Assembly: GCA_019358935.1 (NCBI GenBank)
Contig: JAHHIK010000064.1
Location: 1 to 49,179, forward strand
DNA from: Tolypothrix carrinoi HA7290-LM1
Lineage (GTDB): Bacteria; Cyanobacteriota; Cyanobacteriia; Cyanobacteriales; Nostocaceae
Length of the DNA: 49,179 nucleotides
Direction: 5' to 3'
Positions within the stretch are counted from its first letter, which is position 1. Every line of letters begins with the position of its first letter. The notes under the pieces were generated by a model. The model saw only the letters and a list, made by a program, of their open reading frames with translations. It had not been told where the DNA came from and did no database searches. The translations under genes were made by a program, and so were the position numbers. This document shows, piece after piece, positions 1 to 49,179 of this stretch.

Positions 1-140
1 ATTGGGCATTGGTAATTGGGCATTGGTAATTGGGCATTGGGCAACCTGCTCCCCCAGCTCCCCCAGCTCCCCCCTCTCCCCCAGCTCCCCCCTCTCCCCC
101 TCTCCCCCTCCCCCCCTCCCCCCCTCCCCCTCTCTCCTCC
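1..140. repeat. STRR heptamer tandem repeat (ATTGGGC/ATTGGTA) followed by a C-rich CTCCCC(AG) repeat tract
   Basis: Directly visible tandem heptamers at 1-41 and CTCCCC units at about 47-140; typical Nostocales short tandem repeats. Confidence 0.9.
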
Positions 141-151
141 TTTCTCGTTAA

Positions 152-1783
152 ATGTTTAGCCAAAGAACAATTCGACCGCTTAGTGCTGCTGCCTTATGTG
201 GCATAGCTTTTATCCAGGATACACTCATCGCGATTGACACCCCCAAAGGGCATCTACTGCAAATTGATCCGATTTCCGACAATACCAAAATTCTTAATTC
301 CCACCAAGTCAGGGAATTTAGGGATGTGACAGGTCTTGCCGTGTGGTCAGATACCCTGTGGGTAACGCGGGATAACAGTGTTTATTTGTGTAACCTGAAT
401 TCTTTAGGTTTAGAGCATTTTGCTACATTACCCTATCCCGCTGATGGTGTTGCTGTTTGGGAATCAACCGTTTATGTCAGCTGCCAAAAGCTAGGCTGTA
501 TTCTGATTTTTGACCGAGAGACGCGAAAAGAGATTACTAGATTTTATGCTCCTGGCGTTGGCGTGGAAAATTTGGTAGTTAGTGAAGAAACTCTTTGGGT
601 TAGCGACACGATAGAGCAAACAGTTTACTGCATCGACAGAGCTACCGGAGAAGTTCAATTTAGCGTGCTAACGCCGTTTGCATCGCCTACAGGCATCGCT
701 TTACATAAAAATGGCGAAACAGGTGAAGAAACGCTTTTCGTCGCTTATGCTTCAGAGGAGCCGTATATTCGGGATAATCCGAATGCTGACCCGAATTATG
801 AATTGACGTATCGCGATCGCACTTTTATTCACCCGTTGCATTATCATTACGATCCAGATAAGCGTTGCGCCCTCTCTAACGGTTATCTGATAGAAATGTC
901 TTATGCTGAAGAAATTTCTCCTTTAGAAGAGGTGTATTTATCAGATGTAGAATGGCGAATCGCTTTACCCTCAGAAACTGACCGTCAAAAGGTAAAACAC
1001 ATTGAACCGATTGGTTTGCCTTTCATAGAAGAAGAGAAAGACGGACAACGTGTTGCAGTATTTAAACTTGATACTCTCACCCCAGGTGAACGACATCTGT
1101 TTGGCTGGAAAGCACTTTTAGAAGTTCGGGGCATTAAGTATCGCATCACACCCAAAGATGTAGAAGATATTCCTGAAGAATTACCATTTCAAGGTCGTTA
1201 TTTAGTAGATGATGACGACTTAGCAATGGATACTACCATAGTCCGCCGCGCCGCTCGTGATGCAGTTGCTTCAGAAAGCAATTTGCTGCGGAAAATGTAC
1301 AATATCCGCAATTACGTTTACGACGAATTATCATATGGCATCAAGCCATACATTGACACGCCAGATATAGTTTTAGAACGCGGTGTTGGTTCTTGTGGAG
1401 AATATGTCGGCGTATTGCTTGCTTTATGCCGTTTAAATGATATTCCCTGTCGCACTGTCGGGCGCTATAAATGCCCTCCCTTGGGCGAACATAAAAATGT
1501 CCCGCTACAACCTGACTTTAATCACGTTTGGTTAGAATTCTACGTCCCGAATTTTGGCTGGTTGCCAATGGAATCAAATCCTGATGATATTGGCGATCGC
1601 GGTCCTTATCCCACACGCTTTTTTATGGGCTTATGTTGGTATCACATCGAAATTGGCAAAGGTATCACCTTTGAAAGTTTGAGCAGTAAAGGTACACGCT
1701 TAACTAAAGAAGATGTGGCGATCGGTGATTTGGCGATTAATCACATTCAGTTTACGATTCTTGAAGAATTACCGCCTTTTTAG
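152..1783 (+). CDS. Transglutaminase-like domain protein with N-terminal beta-propeller-like region
   Basis: 543 aa; GSCGEY (Cys), FNHVWLEFY (His) and WLPMES motifs of the transglutaminase-like fold; repetitive beta-strand N-terminus. Confidence 0.8.
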   Translation: MFSQRTIRPLSAAALCGIAFIQDTLIAIDTPKGHLLQIDPISDNTKILNSHQVREFRDVTGLAVWSDTLWVTRDNSVYLCNLNSLGLEHFATLPYPADGVAVWESTVYVSCQKLGCILIFDRETRKEITRFYAPGVGVENLVVSEETLWVSDTIEQTVYCIDRATGEVQFSVLTPFASPTGIALHKNGETGEETLFVAYASEEPYIRDNPNADPNYELTYRDRTFIHPLHYHYDPDKRCALSNGYLIEMSYAEEISPLEEVYLSDVEWRIALPSETDRQKVKHIEPIGLPFIEEEKDGQRVAVFKLDTLTPGERHLFGWKALLEVRGIKYRITPKDVEDIPEELPFQGRYLVDDDDLAMDTTIVRRAARDAVASESNLLRKMYNIRNYVYDELSYGIKPYIDTPDIVLERGVGSCGEYVGVLLALCRLNDIPCRTVGRYKCPPLGEHKNVPLQPDFNHVWLEFYVPNFGWLPMESNPDDIGDRGPYPTRFFMGLCWYHIEIGKGITFESLSSKGTRLTKEDVAIGDLAINHIQFTILEELPPF

Positions 1784-1826
1784 CAACCTATAACTATTTA
1801 TTACCTTCGCGTTCTTCGCGAAGTCC

Positions 1827-1858
1827 GTAGGGTGCGTTACTACGTTAACGCACCCTAC
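1827..1858. repeat. GTAG-type REP-like palindrome
   Basis: GTAGGGTGCGTTA-ctacgt-TAACGCACCCTAC perfect stem; related copies at 45600-45680. Confidence 0.75.
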
Positions 1859-1875
1859 ATCTATAACTATGTAGA

Positions 1876-2168
1876 GACTTACGGAAACGGTTTGCGAACT
1901 TATGGGAGCGGTTTGCGAACTTATGGGAACGGTTTGCGAACTTATGGGAACGGTTTACGAACTTATGGGAACGGTTTACGAACTTATGGGAACGGTTTAC
2001 GAACTTACGGGAACGGTTTACGAACTTATGGGAACGGTTTGCGAACTTATGGGAACGGTTTACGAACTTACGGGAACGGTTTACGAACTTATGGGAACGG
2101 TTTACGAACTTATGGGAACGGTTTACGAACTTACGGGAACGGTTTACGAACTTATGGGAGCGGTCTAA
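1876..2168. repeat. 21-bp tandem repeat array, about 14 units (GAACTTAYGGGAACGGTTTRC)
   Basis: Units nearly identical, no unique spacers; translates as (TYGNGLR)n in one frame. Confidence 0.95.
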
Positions 2169-2321
2169 CTTGCAGCGTTAACGGGTTCGCCACTACGAAT
2201 GGACCCTACAGGCAACCGCGCTGCCTTGACTCACCGCAACGCACTGGCTCCCCTACAATACTTTAGAGGAACATAGCAAAAACCTGCTCACTAAATATTT
2301 TCCCTCAGCAAAGCCAAGAGC

Positions 2322-5300
2322 GTGACTTATTCAGAGATGCTAAATTTTCAGAGGTTGTTTGAAGCGATACCAGGATTATATTTTGTCTTGACACCGGATT
2401 TTGCGATTGTGGCAGCAAGCGATGCTTACTTGCTGGCAACCAAGAGAAAACGAGAAGAGATTATCGGACGTAAGTTGTTCGATGTTTTTCCAGATAATCC
2501 CAACGATCCGAACGCGACAGGGGTGCAGAATTTGCGTGCGTCAATAGAAAGCGTATTGAAGTATCGAAAGCCTCATACGATGGCTGTGCAAAAATACGAC
2601 ATTCCTCGACCAGAATCGGCTGGGGGCGGATTTGAGGAGCGCTACTGGAGTCCGCTAAATTCGCCGATCTTCGACGAAAACGGCGAGCTTACCCACATTA
2701 TCCACCGAACCGAGGATGTAACAGAGTTTGTGCGCGTGCAGCAGCAGAGAAATGAGCAGCGCCAAATTAATCAAGAGTTACAGACTCGTTCTCAGCAGAT
2801 GGAAATGGAAATTTATCTGCGATCGCAAGAGTTACAAAAACTCAATAAACAACTACAAACCGCGAATGAAGCACTTTCAGAATTAGATCGTGCGAAAACC
2901 GAATTTTTCAGCAATGTCTCTCACGAGTTTCGCACCCCCTTAACACTAATGTTAAGTCCCATCGAAGATGCGTTATTTGATACCTCTTCCCCGTTACCCG
3001 CTGTGCAAAAAGAACGACTCGAAGTAGTACAGCGCAACGGACTTCGCTTGCTGAAATTAGTCAACACTTTGCTCGATTTTTCCCGCATTCAAGCAGGACG
3101 CATTCAAGCAACTTATGAACCCACAGATTTAGCCACGCTGACAACTGAACTTGCCAGCGTGTTTCGTTCGCTGATCGAACAAGCTGGAATGCAGTTGGTA
3201 GTCGAGTGTTCTCCCTTACCTGAAGCGATTTATGTCGATCGCCAAATGTGGGAAAAAATTATTTTTAATTTATTATCAAACGCCTTTAAGTTTACCATTA
3301 CAGGCAGAATTACAGTTCGCTTGCAAAACCTTGAAACTGATATAGAGTTGACAGTTGAAGATACTGGTATCGGCATTCCCCCAGAAGAATTGCCGCATTT
3401 GTTTGAGCGATTTCATCGCGTGAAAGGCGCACAGGGACGCAGTTTTGAAGGCTCAGGCATTGGTTTGGCACTGGTACAGGAATTGGTGAAATTACACGGT
3501 GGCACAGTCAGCGCGACGAGTGTACTGGGGCAAGGCAGTTGTTTTAAAGTAACTATTCCTAAGGGGGAGCGGGGGAGCGGGGGAGCGGGGGAGCGGGGGG
3601 CAGGGGGCAGGGAGCAGGGGGCAAGGATTCTTCCCAATGCCCCATGCCCAATGCCCCATGCCCTTTCCCCAATTCCTTATGTGGAAGAAGCGCAGCGCTG
3701 GCTATTTGCAAAAGAGGAGGGGGGAGACAAGGAAGAGGGGGGAGACAAGGAAGCAAGTCACGAGCGATCGCGCATTTTGTTGGCTGACGATAATGGAGAT
3801 ATGCGCGATTATGTTCAGCGGCTGTTGAGTTCGCGTTATATAGTTGAGGCAGTCGCAGATGGAATCGCGGCGTTAAATGCTATTCGGGAAAATCCACCGG
3901 ATTTGGTGTTAAGCGATGTGATGATGCCGAAAATGGATGGCTTTGAATTGTTGCGATCGCTGCGAGGCAATCCTCAAACTCAAGAAATCCCGATTATTCT
4001 CTTATCAGCGCGAGCGGGGGAAGAATCGCGCATTGAAGGACTCGCGGCTGGAGCGGATGATTATTTAATTAAACCATTTTCCGCACGCGAATTACTTGCA
4101 CGAGTCGAATCAAGCTTAAAGTTAGCTAAACTGCGACAAACCACACAAACGTTACATACCGAAGCCGAAACCGCTAAAGCAAATCTAGAAAGCGTTTTAG
4201 CAAACCTTGAAGATGGATTTGTCATCCTGGATCGCAATTGGTGTTTGACCTATATCAACGATCGCAAAGCGGAAATTTGGGGAATAAACCGCTCTGAGGC
4301 GATCGGCAAAAACATTTGGGAATTATTGCCCGATCTCGTTGGAGGTGAACTTTACGGAAGACTACATCAAGTCATGCGCCTCCGAACTCCGATGCAGTTT
4401 GAGCATCGCGACACCAATTCAAATCGCTGGTTTGACAATCGAGTTTATCCGACAGCGGATGGTTTGGCGATTATTTGTACTGATATTAGCGAACGCAAAC
4501 GCTCACAAGAAGCTCTAGGAGAAAGTCAGCGGCGGTTCCGGCGACTGGTAGAATCTAACTTGTTTGGCGTCGTCTTCGGCGATTGTTTTGGTGGACTGCA
4601 CTACGCCAATGAGTATCTGTTAAATTTGGTAGGCTACACCTTAGAAGAAATGCAGTCTGGGCAAGCGCGATGGGATCAACTCACCCCTAAAGAATTTGCT
4701 GCCTTAGATGCCAAAGCGGTTGAGCAATTAAGCACTTCTGGAGTTTGTGCCCCTTATGAAAAGGTCTACCTCCATAAAAACGGTCGGCGGATTCCGATTT
4801 TAATTGCTGCTGCGTTGCTTCAGGAACCGTTTAACGAAAATCAGGAAGTCGTTGCCTTCATACTGGATCTTACCGAATTGAAGCGAGTGACGGAGGAGCG
4901 CGATCGCTTCTTCAATTTATCCCTAGATATGCTAGCGATCGCAAACATCGACGGCTATTTTATACATCTCAATCCAGCTTGGGAACGAACGCTGGGATTT
5001 AGCGAAACCGAACTGAAAGCAAAGCCCTATCTTGATTTTGTGCATCCAGATGACCGAGCTGCAACGCTCTTTGAAGCGCAAAAATTAGCACAAGGACATC
5101 AAACAATTGGCTTTGAAAATCGTTACCTGACTTTAGACGGTTCTTACCGATGGATTTCCTGGAATGTTGCGTCCTTCCCAGAACAGAATGTTCTTTACGC
5201 CGCAGCTCATGATATTACCGATCGCAAACTAGCAGAACAAACGCGAGAACAATTACTAGTGCGCGAACAAGCCGCACGAGAAGCCGCCGAAAACGCCAAC

Positions 5301-6416
5301 CGCGTCAAAGATGAATTTCTCGCGGTTCTCTCCCACGAGTTACGCACCCCGCTTAATCCGATTCTCGGTTGGTCGAAATTGCTACAAATGGGCAAGCTGA
5401 ATGCGGCAAAATCTATTGAAGCGATCGCCATCATCGAACGCAACGCCAGACTACAAGTACAACTGATTGACGATTTGCTTGACATTTCGCGCATTTTACG
5501 CGGCAAAATGAGCTTAACCGTGATGCCTGTCGATATGGCTACGGTGATTGCAGCCGCTTTGGAAACGGTACGATTAGCTGCCGAAGCCAAATCGTTGCAA
5601 ATTCAATATGTGACGGCAAACGCAGTCGGTACAGTCAACGGCGATTCAGGACGATTGCAGCAAGTTGTCTGGAATCTCTTATCGAATGCGGTTAAATTTA
5701 CACCAGCAGGCGGACAGATTACAGTTAACTTGGCACAAGTTAAAACAAACGTGCAAATCCAAGTCAAAGACACAGGCAAAGGAATTAATCCCGACTTTCT
5801 GCCGTATGTATTTGAGCATTTCCGCCAAGAAGATGGTGCAACAACGCGCCAATTTGGGGGATTGGGATTGGGACTGGCGATCGCACGTCAAATCGTGGAA
5901 ATGCACGGCGGTACGGTGATGGCAGACAGCCCAGGTGAAGGACTGGGAGCTACTTTTACAGTACAAATTCCTTCATTTCATCTATCTGAGGAGATAAAGT
6001 CAGATGAATCACCCAAATCAGCAGCTAATCTAAGCGGCGTTAATGTTTTAGTCGTCGATGATGATGCTGATTCGCGGGAGTTTATCAGCTTTATTTTAGA
6101 GCAAGAACAGGCGATTGTTACAACCGTGGCATCGGGGTTTGAAGCGCTACAAGTAATTGAGCAAGCAATTCCTGATATCGTCGTCAGCGATATTGGAATG
6201 CCAGAAATGAATGGATATATGCTTATGCGTCAACTACGTATGCGTACAGCATCAATTGGAGGCATCAAAGCGATCGCTCTAACAGCTTATGCCGGAGAAT
6301 TAAATCAACAGCAAGCACTCGCAGCCGGCTTTCAACGACATTTAGCTAAACCTGTTGAAATCGATGAATTAATTCAGGCGATCGCTACATTAGTAGGCAT
6401 CGGGCATGGGGCATAG
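2322..6416 (+). CDS. Hybrid sensor histidine kinase (PAS-HisKA-HATPase-REC-PAS x3-HisKA-HATPase-REC)
   Basis: Two H-boxes (SHEFRTPL, SHELRTPL), two N/G boxes (NLLSNA, GxGxGL), two receiver domains (SDVMMP, SDIGMP), PAS motifs. Confidence 0.92.
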   Translation: MTYSEMLNFQRLFEAIPGLYFVLTPDFAIVAASDAYLLATKRKREEIIGRKLFDVFPDNPNDPNATGVQNLRASIESVLKYRKPHTMAVQKYDIPRPESAGGGFEERYWSPLNSPIFDENGELTHIIHRTEDVTEFVRVQQQRNEQRQINQELQTRSQQMEMEIYLRSQELQKLNKQLQTANEALSELDRAKTEFFSNVSHEFRTPLTLMLSPIEDALFDTSSPLPAVQKERLEVVQRNGLRLLKLVNTLLDFSRIQAGRIQATYEPTDLATLTTELASVFRSLIEQAGMQLVVECSPLPEAIYVDRQMWEKIIFNLLSNAFKFTITGRITVRLQNLETDIELTVEDTGIGIPPEELPHLFERFHRVKGAQGRSFEGSGIGLALVQELVKLHGGTVSATSVLGQGSCFKVTIPKGERGSGGAGERGAGGREQGARILPNAPCPMPHALSPIPYVEEAQRWLFAKEEGGDKEEGGDKEASHERSRILLADDNGDMRDYVQRLLSSRYIVEAVADGIAALNAIRENPPDLVLSDVMMPKMDGFELLRSLRGNPQTQEIPIILLSARAGEESRIEGLAAGADDYLIKPFSARELLARVESSLKLAKLRQTTQTLHTEAETAKANLESVLANLEDGFVILDRNWCLTYINDRKAEIWGINRSEAIGKNIWELLPDLVGGELYGRLHQVMRLRTPMQFEHRDTNSNRWFDNRVYPTADGLAIICTDISERKRSQEALGESQRRFRRLVESNLFGVVFGDCFGGLHYANEYLLNLVGYTLEEMQSGQARWDQLTPKEFAALDAKAVEQLSTSGVCAPYEKVYLHKNGRRIPILIAAALLQEPFNENQEVVAFILDLTELKRVTEERDRFFNLSLDMLAIANIDGYFIHLNPAWERTLGFSETELKAKPYLDFVHPDDRAATLFEAQKLAQGHQTIGFENRYLTLDGSYRWISWNVASFPEQNVLYAAAHDITDRKLAEQTREQLLVREQAAREAAENANRVKDEFLAVLSHELRTPLNPILGWSKLLQMGKLNAAKSIEAIAIIERNARLQVQLIDDLLDISRILRGKMSLTVMPVDMATVIAAALETVRLAAEAKSLQIQYVTANAVGTVNGDSGRLQQVVWNLLSNAVKFTPAGGQITVNLAQVKTNVQIQVKDTGKGINPDFLPYVFEHFRQEDGATTRQFGGLGLGLAIARQIVEMHGGTVMADSPGEGLGATFTVQIPSFHLSEEIKSDESPKSAANLSGVNVLVVDDDADSREFISFILEQEQAIVTTVASGFEALQVIEQAIPDIVVSDIGMPEMNGYMLMRQLRMRTASIGGIKAIALTAYAGELNQQQALAAGFQRHLAKPVEIDELIQAIATLVGIGHGA

Positions 6417-6482
6417 GGCATTGGGCAATGGGCATTGGGCATTGGGCATAGGGCATTGGGCAATGGGCATGGGGCATTGGTA
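6401..6482. repeat. STRR heptamer array (GGGCATW) overlapping the kinase stop codon
   Basis: Tandem GGGCATT/GGGCATA/GGGCAAT units; last codons GHGA* are repeat-derived. Confidence 0.9.
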
Positions 6483-6526
6483 ACTCGTTCCCAGTCTCTG
6501 ACTGCTACTTGGTACTTGCTACCCCG

Positions 6527-6724
6527 CTAAAAGGCTTTGGGTAGTCCAGCTTGTTTCAAAACTCCGTTGGCGGTATGGCGTGACTTGATAGATGCGTCTA
6601 CAACAAAGCGACGATCTGTGATTGGACTGTACCAGATTTCATGATCTCCTTTGCCTTGCCGTTCAAAGTAGCACCCAACTTCTGAAAGCATCTTTTTCAA
6701 CTCAGGAGTAAACGACGCACTCAT
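6527..6724 (-). CDS. hicA: HicA-family toxin (mRNA interferase)
   Basis: 65 aa; RQGKGDHEIW motif and C-terminal LKQAGL typical of HicA. Confidence 0.85.
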   Translation of the reverse strand: MSASFTPELKKMLSEVGCYFERQGKGDHEIWYSPITDRRFVVDASIKSRHTANGVLKQAGLPKAF

Positions 6725-6970
6725 CTATGAAGCGACCTTAATCAACTCTTGTCGATGGCTGGTTAACTCAAAGGTGATAGAACCCACATAGTCAGCAGAA
6801 ACAATTTTGTTAAGAATGATGAGTTCTGGAATTATTTCTCGCAGCTTTTGCATTAGAACCTCAATCGTAGAAGCTTCTGTTACCAATCCGGGTACGTCAT
6901 CACTAGTTGCTACCCAAACTTCTGCGTCTGAATCCCAAAAAGCTTCAACCTTAAATGTGATTTGTGTCAT
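6725..6970 (-). CDS. HicB-like antitoxin (DUF1902 type)
   Basis: WDSDAEVWVATSDDVPGLVTEASTIE motif; abuts hicA. Confidence 0.8.
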   Translation of the reverse strand: MTQITFKVEAFWDSDAEVWVATSDDVPGLVTEASTIEVLMQKLREIIPELIILNKIVSADYVGSITFELTSHRQELIKVAS

Positions 6971-7169
6971 TTCTTGCGCGATTATAATGTAGTTCCAGTT
7001 TAAAATATTGGTTTTGGCTGAGTCAGTCCTCTAGTAATTGCGGAAGCGATGTCTTCTGGTGCGTCCGCTACGCGTAGCTTGCTTCTCCGTAGGAGTACGA
7101 CGGGCTACTTCTTGTGCCTTTTAAGCACCAGAAATAGACTAAATTAGAGTTATCGTCAGCCAAAAAAGC

Positions 7170-7415
7170 ATGATGTCTTCGCTTAGAGTCAACGACGCTC
7201 AAAATAATTTGCAAGAGTTGATCGACCAAGTTGTAGAGCAGGGTAAACGTGTGACCATTCAGGGCGATCGTGGTAATGCGATTCTGCTTGCCCAAAAAGA
7301 CTGGTCTGCAATTCAGGAGACTCTTTACTTGCTATCTGTACCTGGAATGCGAGAATCTATAAAAGAAGGACTGGCAACCCCGATCCAAGAATGCGATGAG
7401 GAATTGGATTGGTGA
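7170..7415 (+). CDS. yefM: Phd/YefM-family antitoxin
   Basis: NLQELIDQV...DWSAIQETLYLLSVPGMRESIKEG typical of YefM/Axe. Confidence 0.85.
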   Translation: MMSSLRVNDAQNNLQELIDQVVEQGKRVTIQGDRGNAILLAQKDWSAIQETLYLLSVPGMRESIKEGLATPIQECDEELDW

Positions 7416-7720
7416 GTGATGGGGTAATGAAGAGCCACTTCCGAATCCTGAAGAAATAAGTTGGAAGTTGGTTTACACAAAACAAGCGCAAAAAGACAAA
7501 GAAGAAATTAGCTTCTAGCAACTTAAAGGAGAAAGCCGAGGAGTTGCTTGTAGTTCTTAAAAAAAATCCCTTTCAAAATCCTCCACCTTATGAAAAGCTG
7601 GTTGGTGACTTATCAGGTGCTTATTCTCGTAGGATAAACATACAGCATCGGTTGGTATATAAGGTCATCGAATCCGAACAAGTAATCAAGATAATTCGGA
7701 TGTGGACGCATTACGAGTAA
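7412..7720 (+). pseudogene. yoeB: Txe/YoeB-family toxin pseudogene
   Basis: Reconstructs to MSWKLVYTKQAQKD.KKLASSNLKEKA...NPPPYEKLVGDLSGAYSRRINIQHRLVY...MWTHYE. Interrupted by 44 bp after codon 2 (7418-7461) and a one-base frameshift near 7498. Confidence 0.85.
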
Positions 7721-7847
7721 GTTTTAAGTAGTTCATGACAATATTATATCTTGGGGTTGACCCGAACTTAGTATTAATTGTGGTTAACTCTTAATAATCG
7801 CCTTTCATTCACCTTTGGATCTCGGTTGTTGCAGTTCTGCAAATTAT

Positions 7848-8276
7848 TTATACTGTCCAATTTTGTGTCACCAAACCTGGTACTTGACTAAAATCACGAT
7901 TATTTCGGGTCAAAAGTATTAAATTTTGTGAAATAGCAATTGATGCAATTCGCAAATCCATTGTAGCGATACGAACTCGCTGCGCTTTCAGTCCATCGAA
8001 AACTGTTGCTGCACTAGTATCGAATGGTAGAACTGGAGCAACTGAGAAACCTTGAAGAATCTCCAGCAGTATCATGTATCCTCGAATTGTATCAGCCGAT
8101 GTTTGGGCACGATTGATAAAGGTATTAGCACCAAGAACTTGTTCGTGAAGACTAATAATGGAAAATGCAAAATCTGCGGGTGAGTGTTGAGCAATTCGAG
8201 CCGTTAAGTTTGCGTATTCCGAAGCAGAACGCCGTTGTAAGAAACTTATATGGTCGGTATCCAAGAGATACTTCAC
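7848..8276 (-). CDS. vapC: PIN-domain VapC toxin
   Basis: YLLDTD, MDLRIASIA and LLTRNNRDF PIN motifs. Confidence 0.9.
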   Translation of the reverse strand: MKYLLDTDHISFLQRRSASEYANLTARIAQHSPADFAFSIISLHEQVLGANTFINRAQTSADTIRGYMILLEILQGFSVAPVLPFDTSAATVFDGLKAQRVRIATMDLRIASIAISQNLILLTRNNRDFSQVPGLVTQNWTV

Positions 8277-8491
8277 GCTTGGTCACTGGTTTCGTCTGTG
8301 GGTCTATCAGCGTGGCGCAAAGACTCACCATACTCCAGAACTTTGAGGAAAACTTGCTCATCCGAAATTGAACCCGTCACTTTCTCAAGCCAATTGCTAG
8401 GAGTGGGAGCAGCGATAAGCAAACGTTTAAGTTCGGCAACTGTCTGCTCAAGATTTACCAAACGTTGCTCAATGGTAGTTTCATCTAGCAT
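8273..8491 (-). CDS. Putative antitoxin partner of VapC
   Basis: Small ORF overlapping the vapC start by 4 nt; probable start ATG 8491 (MLDETTIEQRL). Confidence 0.7.
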   Translation of the reverse strand: MLDETTIEQRLVNLEQTVAELKRLLIAAPTPSNWLEKVTGSISDEQVFLKVLEYGESLRHADRPTDETSDQA

Positions 8492-8625
8492 AACTTTATA
8501 ATGATGCAAAAAATCAACGGCTGGCACTATGTCAATCATAGCTGACTATGGATCTGCAATAATTTTCAGATATTTATCCTAAGTGGTTGTAATCCATGTG
8601 TCTGTTAATTATAGTTGACTATTAA

Positions 8626-8780
8626 TACTCCCTTCCCGCTACAAAATTACCTATCTTCTTTTCCTTCCTCCTTCGTGTCCTTCTCCTGTCGGAGACGCTG
8701 CGCGAACGTGTCTAGCCTTCGGCAACGCCAAGGGCGAACGCGGTTCGTTAAATAGGTATTCTTCGAGCGGGAAGGGAGTA
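8626..8780. mobile_element. MITE (155 bp) carrying two nested ~24-bp elements
   Basis: Perfect 15-bp TIRs TACTCCCTTCCCGCT / AGCGGGAAGGGAGTA; inserts at 8683-8706 and 8715-8738; solo right end of the same type at 45685-45712. Confidence 0.8.
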
Positions 8781-8805
8781 ATCGCCCTTCACTCACCATA
8801 ATTGT

Positions 8806-8990
8806 CCCTTGGATCTCGGATGTTCGTGTTCAGAACACAAAGTTCCGAGTTCAGAACACAAAGTTCCGAGTTCCAAGCATGAAGTTTCGAGTTCTGAGCA
8901 TGAAGTTTCGAGTTCAGAACACGAAGTTTCGAGTTCAGAACACGAAGTTTCGAGTTCTGAACATGAAGTTCCGAGTTCTGAAGGTGAAAA
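8806..8990. repeat. 26-bp leader motif plus 21-bp tandem array (GAGTTCWGAACACGAAGTTTC, about 7-8 units)
   Basis: Direct inspection; same unit family and orientation as 13850-14058. Confidence 0.9.
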
Positions 8991-9049
8991 CTGGAGTTTT
9001 GAGCCTCAACATTGAAGATTAGAGGTTTATTTTTCCTGTTTTCTTCTCA

Positions 9050-12000
9050 TTAATCCCCGCTTTTATCTTCTTCTTTACTCCAAACATATTTACGGCAGAC
9101 TTCGCAAGCGGCTTTTGCTTCCTCTGTTTGCGGATTGGTGAAGATGGGATGGTAACGCAACCTGTCGCAACAGACTTGCAACCATCCACGCCAACCACCC
9201 CGCCACAACCGCACTGTGCCGTCTTCACCGCCACTAACAATCGTCTGCCCATCTTGGCTAATGGCGACAGAAGAGACATAACCCTGATGACCACGCAAAG
9301 GTTCAGCTAAGGTCAGACCTTGGCGGTTCCACAACCGCACCGTGCCCTCTTCACCGCCACTGACAATCGTCTGCCCATCTTGGCTAATGGCGACAGAATA
9401 GACATAACCCTGATGACCACGCAATGGTTCAGCTAAGGTCAGACCTTGGCGGTTCCACAACCGCACCGTGCCCTCTTCACCGCCACTGACAATCGTCTGC
9501 CCATCTTGGCTAATGGCGACAGAATAGACATAACCCTGATGACCACGCAATGGTTCAGCTAAGGAAAGACCTTGCAGGTTCCACAACCGCACTGTGCCGT
9601 CAGTACCGCCACTGACAATCGTCTGCCCATCTTGGCTAATGGCGACAGAATTGACAATACCCTGATGACCAGGCAATGGTTCAGCTAAGGAAAGACCTTG
9701 CAAATTCCACAACCGCACTGTGCTATCATAACTACCACTGACAATCGTCTGCCCATCTTGGCTAATGGCGACAGAATAGACAATACCCTGATGACCAGGC
9801 AATGGTTCAGCTAAGGACAGACCTTGGAGGTTCCACAACCGCACTGTGCCGTCAGTACCGCCACTGACAATCGTCTGCCCATCTTGGCTAATGGCAACAG
9901 ACCTGACACTACCCTGATGACCAGGCAATGGTTCAGCTAAGGTCAGACCTTGGTGGTTCCACAACCGCACTGTGCCATCATAACTGCCACTGACAATCGT
10001 CTGCCCATCTTGGCTAATGGCAACAGAATAGACATAACCCTGATGACCACGCAATGGTTCAGCTAAGGTCAGACCTTGCAGGTTCCACAACCGCACCGTG
10101 CCGTCAGTACCGCCATTGACAATCGTCTGCCCATCTTGGCTAATGGCGACAGAATAGACAACACTCTCATGACCACGTAATGGTTCAGCTAAGGTCAGAC
10201 CTTGGTGGTTCCACAACCGCACTGTGCCATCATAACTGCCACTGACAATCGTCTGCCCATCTTGGCTAATGGCAACAGAATAGACAACACTCTCATGACC
10301 ACGTAATGGTTCAGCTAAGGTCAGACCTTGGTGGTTCCACAACCGCACTGTGCTGTCACCACCGCCACTGACAATCGTCTGCCCATCTTGGCTAATGGCG
10401 ACAGAATGGACAACACCCTGATGACCACGCAATGGTTCAGCTAAGGAAAGACCTTGCAAATTCCACAACCGCACTGTGCTGTCACCACCGCCACTGACAA
10501 TCGTCTGCCCATCTTGGCTAATGGCGACAGAATTGACAATACCCTGATGACCACGCAATGGTTCAGCTAAGGTCAGACCTTGCAGGTTCCACAACCGCAC
10601 TGTGCCGTTACGACCGCCACTGACAATCGTCTGCCCATCTTGGCTAATGGCGACAGAAGAGACCCAATCCTCATAACCACGCAATGGTTCAGCTAAGGGA
10701 AGACCTTGCAGGTTCCACAACCGCACCGTGCCGTCAGCACCGCCACTAACAATCGTCTGCCCATCTTGGCTAATGGCGACAGAATTGACCCAACCCTCAT
10801 GACCACGCAATGGTTCAGCTAAGGAAAGACCTTGCAGGTTCCACAACCGCACCGTGCCGTCAGTACCGCCACTGACAATCGTCTGCCCATCTTGGCTAAT
10901 GGCCACAGAAGAGACATAACCCTCATGACCACGGAAGGGAATAGAGACTCTGGCTTTATTTGTCACCCGACTCAAACTGTTCTGAACTGGTGCGAGAATC
11001 TGCTGGGGTAATTTCTCCAGATTCTCACCCATAGTTTGAATTGCCAAAACTAGACTTTCTAGGGGTTGAAAAGGCAATAAATTCTCTACTCTCGCGGCTT
11101 TCTCTCGCAATCGTGATTCAGTGAGTGCCTTTTCTAATGTGGCAATTTGGTGCTGTTCATAAGCATCACTGCGTTGATAAAAATTTTTGGCTTGAGGTGA
11201 TGATAAAAACTCTAGCTTTTCCCAATTTTCCCGCACCTCTGCCAATAATCCCCCCTGCATTAAGTATTTTTCATTCTCCCCTTTATTCACCCACTCGCGT
11301 AAAGCATCTGCTAACCGATCGCTCAACCGCCGCAAATCTCGGTCTTGTTGTCGCCATTGGGCAAACCGCTGCCAACCCTCAATTAAGGCTTCATGGGCTA
11401 AATCAATCCACGCTTTTTCTTGTTCATCTTTCCCAGCAACCAGCAAACGTCCTTTCACTAATCCTTCATCTAGCAATTCACTTAATGCTTGCTGCTGTTT
11501 TTGCTCATTGCCAGCAATGGTTAACAGTTCAGCTTTTGCTTGGCGCTGTCGGGTGTCCTTTTCTCCCTCTCCCGTCCGCACTAATCGCAGGAAAATTTGC
11601 TTAATCCAGTCCTTCTCTTGTTCATTTCGTTCTTGAGTCGGGGAATCCTGCTGATAATCTTCGTAAAGATAAACATTTTCTGCATGAAAATTCAGCGCCC
11701 CTGTCAATCCTTGGAAGTTTTCATACTGTTCTAAGGTGAGTTGATGCTTTTGTTGGTCGCGTTTTTCCCAGAGTTTAGTTAAAGCAAACTCCATCAACGG
11801 CAAGTATCCCGGTTCTTTACCAACATCTTCTAAAATTTCATGTACTAGTCTTTCTTCAACACTATGACCTTGAAGTTTAGCAGGTTCGGTTATTGTCTCT
11901 TTTAAATCAACTCCAGTTATGCGCGGCATCAAAACAAGCTGATTTTCAATCAATTTATTTAAAGAGGGATAATCTGAACATGGTTCGAGAAAATCCGATC

Positions 12001-13252
12001 GCATGGTAATTATAACTGCCAACCGCGAATCGGTCATCTCTACTACCTGAGTCAGCAATTCAATAAATCTCTGCTTTTCTTCAGCAACAGAGACAGTAAA
12101 TAGTTCCTCAAACTGATCTACTACCAATAAAAATTTGTCTGCACCTGTGAGATGCTCCAAAATTACAGGTAAAGGATTCGCTTCATTAGTAATCAACTCC
12201 CAAAGCAATCTTTCTTTTTTCGCCCCTGGAAAAAATGCTTTCAGAACTCCTCTCAATTCCTGCAAAGGCTGAAATCCTGGCTTGATTAACGGTAAAATTT
12301 GCCAGACACTACGATCTAATTCTGGAATCAAACCCGCCTGAACTACAGAAGATTTACCACTCCCGGAAGCGCCAATAATCGAAACAAAGGGCTTTTGCGC
12401 CAGTTTCCCCAGAATCTTCCTCACAACCTGCTTGCGCCCAAAGAAAAACTGTTCTTGTTCCGCTTCAAACGCTTTTAAACCTTGGTAAGGACATTCTTCC
12501 TTTACCTCAAAGGTTTGAGCTTGTGTTTGATTGTTGTGGGTAACTAGAGTAATCGAACGCCCCCAACCCATGCGGATTGGTTCTTGACCACTGCTTTTAA
12601 GTTCTGTAGCAAGTATATCGAAGAGGCGATCGCCTGTCACCTGTCCGCGATCGTTAGTGTTCTCTGGTGACAAACCTGCCAGCAAAGCAGTTGTAAAAAT
12701 ACTGTGTTGTGCTATTTTTTTAGCAAACGCTTGTTGAAAACCTCTGCAAGCAGCAATAAAATAGTAATCGCGCTGTGAAATAAAGGCAGTAAGAGTTTTT
12801 TCGATGAGATTGCGTTCTAAAAATTCACCGCTATGACAGCAATCTAACAGCACTACTAAACTACTCAGGTCGGAATCTCTAATTAAATTGTTCAGACTCC
12901 CAAGACTAATCCCGCCTGTTTGTTCAATAATTTCCTTGCCTTGAGTGACAATTGTCAAGTCAGAAGTGGCTAGATATGCTTGTTGTGTTCCTAAGCTGTC
13001 AGATACGGTGATACCATGACCTGTAAAGTAAATTAGCGCTTCGTTTTTAACTGCTTGTTGTTGCAAAAGTGTTTTTAAAGCTTCAGCCAACTTAGTTGTA
13101 CTAACTTTCCCTTTGAGAACAGCGATATCCTCAAAATCACCATGCGCTTTTAGTACCTGCGCCACGGCTTCTGCGTCCGTAGCTGGTTTTGTGAGGTTGG
13201 AAAGCTGATTTGTATAATCTGTAATGCCAACAACAAGCGCGTAACGAGCCAT
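9050..13252 (-). CDS. Caspase-like peptidase (C14) - nSTAND NTPase - 14x WD40 protein (NLR-like architecture)
   Basis: YFTGHG and LLDCCHSG dyad; CPYQGLKAF..FFGR, GASGSGKSS (Walker A), VVDQFEELF (Walker B); 14 near-identical 42-aa WD40 repeats. Confidence 0.9.
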   Translation of the reverse strand: MARYALVVGITDYTNQLSNLTKPATDAEAVAQVLKAHGDFEDIAVLKGKVSTTKLAEALKTLLQQQAVKNEALIYFTGHGITVSDSLGTQQAYLATSDLTIVTQGKEIIEQTGGISLGSLNNLIRDSDLSSLVVLLDCCHSGEFLERNLIEKTLTAFISQRDYYFIAACRGFQQAFAKKIAQHSIFTTALLAGLSPENTNDRGQVTGDRLFDILATELKSSGQEPIRMGWGRSITLVTHNNQTQAQTFEVKEECPYQGLKAFEAEQEQFFFGRKQVVRKILGKLAQKPFVSIIGASGSGKSSVVQAGLIPELDRSVWQILPLIKPGFQPLQELRGVLKAFFPGAKKERLLWELITNEANPLPVILEHLTGADKFLLVVDQFEELFTVSVAEEKQRFIELLTQVVEMTDSRLAVIITMRSDFLEPCSDYPSLNKLIENQLVLMPRITGVDLKETITEPAKLQGHSVEERLVHEILEDVGKEPGYLPLMEFALTKLWEKRDQQKHQLTLEQYENFQGLTGALNFHAENVYLYEDYQQDSPTQERNEQEKDWIKQIFLRLVRTGEGEKDTRQRQAKAELLTIAGNEQKQQQALSELLDEGLVKGRLLVAGKDEQEKAWIDLAHEALIEGWQRFAQWRQQDRDLRRLSDRLADALREWVNKGENEKYLMQGGLLAEVRENWEKLEFLSSPQAKNFYQRSDAYEQHQIATLEKALTESRLREKAARVENLLPFQPLESLVLAIQTMGENLEKLPQQILAPVQNSLSRVTNKARVSIPFRGHEGYVSSVAISQDGQTIVSGGTDGTVRLWNLQGLSLAEPLRGHEGWVNSVAISQDGQTIVSGGADGTVRLWNLQGLPLAEPLRGYEDWVSSVAISQDGQTIVSGGRNGTVRLWNLQGLTLAEPLRGHQGIVNSVAISQDGQTIVSGGGDSTVRLWNLQGLSLAEPLRGHQGVVHSVAISQDGQTIVSGGGDSTVRLWNHQGLTLAEPLRGHESVVYSVAISQDGQTIVSGSYDGTVRLWNHQGLTLAEPLRGHESVVYSVAISQDGQTIVNGGTDGTVRLWNLQGLTLAEPLRGHQGYVYSVAISQDGQTIVSGSYDGTVRLWNHQGLTLAEPLPGHQGSVRSVAISQDGQTIVSGGTDGTVRLWNLQGLSLAEPLPGHQGIVYSVAISQDGQTIVSGSYDSTVRLWNLQGLSLAEPLPGHQGIVNSVAISQDGQTIVSGGTDGTVRLWNLQGLSLAEPLRGHQGYVYSVAISQDGQTIVSGGEEGTVRLWNRQGLTLAEPLRGHQGYVYSVAISQDGQTIVSGGEEGTVRLWNRQGLTLAEPLRGHQGYVSSVAISQDGQTIVSGGEDGTVRLWRGGWRGWLQVCCDRLRYHPIFTNPQTEEAKAACEVCRKYVWSKEEDKSGD

Positions 13253-13319
13253 CTATACATATTTAAGTTGTCTGTTACAGAATAAGATAACGTAAATACA
13301 CCTAAAATCTGAGGGCTTA

Positions 13320-13697
13320 ATGTCGAACATAGAACGTTTAGTCTTTGAAGAAGACGGGGAAATCTATACAATTCTCTTCGAGTCCAAGGAAACGCCAACT
13401 GTTCCAGAAGTAGTCACACCGGAGGTTGATGACGATAAAGAATCCTACGGTGGGCTGCAAGAGGCATTTGTCAAGATTGAGGAAGTTCACCATCAAATAC
13501 GAGCTTATACCAAATATGCCATTGGCGCTTTTAAAAATTTAGGTGCAGCCGAAGTCGAAGAGGTGACTCTCAAGTTTGGCTTGAAGATAGGCGGAAAAAC
13601 TGGTATCCCCTTCGTCACTGAAGGTTCAGCAGAGAGTAATTTTGAAATTGAGGTGAAGTGTAAGTTTCCTGAGAAGAAGCAAAATTCTAGTACTTAA
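13320..13697 (+). CDS. Small peptidase-co-occurring protein (CU044_2847/Trypco-like)
   Basis: 125 aa; VEEVTLKFGLKIGGKTGIPFVTEGSAESNFEIEVKC motif; divergent from the caspase gene with a 67-bp gap. Confidence 0.65.
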   Translation: MSNIERLVFEEDGEIYTILFESKETPTVPEVVTPEVDDDKESYGGLQEAFVKIEEVHHQIRAYTKYAIGAFKNLGAAEVEEVTLKFGLKIGGKTGIPFVTEGSAESNFEIEVKCKFPEKKQNSST

Positions 13698-13772
13698 GGT
13701 TGTGCTTGGGCAGGGATGAGCTGGCGTTGCTGAATATAATTATGAATTTGTCTCACGCAGAGCCGCAAAGAC

Positions 13773-13817
13773 AAGCCAGCGCCGTGCGGGGGTTCCCCCC
13801 GTTGAGGCGACTGGCGC
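13773..13817 (+). mobile_element. 45-bp structured mini-element inside a CGCARAG repeat / MITE remnant
   Basis: AAGCCAGCGCCGTGCGGGGGTTCCCCCCGTTGAGGCGACTGGCGC; near-identical to the reverse complement of 26583-26627. Confidence 0.8.
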
Positions 13818-13849
13818 GCAGAGAGTAAGAGTTTAAGAGACATCATTAA

Positions 13850-14058
13850 CCCTAGAATCTCGGATGTTGCAGTTCCAAGCACGAAGTTTCGAGTTCCAAG
13901 CACGAACTTTCGAGTTCCAAGCACGAACTTTCGAGTTCCGAACACGAACTTTCGAGTTCTGAACACGAACTTTCGAGTTCCAAGCACGAACTTTCGAGTT
14001 CCAAGCACGAACTTTCGAGTTCCAAGCACGAAGCTTCGAGTTCCAAGCACGAAGCTGA
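13850..14058. repeat. 26-bp leader motif plus 21-bp tandem array (GAGTTCCAAGCACGAACTTTC, about 9 units)
   Basis: Direct inspection. Confidence 0.9.
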
Positions 14059-14152
14059 AGCTTCTAATGCCCCCTTGTCTCCCTTGTCCCCCTTGTCCCC
14101 CTTGTCCCCCCTGTCAAGAAAGTCCCCCTCCCCCCCTCTCCCCCTCTCTCCT

Positions 14153-14989
14153 TCAACGCGGCAAATGCACCTTAGCCGGCTTTAAAGAGGAAAAATCACA
14201 GATTGAGTTAAACGGACAAAATCGACAGTGATATCCTGGATTTGGGGGAAAAATTTTACTAAAGCTATTATTAGTTAGTTGATATCTTTGTAAATCTCGC
14301 TGATGTTTTTGAGCAATACTAGCTAACTCAAATTCTAAAGATTCTAATTCGCCTTTTGTAATGCTAATCAAATCAGATTTTTTACTAAACTCTAAATTAT
14401 AAAATGAAGCAACCGCTCGATATTGCGGATAAAGATAACGAGCAGCTAATAAATAAACTAATGCCTGTCTTGTATCAAAAGCAGATTTACCAGTTTTGAA
14501 ATCTAAAATATGTAAAGTATCAGAAGAATCTGAAAAAACACAGTCCATCGTCGCATATAAGCGGAAGGAATAATTTTCCCGTTCAATCAAAATAGGTTTG
14601 GGAAAGCCTTCATCACCGCGAGTTAACTGAATGATGCGCTTACCCGAAAGTAATGGTTCTTCATGATATTTCTTTAAAATTTGCAATACGCGCTGCTGAA
14701 CTTCCTCGCTTGAGTAATTTAATTTCAGTAGCTGTGCAACTTTTTCTACACCGTCTGAAGAGTTCAACAAGTGTCGATTGTGATGAAACTCATAAACGCC
14801 TTTTTGGGCAAGTAGCCCAATGCGCTGGGGTGCGGTGGCTGTTTTTAACAGTGCTTTGACTAGTGGATCGTGTTGACGCGCTTTGATAAACCCCCGTCTC
14901 ATCTGGCAATGCCAGCGTTCTTGCCCGGAAGCTGGGGCAATTAAAGACCAAAGGTGATAACTGGCAAAAGGTTGATCGGGGGTTGACAT
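14153..14989 (-). CDS. PD-(D/E)XK nuclease family protein (RecB/Cas4-like fold)
   Basis: MDCVF...ILDFKTG motif, QALVY, C-terminal CRFCPFNSIC cysteine cluster. Confidence 0.75.
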   Translation of the reverse strand: MSTPDQPFASYHLWSLIAPASGQERWHCQMRRGFIKARQHDPLVKALLKTATAPQRIGLLAQKGVYEFHHNRHLLNSSDGVEKVAQLLKLNYSSEEVQQRVLQILKKYHEEPLLSGKRIIQLTRGDEGFPKPILIERENYSFRLYATMDCVFSDSSDTLHILDFKTGKSAFDTRQALVYLLAARYLYPQYRAVASFYNLEFSKKSDLISITKGELESLEFELASIAQKHQRDLQRYQLTNNSFSKIFPPNPGYHCRFCPFNSICDFSSLKPAKVHLPR

Positions 14990-15136
14990 TGCTCAGAAAC
15001 AGTGAGAAAAAATACGGTGGGGAGAAGTACGATCAAAACAAACCGCAATTCATAACTTCGGTAGATAGTTGCAGCTACACACGCTTTGCGGGAAGCTTCA
15101 TATAGTATTCATCATGGACTCTTAGGAAGTAGCAAT

Positions 15137-16567
15137 ATGAGCGCGAGTAGCAATGACGGTAAAATCAAGTTTGGTACCGACGGATGGCGAGGAATTATCG
15201 CCGATGACTTTACTTTCCCAAATGTCCGGAAAGTAACAAGAGCGATCGCTAGTTACCTGGAAACGGCTTACACTAAAGACCGACCAGTTCTCGTAGCCTA
15301 CGATACTCGCTTTTTAGCTGACCAGTTTGCCCAGACAGCAGCCCAAGTATTGGCAGACTTAGGTTGGACGGTAAAAATTACTGACAGGGATTGTCCCACA
15401 CCAGTAATCGCTTACAATGCCCGTCACTTAAATTCAGCAGGGGCACTGATGTTTACTGCCAGCCATAATCCTGCACCCTATTGTGGGATTAAATACATCC
15501 CTGACTATGCAGGTCCTGCCACTCCAGAGATTACTGATACTATTGTGGCAAATATTGAAGGAGCATCGGATGAATTGCCCAAGAGCAATTTAACTGAGAA
15601 AATTTCCACTTTTGACCCAAAACCGGAGTATATGAAGTTTATCTACACTTTATTGGATGTAGATAAAATCAAGAGCGCTCAGTTAAAGGTCAAGTACGAT
15701 GCTTTATATTCCACATCTCGCGGCTATTTAGATGAAGTTTTGCAACATTGTGGCTGTGAGTTAGAAAGTTTTCACACCTACCGCGATGTTCTTTTTGGTG
15801 GCGGAATGCCAGAACCAAAAGGCGAACAACTGGTAGAGTTAGTAGAAGCAGTACGCAGCGGTAAAGCAGATTTAGGTTTGGCAACGGATGGAGATAGCGA
15901 TCGCTTTGGCATTGTCGATGAACAAGGCAACGTCCTCACCCCGAATACTGTGCTACTACTGCTAGCACGCCATTTAATTAAGAATAAAGGCAAAACAGGC
16001 GCGATTGTTCGCACGGTTGCCACAACCCATCTTTTGGACAATTTCGCTGCCAAATATGGGGTGGAACTTTATGAAACAGCAGTCGGGTTTAAATACATCG
16101 GCGAAAAAATGCGCGAAACCACCGTTTTGATTGGTGGAGAAGAATCAGGTGGTTTAAGCATCATCGGACATATCCCGGAAAAAGACGGCGTATTAGCCGA
16201 TATGCTAGTGGCAGAAGCGATCGCCTACGAAGGCAAACCGCTGAGTCAAATGGTAACTGAAGCGATCGCCGAAGCAAATGGTCCGCTTGACAACAAACGT
16301 CTTGACTTGCACCTCGACGATGCCCATAAAGCCGCTGTCATCGACTCTTTTACCAAAAACCCCCCCGCAGAAGTTGCAGGCATTAAAGTCAAAGAAATAG
16401 GGCGCAAAGACGGCATTAAACTTTACTTAGAAGAAGGTAGCTGGGTCCTGCTGCGTCCTTCTGGTACAGAACCTTTGATGCGCGTTTATCTAGAAACCAA
16501 CTCCCCAGAAAAGCTAGCGAAAATCGCCCAAGAAATGGAAAGCGTAATTGCTAAACTAGAGCCGTAG
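15137..16567 (+). CDS. Phosphoglucomutase/phosphomannomutase family protein
   Basis: FGTDGWRG, TASHNP phosphoserine loop, DGDSDR, GGEESG, RPSGTEP; likely start ATG 15137. Confidence 0.93.
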   Translation: MSASSNDGKIKFGTDGWRGIIADDFTFPNVRKVTRAIASYLETAYTKDRPVLVAYDTRFLADQFAQTAAQVLADLGWTVKITDRDCPTPVIAYNARHLNSAGALMFTASHNPAPYCGIKYIPDYAGPATPEITDTIVANIEGASDELPKSNLTEKISTFDPKPEYMKFIYTLLDVDKIKSAQLKVKYDALYSTSRGYLDEVLQHCGCELESFHTYRDVLFGGGMPEPKGEQLVELVEAVRSGKADLGLATDGDSDRFGIVDEQGNVLTPNTVLLLLARHLIKNKGKTGAIVRTVATTHLLDNFAAKYGVELYETAVGFKYIGEKMRETTVLIGGEESGGLSIIGHIPEKDGVLADMLVAEAIAYEGKPLSQMVTEAIAEANGPLDNKRLDLHLDDAHKAAVIDSFTKNPPAEVAGIKVKEIGRKDGIKLYLEEGSWVLLRPSGTEPLMRVYLETNSPEKLAKIAQEMESVIAKLEP

Positions 16568-16574
16568 GAGTTAA

Positions 16575-16820
16575 TTGTTAGTGGTTGGTTGGAGCGTTGA
16601 TGATTGTTAGTGGTTAGTAGGAGCGTTGATAGTTGATGATTGTTAGTGGTTAGTAGGAGCGTTGATAGTTGATGATTGTTAGTGGTTGGTTGTTGAAAAG
16701 TACCACGAACTACGCTCCCACCAACCACGAACCACCAACCACTAACTACGCTCCCACCAACCACTAACTACGCTCCCACCAACCACCAACCACTAACTAC
16801 GCTCCCACCAACCACCATCA
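16575..16820. repeat. Convergent tandem repeats (36-bp GTTGATAGTTGATGATTGTTAGTGGTTAGTAGGAGC; ~22-bp ACTAACTACGCTCCCACCAACC)
   Basis: Direct inspection; the two blocks are roughly reverse-complementary. Confidence 0.8.
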
Positions 16821-16823
16821 ATT

Positions 16824-17096
16824 ATGAAAACTCTAGCTAATCTGCTGATATCGTTAGTTGTAGCTATTTGGGTAGTGGCGATCGCTATTATTTCAGTTCA
16901 AAATGCTACGCCAGTATCTTTAAAATTCTTTACTTTCCAGTCGATTCAAATCCCAGTCGGTTTAGTACTAGCTTTTAGTGCTGGTGTCGGGATAATTGGC
17001 GTTGCATTGTTGCAGCCTTTGTGGGGTCTTTCTGCTCCACAGCGTAATTCTAGATCCGAAGACGATGCTGAGTTTTTTGTAGACGACGATTTTTGA
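16824..17096 (+). CDS. LapA/DUF1049-family small membrane protein
   Basis: TM helix - SVQNATPVSLKF - second TM helix. Confidence 0.75.
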   Translation: MKTLANLLISLVVAIWVVAIAIISVQNATPVSLKFFTFQSIQIPVGLVLAFSAGVGIIGVALLQPLWGLSAPQRNSRSEDDAEFFVDDDF

Positions 17097-17160
17097 TACC
17101 TATCCGCAAATTAAAATAAACCTATACAAGACAAGCTTTTTGCTTAAGAAAGCAGATTAA

Positions 17161-17589
17161 TTATAATGTTTTTCGCGGTCGTCCACCTCGCTTGCCATTC
17201 TCACGCGCTGCCCTTGCTTTTGCCGTTGAGCTTACGGAACCTCCTCGGCTGCCTAATTCAGCCATCCAAGCCTTAGTACCGAATATCCCCAGCATCAAAG
17301 CTGGAATGCTCATATCAACATCCAGCTGTTCCCAGTGCAGCCCCTCGCCGGAAGGAGTGACTTCGACATTATTAAGGTTATCTGGAGATGCACCCGCCAA
17401 TCCCTGAACCAATTCAGGGGGAAACAAAAAAGTAGCCCCTGAGCGCAGTTCAACGACGATGCGATTCAAATCTAAATCGTAATGGGCAGCTTGAGCGCGT
17501 GGTTCAGAGGCATCTGCTATAGCTGCCGCTGCTCTTGCCTTGGCTATCTCGTTATTTAAGGTTTCCTCCGTCAAATCTAGGTTCTTCAT
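17161..17589 (-). CDS. DUF2442-domain antitoxin-like protein
   Basis: GEGLHWEQLDVDMSIPAL motif; basic tail ARENGKRGGRPRK. Confidence 0.8.
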   Translation of the reverse strand: MKNLDLTEETLNNEIAKARAAAAIADASEPRAQAAHYDLDLNRIVVELRSGATFLFPPELVQGLAGASPDNLNNVEVTPSGEGLHWEQLDVDMSIPALMLGIFGTKAWMAELGSRGGSVSSTAKARAARENGKRGGRPRKTL

Positions 17590-18021
17590 GAATTTCTCTC
17601 CATTTTTCTAATAGTTCCGTTTGGTGTTCGATCGCCAAGTTTAGCGCTTTGGTTGCATCTTTATTGCTCATGTTCCAGACTGCGAGGAATGTAGGACGCT
17701 CAGTTTCACTTCCTTTGGTTAATCTTGGCTTCTCCCTCAGCTTTAAAAACGTGAACATGGGATGGAAGATGATCGTTGGGATAAATACGAACACTAAAGC
17801 CATCTTTATCCGCCTTCGGCGGAAGGCAGAAGGCAGAGGGCAGAGGGCAGAAGGTATAAATTATGTCTTTGATTCAGCCTTCTGGCTGGAGCCAACTGGG
17901 TATAAAACCCCACCGTCTACACGGTGTCTTCAATCGGTTGGGGTTTGAATCCCCATCCGACTGCTCCTTCAGCATAGCTGCCTCCTGCCCTCTGCCTTTC
18001 TTCAATAAATACAGTTGCCAT
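17552..18021 (-). pseudogene. DUF4160-family toxin-like gene, disrupted
   Basis: Reconstructs to MATVFI|KDGFSVRIYPNDHLPSHVHVFKAEGEAKIN..GSETERP...LLEKWREIH; split by the insertion at 17808-18003 and a one-base frameshift near 17716. Confidence 0.8.
17808..18003. mobile_element. ~196-bp non-coding inserted element with GGCAGA(A/G) heptamer termini
   Basis: Removal restores the DUF4160 N-terminus; ends carry inverted GGCAGAG/CTCTGCC heptamers; several internal hairpins. Confidence 0.75.
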
Positions 18022-18090
18022 TAAAAAATACTAATAACTTTTCTTATATATTTCCAGAATAACCCAAGCGCTTGGGTTATGTCAAGCAAT

Positions 18091-18119
18091 AAAAAAACCT
18101 TGCCAGTCAAGACAAGGTT
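18091..18119 (-). terminator. Intrinsic terminator of polA
   Basis: AACCTTG...CAAGGTT stem followed by a T run on the minus strand. Confidence 0.65.
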
Positions 18120-18154
18120 AAAGGTGATACCGCTGTAGCGTTTGCAGGCTATTT

Positions 18155-21100
18155 CTACTTCGTCTCCATCCAATTCTCACCCGCACGCACATCTACAACT
18201 AACGGCACACTCAACTCTACGGCATTTTCCATCACCGACTTAATTTGCGGTTGCAATTCTGACCACTCACTGGGGAGAACTTCAAAAACTAATTCATCGT
18301 GAACTTGCAACAACAGACGCGATTGATAACTTTGCAAAACTTCATGCATTTTCACCATTGCAATTTTGATAATATCAGCACTGGAACCTTGAATTGGGGC
18401 GTTGGCAGCAGCACGTAAGAATCCGGCATCCGAAGCACCCAAATTACCCAGTTTTTTCAAGTCAATATCTTCTAGTTTGTTGCCTTTGTACTTGCGGATG
18501 CTATTGCTGGTAAAATCAAAATAACGACGCCGACCGAGAATTGTTTCGACATAATTTTGAGCGATCGCTTGTTTTTTCACACTCTCCAAATACTCAAAAA
18601 CTTTCGGATAGCGACTGTAAAAACGTTGAATAAACTCGTTAGCCAGCGTTTTATCTACACCAGTTGAACGCGAAAACCTCAAAGAACCCATCCCATAAAT
18701 CACGCCAAAATTAATCGTTTTCGCCAATCTTCTTTCATCTGATGTTATATCTTCTTTTTCAAACACCAACCGCGCTGTAACAGTGTGAATATCCTCATTT
18801 TGCTGATATGCTTGCACTAAAACTGGTTCTTGACTCAAATGCGCCAAAATTCTTAACTCAATTTGCGAATAATCAGCAGCCACCATTAACCAACCTGATT
18901 GTGGCACAAAAGCCTTACGAATCTGGCGACTAAAAGCAGTCCGAATCGGGATATTTTGCAAATTTGGATTAGAAGAAGATAACCTTCCTGTAGATGTCAC
19001 CGTTTGGTTAAAATCGGTATGTACCCGCTGAGTATCCGGACGTACCAATGTTGGCAGTGCATCTACATAAGTAGACTTTAATTTAGATAAAGTGCGATAC
19101 TCCATAATCGCATCAACAAAGCCCGTTTCATCTACTTCTTGCAGTTTTTCTAGTGTCGCTGCATCAGTAGAGTAACCTGTTTGAATTTTTCGGGAATACT
19201 TCGTACTTAACCCCAATTTATTTTCATCAAACAATATCTCACTTAATTTTTTCGGAGAACCCAAGTTAAATTTTTCTCCAGCTATCTCAAAAGCTTGTTC
19301 TTCCAACTTGGCTAAATCTGTTTCTAACTGTTCGGAAAGTTCTTTTAAATAATCTGTATTAATGCGGAAACCTGTGTATTCCATTTCCGCTAAAACTGGT
19401 TCTAGCGGTTGTTCAACTGACAGCAAAAGCTTATGTAATGTAGGAATTTTCTCTAATTCCTCTCGCAATTTTGGTACTAATCCGAATGTAGTATAAACAT
19501 CCATACCGCAATAATTTGCTACTGCGGGAATGTCAATATCAGCGATAGTTTTGCCTTTAGGAACTAATTCTAAGTAACTTTTTGCTGTCAAATCCAAATA
19601 TTTTTTAGACAAATCACCCAAATTATGGCTACCATCTGGATTCAACACATAACTTGCCAACATCGAGTCAAATACAACACCCGCCAATTTAATTCCTTGA
19701 CAGCGTAAAACTAAGCGGTCAAATTTTGCATTCTGCAACGCTTTGGGATAATCAGCACTTTCTAAAATTGGACGTAGTGCTTTTAGAGCAATTTCTTGAT
19801 TCAGATTATCCCCTGTTTTATGATTAAGAGGAATATAAGCTATTTCATCAAGTTTCGTTCCCCAGCAACAGCCAATTCCTACTAAAGAAGCATCACGAGG
19901 TTCTAAATCGCTGGTTTCAGTGTCCCAAGCAACCGGAGTCTCTATACTGGTAAATTTTTCTAAAAGCTTGACTAACTCGCTTAGTTTGGCTTCCGTGTCG
20001 ATGATGCGTGGTTGAATTGGGGAAGCAGATTGCTTTTGTACTGCTGCGGTATCCTCAGCAGTGAAAAACCACAAATCATTATCTTCGTTTGTGTGAATTT
20101 GTTTTGATGTTTCGGGTTTTGGTGCTTCTTCAATTGTCCCACCAAATTGTTGCTGAAGTTCGTTAATTTTGCCTAAAAAAGTCTTAAATTCTAACTTTTC
20201 TAAAAGTGGTGTGAGAACGCTGGTATCAAATCCGGTTAATTTACAATCTTCTAAATTAACTTCTATGGTAACATCAAGTTTTATACTTGCCAAAAAGCGA
20301 GAATGTTCGGCATTTTGTTTACCAGCTTCGAGTTTTTTCTGAGTTGCTTCTTTAATTTCACCTAAAGAAGCATATATATTATCAAGAGTACCGTAGGTAT
20401 TTAGCAGTTGGACTGCTGTTTTGTCTCCGATTCCCTTAACACCGGGAATATTATCTGATGGATCGCCACAAAGAGCTTTATAATCGACAACTTGTGAGGG
20501 TAAAATGCCTAACTTTAGTTTAACTTGTTCTGGTTTAAATTCGGTGATAGTACTTGTAGAGCGCTTTAAGGCATCTGGACTAAAATATAAAACAGTAATT
20601 TCTTTATCTAAATCGATGAGTTGATATAAATCGCGATCGCCTGTAAGAATTTTCACTCTATACCCAGCGGCAGTTGCTTTTTGTGCTAAAGTTCCCAATA
20701 CATCATCTGCTTCATAACCTGGTGCGGTGAAAATTGGCAGATTGAAGCCATTAAGTAATTCGTGCAGATTTTTCAAGTCAGGAACAAAGTCTTCTGGTGT
20801 TCCCGGGCGATCGGCTTTATAAGTATCGTCAGCTTCGTGACGAAAGGTTGGTAAACCCAAATCAAAAGCAACAGCCATCGCTTGTGGGTGTTCGGTTCCC
20901 ATTACTTCCAGCAAGGACTTGAGAAAGCCAAAACATACACTGGTGGGAATCCCCGTTTTTGTACGCAGTCCCCCGTCTCGTCCTTTGGCGAAAGCGAAGT
21001 AAGAACGAAAAGCGAGGGAGTGTCCATCTACTAAGATGAATGTGGGGCGTGTCGCGTTTGTAGAATCGGAAGTCAACTGATTTGAAGGTGTTTGAGACAT
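18155..21100 (-). CDS. polA: DNA polymerase I
   Basis: 5'-3' exonuclease (DGHSLAFRSY, EADD), 3'-5' exonuclease (DTET), TGRLSSSNPNLQNIP, DYSQIELR, QVHDEL. Confidence 0.98.
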   Translation of the reverse strand: MSQTPSNQLTSDSTNATRPTFILVDGHSLAFRSYFAFAKGRDGGLRTKTGIPTSVCFGFLKSLLEVMGTEHPQAMAVAFDLGLPTFRHEADDTYKADRPGTPEDFVPDLKNLHELLNGFNLPIFTAPGYEADDVLGTLAQKATAAGYRVKILTGDRDLYQLIDLDKEITVLYFSPDALKRSTSTITEFKPEQVKLKLGILPSQVVDYKALCGDPSDNIPGVKGIGDKTAVQLLNTYGTLDNIYASLGEIKEATQKKLEAGKQNAEHSRFLASIKLDVTIEVNLEDCKLTGFDTSVLTPLLEKLEFKTFLGKINELQQQFGGTIEEAPKPETSKQIHTNEDNDLWFFTAEDTAAVQKQSASPIQPRIIDTEAKLSELVKLLEKFTSIETPVAWDTETSDLEPRDASLVGIGCCWGTKLDEIAYIPLNHKTGDNLNQEIALKALRPILESADYPKALQNAKFDRLVLRCQGIKLAGVVFDSMLASYVLNPDGSHNLGDLSKKYLDLTAKSYLELVPKGKTIADIDIPAVANYCGMDVYTTFGLVPKLREELEKIPTLHKLLLSVEQPLEPVLAEMEYTGFRINTDYLKELSEQLETDLAKLEEQAFEIAGEKFNLGSPKKLSEILFDENKLGLSTKYSRKIQTGYSTDAATLEKLQEVDETGFVDAIMEYRTLSKLKSTYVDALPTLVRPDTQRVHTDFNQTVTSTGRLSSSNPNLQNIPIRTAFSRQIRKAFVPQSGWLMVAADYSQIELRILAHLSQEPVLVQAYQQNEDIHTVTARLVFEKEDITSDERRLAKTINFGVIYGMGSLRFSRSTGVDKTLANEFIQRFYSRYPKVFEYLESVKKQAIAQNYVETILGRRRYFDFTSNSIRKYKGNKLEDIDLKKLGNLGASDAGFLRAAANAPIQGSSADIIKIAMVKMHEVLQSYQSRLLLQVHDELVFEVLPSEWSELQPQIKSVMENAVELSVPLVVDVRAGENWMETK

Positions 21101-21167
21101 AGCCCTATTTTAGCTAGTTGCTTCGGTTTGCTCAAGTCTGGAAGCGCCACGCCGTTGCGATAGATAC

Positions 21168-21317
21168 AGGACTTACGCAGAATGATGAAGAAACGAACCG
21201 CCCAACGGGAGAGCCAGTCCCCCATCGTGACGGAAACCGCGCCCGTCGGGGGCTGGACTCACAGAGGCGCCGAGAACGCAGAAGTTGAGAGTTCGAGAGG
21301 TATTTTGCGTAAGTCCT
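21168..21317. mobile_element. MITE (150 bp) with AGGACTTACGCA TIRs containing a GC-rich hairpin insert
   Basis: Perfect 12-bp inverted repeats at 21168-21179 and 21306-21317; internal hairpin element at about 21209-21262. Confidence 0.75.
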
Positions 21318-23007
21318 AAGATATAAATCTTGTAGAGATGTAGAAGTGCTATGTCTCTATTTGTTGTCGTAAAAGCTGAATAATGAATTCAGTACCCTGT
21401 CCTGGCACAGAGACGCAATCAATAGAACCACCATGTTTTTCTACGACAATAGCCTTTGCGATCGCCAGTCCTAATCCCGTTCCTTTACCGACAGCTTTCG
21501 TAGTAAATAAGTGGTCAAAAATCTTTTGTTTGACTGATTCGGTCATCCCCTGACCATTATCAGCAATGGTAATTTTCACGCCTTCATTTTCTACTGAGGT
21601 TGTAATTGTAATTCGGTTAGGATTAGCTTTAATTTCTGCAAAACTCCGACCTGTATTTGATTCCTCCAACGCATCAATAGCATTTGCCAGAATATTCATA
21701 AATACCTGATTTAATTGCCCAGGAAAACACTCAAATTGAGGCAAATTGCCATAGTTGGTAATCACTTCAATTGCTGGACGTTGTTCGTTAGCTTTCAGGC
21801 GATGTTTGAGAATTAAAATCGTACTGTCGATACCTTCGTGGATGTTAAATGGTACTTTGTAATCTTTATCAGCGCGGGAGAAAGTTCTTAAACTAGTACT
21901 AATGTTGTGGAGGCGATCGCAAGCCATCACCATTGAATCAATTATCTTGGGTAAGTCTTCTAAGCTATAATCCAAGTCAATTTCTTCGGCATGGTCGATA
22001 ATTTCATCACCTGGATTGGGTAAACTTTCTTGATATAGTTTCAAGTGTTCGACAATATCAGCAAGAGTGGGTTTAGCTTGTTTGAGACTGGCATAAATAA
22101 AGCCCAAAGGATTATTCATTTCATGTGCCACCCCTGCAACTAAGTTACCCAGTGCAGACATTTTCTCACTTTGGACAATTTGTAGTTGTGCCTGTTGTAA
22201 ATCTTGTAGAGCTTTTTCCAATTCTTGGGATTTCTGGATAACAGCGGCTTCGGCTTGTTTGCGTTCTGTGACATCTAACAATAAGCCATCCCAAATAATT
22301 GAGCCATCAGCTTGTTTAATCGGACGGGATGCAGCTTGAATCCATTTTAACTGACCCGAAGGAGTGATAATTCGTCCAGAGTATCGCCAAGGCTCCAAGG
22401 TTTGAGCAGAAACGGTAACAGACTCTTGATAACGTGCCATGTCCTCTGGATGAGTCAAAGACCTCAAGCTACTAGCATCAGCTACCGCTTGCTCTGGTGA
22501 GATTCCGTAAATTTCATAACAACCAGTACTAGCGTAGTTGAATCTGGGTAGACCATCTGGTGAAAGCTGAAATTGATAAATCATCCCCGGAGCATTTTCC
22601 GCAAGGCGTTGGAAGCGGGCTTCGCTGTAGTGTAGATTAGTGTACAGTCGAGCATTTTCTAGAGATATCGCGGCTTGAGTACAAAGTAAGTTAATTATGC
22701 TGAGGCGATCGCGAGTAAATACCCCACTTGTCAGTTGATTTTCTAAATACAGAATCCCTACTAAATGCCCTTGATTAATAATCGGAGTACAAAATACACT
22801 TTGGGGTTGATGTTGCAACATATATTCCCCAATTAAACCAGGGATATCTGTTTTGCAATTATCTATCACAACTGTTTGTTGGGTATTTTTGACGTAATTG
22901 ATAATTTTTACGGGAATATCTTGACAATTGAAGAGTGATTGTGGTTCGAGGATAGTTTGTATTTCCTCATGCTCAATCAAGGTAATTGCTCGTATTTGCC
23001 AAGTATG

Positions 23008-23079
23008 AACGGACACCTGCCTCTCCTGACGGAGACGCTGCGCGAACGACGGGGGGAACTTCCGCACAGCAGTGTCCTC
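23008..23079 (-). mobile_element. 48-bp hairpin element containing a 24-bp element (23023-23046)
   Basis: 72-bp in-frame insert EDTAVRKFPPSFAQRLRQERQVSV between LPQE and HTWQ. Confidence 0.8.
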
Positions 23080-25288
23080 TTCTTGGGGAAGCAGCAGTAC
23101 AGCTTTTTTCGCGCCGGAGTTTTCGAGGATAATGCGGGTGAGGCTGGCAATGAGTTGATCTAATTCTAGAGAACTGGAGATAGCAATAGCTGCTTTTAGT
23201 ACGCTTGTAAAATCCAGAACATCGAAAAGACTGGTGCTGCAAGTGCTATTCGTGCAAGTAGATGAGGAAGTGCCACGAAAGCTAATAGTTTCGTCGTGTT
23301 TGAGGGTAAGTCGTTGCTGTTCTAGAATCGGTTTGAGAAGTTGGGGATAGCGTTTTTCTAAGTCCGAGGTTTTGGCTAAAGCGCCCCAGCGGGTATAGCA
23401 ATAGTAGGCTTCATGTATATAATCTGCGGCGACTTTTTTTTTGCCCCAGTCGAGGTAGAATTTGGCTGCTAGTTCGTTGGCGATCGCTTCTTCATAGCCA
23501 TGCTAGCAATTTCAGCTAGAGACAGATGCATTAATGCTACATAAAACACGCTGGAAGGGACTTTGGCATGACTGGAAATGGTGTTTTCAATTATGCTCAG
23601 TTGGGGAATTAAATCCGGATATGCGGCTTTGTGGTCAAATAAATAAGCATGACGAATTTTGACAGAATACAACCAAGCCAGATGATAAGGGGTATTGCTA
23701 TATTTTTGTAAATACTCAGCTTCACTGAAACTCTCGTCATCAAAGCTGAAGGGGGTTTTTGTTAAACCAAGAAGATTGCGAATTGGTTGAATAACTCCGA
23801 CTATTAAAGCATCTAAATTCTCTAAACTTTTGATGTTACGGAGAAAATCTGCATTTTGTTGGGCGATCGCATATAGTTCATCGAGATTTTTACCATAGGT
23901 GAGGCGATCGGAACCACTTTGCATCATCATAAAGCCAACGGTCAGCCAGTTCCCTGCTTCCATGCCATACTTGCAGGTGTTGTCGTAGTATGTATCTGCT
24001 TCTCTAATTGGACGACTCCAGCTATGCACATCGGCAGCAAAGAGAAAATTAGTCATTCCCCGGACATCTGCATTATCAAACTGTTCGCAAAGCTGCACTG
24101 CCATTTCTCCAAACTGATAAGCGATCGCAGAGTTTTTTAGCATCGCATTGGCAATTAAGCCATAGCCGACATAGCCAAAGGGGGACATATCGCTGTTACC
24201 ATACTGCAAACACAAAGTAGTCATCTTGGCAAGTCCAAGCAATGCTAAAGTCAGTTGACCATCAAGCCATGCAGCATAAAAGAGAATTTGTAAAATTCGC
24301 AACATCTCTGCAATACTGGCATCTGACATTTTGGGAAAATTGAGAATCGATTCAACAGTCTGCTGCTTTAAAAATCTGTTAACTATGGCAATTTCTTCGT
24401 CCAGACTTTGTTGAATCAGTTCTTGTTCTCTGGGCATTTCCCAGCCAAGTAGTTGTAAACTCTGACTGAGAATGGCGATCGCTTCCGCATTGCGTCCCTG
24501 AAGCTGATATTGAGTCATCTGCACGCGATAAATCACCGCTTTGTCTAAGGGTGTTTGAGCATGGCTAAGTGCTTTGCCATAAAGGACTTCGGCTTGGTCA
24601 AAATTACCACACAGATAAGCTGCTTCTGAGCCATATCGGTGCAAACTGTACATTAATTCATAGTCAGTCTGCCAAGCGGTTGCGGGTAATAAATCAATCC
24701 CAGTAGTATAATAGCTCTGGGATGCTTGATAAGCTGCCGAGAGTTTTGCTTTTTGTCCTGCTTGCAGGTTTAAGCCAGCCAGTTGTTTTTTCTGCTCATC
24801 GATGGCGATCGCAGCTTGTCCCAGATTCAGTTGGTTTACTAGGTCAAAAATCCGTTCTTGTTGTTCCTGCTGAGATAACCCTTGCAATAACAATTGACCA
24901 ATTATCAAATGTGTCTTTTGTTTTTGAGCTGACGGTATCAAGGAATAAGCTGCTTGTTGGACGCGATCGTGCAGAAATTTATATCCAATAATTTCCGAAT
25001 TTTCTTGAGTAACAGCTTGATTTTCTGACCCAACAAAAAACTTATAAACCTCACTTTGGGGTAAAATCAAATCGTCCTGTAAGGCACTCCACAAACAAGC
25101 AGCCGTTTCTATTTTTGATTGTTTAGAAACATTAGCGATTGTTTCTAAATCAAACTGATTCCCGATACACGCAGCTAATTTTAAAACACTTTGAGTTGAT
25201 TCTGGCAACTTTTGTAATTGCAATGTCATGAATTCTACAACATCATTTGTGAGCGATCGCTGATTTATTTGCGTGATATCACATTGCC

Positions 25289-25378
25289 ACCCCCCTTCAC
25301 TTCCCACGCCACTTCTCTCAACGGGGGGAACCCCCGCACGAGAGTGGCTCCCCGAACTTCGGGGGGACAGAGGGGGGT
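25289..25378. mobile_element. 45-bp element (25306-25350) nested in a C/G-tract palindrome
   Basis: In-frame insert YPPLSPRSSGSHSRAGVPPVERSGVGSEGG; removing the 45-mer restores CCCCCCGAACTTCGGGGGG. Confidence 0.8.
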
Positions 25379-25628
25379 AGTTAAATTCAATTAATCCATC
25401 TTGATGTAATGCTTTGAGAAACTGTGTAGCGAAAAACGGATTCCCTTGAGTTTTCTGAGATACAAGTTGAGAAAGAGGCAATGCAGAATTCTCTGTACAT
25501 TTAAGTGTGTCAGCAACTAACTGATTCACTTGCCCTTGACTCAGTGGTGCTAAAGTAATCGTATTAATCGTGGTTGCTGTTTTTTGGATATCACTCAAAG
25601 TCAACATCAAAGGATGTGCTGAATTTAT

Positions 25629-25742
25629 GAGGCACTGCGTTGGTGAGGCAGCGCGGTCATGTTCGTTACCCCCATGAGCGACTGCCGAAAGGGTTTCCCG
25701 GCTTGTTCGCGCAGCGTCTCCGTAAGGAGAAGCAAGTGCCGT
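25629..25742 (+). mobile_element. Nested cluster of 45 + 45 + 24 bp elements
   Basis: 114-bp in-frame insert between RDNE and INSAHP; parses as 16+[45]+16+[24]+13. Confidence 0.85.
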
Positions 25743-26524
25743 TTCGTTATCACGATACGCACCAATTAATAAAAGATGATTTGTATCAGCCATTAATAAC
25801 TGTATTAAATTCAGCGATGCCGAATCTGCCCATTGCAAATCATCTAAAAACATCACTAATGGATGTTCAGCACTAGTAAAGACTTGGGTAAACTTTTGGA
25901 ATAATAAATTAAATCTATTTTGTGCCGCAGTTCCTGATAATTCTGGAGCTGGTGGTTGGATACCAATAATTCTTGATAATTCGGGGATGACTTCAATAAT
26001 TACCTGTCCGTTCTCACCTACAGCTGATAAAATCTTGCTTTTCCATTTTTGGATTTGTGCATCGTTTTCTGTTAACAATTGCCCGATTAAATCCCGGAAT
26101 GCTTGCACAAATGCCGAAAAGGGAATATTTCGTTGAAATTGGTCATACTTCCCTTTAATAAAATAACCGCGTTGACGCACAATCGGTTTATGAACTTCGT
26201 TGACAACCGCAGTTTTACCAATACCCGAAAAACCAGCTACCAGCATCATTTGTGTTGCACTCTGGCTAACTCTTTCAAATGCTTGCAGTAGAATTTCTAC
26301 TTCTGTTTCTCGTCCATAAAGTTTGTCGGGGATAATAAAGCGATCGCACACATCCCGTTGTGCAATTGGGAAACTCTCTATTTTACCAGTTTCTTGAAGT
26401 TGATACAAACAAGTTTCTAAATCAAATTTCAGTCCTAATGCGCTCTGATAGCGGTCTTCAGCATTTTTTGCCATCAATTTTCTGACAATATCTGACAACA
26501 CTTGCGGAATCTCTTCACTTTTGA

Positions 26525-26659
26525 ACGCCAGTTGCTTCAAGTCGGCAGAGCCGACGGCAGGTGCTACAACGGGGGGAACCCCACGCCAGTCGCCTCAACG
26601 GAGGGAACCTCCGCACAGCGCTGGCTCCGCAACGCACTGCCTCCCCAACACACTGGCTC
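26525..26659 (-). mobile_element. Triple-nested 45-bp elements within a TCAAAAG heptamer run
   Basis: 135 bp parses on + as 29+29+[45]+16+16. Confidence 0.88.
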
Positions 26660-27591
26660 CTTTTAACTTTTGACTTTTGACTTCCCGAAGGGATGGTGGA
26701 AGTTTTGCAATATGACAATGTACCAACTCCATCGGATCGTTTGATTGAAATGGTAATTCTCCCGTCAATATTTCGTAAAAAGTGGCACCAAGAGAATAAA
26801 AATCAGTCCGGTAGTCAATCCCCCGATTCATCCTTCCCGTTTGTTCTGGGGAAATATAAGCGAGTGTCCCTTCTAACACATTTGGACTAATTAGGGTTTG
26901 AGTTTCTCTTGGCAGCAGAGATGCAATACTAAAGTCAATTAATTTAACTTGTTTGGTTAGAGGATTAATTAAAATATTGCTCGGTTTAATATCTTTATGA
27001 ATAATGCGCGATCGGTAGAGAATATCTAAAGTATTACAAAGGGCGATCGCAATCTGCAAAAACTCTTGACCAGACGCGATATATCGCGTCTCTACATTGG
27101 TAAAATAATCTTTTAGAGAAATCCCCCCAAAGTCTTCCATCACCAGCGCATAGCCATTTTGATAGGGTTCTAAGCTGTAAGTTTGGATGATTAGGGGTGA
27201 GTTGAGATTTTTGGCAATGGTATACTGATTGCGAAACTGCACCAGTTCGCTGAAACTAGGATAAGGATTTTTCAGTAGTTTAATCACCACTGGTAACGAG
27301 TCAGTTTCTCGATATCCCCGATAAACTACGGTTCTAGAACCGTTGTACAGTTGTTCGCTGACTTGATATCCGGGAATACTCACTCTTATATTAGCCATGT
27401 TATTTAATCGTTGAGGCTTCCGGATTTAGTATTCCCTGATGCGCGAATAAATTTCAAACCAACGTCAAAATATTTACACACCAATTCTCATTTGAAAACG
27501 AGTTTGCGTCATCTGAGGATTCGCGACGTTTGTTAATAATTATCAACTCTCCTGCTAATCTCTAACTGTGACTTCAAAACTTAGGAAATTT

Positions 27592-28440
27592 ATGCATAAA
27601 GCATCTGCCACTAACTTAGCGGCAACAGACATTAAACTACTAGTTGTAGATATAGATGGTACGATCGCCGGCGAATCTAACAACCTCACCTCAAAAGTTC
27701 TTCAAGCGATCGCTGCGGTAAAAGCAAAGAAAATCAAAGTAGCAATAGCTACTGGTCGCATGTATCGTTCTGCCTTGCGTTTCCACCAACAACTTAACTC
27801 TACCCTGCCATTATTAGCTTATCAGGGAGCCTGGATTCAAGATCCAATTACGCAAAAAATTCATCGCCATTTAACTGTTTCTAGAGAAATGGCAGAAAAA
27901 CTACTAGATTATTTTGAACAACCAGAACTGCGATCGCTTTTATCTGTTCACTTCTACATCAACGATGAATTGTATGTGCGCGAATTAACAAGAGAAACTG
28001 AAATTTATGCCGAACGTTCTGGTATTGTCCCCATAGTTGTGGGTGACTTGCGTACCTCTTTAAGCAATGAACCGACAAAGATTTTAGCTTTATGCGATGA
28101 CATAGATATTATCAAAGATTTGCTGGGGAATTTGCGATCGCTTTACACCCCCGCTGAATTGTATCTCACTACATCTGTGGCGACTTTTTTTGAAGCGACT
28201 AATCCTTTAGTCAACAAAGGAACTGCTGTACGTTACCTAGCTGAAGAAATGCTAGGATTACAAAGAACTAACGTCATGACTATTGGCGATAACTTCAATG
28301 ATTTGGAAATGCTAGAATACGCTGGTATTGGTGTAGCGATGGGGAATGCACCAGCAGAAGTTCAAGCGATCGCGACTTGGGTAGCTCCTAGCGTCGAACA
28401 AGATGGAGCTGCCACAGCAATTGAAAAGTTTTTGCTGTAA
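27592..28440 (+). CDS. Cof-type HAD-IIB hydrolase
   Basis: DIDGT, ATGR, NKG and GDNFNDLEML...AMGNA motifs. Confidence 0.92.
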   Translation: MHKASATNLAATDIKLLVVDIDGTIAGESNNLTSKVLQAIAAVKAKKIKVAIATGRMYRSALRFHQQLNSTLPLLAYQGAWIQDPITQKIHRHLTVSREMAEKLLDYFEQPELRSLLSVHFYINDELYVRELTRETEIYAERSGIVPIVVGDLRTSLSNEPTKILALCDDIDIIKDLLGNLRSLYTPAELYLTTSVATFFEATNPLVNKGTAVRYLAEEMLGLQRTNVMTIGDNFNDLEMLEYAGIGVAMGNAPAEVQAIATWVAPSVEQDGAATAIEKFLL

Positions 28441-28487
28441 ACGTTAGTTATTCGTTATTATTAATAACTAATAACGAATAACTAACC

Positions 28488-28561
28488 AAAAAATCAGAAA
28501 GGACACCGACGACTGGCCGTGTTTCGTCTCGGTGCCCTTGCTGGTTCGCTCCTCACACACC
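28488..28561 (-). ncRNA. yfr2: Yfr2-family small RNA
   Basis: Minus strand begins GTGTGTGAGGAG (complementary to the Yfr1 CTCCTCACAC motif); hairpin GGGCACCGA..GAAACACGG..TCGGTGTCCT then a T-rich tail; TATATT -10-like box just upstream. Confidence 0.75.
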
Positions 28562-28623
28562 AGATAATATAGCCTGAGATATTCTAATAGTCAATATCTG
28601 TTACAAAACTTTTTAATTTTTCC

Positions 28624-28717
28624 AGGAATGAGCGCAAAACATAACTCAAGTAGCGATAATTCATGAATTATCGCGCTCGGTAGAATAACGCTTTCAAGTT
28701 TTTGTTGCGTAAGTCCT
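28624..28717. mobile_element. Degenerate MITE of the AGGACTTACGCA type
   Basis: Intact right TIR TGCGTAAGTCCT (28706-28717), degenerate left end AGGAATGAGCGCA, central palindrome GCGATAATTCATGAATTATCGC. Confidence 0.5.
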
Positions 28718-28731
28718 ATTTTCCTTTAGAC

Positions 28732-29613
28732 TCATAATTCAACTAAAGCAAAGACCCCTAATTTTTCTTCTAACAAAAACCTTAATACAGACTGAGTAGC
28801 TATAACTAATCCTAATCTGGCTTGAGAAAGCTCTGGTGAGGTAATTTTCACCTCACCCCAAATTCTACAGTTGCACCAAAAGATTTCAAAAGCTTGACTC
28901 AAATTGAGCGCTGCTTTTTCCCAGTTAACCGAACCTGCTTGATCGGGACATTCTAAATCATCTACCACTTGTACTAACTGAGAAATTAGCCGAAAAGAAG
29001 CTGAATGCGAAAAGCGAAGTTTGCTGTAGCAGTTGAGCCAAGGTATCGAAGAAGGAGAAATTACACTCCCAAATAATTTATTAAGTTGAATCAATTTCTC
29101 TTGTTCAGCCAGCCGGATTAACGAGCAGCAGCGAGCATGAGCGTATTGAACTGCAAATAAATGTGAAGAATTTTCGTACTTCGTTTCTCCCCCTGCTCCC
29201 CCTGCTTCCCCTGCTTCCCCTGCTTCCCCTGCTTCCCCTGCTCCCTCTCCCCACCTCCCCTCAACCAGGTGCTGTAACCAAGCAGCTAAAATAGGATCGG
29301 TTAAGACGAAATGAATGTAACCGGGTGGAACAATTTTGATGATAAATTCGTCCCCACAGTTCGCCGATAAATGAGAGGCGATCGCACAAGCAATCTCAAT
29401 TCCTTTACGATTCTGAGATTTTGACAGCTGTAAAGCCACCCCGGATATATATAAAATTCTATTAATATCTCTACTTTTATATAGAGGAATTTTATGATTA
29501 TCTCTCCTAAGTATGGTCTTAGTATTAGTATAAATACTCAACACTGACACCAAATGACTGTAAATTAACTGTTTAATTGCTGTATTATTACTTACTTGTA
29601 GCTTTTTATGCAC
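28732..29613 (-). CDS. DALR anticodon-binding-domain protein (ArgRS N- and C-terminal domains, no catalytic core)
   Basis: PPGYIHF and VQYAHARCCSL..ARLGLV motifs; no HIGH motif; in-frame (GEA)n repeat linker. Confidence 0.75.
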   Translation of the reverse strand: MHKKLQVSNNTAIKQLIYSHLVSVLSIYTNTKTILRRDNHKIPLYKSRDINRILYISGVALQLSKSQNRKGIEIACAIASHLSANCGDEFIIKIVPPGYIHFVLTDPILAAWLQHLVEGRWGEGAGEAGEAGEAGEAGGAGGETKYENSSHLFAVQYAHARCCSLIRLAEQEKLIQLNKLFGSVISPSSIPWLNCYSKLRFSHSASFRLISQLVQVVDDLECPDQAGSVNWEKAALNLSQAFEIFWCNCRIWGEVKITSPELSQARLGLVIATQSVLRFLLEEKLGVFALVEL

Positions 29614-29733
29614 AGATGACTACCATTTCACCCTTAACCGTTCAGATTCTTGCTATTATGTCATCTATCTTTAGACATAACTTTAATCTAGATAGAGAAA
29701 AATGAGAATTGTGCAAAATTTCATTAATAGTAA

Positions 29734-29747
29734 GTAAACTTTACTAC
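29734..29747 (+). promoter_or_regulatory. Candidate NtcA/DevH-type site upstream of devH
   Basis: GTA-AACTTTAC-TAC matches GTA-N8-TAC; the downstream -10 is imperfect. Confidence 0.35.
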
Positions 29748-29913
29748 CATCATAGTACAGTAAGAGTTATAACAAAAGTGTAGAGAGCAAATTGCTTTCT
29801 ATCCTTAAAGATGGCTGGCGCTGTTAGGCGTTAAGCCTACATCACCAACGCAAAGACACTCCTTGCACCTTTTTATGACGTCTTTGTCTTCAGCCGAACG
29901 CTCTTTGTTACCT

Positions 29914-30633
29914 ATGCAATCTCCATCCTCCTTCTCAGAGGCATCACGCCCTTTTTTGACTTGGCAACGAATTATTGATTGGGCTCAAGAACACTATCGC
30001 TGCCGTACCTTTAGCAAAGATGAGCGCATTCCAGCTAGACCTGGATTGCTATATTTGGTGCAAAGGGGTGCGATCCGCATGGTAGGCACCGCCCAGGTTA
30101 GCGCTACTGCAAGTCAGCTAACGTCTCGACGAATCAACAGAACTCCCGAAGAAGCTTTCTTGGGTTTTGTCGGGGCAGGACAGCCATTTGAAATTGTTGC
30201 CCAATCACCATTTACACTCCAGGCTTACGCGCATGTTGACCAAACAGCGGTGCTTTGGATGTACTGGCACGACCTAGACAACTGGCCCCATTTCCGCCGC
30301 GAAGTTATGGATGCCTTTAGGTATCAGCACCAGCGCAAGCTGCTGTGGTTGAGTGCCTTGGGACAACGGCGCACAATTGATCGGCTTTTAGGATTCCTCA
30401 CATTATTGATTGAGGAATATGGCGAGCCGTCAATGAGTGAAACCGACCCCGATGTAATTCGCGGCTATTGTCTGCCGTTCCCCCTCACCCATGCCCAAAT
30501 TGGCAGCGCGATCGGTTCGACTCGTGTCACCGTCACCCGCTTGATGGGTAAGTTGCGTCAGCGCGGTTTAATCCTCACCCAAGGGGATAATCTCATTTGC
30601 TTGCCAGCAGAGTCTATTAATAGAGTCGGCTAA
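29914..30633 (+). CDS. devH: Crp/Fnr-family heterocyst transcriptional regulator DevH
   Basis: 239 aa from ATG 29914, MQSPSSFSEASRPFLTWQR...; HTH LTHAQIGSAIGSTRVTVTRL. Confidence 0.85.
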   Translation: MQSPSSFSEASRPFLTWQRIIDWAQEHYRCRTFSKDERIPARPGLLYLVQRGAIRMVGTAQVSATASQLTSRRINRTPEEAFLGFVGAGQPFEIVAQSPFTLQAYAHVDQTAVLWMYWHDLDNWPHFRREVMDAFRYQHQRKLLWLSALGQRRTIDRLLGFLTLLIEEYGEPSMSETDPDVIRGYCLPFPLTHAQIGSAIGSTRVTVTRLMGKLRQRGLILTQGDNLICLPAESINRVG

Positions 30634-30804
30634 AGCGCACCAAGAGCGCCTACTACCAATAGCAGGGGGAGAGCGAATTTTGACAAACCCAGCCTGGGTA
30701 ATCAGTTCCTGTCCCTGCTCGGTCAGCAGCAAGTTGGCGTAAGCAACACCTGCTTGCTGCTCGATTTGACCATTTTGTTTGACTGACTAGAGGTTAACGA
30801 TTGG

Positions 30805-32217
30805 TTAATTTTTGATTGCAGATTGTGGTATTGGCACAAAGTCATACCCAGTACGAGAACGAGTACCGGGAGCGATTTTTACAAGTTGAACTGGGGCATT
30901 GCGATCGCCTGATGCTAAAAACCGAATCGCACCCGAAGCACCGGTTGCAGAAAAGTTAGACGAGGTAAGTGCTTGCTGTACCCCCTCGCGGTTTGGATTA
31001 AGTTCTATAGCGGCAATCAACGCTTTTGTCGCGTCATATGATAAAGCAGTTCGCCAACTCACATCACCACCCCACAATTGCCGCGACTTTTGAGGAAAGT
31101 CTGAAGAAAGATTGCCGTCAATATGCCAGGGAACCGCTACTACCATTCCTACAGCTTTTTCACGCCCAAGTTCTAAAGTTTTCAGCATGTAAACATCATC
31201 TCCCCCCAGCAAAGCTAACCGTTTCTCGTTAACTTGAATTACTTGCAACGCTTTGTCGAGAGTATTACTGTTAGAAGCTAACATCAAAACTTCTGCACCT
31301 TGCTTAATGGCTTGTTCTACACTTCTAGGCGCACTAAAATTTGCTTGGGACAAGTCAAATTCATTCGATACTTGTCCACCTTCTAAAGACACAGATGAGA
31401 CAAACTCAGATTTGAGCGATTGGCTGTAGTTACTTTGGGAATTGAAAAAAACCGCTGCATTTTTTTTCTGTAACTTGTTCACCATGTAGTTGGCTAAACT
31501 TCTGGCAGCGATAAAATCACTGGGAACTGTGCGAAAAACGTAAGGACTCAAGTTAGAAATCTTAACAGAAGTACTCGTGGGAGTGATGGCTACAAGTTTT
31601 CCGGAAGTATAAACAGTGCCTGCGGCTAAAGTTGCATCGCTGGTATTAGGACCAATTACACCTAATACTTCTTGATTTTTGACTAAGGTTGTGGCGATTT
31701 GCTTGGATATTTCCGGATTATCATCATCGTTGGCTATCCCTACCTTCAACCTCACTCCCTTAATGCCTCCAGAGGCATTTATTTCATTTTGAGCCTGAGC
31801 GATACCGCGTAAAATTTCTAAAGAGGTATTTGGATCGTTACCAATAGGCAAAGATGTTGCAATTGTGTAGTTTTTTGCCGAGCCAATCCGGGCATTATTA
31901 AGAAATATCAGCGCTTCTGGATCGTTAGGTTTTTGTTTTAAAGCTGCTGTCAAAGGAGCGATCGCTTTTTCATAACTTCCCCGTGCGATCGCTTCTACAC
32001 CTTCTTTTTTAGCTGGGGCTACTTCCCCTGCAATTAAAGTTTTTTCCCCAAAACTAATTCGGTCTTTAATTGATTCTTGATTATTTGACTGCGAATTACG
32101 ATTAAGTTGATTTTGTGATATAATATTGTCTTTAAATAACCAAAAACCACCGCCGACAACTCCCAATGTAATTAACAAAGCCAAAACAAGAACAGTAGTT
32201 TCGTTCTTTTGGGACAT
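30805..32217 (-). CDS. Membrane-anchored branched-chain amino acid-type solute-binding protein
   Basis: N-terminal TM, TPR-like segment, RGIAQAQNEINASGGI, YVFRTVPSD, YDAT. Confidence 0.85.
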   Translation of the reverse strand: MSQKNETTVLVLALLITLGVVGGGFWLFKDNIISQNQLNRNSQSNNQESIKDRISFGEKTLIAGEVAPAKKEGVEAIARGSYEKAIAPLTAALKQKPNDPEALIFLNNARIGSAKNYTIATSLPIGNDPNTSLEILRGIAQAQNEINASGGIKGVRLKVGIANDDDNPEISKQIATTLVKNQEVLGVIGPNTSDATLAAGTVYTSGKLVAITPTSTSVKISNLSPYVFRTVPSDFIAARSLANYMVNKLQKKNAAVFFNSQSNYSQSLKSEFVSSVSLEGGQVSNEFDLSQANFSAPRSVEQAIKQGAEVLMLASNSNTLDKALQVIQVNEKRLALLGGDDVYMLKTLELGREKAVGMVVAVPWHIDGNLSSDFPQKSRQLWGGDVSWRTALSYDATKALIAAIELNPNREGVQQALTSSNFSATGASGAIRFLASGDRNAPVQLVKIAPGTRSRTGYDFVPIPQSAIKN

Positions 32218-32245
32218 AAAATTTTTTTAAAGTAGTTAACTGTAT

Positions 32246-33649
32246 TTAAAATATCAGAGATAATAATTTATATATCAAACGAAATATTGCTGTAACTGCA
32301 ATCGCAACTAACCCGGCTGCAACTGATAAAATTACTACTTGCTGAGAACTTAGACCAGCATGGAAAGAGGGTACAAAATAGATAATAGCAAAAGTAATTC
32401 CACCAATAATTAACAAATCAAGCTTTTCAATCCATCGTCGTGTTTGGGCAAAAATCAGTATTCCTAAAATTACGGCGGAAACAGCTAGAGTAATTATTGG
32501 CGATTTGAGTAGACTTAAAAGAGCGATCGCTATCAATGCACCCTCAAATCCACTAAACGCTGCACTACTCAACAACTCGATTGTCGAAAATGCTGGTTTT
32601 GCTGGTGGTGGGGGAACAATCGGTGCTTGTGGTGGTTGCGTTTGCGACGATAACTTTGGTACAGTTGCTTTTGAGGTACGCAGTTGTGTAGGGGGTATAG
32701 AAAGTGAATCTAACGCCGAAAGAACCTCTTGTGCTGACTGAAAGCGTTGATTTGCGGCTGGCAATAGCATTCTATCTAAAATATCAGCCAAGCCGGAATT
32801 GATAGATACAAGCGATCGCCATTTCCACTGGTTGCTATAACCATCAAATAGCTGATTTGCTTCCTTCTTTGTGAGTAAGGTCAGAATTGTTACAGCTAAA
32901 GCATATAAATCTGTAGAGGGATATACTTGACCTCCAGACATTTGTTCGGGAGGTGCAAATCCCATAGAATATATTCCGGTAGAACCACCAAACCCAGTTG
33001 GGGCATTTGTTACTTGCTTAACTGCGCCAAAATCTAGCAAGTATAATTTGCCGTGGCGATCGCGCATAATATTAGAGGGTTTGATATCCCTATGGATAAT
33101 GCCTTCATTATGGACAAACTTTAGCACTTTGAGAATTTCTCGCAGCACTTCTAAGGCTTCTTCTTCAGTGAATTGATAACTTTTCGCTAATTCTTCCTCT
33201 AAATTTTGTCCATCAATATATTCTTGTACCAGATAAAAAAATTGTTCTTGCTGTTCTGATTGCCAGCTTTTAACTGTTATTTCAAAATAAGCAAATAAGT
33301 CAGGAATTTGCTCGCTTTGGTTGCCGATTTGCGCTAAAACATCTGCTTCTCGTTCAAACAACTGTTGTGCTAGTTGCAGTTGAATGGAAGTTAAATTGCC
33401 CGCAGGTTGGAATTGCTTAACTACACATTGACGCATACCGGGAATTCGGCGATCGCGTGCCAAAAAAGCGGCTCCAAACCCCCCTCTACCCAGCAACTTC
33501 AGCGGTACATATCGTCCATCCAGTAACAGCGGCATTCCACAATTAGTGCAGTATTTTTGCTGTACTGTTTTCAAAGTTGTGTTATCGTCTAAATCCGTAA
33601 AATAATTTTGTGGGCGAGGGCAGCGTGGACGAGTGCAGTAAACTTCCAT
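32246..33649 (-). CDS. Ser/Thr protein kinase with N-terminal 4-Cys domain and C-terminal TM helices
   Basis: YCTRPRC...CTNCG; GRGGFG, HRDIKPSN, DFG, APPE; likely start ATG 33649. Confidence 0.92.
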   Translation of the reverse strand: MEVYCTRPRCPRPQNYFTDLDDNTTLKTVQQKYCTNCGMPLLLDGRYVPLKLLGRGGFGAAFLARDRRIPGMRQCVVKQFQPAGNLTSIQLQLAQQLFEREADVLAQIGNQSEQIPDLFAYFEITVKSWQSEQQEQFFYLVQEYIDGQNLEEELAKSYQFTEEEALEVLREILKVLKFVHNEGIIHRDIKPSNIMRDRHGKLYLLDFGAVKQVTNAPTGFGGSTGIYSMGFAPPEQMSGGQVYPSTDLYALAVTILTLLTKKEANQLFDGYSNQWKWRSLVSINSGLADILDRMLLPAANQRFQSAQEVLSALDSLSIPPTQLRTSKATVPKLSSQTQPPQAPIVPPPPAKPAFSTIELLSSAAFSGFEGALIAIALLSLLKSPIITLAVSAVILGILIFAQTRRWIEKLDLLIIGGITFAIIYFVPSFHAGLSSQQVVILSVAAGLVAIAVTAIFRLIYKLLSLIF

Positions 33650-33919
33650 TTTTTTGGTTTGTTGTCCGAGGTCCTTTGACAATAGTCCGAAGTCAAAAGT
33701 CAAAAGTTTTTTATTAGTGAATATTTACTTTTAAAAGGACACGGAAATTGCGGTGGAAATCATCCACCTACTAACGGTTGCGCCACTACCTTTAGATAGA
33801 TTTTGCTCCAAGCGGATTTTCACAAAACGCATCTACATCAGTGTCCTAGTTTTGACTCTTGACCGTTGAATGAGTGACTCTTGACCCTTGAATGAGTGAC
33901 TATTGACAAAATCTTAGCT

Positions 33920-34924
33920 TTAATCAGAGCTTGGCATCGCTACATCTAATGTAGTTACGACGATGTTTTTTGGTGATGATTTTAACACATCTTGATTCCA
34001 TCCAGGGGTAGCGAACTCAGGCAAAATTTCTCGGCTAAAGGCTTCAGCCGCCTTGGATCTGTACCGATTGGGATTAAAAATTAACCACAGTGTACGCTTG
34101 ACAACAACGCCTTCAATTGGAGCGCGGTGTAGGACACCCATTTGTAATTCTTTAGCGATCGCACTAGTAGAAACAAAGGCAGCCCCCAAGCCAGATTGCA
34201 CGGCATTTTTAATTGCTTCTATGGAATTGAGTTCCATTTCAAATTTAAAACGCCTTGCATCAATATCGTTGCGTGCTAGCACTTGGTCGATTACCTTGCG
34301 AATAGTAGATTGAGAATCGAGAGCAATGAATTGTAATTTATATAGGTCTTCTTTTTGAATCACCTCTAGTTTGGCAAAAGGATGCAAAACAGGTAAAATC
34401 AGCGCTAGCTCATCCTCGGCGTAAGGAATAATTTCCAAAGATTCTGCCAGTTCGCCCGGAATCTCGCCGCCGATGATTGCCAAATCTACCTGTCCGTTTG
34501 CGACACTCCAGGCAGTCCGACGGGTAGAGTGGACATGCAATTGCACCGCCACATCTGAATATTTTTGTCGGAACATGCCAATCATTCTCGGCAACAGATA
34601 AGTGCCAGTAGTTTGAGAAGCACCCACAATTAAAGTTCCGCCTTGGAGATTTTGTAAATCCTCGATAGCGCGGCAAGTTTCTTGACATAGGGTGAGAATT
34701 TTTTCACCGTAACTCAGAAGTAAGTGCCCCGCCTCGGTTAATTGTGCGCGACGTCCTCCACGGTCGAATAAAGGTACATCTAGTTGCCGTTCTAGGTTTT
34801 GAACTTGTAAACTCACAGCGGGCTGAGAGACGTAGAGGCTATCAGCGGCACGCTTAAAGCTTCCTTCGACGGCGATCGCTTTGAGAATACGCAATTGATC
34901 TAAAGTGAAAGGAAGGTCAGACAT
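33920..34924 (-). CDS. ycf30: LysR-family regulator, Ycf30/RbcR type
   Basis: [37 protein letters not shown]-terminus characteristic of Ycf30. Confidence 0.8.
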
Positions 34925-35136
34925 AAGGCTAAACCCACAAAACGCATGAGCATGAGCAGCAGTTGCAACAAAAAACTAGCATTTTACCAAAAAACGGCGA
35001 ATGCAATTTATTGCATCTTAAACTTTGAGCTTTAATCGAAAAAGACAGTAGCACAACATCTTGACGAAAGTCCCCTTTTGAATACTTTGTGGTATTGGTT
35101 GTACTTAATGGGCGTTTTCTTTAAATTACTTCACCT

Positions 35137-35865
35137 GTGTATATGATGTTGAGCAATTGGTTAACCAACAGTCATTTTGTCATGTTGGGGTTACAACTAG
35201 TTTTTGCGATCGCCCACAGTGGAGGAGCTGCCTTGCGTCCGTTTGCCGAAAAACAAATTGGACCAAGGCTCTATCGCGTTTTTTTCGCGTTACTCAGCCT
35301 GCCTTTAGCTGTAATCTTAATCGTTTACTTTATTAACCACCGTTATGATGGCTGGCAACTTTGGCAAGTCCAAGGTGTGCCGGGAGTAAAAACAGTAGTT
35401 TGGGTGCTTTCAGCGATTTCGTTTTTGTTTTTGTATCCGGCTACATTCAATCTACTAGAAATTGCTGCTATTCAAAAGCCCTCCGTCCACCTCTACGAAA
35501 CGGGCATTATTCGGATTACTCGTCATCCGCAGATGGTGGGGCAGATAATTTGGTGTGTCGCTCATACCCTTTGGCTCGGTACCAGCTTTACTCTTGTTAC
35601 TTCGGTGGGGTTAGTGCTGCATCACTTATTTGGAGTTTGGCATGGCGATCGCCGTTTAGCATCGCGTTACGGCGAAGCCTTTGAAATAGTCAAACAGCGA
35701 ACTTCAATTATTCCTTTTCTAGCTGTTAAAGATCGCCGTCAATCTCTTAAATGGCAAGAATTTCTCCGCCCCGCTTACCTGGGAGTCGCTGCTTTTATCG
35801 CTCTACTTTGGTGGTCACACCCCCTATTGATTCAGGCGAGTAGTAAGGTACAATGGTTATTTTAG
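35137..35865 (+). CDS. NnrU-family membrane protein, probable zeta-carotene isomerase (Z-ISO)
   Basis: HSGGAALR, YFINHRYDG, ETGIIRITRHPQMVGQ and HGDRRL motifs. Confidence 0.8.
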   Translation: MYMMLSNWLTNSHFVMLGLQLVFAIAHSGGAALRPFAEKQIGPRLYRVFFALLSLPLAVILIVYFINHRYDGWQLWQVQGVPGVKTVVWVLSAISFLFLYPATFNLLEIAAIQKPSVHLYETGIIRITRHPQMVGQIIWCVAHTLWLGTSFTLVTSVGLVLHHLFGVWHGDRRLASRYGEAFEIVKQRTSIIPFLAVKDRRQSLKWQEFLRPAYLGVAAFIALLWWSHPLLIQASSKVQWLF

Positions 35866-36093
35866 GTAGACCCCAATAGCAATAGCCAGCAATTGAAAGT
35901 AAATAGATGAAGATTTCATCTTCTCAATTGCTACCCAATTCCCTGTAGGATTGGTTAAAACAGCTGTCAGTGGGGGACGCGATGAGATGAGCGAGATTTG
36001 AGATTGGTAATTGCAAGTCTTTTACCAAAGTAAAAACTAGATGACAAAACAGTTTAAAATCTCTCCCCAGAGGCAGTCAGGAGTTGAAAATCT

Positions 36094-36130
36094 AAAAAAG
36101 CCACCGTGAGAGCTTCGCGCTGGCTTTTTT
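36094..36130. terminator. Bidirectional intrinsic terminator-like hairpin
   Basis: AAAAAAGCCA...TGGCTTTTTT. Confidence 0.55.
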
Positions 36131-36270
36131 ATCAGCGCAAAATAAACGCGCTTGTTTTTCGCATAATTATTTGTGCTCTGGAACAGTCTATTTGCAGAAC
36201 CGTATTGAAGCGCCAAATCTTTCTGCTGATGGCTAGTTTGATATAAAAACCCTGTAATTTTAGAGGCATC

Positions 36271-36657
36271 ATGGTGTTGTTGGTCAGTGAGCGGACATTT
36301 AATCAAGAAGTTTTAGAATCTCCAATTCCTGTTTTAGTGAATTTTGAAGCGCCTTGGTGCGGCTTATGTCGTATAATCCAGCCGCTGTTGTTGCAGTTTA
36401 AAACTCAATGTGGTGAGGAAATAAAATTGGTTGGAGTTAACGCCGATCAAAATTTCAAACTTTCTACCACTTATCGGCTAAAATCACTGCCAACTTTACT
36501 GTTGATTGAAAATGGTATCGTCCGGGAACGTCTAGACTGTTTTCGTGGACGAGAGGATTTACGCCAAGCGCTAGAAGAAATCAAAGTCAACTATACTAAT
36601 CGCCCTAAGACATACAGCACCGCAAAAACAGCCGATTTAGGCTGTCGGACGGCATAG
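36271..36657 (+). CDS. trxC: Atypical cyanobacterial thioredoxin TrxC
   Basis: Active site WCGLC in a thioredoxin fold. Confidence 0.8.
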   Translation: MVLLVSERTFNQEVLESPIPVLVNFEAPWCGLCRIIQPLLLQFKTQCGEEIKLVGVNADQNFKLSTTYRLKSLPTLLLIENGIVRERLDCFRGREDLRQALEEIKVNYTNRPKTYSTAKTADLGCRTA

Positions 36658-36805
36658 GGGCTGGGGACTGGGGACTGGGGACAAGGAGGACAAGGAGGAC
36701 AAGGAGGACAAGGAGGACAAGATAAATTTTTTTCTCCCTTGTCTCCCTTGTCTCCCCATCCCCCCCTCTCCCCACCCCCCCCTCTCCCCATTCCCAATTC
36801 CCCAA
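36657..36805. repeat. STRR/nonamer repeats (GGGGACT, GGACAAGGA, C-rich)
   Basis: Direct inspection. Confidence 0.85.
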
Positions 36806-36963
36806 ATCTAAAACCATGCTTAATTACCTCACCTAACAACCGTCGGGTGGGGTATTTTATGCTAAAAGGTGTGTGTCACAATTATTAACAGTTGCGACCT
36901 GGACAGATGCCTTTGGGCAAAACTGTCAAACGCGAACGTGAAGAATTATAAATGTAGGCGTCA

Positions 36964-39048
36964 GTGATGGAAGTTATCTATCAGTATGCCTGGCTGATTC
37001 CGGTATTACCTCTTTTAGGGGCGATGCTGGTCGGTCTAGGGTTAATCTCGATGAATCAGGTGACAAACGCAGCCAGAAAGCTAAACGCGGCGTTCATTAT
37101 TTCCCTGGTGGGGATAGCAATGGGGCTGTCGTTTGCCTTGCTGTGGAGTCAACTTCAAGGACACGCGCCTTATATCCGCACGATAGAATGGGCGGCAGCA
37201 GGCAATTTTCACCTGAACATGGGCTACACTATTGACCACCTAACAGCCCTGATGCTGGTGATTGTGACAACGGTAGCCTTCTTGGTGATGGTGTACACCG
37301 ATGGCTACATGGCTCACGACCCAGGATATGTAAGGTTTTACGCTTATCTCAGCTTGTTTGGCTCTTCAATGCTGGGTTTGGTGGTCAGCCCCAACTTAGT
37401 ACAGATTTATATATTCTGGGAACTAGTCGGGATGTGTTCTTACTTGCTGGTCGGGTTTTGGTACGATCGCAAGTCAGCAGCAGATGCAGCTCAAAAAGCA
37501 TTTGTCACCAACCGCGTAGGTGACTTTGGTTTGCTGTTGGGTATGTTAGGGCTTTTTTGGGCGACAGGAAGCTTTGATTTTCAGGTGATGGGCGATCGCC
37601 TCGCACAACTTGTACAATCAGGTTCGATCAGCAATGCCCTCGCCATTCTGTTTGCGATTTTAGTATTCTTGGGTCCGGTAGCCAAATCAGCCCAATTCCC
37701 TCTGCATGTGTGGCTACCCGACGCGATGGAAGGTCCCACCCCCATTTCTGCCTTAATCCACGCAGCAACAATGGTAGCGGCGGGTGTTTTCCTCATCGCC
37801 CGGATGTACCCAGTTTTTGAACACGTCCCAGCGGCAATGAACGTCATCGCCTATACTGGGGCATTCACCGCCTTTTTGGGGGCGACAATTGCCATAACCC
37901 AAAACGACATCAAAAAGGGTTTAGCTTACTCTACCATCTCCCAACTCGGTTACATGGTGATGGCGATGGGAGTAGGCGCTTACTCTGCCGGACTTTTCCA
38001 CCTGATGACTCACGCCTACTTCAAGGCGATGCTGTTCTTAGGTTCTGGTTCAGTGATTCACGGGATGGAAGGTGTCGTTGGTCATGACCCAGTTTTGGCG
38101 CAGGATATGCGCTTGATGGGGGGACTGCGGAAGTACATGCCATATACCGCAATTACCTTCTTTATCGGTTGCTTGGCAATTTCCGGTATCCCACCTTTTG
38201 CAGGTTTCTGGTCAAAAGATGAAATTTTGGGACAAGCTTTTCAAGCTAGCCCATTTCTTTGGTTTGTCGGCTGGTTAACTGCCGGCATTACTGCTTTTTA
38301 CATGTTTAGAATGTATTTCTCGACATTTGAAGGCAGCTTTAGAGGCAATGACCAGAAAATCAAGCAAAAACTGAAGAAAGCAGCCACAATCGTTTTGGAA
38401 TTAGAGACAGAAGAGGCAGCAACCCCGGTTTTTGGTCCAGGAGCGATGAAACATGGCGAACTAGAAGCACATGACTCCCACGGACATCATAGTGATTCTC
38501 CCCACGAATCGCCGTGGACAATGACTTTGCCTTTAGTGGTGTTAGCGATTCCTTCGATGTTGATTGGTTTGGTGGGAACACCTTACGCCAACTACTTTGA
38601 GGAATTTATCTTTCCTCCCAGCGAAACCCTCGCCGAAGTGATGGAAAAATCCGCCGAGTTCAACCCGACGGAATTTTACATTATGGCGGGAAATTCAGTG
38701 GGAATCGCTTTGATTGGAATTACATTGGCATCTTTTATGTATCTGTGGCGCAAGATTGATGCTAGTGCGATCGCCGAAAAAATCAAACCGCTTTACGAGC
38801 TATCTCTTAACAAGTGGTACTTTGATGACATTTACCATCGCGTCTTTGTCCTCGGCTTGCGTCGCGTAGCCAGACAAGTCATGGAAGTTGACTTCCGCGT
38901 AGTCGATGGTGCTGTTAACTTGACAGGCTTTTTCACCCTAGTTAGTGGTGAAGGTTTGAAATACTTAGAAAACGGTCGCGCTCAATTCTATGCCTTGATT
39001 GTGTTTGGGGCGGTTTTGGGCTTAGTGATTGTTTTTGGTGTCACTTAA
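36964..39048 (+). CDS. ndhF1: NAD(P)H-quinone oxidoreductase subunit 5 (NdhF1)
   Basis: AKSAQFPLHVWLPDAMEGPTPISALIHAATM; HLMTHAYFKA. Confidence 0.95.
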   Translation: MMEVIYQYAWLIPVLPLLGAMLVGLGLISMNQVTNAARKLNAAFIISLVGIAMGLSFALLWSQLQGHAPYIRTIEWAAAGNFHLNMGYTIDHLTALMLVIVTTVAFLVMVYTDGYMAHDPGYVRFYAYLSLFGSSMLGLVVSPNLVQIYIFWELVGMCSYLLVGFWYDRKSAADAAQKAFVTNRVGDFGLLLGMLGLFWATGSFDFQVMGDRLAQLVQSGSISNALAILFAILVFLGPVAKSAQFPLHVWLPDAMEGPTPISALIHAATMVAAGVFLIARMYPVFEHVPAAMNVIAYTGAFTAFLGATIAITQNDIKKGLAYSTISQLGYMVMAMGVGAYSAGLFHLMTHAYFKAMLFLGSGSVIHGMEGVVGHDPVLAQDMRLMGGLRKYMPYTAITFFIGCLAISGIPPFAGFWSKDEILGQAFQASPFLWFVGWLTAGITAFYMFRMYFSTFEGSFRGNDQKIKQKLKKAATIVLELETEEAATPVFGPGAMKHGELEAHDSHGHHSDSPHESPWTMTLPLVVLAIPSMLIGLVGTPYANYFEEFIFPPSETLAEVMEKSAEFNPTEFYIMAGNSVGIALIGITLASFMYLWRKIDASAIAEKIKPLYELSLNKWYFDDIYHRVFVLGLRRVARQVMEVDFRVVDGAVNLTGFFTLVSGEGLKYLENGRAQFYALIVFGAVLGLVIVFGVT

Positions 39049-39055
39049 TTTCTGT

Positions 39056-39084
39056 AGGGGTGGGCGGTTGTCCGCCCCTGCTTT
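39056..39084 (+). terminator. Hairpin directly after ndhF1
   Basis: AGGGGTGGGC-GGTT-GTCCGCCCCT followed by a short T run. Confidence 0.45.
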
Positions 39085-39247
39085 ATGTGTAAATAGTTTT
39101 GCCTAACTACTTACCTATCTATCCTGAGATTTGCAGGATTTTTGACTCATGCAAATCTCTTTCTCAACAATTTACCCGGTTGCTTACCTTCTCACTAATG
39201 GCCATTGTGTAGTAAATTTAGTGAGTTGTAATGAAAAAGAATCATTT

Positions 39248-39754
39248 ATGTTGTGTATCAAAACAGAAGTAAAAGAGTCCAGCATACCTAATGCCGGAAA
39301 GGGATTATTTAGTTTACAATTTGCTCCCAAAGGAAGTATAGTTTACATCCAAACAACAGACTTTACTAACGACAAAGTAGTTTTGGAAGAACAGTATCGA
39401 GAAGTTTTGATAACAGCAGATGAATTTCCTGTGAATGCTGGTATGAGATGGGGGGGAGATTACTATGTATACTCTAGTAAAAACGCAATTAATATAGATT
39501 ATATTAATCATGCTAGTAACCCTAATCTTTTGTCATGTCTTGGTTTCTTTTTTGCTCTGCGCGATATCCATTATGGAGATGAATTAACGATAGATTACAG
39601 GTACATTGGCGTGACTGGACAGGAGGAATTAATAACTAGCCAGGAGAACATTATTGGTTTATCTGCTAAGGAAGCCTTATTAAAAACAGCCCAAAATTTA
39701 ATTGACCTTTTAAATGAAGTCGAAGAAATTCATTGTTTTCATTTACCTAGTTAA
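39248..39754 (+). CDS. SET-domain protein (putative SAM-dependent methyltransferase)
   Basis: SSIPNAGKGLF, YINHASNPN and RDIHYGDELTIDY SET motifs; likely start ATG 39248. Confidence 0.85.
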   Translation: MLCIKTEVKESSIPNAGKGLFSLQFAPKGSIVYIQTTDFTNDKVVLEEQYREVLITADEFPVNAGMRWGGDYYVYSSKNAINIDYINHASNPNLLSCLGFFFALRDIHYGDELTIDYRYIGVTGQEELITSQENIIGLSAKEALLKTAQNLIDLLNEVEEIHCFHLPS

Positions 39755-39943
39755 TCTGATTAAGTTAGAGGATGTTTGAAAAGTATTGTTATTAACATCA
39801 AACGTCCACAAACCTAACCCCCCTAGCCCCCTAGCCCCCCTTTCCTTATTACACATTTGTATGTTAATTTTTGTATGAAAATACAACATTTCTGCGTTAT
39901 ACTTAAGTATGCAAGACCGTAAAATAACAAACATAACCAATTT

Positions 39944-41368
39944 GTGATGCCAATCACACTGAAATCAAAACTTCTATCGGAAGTTAAAGCTTGCTTAGAA
40001 CTGGCTATTCCTTTAGCGGCTGCACAAGCAATGGAAGCTGCCGTCAGCTTGGTGAATACAGTAATGATGGGCATCTTGGGTTCTCAAGCATTAGCAACGG
40101 GAGCCTTGGGTGGAATTACCTTTTTGAGTATACTTATCATCTGTGGTGGCATAATCGATCCAGTTGGGGCTATGGTAGCCCAAGCTTTTGCTAGAGGTAA
40201 AACAGATGAAGTCAGCCATCTGACTTTTCAAGGACTCTGGCTTACTGCTGGAATGTCCATACCAATTATGCTGCTGATTTGGTATTTTAGCTCTATCTTA
40301 CAGCTATTTGGTCAAGAGGAAAGCCTGATCCTATCAGTTCAAACTTATTTACGAGTAATTGTTTGGGGTTTTCCTGCCGCTCTTGGCTTTCATCTTCTCA
40401 GAGGAGTAGCATCAGCACTAAATCGCCCTCAAATATTAATGGTAATTTTAGCTACTGAGGTAGTTTTGCAGGGGCTGGTAAATTACGTGCTGATGTTTGG
40501 TAAATTCGGCTTACCTGCTCTTGGGATAGTTGGTATTGGCTGCGCCAGTAGCCTCGTTGCTTGGGTAAGTTTCATCACAGCCGTGGTTTTTCTCAAGTTC
40601 CACAAAAACTTTAGAGATGAGAAAATTTTTGATACTTTCCATCAGTTTGACAAGGCTTTGTGTTTAAAAATATTCCAAGTTGGATGGCCTGTTGGCTTGC
40701 AGTGGGGAGCTACAATTGGTATGTTTGCAGTCACATCTTTGCTAATGGGGTATTTAGGAACAGAGATGTTAGCTGCCCATGAAATCGCCTTCCAGACAGA
40801 AGAGTTTTTGATTATGATTCCTATGGGAATTGCATTGGCAACGACTGCGAGAGTTGGAAACGCTATTGGACAAAAGGACAATAAAGGTGCAAAACGAGCC
40901 GCATTAGTTAGTATTGCCCTTGGTGCAAGCTTAATGAGCATCGTAGCACTGTTGATATGGTTTTTCCCCGGTTACATTGTGGCAATGTATTTAGATCCCC
41001 ATATTCATAATAATGAGGAAGTGGTAAAGGCGGCAATTCTGCTGTTAAAAGTGGCTGCCTTGTTTCAAATTTCTAACGGGATTCAAATAATTACCACTGG
41101 TGCTTTGCTTGGTTTGCAAGATACCTACACTTCCATGTTGATCACCTTATCAGCTTACTGGTTTGTTGGTTTGGGTAGTGGCTATTTTATGGGATTTACT
41201 CTAGGTTGGGGAGGTATGGGTTTATGGTTGGGTTTAGCAGCTGGGTTAACAGTCGCAGCCGTTGTGTTAATGTGGCATTTTTATCGTTTGATTTCTCAGG
41301 CGATATCTATTAGCGAAGCTGAGGAAGCGCAAAATCCAGACCAAACTCAACAAGTATTGATTAGTTGA
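39944..41368 (+). CDS. MATE-family efflux transporter
   Basis: LAIPLAAAQ, NYVLMFGKFGLPALG, LAAHEIA, RVGNAIG; about 12 TM helices. Confidence 0.92.
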   Translation: MMPITLKSKLLSEVKACLELAIPLAAAQAMEAAVSLVNTVMMGILGSQALATGALGGITFLSILIICGGIIDPVGAMVAQAFARGKTDEVSHLTFQGLWLTAGMSIPIMLLIWYFSSILQLFGQEESLILSVQTYLRVIVWGFPAALGFHLLRGVASALNRPQILMVILATEVVLQGLVNYVLMFGKFGLPALGIVGIGCASSLVAWVSFITAVVFLKFHKNFRDEKIFDTFHQFDKALCLKIFQVGWPVGLQWGATIGMFAVTSLLMGYLGTEMLAAHEIAFQTEEFLIMIPMGIALATTARVGNAIGQKDNKGAKRAALVSIALGASLMSIVALLIWFFPGYIVAMYLDPHIHNNEEVVKAAILLLKVAALFQISNGIQIITTGALLGLQDTYTSMLITLSAYWFVGLGSGYFMGFTLGWGGMGLWLGLAAGLTVAAVVLMWHFYRLISQAISISEAEEAQNPDQTQQVLIS

Positions 41369-41544
41369 GAAACTTTAATCCCAGAGCTTTATATATTTAG
41401 ATATGAGGAAGGAAGATGTGTAAGTTTTGTGTTACACATATTTGATTGCTGTTTGTAAAAAGTAATACTTTTGCTTTTGATGCTGACGTTAAGCTCATCC
41501 CCCGGAGTCGCGCACTCTTGATTTCGCGGGCATTGGGAATTGGG

Positions 41545-41589
41545 GAGGCAGTGCGTTGCGCGGGTTCCCCGCGTTGTAGCACCTGCCGT
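41545..41589 (+). mobile_element. 45-bp structured mini-element inserted in a GGGCATT heptamer run
   Basis: GAGGCAGTGCGTTGCGCGGGTTCCCCGCGTTGTAGCACCTGCCGT between GGG and CATT. Confidence 0.85.
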
Positions 41590-41910
41590 CATTGGGCATT
41601 GCTTTTCGCTCCTCCTTGCCCCTTGCCCTATGCCCAAGACGGCGGACGGCGATTCCTCCCACCCCAGCCGTGGGATGGGCAACCGAAGCCGTCTTTGGTG
41701 ATGAAAGATTGGTGATTGTAAACTATTGCTCCTATAAATTGCATCATTCTAGTTTGTACGTAAAACCTGTAAACCCTTCCCCCTGCCTGGCTCAATGTGC
41801 AACTTAAAGGCACATTAGCTTAAAGTTGGCAGGTGCGAATAAACAGTAATTTTTTGATGCAAGACAGCCAAATTGGTGTATTGTAAAATCGAAATCTTGT
41901 TTGTGTAGTT

Positions 41911-43611
41911 ATGATAGTAGTAGGAATAAACTCGGTATACCACGAATCAGCTGCGTCTATTGTGGTTGATGGCAAAATCCTGGCTGCGGCAGAAGAAGAA
42001 AGATTTAATCGCTACAAACATGGCAAGCCTGCTCGCGCTGATAATCCCCATATATTACCAGTACAGTCTCTGGAATTTTGCTTAAAAACTGCCAATATAA
42101 AGCCAGAAGATATTGACTTAATTGCTTATTCTTTTGACCCGAAAATATTTGATAAATACGCCCATATTAAGCCAACACTTGTTAGTGAAGGAGGATTAGG
42201 AAGCGTTGAAGGAGACGCAAAATTCCGAAATTGCCTAGATAAAGTCAAAACCGCTCTGGGAGAAGTCCTTGGTGCAGAAGCGGCAGAAAAATTGGTGTGG
42301 ATTTCCCATCACATAGCTCATGCGGCCTCGGCTTTTTTCCCTTCTGGCTATCAAGAGTCTGCGATATTAGTAATCGATGGGATTGCAGAAAAAGCTAGTT
42401 CTATATTAGCTTTTGATGATGGTCATGGTATCAAGGTCAAAAAGGAAATTTTATATCCCCATTCATTAGGTTTTTTGTGGGAACAGATTGCTGTACATTT
42501 AGGTTTTTCGGAATATGATGCAGCCAAATTGATGGGTCTGGCTGCTTATGGTCGTCCTGAAATGATGGACAAAGCATTATCTCAATTTGCCCAGGTGACA
42601 GATACAGGCTTTAACATTGAAGAAACAATCTTCGATTGGGATGATATTAGTACTCAGCTAGAATTATTCCTGGGTAAACACAGAAAAGAGAGTGATCCGA
42701 TAGAAGATCGTCATGCGGATATTACTAGATCCTTACAAGAATTTACAAACTCAGCTGTAATGGTTCTTTGTCAAGAGCTTTACGCGCTCTACCCATCGGA
42801 AAATTTGTGTTTAGCTGGGGGAGTAGCTCTAAACTGTGTTACTAATTGGCTGATTAAAGAAAAAAGCCCGTTTAAAAACGTTTTCATTCCTCCAGCCGCT
42901 CACGATGCAGGAACAGCAGTTGGTGCTGCACTACAGGTTTATCACACCCATCTCAATCATACGGTTTCTCGTACCGCACAACTGAATCCCTATTTAGGAC
43001 CAGAGTTTAGCGAAGCAGAAATTCTTGCAGCTATTGAAGAAGCAGGTTTAACAGCTATACGCTCTGCGGATACTCCTATCCTAGCTGCTGATGCTATTGC
43101 AGAAGGCAAAGTTGTTGGTTGGTTCCAAAATCGTATGGAATTTGGACCTCGCGCTCTGGGAAATCGTTCTTTATTGGCAGATCCGCGTCATACTACTACG
43201 CGAGAATTGCTGAATCGTAAGGTAAAACACCGAGAAGATTTTCGACCTTTTGCTCCGAGTATTTTAGCGGAAAAGGCATCGGAATGGTTTGAAATCGGTC
43301 GCTGGTCTGAAAGTTTCAAATATATGCTATTCACTTGCCCAGTAAGAGCTGAAAAACGAGAAAAAATTCCAGCAGTAATTCACGTTGATGGAACTGCAAG
43401 GGTACAAGTAGTAGATAGAGAACTCAATCCTAATTATTATCAACTGATTGAAAGATTTGAGGATATCACAGGTATTCCTGTAGTTCTGAACACTTCATTC
43501 AATGACAGCGAACCAATAGTCTGTTCAGTAAAAGATGCTATTTCCACCTTTAAAGGCACTGCAATTGATGTATTGGTAATACAAGATTTTTTTATAGAAC
43601 GTAAAATTTGA
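41911..43611 (+). CDS. O-carbamoyltransferase (CmcH/NodU/TobZ family)
   Basis: HESAA..EEERFNR, HHIAHAASAF, GGVALNC, EFGPRALGNRS, HVDGTAR, LNTSFN. Confidence 0.93.
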   Translation: MIVVGINSVYHESAASIVVDGKILAAAEEERFNRYKHGKPARADNPHILPVQSLEFCLKTANIKPEDIDLIAYSFDPKIFDKYAHIKPTLVSEGGLGSVEGDAKFRNCLDKVKTALGEVLGAEAAEKLVWISHHIAHAASAFFPSGYQESAILVIDGIAEKASSILAFDDGHGIKVKKEILYPHSLGFLWEQIAVHLGFSEYDAAKLMGLAAYGRPEMMDKALSQFAQVTDTGFNIEETIFDWDDISTQLELFLGKHRKESDPIEDRHADITRSLQEFTNSAVMVLCQELYALYPSENLCLAGGVALNCVTNWLIKEKSPFKNVFIPPAAHDAGTAVGAALQVYHTHLNHTVSRTAQLNPYLGPEFSEAEILAAIEEAGLTAIRSADTPILAADAIAEGKVVGWFQNRMEFGPRALGNRSLLADPRHTTTRELLNRKVKHREDFRPFAPSILAEKASEWFEIGRWSESFKYMLFTCPVRAEKREKIPAVIHVDGTARVQVVDRELNPNYYQLIERFEDITGIPVVLNTSFNDSEPIVCSVKDAISTFKGTAIDVLVIQDFFIERKI

Positions 43612-43846
43612 AGCACATCCTACTTCCGCAGCCCACTACAATTATAACGATTCCATTTTTGACCTGACTGGGAGTATCCCAACCCACATTCCGCACCCTG
43701 ATATGTCAAATGAGACTGCCAAGAAAAAAAATGCGGTATTACCAATTTAATTAAATCAACCTAACAATGAAGGCAAAATTGCCAAAAAGCTGTTAGTTAA
43801 TAACTAGTGACTTTTTGCCAAACATGATTTTAATTGCAGACCAATT

Positions 43847-45424
43847 GTGATGAATACAGCTAATTTTCCGTGGTTGACGACGATTATTTTGTTGCCAATA
43901 GCGGCTTCACTACTGATACCCGTAATCCCAGATAAAGACGGCAAAACAGTGCGCTGGTATGCCCTGATTGTCGGATTGATTGATTTTGCGCTAATTGTTT
44001 GGGCTTTTTATACTCAGTACGACTTCTCCAATCCGAATTTGCAGTTGGTGGAGAGTTACCCGTGGGTACCGCAACTCGATTTGAATTGGTCAGTAGGGGC
44101 AGATGGTTTAGCAATGCCCCTAATTATTTTGACTGGATTCATAACTACCCTGGCGATTTTAGCAGCTTGGCCCGTGACGCTCAAGCCCAGGCTATTTTAC
44201 TTTCTGATTCTGGCGATGTATGGCGGTCAGATTGCCGTGTTTGCCGTTCAGGATATGTTGCTATTTTTCCTGGTGTGGGAACTGGAACTGGTACCGATTT
44301 ACTTTTTGCTGTCGATTTGGGGAGGTAAAAAGCGGCAATACGCAGCGACCAAATTTATTTTATACACTGCTGGTGGGTCGCTGTTTATTTTGTTAGCTGC
44401 CCTGACAATGGGATTTTACGGCGATACGGTGACGTTTGATATGCGATCGCTTGCTCTAAAAGATTACGCCCTAAATTTCCAACTTTTACTTTATGGTGGC
44501 TTTTTGATTGCCTACGCTGTCAAATTGCCAATCATTCCCTTGCACACCTGGCTACCAGATGCCCACGGTGAAGCCACAGCCCCCGTACACATGTTACTGG
44601 CAGGTATTTTGCTGAAAATGGGCGGTTACGCCTTAATTCGCATGAATGCCCAAATGCTACCCGATGCCCACGCTTATTTTGCACCTGCGTTAGTGGTTTT
44701 GGGGGTAGTTAACATCATCTACGCTGCCTTAACATCCTTTGCCCAGCGCAACCTAAAGCGGAAAATTGCCTACTCTTCAATTTCTCACATGGGCTTTGTC
44801 ACCATTGGTATTGCCTCCTTCACCGATTTAGGATTGAGTGGGGCAATGTTGCAAATGGTTTCGCACGGCTTAATTGGGGCAAGTTTGTTCTTCTTGGTAG
44901 GGGCAACTTATGACCGTACCCACACCCTGATGTTAGATGAAATGGGTGGTGTCGGCATGAGGATGAAGAAGATTTTCGCCATGTTTACCACTTGTTCGAT
45001 GGCATCTTTAGCATTACCAGGAATGAGCGGTTTCGTGGCAGAAATAATGGTATTTGTAGGCTTTGCTACCAGCGATGCCTATAGTTCTACCTTTAAAGTT
45101 ATCGTGGTCTTCTTGATGGCAGTTGGAGTGATTTTAACTCCGATTTATCTGCTATCGATGCTGCGAGAAATTTTCTACGGGGAAGAAAACGAAGAATTAG
45201 TTTCTCACCAAGCTTTGATAGATGCCGAACCTCGCGAAGTGTTTATCATCGCTTGTTTGTTAATACCAATTATTGGGATTGGTTTGTATCCTAAGTTACT
45301 GACTCAGGTGTATGATTCCACAACAGTGCAGTTAACAGCAAGGTTGCGCGATTCCGTACCGACATTAGTACAGCGTAAAGAAGCACCAACGGTGTCTTTG
45401 AGTGCGCCGGCAATTGGTAATTGA
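43847..45424 (+). CDS. ndhD1: NAD(P)H-quinone oxidoreductase subunit 4 (NdhD1)
   Basis: [40 protein letters not shown]. Confidence 0.93.
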
Positions 45425-45459
45425 GTTGCGATCGCTAGTTTAGTTTAAATACTGCTTTG

Positions 45460-45487
45460 AGGGTAGGTTTTAAACCTGCCCTTTTTT
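45460..45487 (+). terminator. Intrinsic terminator of ndhD1
   Basis: AGGGTAGGTTT-T-AAACCTGCCCT plus TTTTT. Confidence 0.75.
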
Positions 45488-45507
45488 GTTGAAGATAATA
45501 ATCTAGC

Positions 45508-45712
45508 GATCCTATTTGCAAAGTGAAAATCGCAAAGCTCAGAACCCCGGTTTCTTGGAGAAACCGGGGTTCTTGTTGTTCACGAATGATTTAGCTAGCG
45601 TAGGGTGCGTTACGGACATTTGTCCGTAACGCACCATCTGAGAATTAGATTGCGGTGCGTTACTTCGTAAACGCACCCTAAGCTATAGGTAGTTTTCTAG
45701 CGGGAGGGAGTA
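45508..45712. repeat. Stack of palindromic elements (MITE fragment, REP doublet, solo MITE end)
   Basis: Palindrome 45541-45573; GTAGGGTGCGTTAC REPs at 45600-45635 and 45654-45680; TIR-like AGCGGGAGGGAGTA 45699-45712. Confidence 0.7.
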
Positions 45713-45730
45713 ATTTGCTTAAACTACTTA

Positions 45731-46339
45731 TTAATTATCATTATTATCAACAAAACTTCTTAAAATTCCTAAAATTTTTCTGACATCATTTATAAAATAT
45801 TCATTTAAATCAATCTCTATTATTTGTCCAGACAAACGCATAAATTTCCAGTTAGTACCTGTGGTGACACTACCGTAAATTGTTTTAATTTCATTTTCTT
45901 TTTGCTGGTTAAATAATTGTGCAGCTACCATTTCCGCTATACACTGTCCCAAACCAGATTGAATATTATCATTTTTCGCTTCTACCAAAGCAATGACTGG
46001 TGCTTTAATAATTATTTGCTCGGAAGACTTACTAATAAGAAAGTCACAAAAACCAGTTAACCCTTTTTCTGGACTTACGTTAAATTCTCGACCGGAAAAC
46101 AAACTAATTTTATTTTGTAATAGCTCTTTTAGTTCTACTAGAATTGGTGTCAAAATTAATTCAGAACGAGATTTTTCAGTTCCAATAGCTAATGCTAATG
46201 GTACATACTTTTTGAGTGTTTGTGCCAAAAAATCGCTGTATTCTACTGGGGGTGTGTCCGCAAAAATTCCCACAGTTTCTACAATGGTAATTCCCAAGGT
46301 TGTCTCAACAGTGTCTATACTGAATTGACTGTATGACAT
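45731..46339 (-). CDS. Conserved cyanobacterial protein with restriction-endonuclease-like fold
   Basis: EKSRSE..GFCDFL..VEAK..GLGQCIAEM..TTGTNWKF PD-(D/E)XK-like pattern. Confidence 0.65.
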   Translation of the reverse strand: MSYSQFSIDTVETTLGITIVETVGIFADTPPVEYSDFLAQTLKKYVPLALAIGTEKSRSELILTPILVELKELLQNKISLFSGREFNVSPEKGLTGFCDFLISKSSEQIIIKAPVIALVEAKNDNIQSGLGQCIAEMVAAQLFNQQKENEIKTIYGSVTTGTNWKFMRLSGQIIEIDLNEYFINDVRKILGILRSFVDNNDN

Positions 46340-46496
46340 TTGACAAAGTTTTGATAAAATTTAATTCTTCTGCTATTAAACTTGATTTTATCTAAAATCT
46401 CAGCATTTCTTTGGCAACCCAGGCAAAACACAAAGCTTCTACTCGGTGAATCAATTTTCTACAATCTATTTAAAATCAGCTTTGGCACAACCGCTC

Positions 46497-47219
46497 ATGT
46501 TAGACTACAACCCATTGCACTGTTTGCCTTCTTCCGAAGAGCTACCCGACTCAGACGATACACCTGTGGATAATGAACTACAAGATTTGATTCCCGGCTT
46601 GCTAAAAGCGATACTGGCTTTGCTATGGTCAGAGCGCTGGGATTGGTTCTTTGGCGTTGATATGGGTGTTTATTATGACCCAGATAAACCAGCGATCGTC
46701 CCCGATGGATTTCTGAGTTTAGGAGTTAAGCGCATTTTAGATGAAGGCTTGCGCCTAAGTTATGTACTGTGGGAAGAAAAGAAGCTGCCAATTTTGATAC
46801 TAGAGGTTGTGTCTCAAACCCATCGGGGAGAATACAGCACTAAGAAAGAATTCTATGCCAAAGAATTAGGGATTTTGTACTACGTTATCTATAATCCCCG
46901 TCGTCGCAAAAAGCCACCTTTGGAAGTGTATCGCTTAGTGAATGGCGAATATGAGTTACAGCCAGGAAATCCTATTTGGCTACCGGAGATTAATTTAGGA
47001 ATTGGACGAGAACGGGGAATTTATCAAGGTATAGCGCGGGAGTGGTTGTACTGGTATGACGAACAAGGGCAAAGGTTGCTGACACCAGAAGAACAAATTA
47101 CAGAAGCGGAAGAACGCGCAAATTATGAAGAACAGCGACGTGTGCAAGCAGAACAACGGGCACAAATGCTGGCAGAAAGGTTAAAAGCGTTAGGTGTAGA
47201 TCCGGAAACGCTGACTTAA
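46497..47219 (+). CDS. Uma2-family endonuclease-like protein
   Basis: LPDSDDTPVDNE, VPDGF, LEVVS, YYVIYNP; coiled-coil tail LAERLKALGVDP. Confidence 0.85.
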   Translation: MLDYNPLHCLPSSEELPDSDDTPVDNELQDLIPGLLKAILALLWSERWDWFFGVDMGVYYDPDKPAIVPDGFLSLGVKRILDEGLRLSYVLWEEKKLPILILEVVSQTHRGEYSTKKEFYAKELGILYYVIYNPRRRKKPPLEVYRLVNGEYELQPGNPIWLPEINLGIGRERGIYQGIAREWLYWYDEQGQRLLTPEEQITEAEERANYEEQRRVQAEQRAQMLAERLKALGVDPETLT

Positions 47220-47446
47220 GATCCCGCAGGCTAGAAGCCGCTGGCTCTACGAACCAAGCCCACCTGCGTGGGCTAAACAGATAAGAGATTTAGTTATTTT
47301 CTTCATCGAAGTTTTACATTTTTGCTGCTGAATAAGTTGTGATTAGTTGGTTAATCAGGGAACTCTATGTATAAGGCTACTCATCGGTAGTCGAGAAAAT
47401 CTTTAGAAGTCTGTTTTTAACCGCTAATCATAATCAGGAGTATTTC

Positions 47447-48418
47447 ATGATTCCACTTATCTTGGGTGCTGCGGCTTTGGCTACTGCCGCTGTCGGAGCA
47501 AAAAAAGGCTCTGAGGGTATAGGCAACATGAATCAGGCAAAGGAAATTGGCGATCGCGCTCAACAACGATATGAGACAGCTGTGAATCAGTTGAAAGCGG
47601 ACTGGGAAGCTGTCAACAAGTCAGCAGAAGTGTATGGTCAAATCCAGCTTCGTGTTAAGCAGAATACAATTACGCGGTTTGTAGCTTTTATTGAGCGAAT
47701 TGGTCAGCGGGCTTCCCAAAGTGATATGAGCTTTTTAGCCGGACTAGATATTACAACTCAGCAAATTAAGGAGTACAAAACTGCGGCTGTAGAAGCCCAG
47801 GAGTGGGTTAAGGGTGGTGTGTCAGCAGCTATTGCAGGAGCAGCAGCTGGTTCTGGTGCAGTTACTCTTGCGAGGTCTGTAGGTACAGCCACTGTTACAA
47901 AATTCTTTGGATTGTGGGCTACTGAAGTAGGTATCTCACAAGTTGGTGGTGCTGCTGCTTGGAATGCAACCGTAGCTTGGTTGGGTGGTAGCAGTATGGC
48001 AGTCGGTGGTGCTGTGCTGGGAGGTGTTACACTCGGTCCTGCCTTGATGGTTGGCGGCTTCCAGCTTGCTGGTAAGGGTGAAGAGGCTTTGACTAAAGCA
48101 CGGGAGTACGAAGCTAAGGTAAACATAGAGATTGCCAACATTGAAGCAGCTAAAGATTTTTTACAACAGGTTAAACGGGCGATTATTGAGCTTGCTCAAT
48201 TGGTGTGTAATTTAAACACTCGCGCTGATGTGGCACTCAAGGAGCTTGAATCACGATCCTTTGATCGCGATCGCGATGCTAGCAAGTTTCAAGAAGTAGC
48301 ACTTCTGGTGAAAGCACTTGCAGAAATCATGAAAACTCCTGTTTTAGACACTGAAGGGCAACTGAATCCTGTTACTGCGACTATCCAAGCCAAATATCGT
48401 ACTCTGGGAGGCAATTAA
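47447..48418 (+). CDS. Hypothetical coiled-coil protein with central glycine-zipper hydrophobic segment
   Basis: 323-aa ORF with AGGAG RBS; Gly/Ala-rich segment at about aa 120-205 flanked by helices. Confidence 0.75.
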   Translation: MIPLILGAAALATAAVGAKKGSEGIGNMNQAKEIGDRAQQRYETAVNQLKADWEAVNKSAEVYGQIQLRVKQNTITRFVAFIERIGQRASQSDMSFLAGLDITTQQIKEYKTAAVEAQEWVKGGVSAAIAGAAAGSGAVTLARSVGTATVTKFFGLWATEVGISQVGGAAAWNATVAWLGGSSMAVGGAVLGGVTLGPALMVGGFQLAGKGEEALTKAREYEAKVNIEIANIEAAKDFLQQVKRAIIELAQLVCNLNTRADVALKELESRSFDRDRDASKFQEVALLVKALAEIMKTPVLDTEGQLNPVTATIQAKYRTLGGN

Positions 48419-48420
48419 AA

Positions 48421-48825
48421 ATGTCTGTAAAGAAAGTTGCTACAGTAGTCAAAGAATTTACCAATCCTGCTGAATGCCTACAGCAAATGGTTTCGGCTTA
48501 CACTGATTACCTCAAAATTGCCGAACAAGAAAAGACAAAGCGACGCGAAATTGATGCTAGGGAAAAAGAAGTGATCGCCAAAATAAACGCCCAACGAGAC
48601 TTACTCATGGCGTATCTCGATCGCTATGCTGATGAACGTGCAGAAAACTTTCGTGCTTTATTTAAAGTAGTTGATAGTGCGATCGCATCCAACAACAATG
48701 AGCAACTAGCCCTAACATTAAATTCAATCACAGAAATAGCCAAATCAAGCCCATTTAAAGAGCTTGCAAATCTAACCTCTGTCCGCGCTGCCCTAGACGA
48801 CCCAGACCACGAATGGACATTTTGA
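48421..48825 (+). CDS. Hypothetical alpha-helical protein coupled to the upstream gene
   Basis: 134 aa; starts 2 nt after the upstream stop; GGAGG upstream. Confidence 0.75.
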   Translation: MSVKKVATVVKEFTNPAECLQQMVSAYTDYLKIAEQEKTKRREIDAREKEVIAKINAQRDLLMAYLDRYADERAENFRALFKVVDSAIASNNNEQLALTLNSITEIAKSSPFKELANLTSVRAALDDPDHEWTF

Positions 48826-48874
48826 TTTTATAACAAGCATCTTATAGTTCCTAATTCCATAGAAAAATATAGAA

Positions 48875-49179
48875 TTAGTTTGCAAGTGTGACCTTGGTTG
48901 GATGAACTACTACACCCTTTATCCCATTGCAAAATGCGTTTGGGACTACTTTTCGCATGATGTTGTAACTGCCATTGATATCTGAGTTGAATTTGATACC
49001 ACATGAGGACTTGTACAACCCACGCTTGATCCGCTTACCGCTGAACTTGACAATATCAGCTTCAGTCGTTCCATAAACAGGTATCGCATCTGAGTCCAAG
49101 AAACTAGCAACCGAGGTGTACGACTCTTCTTTTTGGATAACTTTAACGCCAACTAATTGCGCTTTGTAGGTTAACATCT
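48875..49179 (-). mobile_element. tnpB: 3' end of an IS200/IS605-family TnpB gene (runs off the window)
   Basis: MLTYKA..EESYTS..FSGKRIKRGLY..NSDINGSYNIMRK RuvC C-terminal motifs. Confidence 0.85.

Follow-up and report, generated by a model that had tools for sequence, protein, structure and literature searches.

The repeats that punctuate an island of toxin–antitoxin (TA) and NLR-like modules in Tolypothrix carrinoi HA7290-LM1 lie in one orientation and, to judge from comparison of related sequences, probably serve as homology arms, through which modules would be added, removed or swapped by ordinary recombination without an integrase. The window analysed here, that is, the whole stretch of 49,179 bp of contig JAHHIK010000064.1, was compared with loci from related genomes. 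We describe the repeat family, which occupies the far end of a 21-nt tract following an uncharacterised gene (gene X), as well as filled and empty alleles of the modules and their identity across genera. The island likely moves between genera, and module exchange by homologous-recombination shuffling of the kind proposed for phage PeSLs is the best reading of these data. Several losses fall outside the motif and breakpoints are no denser in it than in other intergenic DNA; in this recombinogenic island the repeats are thus best seen as one kind of homology arm among others, not as a dedicated site. Filamentous cyanobacteria would thereby have a concrete, testable route to stack and trade TA and NLR-like modules across genera with no integrase or transposase at the site, and the abundant intergenic 21-bp arrays would acquire a possible role; no description of these arrays, of the repeat family or of the island was found in open-licence literature. 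The surprise is limited, since PeSL shuffling and long target duplication already represent this class of mechanism and other arms are used as well.

Organization of the island and its repeats

The island is flanked by chromosomal core genes, and the gene calls in the window are backed by Pfam. Its left junction with a histidine kinase gene (2322-6416) is a 7-bp short tandem repeat (6396-6480, plus strand) with no 26-mer. The cargo then comprises hicA (6527-6724) with a DUF1902 hicB-like gene (6725-6970), on the minus strand; yefM (7170-7415) with a frameshifted yoeB-like toxin gene (about 7409-7720), on the plus strand; vapC, encoding a PIN domain (7848-8276), with a putative vapB (8273-8539) that has no Pfam or NCBIfam match, both on the minus strand; and a caspase-nSTAND1-WD40 NLR-like gene (9050-13252, minus strand) with its divergent partner, a Trypco1 gene (13320-13697, plus strand). 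The right anchor in this genus is a PD-(D/E)XK (Cas4-like) gene (14153-14989, minus strand). It is a conserved core gene, present in 10 of the 11 genomes of the genus, and not a cassette. Across relatives the cargo is a mosaic of hicAB, yefM-yoeB, vapBC, RAYT, NLR with Trypco1, and gene X.

The three 26-mers of the original prediction are present at 7812-7837, 8806-8831 and 13850-13875, with start-to-start distances of 994 bp (copies 1 and 2) and 5044 bp (copies 2 and 3). Its further details also hold: an upstream piece common to copies 1 and 2 (at 7795 and 8779), the continuation of copies 2 and 3 into 21-bp arrays (8823-8982, 7.6 units, and 13871-14053, 8.7 units, in TRF), and the 10 bp between the vapC stop and the end of copy 1. 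Three matches in the window against none in each of 100 shuffles are not due to chance, and the genome-wide search that had been suggested, run on 7.96 Mb, returned these three copies alone within 4 mismatches of any copy, three places at 5 mismatches and six at 6. The copies mark three of the five module boundaries; the claim that they mark each one was overstated, the histidine kinase–hicAB and hicAB–yefM-yoeB boundaries having none, and relatives do carry one beside hicAB. Direct repeats bracket vapBC (the 994-bp unit) and the NLR-like gene as claimed, except that the 5044-bp unit also holds Trypco1, which had been omitted.

The 26-mer forms the central part of an end piece, 55-75 bp long, that belongs to a family of palindromic 21-bp tandem repeats. 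In the consensus of copies from relatives the repeat spans about 55 bp, and around vapBC in two relatives (G218 and G212) it reaches 76 bp; its last 21 bases are in register with the array units, and in relatives 21 of the 28 short spacings are divisible by 21. All copies here lie on the plus strand. Copy 1 (7774-7837) consists of the tail and the 26-mer without an array and carries a 10-bp deletion relative to relatives, and copy 3 (13843-13875) keeps a short tail remnant. In copy 2 (8605-8831) the tail (8605-8627 and 8779-8805) is split by a 151-bp MITE-like insert (8628-8778), which has 13-bp terminal inverted repeats and TA on either side, is missing from the matching tail in G218, G212 and G222, and has related copies elsewhere in the genome.

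The palindromic arrays that follow, also on the plus strand, have 7 units (8832-8982, in register with copy 2) and 8 units (13876-14053). Their units stand head to tail, unlike the repeats of a CRISPR array, which are separated by unique spacers. The genome holds 18 further plain arrays of this family, which brings its resident arrays to roughly 20; counting every array of period 21, there are about 90. In Rfam the arrays matched no family at a meaningful score, two microRNA matches lying far below the gathering score. Heptapeptide open reading frames over the arrays were rejected as genes, being open on both strands and in several frames, with one sub-threshold Pfam match.

Distribution and comparison of alleles

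The motif was found in 107 of 389 genomes of the family, with no control matches, and in none of 283 genomes of other families. In 46 loci 112 copies are forward and one is reverse, and 26 of these loci have at least two copies, with up to five stacked in one island; the loci were picked by the motif and are related to one another, so these counts are not independent events. Viral contigs gave no exact match to the motif, and seven partial matches on plasmids all lacked the motif region. In five loci the tail is in frame with a UPF0182 gene, yet 143 bp of other DNA occupies this place in L029 and L047; the in-frame tail is therefore read as a derived deletion, and the motif was rejected as the start of that gene.

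The vapBC unit is filled in the window and in G218 and G212, where the 76-bp direct repeats flank it, and four loci (L030, L031, L022 and L052) have an empty allele that retains a single repeat, in the order yoeB, one copy, array, NLR. G218 belongs to another genus. Left of the end of copy 1 it differs from the window at 80 of 703 positions (89% identity), versus 22 of 786 (97% identity) across vapBC and its upstream DNA, and this step (p 5e-11) falls at the last bases of copy 1; third-position differences are 16-17% to the left and 5% on the vapBC side, and further on identity is 85% in copy 2 and 75% in the array. The hicAB, Trypco1 and vapBC modules are 90-97% identical to their copies in genus g66, versus 77-81% for core genes. 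G003 has an array, an NLR gene, a 26-mer and an array where G000, G001 and G009 hold one intact array. Its left array end resembles the NLR-side array of the window (39 of 42 positions), the right array runs on into host DNA, and the NLR gene brought along a 26-mer and an array end of its own, neither of which the resident array has. In L033 NLR with Trypco1 was lost inside an array unit. A second NLR gene occupies two different island positions and is repeat-bounded at both. A second, different 21-nt array family brackets another vapBC (70% identical), with direct repeats of 282 and 76 bp (L189 and L186).

These single-copy empty alleles, the identity step and the NLR gene inside a resident array support the homologous-recombination half of the original prediction. 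Comparison of strains, which it had proposed, also produced part of the outcome that it had named as refuting it, since several losses have breakpoints away from the motif and no enrichment of block ends in it was seen relative to other intergenic DNA. Modules were lost at junctions other than the motif in L029, L040, L042, L025, L027 and L028. In the window 9 of 27 intergenic block ends fell in repeats, which make up 30% of the intergenic length, and in L024 the figures were 19 of 46 ends and 40%, by a crude test in which array length changes and small inserts create false ends. Nor was the motif used at the left end when the island arrived at this site, and in G003, where the site lacks the island, there is no array. 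A single case of insertion into a resident array was observed, in G003; among 20 further arrays inspected none had a cargo-filled site.

It follows to ask whether the repeats are passengers, that is, 3' structural elements, or remnants of the repeat tract of gene X, that were copied with modules during generic rearrangement and mark its history without steering exchange. The absence of breakpoint enrichment and the six or more losses at other junctions would fit this, as would the stability of the arrays, 15 of 20 of which are retained beside housekeeping genes at orthologous sites, and the strong predicted RNA folding (z -6.4) of the array region at 8832-8982, 3' of minus-strand genes. However, passengers would account poorly for clean single-copy empty alleles, for an identity step at the last bases of copy 1 and for an array split around the NLR gene in G003, and a consensus scan gave no intrinsic-terminator match on the 26-mers. 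We consider passenger status unlikely.

If the repeats are homology arms, crossover between two copies would loop out a module with one copy, here as a circle of 994 or 5044 bp. Through the reverse crossover, or on incoming linear DNA with repeats at both ends, a module could return to its original place, to a different repeat within the island, or to a plain array somewhere else on the chromosome. The homology offered is 55-75 bp at 82-90% identity, which is short for RecA. Further arms probably in use are duplicated REP-rich segments, WD40 repeats and microhomologies.

Relation to known systems

In integrons, too, modules stand head to tail, a hairpin-prone repeat in the same orientation follows each of them, and the cargo is of the TA or defence type; their attC sites have the core boxes RYYYAAC ... 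GTTRRRY. The integron-like half of the original prediction was not borne out. No IntI (TIGR02249) exceeded the cut-off in any of five genomes, G000 included (its best score was 53.8 versus 265 bits), nor on this contig, in agreement with the claim that the window has no integrase, and neither core box occurred on either strand in three regions downstream of vapC, the NLR-like gene and the PD-(D/E)XK gene. In further contrast to integrons, the modules here include two-gene and divergent ones with their own upstream DNA, and the crossover points vary.

The PeSLs of T4-type phages, as described by Arbiol et al. (2010, PMC2839356), are conserved repeats of roughly 100 bp around variable genes, with an empty allele that has one copy; the genes are proposed to leave as mini-circles and to insert again, without an integrase, at their former copy or at a different resident one, and the circles were demonstrated. 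A variable gene between two repeats and a single repeat in the empty allele are found here for vapBC. In contrast to the hyperplastic regions of T4-like phages portrayed there, our island lies on a bacterial chromosome and carries TA and NLR-like modules of up to 5 kb, and its repeat terminates a palindromic tandem array of 21-bp units. A PeSL is made up of a strong sigma-70 promoter and a terminator stem-loop; a consensus scan here gave no promoter-like or terminator-like match on any 26-mer, with region totals at chance level. Based on these sequence comparisons, the island is likely to undergo PeSL-like homologous-recombination shuffling, without a dedicated platform.

Restriction-modification genes can insert with long target duplication. 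As described by Furuta et al. (2010, PMC2853133), the cargo then lies between direct repeats tens of bp long, the empty site has a single copy and no mobile-element enzyme takes part; in a Microcystis case the repeat measures 88 bp. The vapBC unit is similar in having direct repeats of at least 30 bp (76 bp) around the insert and one copy when empty. Our repeats could be products of insertion, a landing module duplicating 40-280 bp of any target, here a repeat end by chance, and relatives of vapBC in L171, L182 and L183 do lie between direct repeats (75, 204 and 41 bp) that are unrelated in sequence. We regard this as quite unlikely: in the restriction-modification cases the duplicated repeat is a target particular to its locus, whereas members of one family recur here at many boundaries, travel with cargo, and bracket many cargoes as well as the same cargo at different sites; the NLR gene of G003 brought a 26-mer and array end that the resident array lacks; and 21 of 29 other vapBC loci have no flanking repeat of at least 40 bp.

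The mobile unit of REPIN/RAYT systems consists of GTAG-ended REP hairpins. Like REPIN/RAYT elements and the small dispersed repeats or STRRs of cyanobacteria (PMC3184786), our repeats are intergenic, palindromic and dispersed. They differ in that the 26-mer and array units have no GTAG end, the unit is a 21-bp tandem one, and within the genus the arrays stay at orthologous places. The island often carries a RAYT-like gene that has REP-like hairpins of its own; GTAG-type hairpins sit separately around it, and these RAYT-like genes score below the NCBIfam cut-off.

The RAYT-like gene (23 of 46 loci) and gene X (24 of 46) raise the alternative of a dedicated enzyme, either this HUH transposase or the gene X protein, which would recognise the hairpin-forming repeats, cut or pair them, and capture or release modules. 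The palindromic units and the 21-nt periodic tract, which lies downstream of gene X in 54 of 80 loci (at a threshold chosen here) and upstream in none of the 80, would suit such an enzyme. But a RAYT query found nothing in G003 and G218 and a broken trace alone in G000, gene X is missing from this island, its product looks all-helical and belongs to no Pfam or NCBIfam family, junctions are spread over many different bases, and no recombinase gene recurs among the 46 loci, all of which makes an enzyme of this kind very unlikely.

Gene X also has no PADLOC match and no viral match at E < 0.001, and its Atlas neighbours are unnamed. Its structure was predicted with pLDDT 67 from 39 close sequences, a shallow alignment, and the best match among solved structures has Z 6.1 and rmsd 3.4 across some 69 residues; this model is uninformative and is not evidence of a new fold. 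It is highly doubtful that gene X and its palindromic tract form an undescribed gene-capture system, in which the protein would bind or process the repeats and make them recombinogenic; were it so, the roughly 20 resident arrays would be programmed landing pads for repeat-ended putative defence modules, and the whole a functional analogue of an integron without integrase.

Gene order, spread and content of the island

In the window, the variable stretch of genes (island) runs from a histidine kinase gene through hicA, a DUF1902 gene, yefM, a frameshifted yoeB, repeat copy 1 (7812-7837), vapC and a putative vapB, and continues with copy 2 (8806-8831) and its array of palindromic 21-bp tandem repeats, the caspase-nSTAND1-WD40 gene (NLR), Trypco1, and copy 3 (13850-13875) with a further array, up to the PD-(D/E)XK and phosphoglucomutase genes. 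All three 26-mers of the original prediction are present, spaced 994 and 5044 bp, as against none across 100 shuffles, and the entire 7.96-Mb genome holds no further site within four mismatches. The motif had been placed at each boundary of a defence module; this holds for three of the five boundaries and fails for the others. "Defence" is a label taken from gene families. Trypco1 is a component of predicted conflict systems according to PMC7159879; PADLOC gave no more than domain-level matches for the NLR and no match for the TA genes of the window.

Several genes of the region are unusual in themselves. The frameshifted yoeB lies at about 7409-7720, and in G218, from another genus, the gene has a premature stop, yefM being intact (see also locus L024). 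The WD40 region (9203-10933) consists of 13.7 copies of a 126-bp repeat with 91% identity, and copy number differs among relatives. The core PD-(D/E)XK gene (14153-14989) matches the PADLOC model Aga_Cas4-like_Nuc with E 2.5e-126, yet is itself a conserved neighbour of pgm.

The motif was found in 107 of 389 genomes of the family (control matches, 0) and is absent from all 283 genomes searched in the order's remaining families. We mapped 45 loci in addition to the window, picked by the motif among 150 listed matches out of a total of 267. Over these 46 loci the motif is oriented forward 112 times and reverse once. The cargo is a mosaic of the NLR caspase part (28 loci), Trypco1 (28), an uncharacterised 157-aa gene that we call gene X (24), RAYT-like genes (23) and, more rarely, hicA (16), yefM (14), yoeB (8) and vapC (2), with PemK, ParE/Phd, YafQ, caspase-TPR and GNAT+ASCH as further members; in L015, L016, L018 and L020 a histidine kinase (HisKA/HATPase) replaces the WD40 end of the caspase-nSTAND1 NLR genes. 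GH116 is the right anchor in 25 of the 46 loci, and the left neighbours differ (UPF0182 in 13, htrA in 6, and others). Within the genus the island lies between the kinase and PD-(D/E)XK genes, a site that is empty and devoid of an array in G003.

Probable exchange at the repeats

The strain comparison proposed with the original prediction uncovered both filled vapBC alleles and four single-copy empty ones: vapBC lies between repeats in the window, G218 and G212, and in four loci lacking it yoeB is followed by one repeat copy, then by the array and NLR. Left of the end of copy 1 the window and G218 are 88.6% identical (80 of 703 positions differ, the last at 7833), over vapBC and the non-coding DNA upstream of it 97.2% identical (22 of 786 differ; p 5e-11 for the identity step), and further right identity falls to 85% for copy 2 and 75% for the array; third-position differences are 7/140 versus 11/68 and 12/71. 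If the repeats themselves evolve rapidly, this could account for the fall in identity on the right; it could not account for the coding step left of vapBC. Because hicAB, Trypco1 and vapBC are 90-97% identical to their copies in another genus (g66), as compared with 77-81% for GH116, polA and PD-(D/E)XK-pgm, the island has probably been exchanged between genera. Mosaicism also extends to the domains within the NLR (STAND, 73-95% identity), which points to general recombination as the likely cause.

In G003, an array-NLR-26mer-array block is located between a mechanosensitive-channel gene and a multicopper oxidase gene, where the genome of the window, like G001 and G009, carries a single intact array and G005 has a stub. 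This split array is the layout that would be expected from a single crossover of a repeat-bearing circle with a resident array; it is the only resident array seen filled with cargo. Trypco1 of G003 was lost at microhomology, and the breakpoint of the NLR and Trypco1 loss in L033 is inside an array unit. A truncated second NLR follows gene X in L021 and L024 and precedes the first NLR in L026 and L051.

We consider it reasonably probable that modules are moved by host recombination between co-oriented copies, which would excise, insert or replace them, and that other repeats of the island would act likewise as recombination sites; most events may be read as module gain or loss. That the repeats are mere passengers seems unlikely to us, given the single-copy empty alleles, the step at copy 1 and the split array of G003, even with block ends that cluster in intergenic DNA and are not concentrated in repeats by a crude test (with the window as reference, 9 of 27 ends fall on 30% of the length; with L024, 19 of 46 on 40%). 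A further 32 and 28 ends, respectively, are inside genes, many of them from WD40 repeats. Strain breakpoints, predicted to coincide with the motif, lie elsewhere in L029, where the NLR was lost via duplicated REP-rich segments, in L040 and L042 (other junctions), and in L025 (microhomology deletion within vapBC). L027 and L028 retain only the DNA upstream of vapB from the vapBC module. These breaks and the spread of block ends speak against the repeats being a dedicated exchange site.

The repeat flanking vapBC is 76 bp long in two relatives, and a different 21-nt array family flanks another vapBC, 70% identical, as direct repeats of 282 bp in L189 and 76 bp in L186. Duplication of the target upon module insertion would also leave direct repeats, and the island resembles insertion with long target duplication (PMC2853133); we regard this origin as quite improbable. 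Among 29 other vapBC loci, a flanking repeat of at least 40 bp is absent from 21, and three have flanking repeats of unrelated sequence. L189 and L186 form a second TA cluster on their array family. In L171 a vapBC relative is flanked by 75-bp direct repeats of unrelated sequence, the left copy of which is kept in L170 and L172.

The integron-like reading of the layout was not supported: IntI above the cut-off is absent from five genomes, and no attC boxes were found. In its working the island is most like the PeSL shuffling of T4-type phages (PMC2839356); where membership could be tested, it fell outside PeSLs, integrons, CRISPR and REPINs (PMC3184786). No description of the island or its repeat family was found in the literature searched (open-licence, main texts). 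The island is real and family-wide, and its probable repeat-mediated cassette shuffling would be a variant form, with no earlier description within that search.

Origin and relatives of the repeat

The final 21 bases of the 26-mer share the register of the array units, copy-to-copy spacings below 400 bp in relatives are multiples of 21 in 21 of 28 cases, and a further 30 bp or so on the left are conserved. In the window 10 bp are missing from copy 1, and a MITE-like insert interrupts copy 2. This element (8628-8778) has 13-bp inverted ends with TA on both sides, and related copies are on contigs C20, C50, C16, C69 and others.

Gene X is a likely source of the repeat, because a 21-nt periodic tract begins at its stop codon and the 26-mer follows downstream. 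Among the best 80 of 396 matches (L067-L146, all close relatives), the tract is downstream in 54 and upstream in none (threshold 0.55), and the 26-mer is 91-662 nt downstream in 48. Two of three paralogues in the genome of the window have an array within 230 bp; the third runs to a contig edge. Exchange driven by gene X or by RAYT, both common as cargo, appears least probable of all: the window's island has no gene X, and the RAYT query gave no match in G003 or G218.

The plain array recurs without the 26-mer at 18 further sites of this genome, mostly adjoining housekeeping genes. For 20 arrays sampled from three genomes of the genus, 15 are matched by an array at the equivalent site in the genome of the window, three are not, and two could not be paired. 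Elhai et al. (2008), reportedly a study of small cyanobacterial repeats, may cover the 21-bp arrays.

Genome-wide, tandem arrays with a true period of 21 (at least 100 bp, 7-mers excluded) number 92. They belong to many sequence families, and only two of them overlap long ORFs; the window has one at 1877-2164, from another family. The arrays at C58:2398-2576 and C52:30692-30870 are followed, 278-395 bp downstream, by genes of a second small hypothetical family, and L187 has a similar pairing. In G009 an array with short unique flanks (L166; compare C18:65306 and C13:70510) lies at a different locus with 7-bp repeats on either side, hinting that such repeats may also relocate DNA.

Gene X sites in the genome of the window include C59:25444-25914 and C43:57395-57859. 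The titles of its relatives name Nostoc, Calothrix, Aulosira and others; it has 1499 homologues, look-alike clusters occur among Cyanobacteriota, Bacteroidota and Pseudomonadota, and its neighbours in other clades are PIN/Phd, Uma2, DUF433/DUF5615, DUF3800 and methylase genes.

What the first reader, a model, noticed from the sequence alone, without database searches (positions are those of the whole stretch)
26525..26659. Russian-doll family of 45-bp structured mobile elements with covarying stems and a fixed nesting register
Seen (minus strand): GAGCCAGTGTGTTGGG[GAGGCAGTGCGTTGCG[GAGCCAGCGCTGTGCGGAGGTTCCCTCCGTTGAGGCGACTGGCGT]GGGGTTCCCCCCGTTGTAGCACCTGCCGT]CGGCTCTGCCGACTTGAAGCAACTGGCGT. These are three different 45-mers, each inner one inserted after nt 16 of its host, with no target duplication. 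Nine full members occur in the window (also 13773, 23008, 25306, 25629, 25645, 41545). Sequences diverge but pairing is kept: outer stem GCCAG/CTGGC, GGCAG/CTGCC, GGCAC/GTGCC, GCCAC/GTGGC, GGACAC/GTGTCC; one-base bulge; middle stem TGC/GCA, CGC/GCG, TCT/AGA; apical GGAGG/CCTCC, GGGGG/CCCCC, GCGGG/CCCGC; ends mostly GAG...CGT. Established: 21-27 nt nested SDRs are described in Nostoc. Inference: a larger, fold-defined, codon-length class mobilised in trans via ssDNA or RNA (candidates: HUH/RAYT-type transposase, IS110-type recombinase, or reverse transcriptase). I cannot tell whether this 45-bp class is already described.
Basis: partly seen in the sequence, partly recalled or inferred. Interest (0 to 1): 0.85.

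Follow-up and report, generated by a model that had tools for sequence, protein, structure and literature searches.

The report
Self-nesting 45-base mobile cyanobacterial hairpins
A 45-base DNA hairpin, present in hundreds of copies in this filamentous cyanobacterium and in most of its relatives, inserts precisely into other repeats, into genes and into its own copies; it is a larger cousin of the little-studied 'small dispersed repeats' of Nostoc, and the enzyme that moves it is still unknown.

Summary
The nest is real: three different 45-mers, each inserted after nt 16 of its host, no duplication. The genome holds 367 members (0 in a shuffle). The exact pattern occurs in 173 of 200 genomes of the family. 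Stems covary, and non-canonical pairs are mostly G·T or G·A on the GAG…CGT strand. Mobility is supported: 0 of 30 testable sites are shared with a 93%-identical relative, which also lacks one composite precisely. Lengths run 41–48, with a 54–60-nt sister class. This nest puts a stop codon into a kinase gene. Best model: a non-autonomous element moved as a folded single DNA strand. Neither Y1 transposases nor reverse transcriptases track with it. It works like Elhai's SDRs, but I could not read that paper, and the family occurs in their genome, so novelty is uncertain. The scan noted similar self-nesting mini-elements on other DNA.

The parts
26525..26659 (-). Outer 45-nt member (nt 1-16 = 26659-26644; nt 17-45 = 26553-26525), host of the nest
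   Evidence: third peeling round, 66 bits
26554..26643 (-). Middle 45-nt member (nt 1-16 = 26643-26628; nt 17-45 = 26582-26554)
   Evidence: second round, 80 bits
26583..26627 (-). Innermost intact 45-nt member
   Evidence: 69.6 bits; DNA fold z = -4.0
26595..26597 (-). In-frame TGA supplied by the innermost member; splits the kinase domain from the AAA domain
26513..26682 (-). Heptamer (STRR-type) tract in the kinase-AAA linker that received the nest; phase unbroken
   Evidence: read; the relatives' linker has another heptamer and no insert
26595..27398 (-). Ser/Thr kinase part of the interrupted kinase-AAA-GAF-PAS-histidine kinase gene
   Evidence: PF00069
23469..26540 (-). AAA_16 part of the same gene; same frame as the kinase part; ends early
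   Evidence: PF13191
21349..23067 (-). GAF-PAS-HisKA-HATPase part, probably of the same gene (inference from domain order)
25306..25350 (-). Intact member inside a G6/C6 palindrome, in frame; relative G001 has a different member in the opposite orientation at the symmetric site
25629..25742 (+). 114-nt composite: host member, inner member 25644-25688, and a 24-nt two-hairpin insert 25706-25729; absent from G001 and from contigs of runs X4 and X5
23009..23079 (-). 47-nt variant (6-bp outer stem) carrying a 24-nt two-hairpin insert at 23023-23046
   Evidence: read
13773..13817 (+). Intact member of the A...C end type, inside a CGCAGAG-type repeat
41545..41589 (+). Intact member in a GGGCATT-type heptamer tract
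2181..2250 (-).

Best explanation
A non-coding, non-autonomous micro-transposable element of the SDR kind. SHOWN: one strand (GAG...CGT) can fold into an interrupted hairpin (5-bp outer stem, one-base 3' bulge at nt 38, 3-bp middle stem, internal loop, 7-bp apical stem, T-N-Y triloop). It is found as a precise unit, in one orientation, 3' of a short target (W-G-R-G|), with no duplication. It is enriched in heptamer tracts and also lies in other hairpin repeats, genes and its own copies. Nesting after nt 16 occurs because nt 13-16 of a member read T-G-S-G, a match to the target. INFERRED: it moves as folded single-stranded DNA that an enzyme acting in trans cuts at the foot of the hairpin and joins into a target strand, in the manner of IS200/IS605 Y1 (HUH) elements, probably through a circle with a CGT|GAG joint. 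The enzyme reads the outer stem and bulge rather than the apical stem. Nesting followed by slippage between the tandem arms shuffles outer shells and apical cores. The enzyme is not identified; I put about 0.35 on an HUH-type protein specifically.
For: Mobility: 25 of 25 G000 members with a syntenic interval are missing in G001 and 5 of 5 G001 members are missing in G000 (93.4% identity). The 114-nt composite is precisely absent (also skipped by X4 and X5 contigs). Two different members sit at symmetric sites of one palindrome in opposite orientation. No duplication: junction ambiguity 0/1/2/3 nt in 86/69/16/8 of 179 contexts. Target: -4 W 152, -3 G 161, -1 G 148 of 179; replicated in 166 elements from other DNA (143, 134, 110). 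Fold: 94.9% of cells paired, 143 double-change cells against 49.8 shuffled, 0 of 500. Strand: 2:44 A·G 279, 13:32 T·G 283, 14:30 G·T 275 of 289 unique sequences; the GAG strand folds better in 284 of 289. Apical stem dispensable: variants with a broken apical stem occur 11, 14, 7 and 4 times, the first three at several unrelated sites. No bias to transcription: 21 sense and 22 antisense in ORFs, 37 and 47 between co-directional genes. RT not found in five complete or near-complete genomes with 29, 20, 15, 5 and 4 copies. The hallmarks no TIR, no TSD, insertion 3' of a 4-5-nt target and hairpin requirement are those given for IS200/IS605 in PMC7290912 (passages).
Against: No Y1 gene lies near a member (nearest 1,634 bp) and the flanks of the seven G000 Y1 genes show other hairpins (read by eye). 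Y1 is found in 137 of 151 genomes of the order, so it does not discriminate; it was not found in G159 (4 copies), is only a fragment with a stop in G136 (5 copies), and G148 (29 copies) has only a RAYT-like gene flanked by its own repeat. No guide-target pairing was found: the 4:42 versus +1 covariation is strong in G000 (32 of 47 against 13 of 113) but weak elsewhere (11 of 31 against 20 of 135, p = 0.019). No significant replichore bias (best split 64 of 100, p = 0.067). IS200/IS605 elements have two end hairpins; this has one. G·T and G·A pairs fit RNA as well as DNA. No circle or intermediate was observed. Only one half-collapsed nest supports the shuffling route. In most of the 30 compared intervals the surrounding repeat tract also differs, so few are clean empty sites.
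Confidence: 0.55

Rival explanations
1. No dedicated enzyme. Host repair or recombination copies the hairpin into nicks or gaps at slip-prone, G-rich repeats, using a few bases of microhomology to the donor's old flanks.
For: Near-identical members share junction bases more than dissimilar ones even after homologous hosts are filtered (-1: 0.86 vs 0.64; +1: 0.53 vs 0.27; +2: 0.50 vs 0.32). 81 of 313 outermost members lie in short tandem tracts against 461 of 9,779 background W-G-R-G sites. Neither Y1 nor RT is found in all carriers.
Against: Ends are exact to the base in unrelated contexts and in nests. Fixed non-canonical pairs and the bulge are kept across families, which implies a reader of the fold. 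Shared junction bases may come from co-amplified repeat tracts.
Confidence: 0.2
2. RNA intermediate. The element is released from transcripts as a small structured RNA and copied into DNA by a reverse transcriptase such as a group II intron RT (the route that I recall Elhai et al. favouring for SDR4-6; recalled, not read).
For: Invariant G·T (G·U) wobbles and G·A pairs on one strand. G000, the most copy-rich genome of the 201 searched, has 18 RT matches and 23 group II intron D5/D6 matches. RT genes come and go, so present absence is weak evidence.
Against: RT not found in G148, G153, G040, G136 and G118. RT is found in 134 of 151 genomes, most without the element. No sense bias. No Rfam match in the window. 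T-N-Y and G-N-A triloops are, from my own knowledge, more typical of DNA hairpins.
Confidence: 0.17
3. A MITE-like or IS110-like passenger moved as double-stranded DNA by a DDE transposase or a bridge recombinase.
For: The outer stem resembles a short inverted repeat; IS110 elements also leave no duplication (own knowledge); two PF02371 matches exist in G000.
Against: No duplication, unlike DDE MITEs. The repeat is subterminal, interrupted and strand-asymmetric. The IS110 matches are partial (positions 5-57 and 5-47 of 87) and far from members. The target is only about 4 nt, far shorter than a bridge-RNA target (own knowledge).
Confidence: 0.05
4. Identity rival: the family is already described, either as one of SDR1-8, as a composite of two SDRs (24 + 21 nt), or among the longer repeats of Elhai et al. 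2008 or the trnL-intron inserts.
For: A sister-class copy with the same 45-nt core lies on N. punctiforme PCC 73102 plasmid pNPUN02, the organism of that survey (recalled). Habits match what I recall of SDRs: nesting, heptamer tracts, covariation.
Against: No shorter 'empty' form is common: arm-to-arm lengths below 41 gave one hit, at 27, and nests and orthologues move the whole unit. The SDR size range that I recall is 21-27 nt. No 45-mer in the 30 best-scoring group I intron loci (ranking by score may disfavour introns with inserts). Nine literature searches listed no paper describing it.
Confidence: 0.3

Closest known systems
Small dispersed repeats SDR1-8 of Nostoc punctiforme and relatives (Elhai et al. 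2008, Genome Res 18:1484, PMC2527708; not held, content recalled; cited in passages of PMC5861425, PMC4390886, PMC3733652, PMC3116915)
   Same: Very small, non-coding, dispersed, precise insertion, self-nesting, sits in heptamer tracts and mini-transposons, structure kept by compensatory change, same lineage, no known enzyme.
   Different: 41-48 nt (sister class 54-60) against a recalled 21-27 nt; one long interrupted hairpin; W-G-R-G| target rather than HIP1 (SDR5 inserts in HIP1 per PMC4390886 and PMC5861425); also found outside Nostocaceae (Gloeocapsopsis and Gloeocapsa plasmids), whereas PMC5861425 reports no SDR outside that family.
IS200/IS605 non-autonomous derivatives (PATEs), Y1 HUH (PMC7290912, passages)
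   Same: No terminal inverted repeats in the DDE sense, no target duplication, oriented insertion 3' of a tetranucleotide, strand-specific imperfect hairpin.
   Different: One hairpin whose feet are the ends, not two end hairpins; G-rich target; no guide pairing found; no parent IS with these ends found.
REP/REPIN elements moved by RAYTs (PMC3116915, PMC3733652, passages)
   Same: Short GC-rich imperfect palindromes in hundreds of copies, lineage-limited.
   Different: No GTAG or CGTC tag, single units rather than inverted doublets, not clustered round RAYT genes, and often inside ORFs (43 of 313). Members insert into REP-like repeats rather than being them.
Rickettsia palindromic elements
   Same: Palindromic repeats kept in frame inside genes (41 of 43 ORF insertions are stop-free).
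   Different: Much shorter, mostly non-coding, self-nesting.

Membership tests
SDR class (Elhai 2008; features recalled) | Dispersed multi-copy non-coding repeat | tested here: met
   367 members, 179 distinct contexts
SDR class (Elhai 2008; features recalled) | Length 21-27 nt | tested here: not met
   41-48 nt, peak 45; sister class 54-60
SDR class (Elhai 2008; features recalled) | Precise insertion with filled and empty sites | tested here: met
SDR class (Elhai 2008; features recalled) | Self-nesting and residence in heptamer tracts | tested here: met
   54 nested events; 81 of 313 in tandem tracts
SDR class (Elhai 2008; features recalled) | Structure supported by compensatory change | tested here: met
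   R-scape not available
SDR class (PMC5861425 passage) | Confined to Nostocaceae | tested here: not met
   18 of 143 genomes of the order outside family f1, 6 of 7 in f17; Gloeocapsopsis and Gloeocapsa plasmids; 0 of 101 genomes of families outside the order
SDR1-8 (named families) | Sequence identity to a published consensus | not testable with these tools
   paper not held
IS200/IS605 PATE | No TSD; insertion 3' of a 4-5-nt target | tested here: met
IS200/IS605 PATE | A hairpin at each end, derived from a parent IS with tnpA | tested here: not met
   single hairpin; no parent among 7 Y1 loci, no long copy with matching ends within 6 kb among 120 orphan left arms
IS200/IS605 PATE | Guide tetranucleotide pairing with the target | tested here: inconclusive
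   only weak element-flank covariation outside G000
REP/REPIN-RAYT | GTAG/CGTC tag, doublets, clustering at a RAYT gene | tested here: not met
DDE MITE | Terminal inverted repeats and target duplication | tested here: not met
Any Rfam family | Gathering-threshold match | tested here: not met
   0 matches in the window

The most novel reading that the evidence does not exclude
An undescribed superfamily of fold-defined micro-elements (45-nt and 54-60-nt classes sharing one bulged outer stem) that is spread by a lineage-conserved enzyme which is neither a canonical Y1 transposase nor a reverse transcriptase. Such an enzyme would insert a folded oligonucleotide scarlessly after a 4-base motif, and might be the missing mover of the whole SDR class and of the look-alike mini-elements noted elsewhere in this scan.
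Probability: 0.3. Interest if true: 0.82.

Novelty: new variant of a known kind. Interest (0 to 1): 0.55.

Why it matters
I found no paper that names an enzyme for SDR-type micro-elements. This family makes the question testable. It has exact ends, a defined target (W-G-R-G|), a defined folding strand, thousands of copies across cultured filamentous cyanobacteria including N. punctiforme PCC 73102, complete turnover between 93%-identical genomes, and carriers that lack RT or Y1 genes and so narrow the candidates. It is also a real mutagen in this lineage: it adds 15-residue inserts to proteins (41 stop-free cases in one genome) and can break genes, as here. An enzyme that inserts a short folded oligonucleotide without a scar could be a useful tool.

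Tried and rejected
45-mer as a composite of shorter SDRs: no common shorter empty form. Guide pairing between element and target: apart from 4:42 versus +1 and the end bases versus -1/+1, no signal; the former faded in independent data. Group II intron D5 likeness (shared GAGCC start): the 14 D5/D6 sequences inspected by eye have another stem and loop; rejected. Linkage to Y1, RT or IS110 genes: nearest member 486 bp from one of 8 RTs checked, the others kilobases away or on contigs with none. Phylogenetic profile with Y1 and RT: not discriminating. Weak Y1 matches in carriers are RAYT-like genes with their own repeats. Autonomous long copy: none. Head-to-tail dimers as a sign of rolling-circle multimers: one chance hit in G000, two distinct cases in other loci; uninformative. 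Half-collapsed nests: the 18 '61-type' hits were full nests with variant hosts; 1 true case. Replichore bias: not significant. Presence in group I intron loci: none in 30. Searches used a pattern one base too long (0 matches in G000): they caught mostly chance matches and perhaps a longer variant and are not used as evidence, so no valid named all-species scan was made. A two-hairpin census returned 0 and is probably a pattern fault; not used. RNA: only contigs with 5-6% word share were offered and none was laid; the reads laid were DNA contigs, which cannot show intermediates. The 16S gene is not assembled in G000. Phage records: no match over 80% of the query; one viral-collection contig holds five copies and was not examined further.

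Full report
OBSERVATION. The quoted 135 bases stand at 26525-26659 on the minus strand and resolve into three 45-nt units, each inner one after nt 16 of its host. The nest lies in an AGTCAAA-type heptamer tract whose phase is unbroken, so there is no target duplication (read). It sits in the linker between the kinase and AAA domains of a kinase-AAA-GAF-PAS-histidine-kinase gene. It is in frame, but the innermost unit supplies a TGA. The AAA part also ends early at 23469, so the gene is probably a pseudogene (inference).

THE GENOME. G000 is 7.96 Mb, 42% G+C, with 7,884 HIP1 sites. Family labels are coded. I take f1 to be Nostocaceae by inference, because named plasmid matches come from Nostoc, Calothrix, Brasilonema and Aulosira.

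FAMILY SIZE AND SPREAD. A pair-aware score with iterative peeling found 367 members: 313, 49, 4 and 1 in rounds one to four; the shuffled genome gave none. Some copies come from duplication of whole tandem tracts; 179 distinct contexts remain among high-scoring G/A...T/C members. The exact pattern matched 173 of 200 genomes of f1, G000 highest with 226, and its reversed control never matched. It matched 18 of 143 genomes of the order outside f1, with 6 of 7 in f17 (4-20 copies) and 1-4 copies elsewhere. A covariance model matched 26 of 151 genomes of the phylum and 0 of 101 in families outside the order. Ten plasmid records carry a match over at least 80% of the query, including N. punctiforme PCC 73102, Gloeocapsopsis and Gloeocapsa.

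ANATOMY. Pairs 3-7 with 43-39, a bulge at 38 (any base, A most often), 8-10 with 37-35, an internal loop, 14-20 with 30-24, and a T-N-Y loop. I aligned 45 sequences picked by hand for diversity: 4 from the window and 41 of the 166 found elsewhere. On these, 94.9% of cells pair, 143 cells change on both sides against 49.8 in shuffles, and the covariation score is 0.532 against 0.151 (0 of 500 each). The two measures that count pairs or pair types were not significant (92 and 46 of 500), and slid controls fell to 40-58%. The invariant columns were partly fixed by the search pattern. In 289 unique sequences the non-canonical positions are mostly G·T or G·A on the GAG strand (2:44, 11:34, 13:32, 14:30, 16:28; 12:33 is T·T in 98), and that strand folds better in 284 as RNA and as DNA. 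The folded strand is thus defined; its chemistry is not. Variants with a scrambled apical stem occur at several unrelated sites, and the common outer shells occur with most apical cores, so the outer stem looks like the recognised part (inference).

LENGTH CLASSES. Arm-to-arm lengths are 45 in 284 cases, 46 in 51, 44 in 27, 47 in 11, and 41-43 or 48 in 16. A sister class starts with T, shares the bulged outer stem and adds a 3' hairpin with a G-N-A loop; 96 un-nested copies measure 54-60 nt. The N. punctiforme copy is of this class, 56 nt, and splits a codon run that reads HASW|LNQVE (read by eye; its likeness to IS630 transposases is recalled). 'Codon-length' is therefore not a defining trait. 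Of 313 outermost members, 43 lie in long ORFs and 41 of these are stop-free; this nest is one of the two exceptions. That fits selection on survivors.

TARGET AND REGISTER. In 179 contexts, -5 is W in 146, -4 W in 152, -3 G in 161 and -1 G in 148; 102 read W-G-R-G and 128 W-G-N-S. An independent set of 166 gave the same picture. Junction ambiguity is 0-1 nt in 155 of 179. Of 54 nested events, 34 follow nt 16, 7 nt 34, 1 nt 35 and 4 nt 25 in the same orientation, and 8 follow nt 24 or 26 in the opposite one. Host nt 13-16 match W-G-N-S in 86% of members. Matches after nt 5, 9 and 11, inside or at the edge of the paired stems, are about as common (97, 83, 61%) yet never used. Either a loosely paired target or the -5 base also matters. 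Tandem tracts hold 81 of 313 outermost members against 461 of 9,779 sampled background motif sites.

MOBILITY. I compared 800 kb of the 8.3-Mb relative G001; 633 kb aligned at 93.4% identity. All 25 G000 members with both flanks placed were absent from the orthologous interval, and 5 of the 9 G001 members could be tested and were absent from G000. Often the whole repeat tract differs, so few sites are clean. Clean cases: the 114-nt composite at 25629-25742 is missing to the base in G001 and is skipped by contigs of runs X4 and X5; two single-copy indels of 45-46 nt were seen. At 25306 the two genomes carry different members in opposite orientation at symmetric positions of one palindrome, which means two independent insertions. 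At the nest itself G001 and G009 have a different heptamer and no insert.

MECHANISM. Precise ends, no duplication, oriented insertion 3' of a tetranucleotide and a strand-specific imperfect hairpin are the hallmarks that PMC7290912 lists for IS200/IS605 (passages). There is no bias to transcription, and RT was not found in five carriers. I therefore favour a folded ssDNA moved in trans (0.55). Against a known Y1: no linkage, no parent element, no guide pairing, no significant replichore bias, and carriers without an intact Y1. Host repair with microhomology (0.2) is hinted at by shared junction bases among near-identical members. An RNA route (0.17) stays open because G·T and G·A pairs do not tell DNA from RNA. 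No intermediate was observed.

LITERATURE. Elhai et al. 2008 is not held; I saw nothing of it, and its content here is recalled. I saw passages of PMC4390886, PMC3733652, PMC6513891, PMC5861425, PMC3116915, PMC7290912, PMC2703918, PMC2884548 and PMC4692102, and passages plus section 18 of PMC4476775; none of what I saw describes a 45-nt family. Nine full-text searches listed no such paper, but the library lacks most subscription journals. The supplement of the SDR paper, which I could not see, bears directly on novelty. Rfam has no match. Earlier notes of this scan report similar self-nesting 20-44-nt elements in other bacteria, one in another cyanobacterium; none matched this sequence, and I did not test them.

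VERDICT. A real, abundant, fast-turning micro-element that works like an SDR but fails the size and range features, so I file it as a new variant of a known kind, with about 0.3 chance that it is already in print.

Noticed in passing
window 25706-25729 (+) and 23023-23046 (-): A 24-nt two-hairpin insert with G-N-A loops sits inside the internal loop of two family members; similar 20-28-nt inserts, some in HIP1, differ between G000 and G001. Probably classical SDRs.
   Followed up: partly
G000 genome-wide; L425:3000-3055: Sister class of 54-60 nt (T start, extra 3' hairpin); nests after nt 16/17 of 45-mers and in itself; its internal parts vary far more than those of the 45-mers.
   Followed up: partly
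G000, e.g. C3:80922, C12:59007, C8:83297: Variants differ by runs of 3-8 adjacent substitutions in one arm of the stem, which then spread; this suggests patch-like mutagenesis rather than point mutation.
   Followed up: partly
window 21349-27398 (-): The large kinase-ATPase-histidine kinase gene carries four insertion sites and is broken at least twice; the G001 orthologue also appears frameshifted (longest frame 668 residues).
   Followed up: partly
window about 2060-2170: Tandem array of an approximately 21-nt unit next to the truncated composite.
   Followed up: no
G000:C51:17950-18294 and C46:32571-32882: Two RAYT-like Y1 genes flanked by their own palindromic repeats; 45-mers insert into repeats like those beside the C51 gene.
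   Followed up: partly
L360-L364: One 66-kb viral-collection contig carries five members; could be a prophage, plasmid or host fragment.
   Followed up: no
G000: 23 group II intron D5/D6 matches and 18 RT matches, many at contig ends.
   Followed up: no
L205: A viral-collection contig has seven matches to the miscounted pattern at 129-base spacing, i.e. an unrelated tandem repeat.
   Followed up: no
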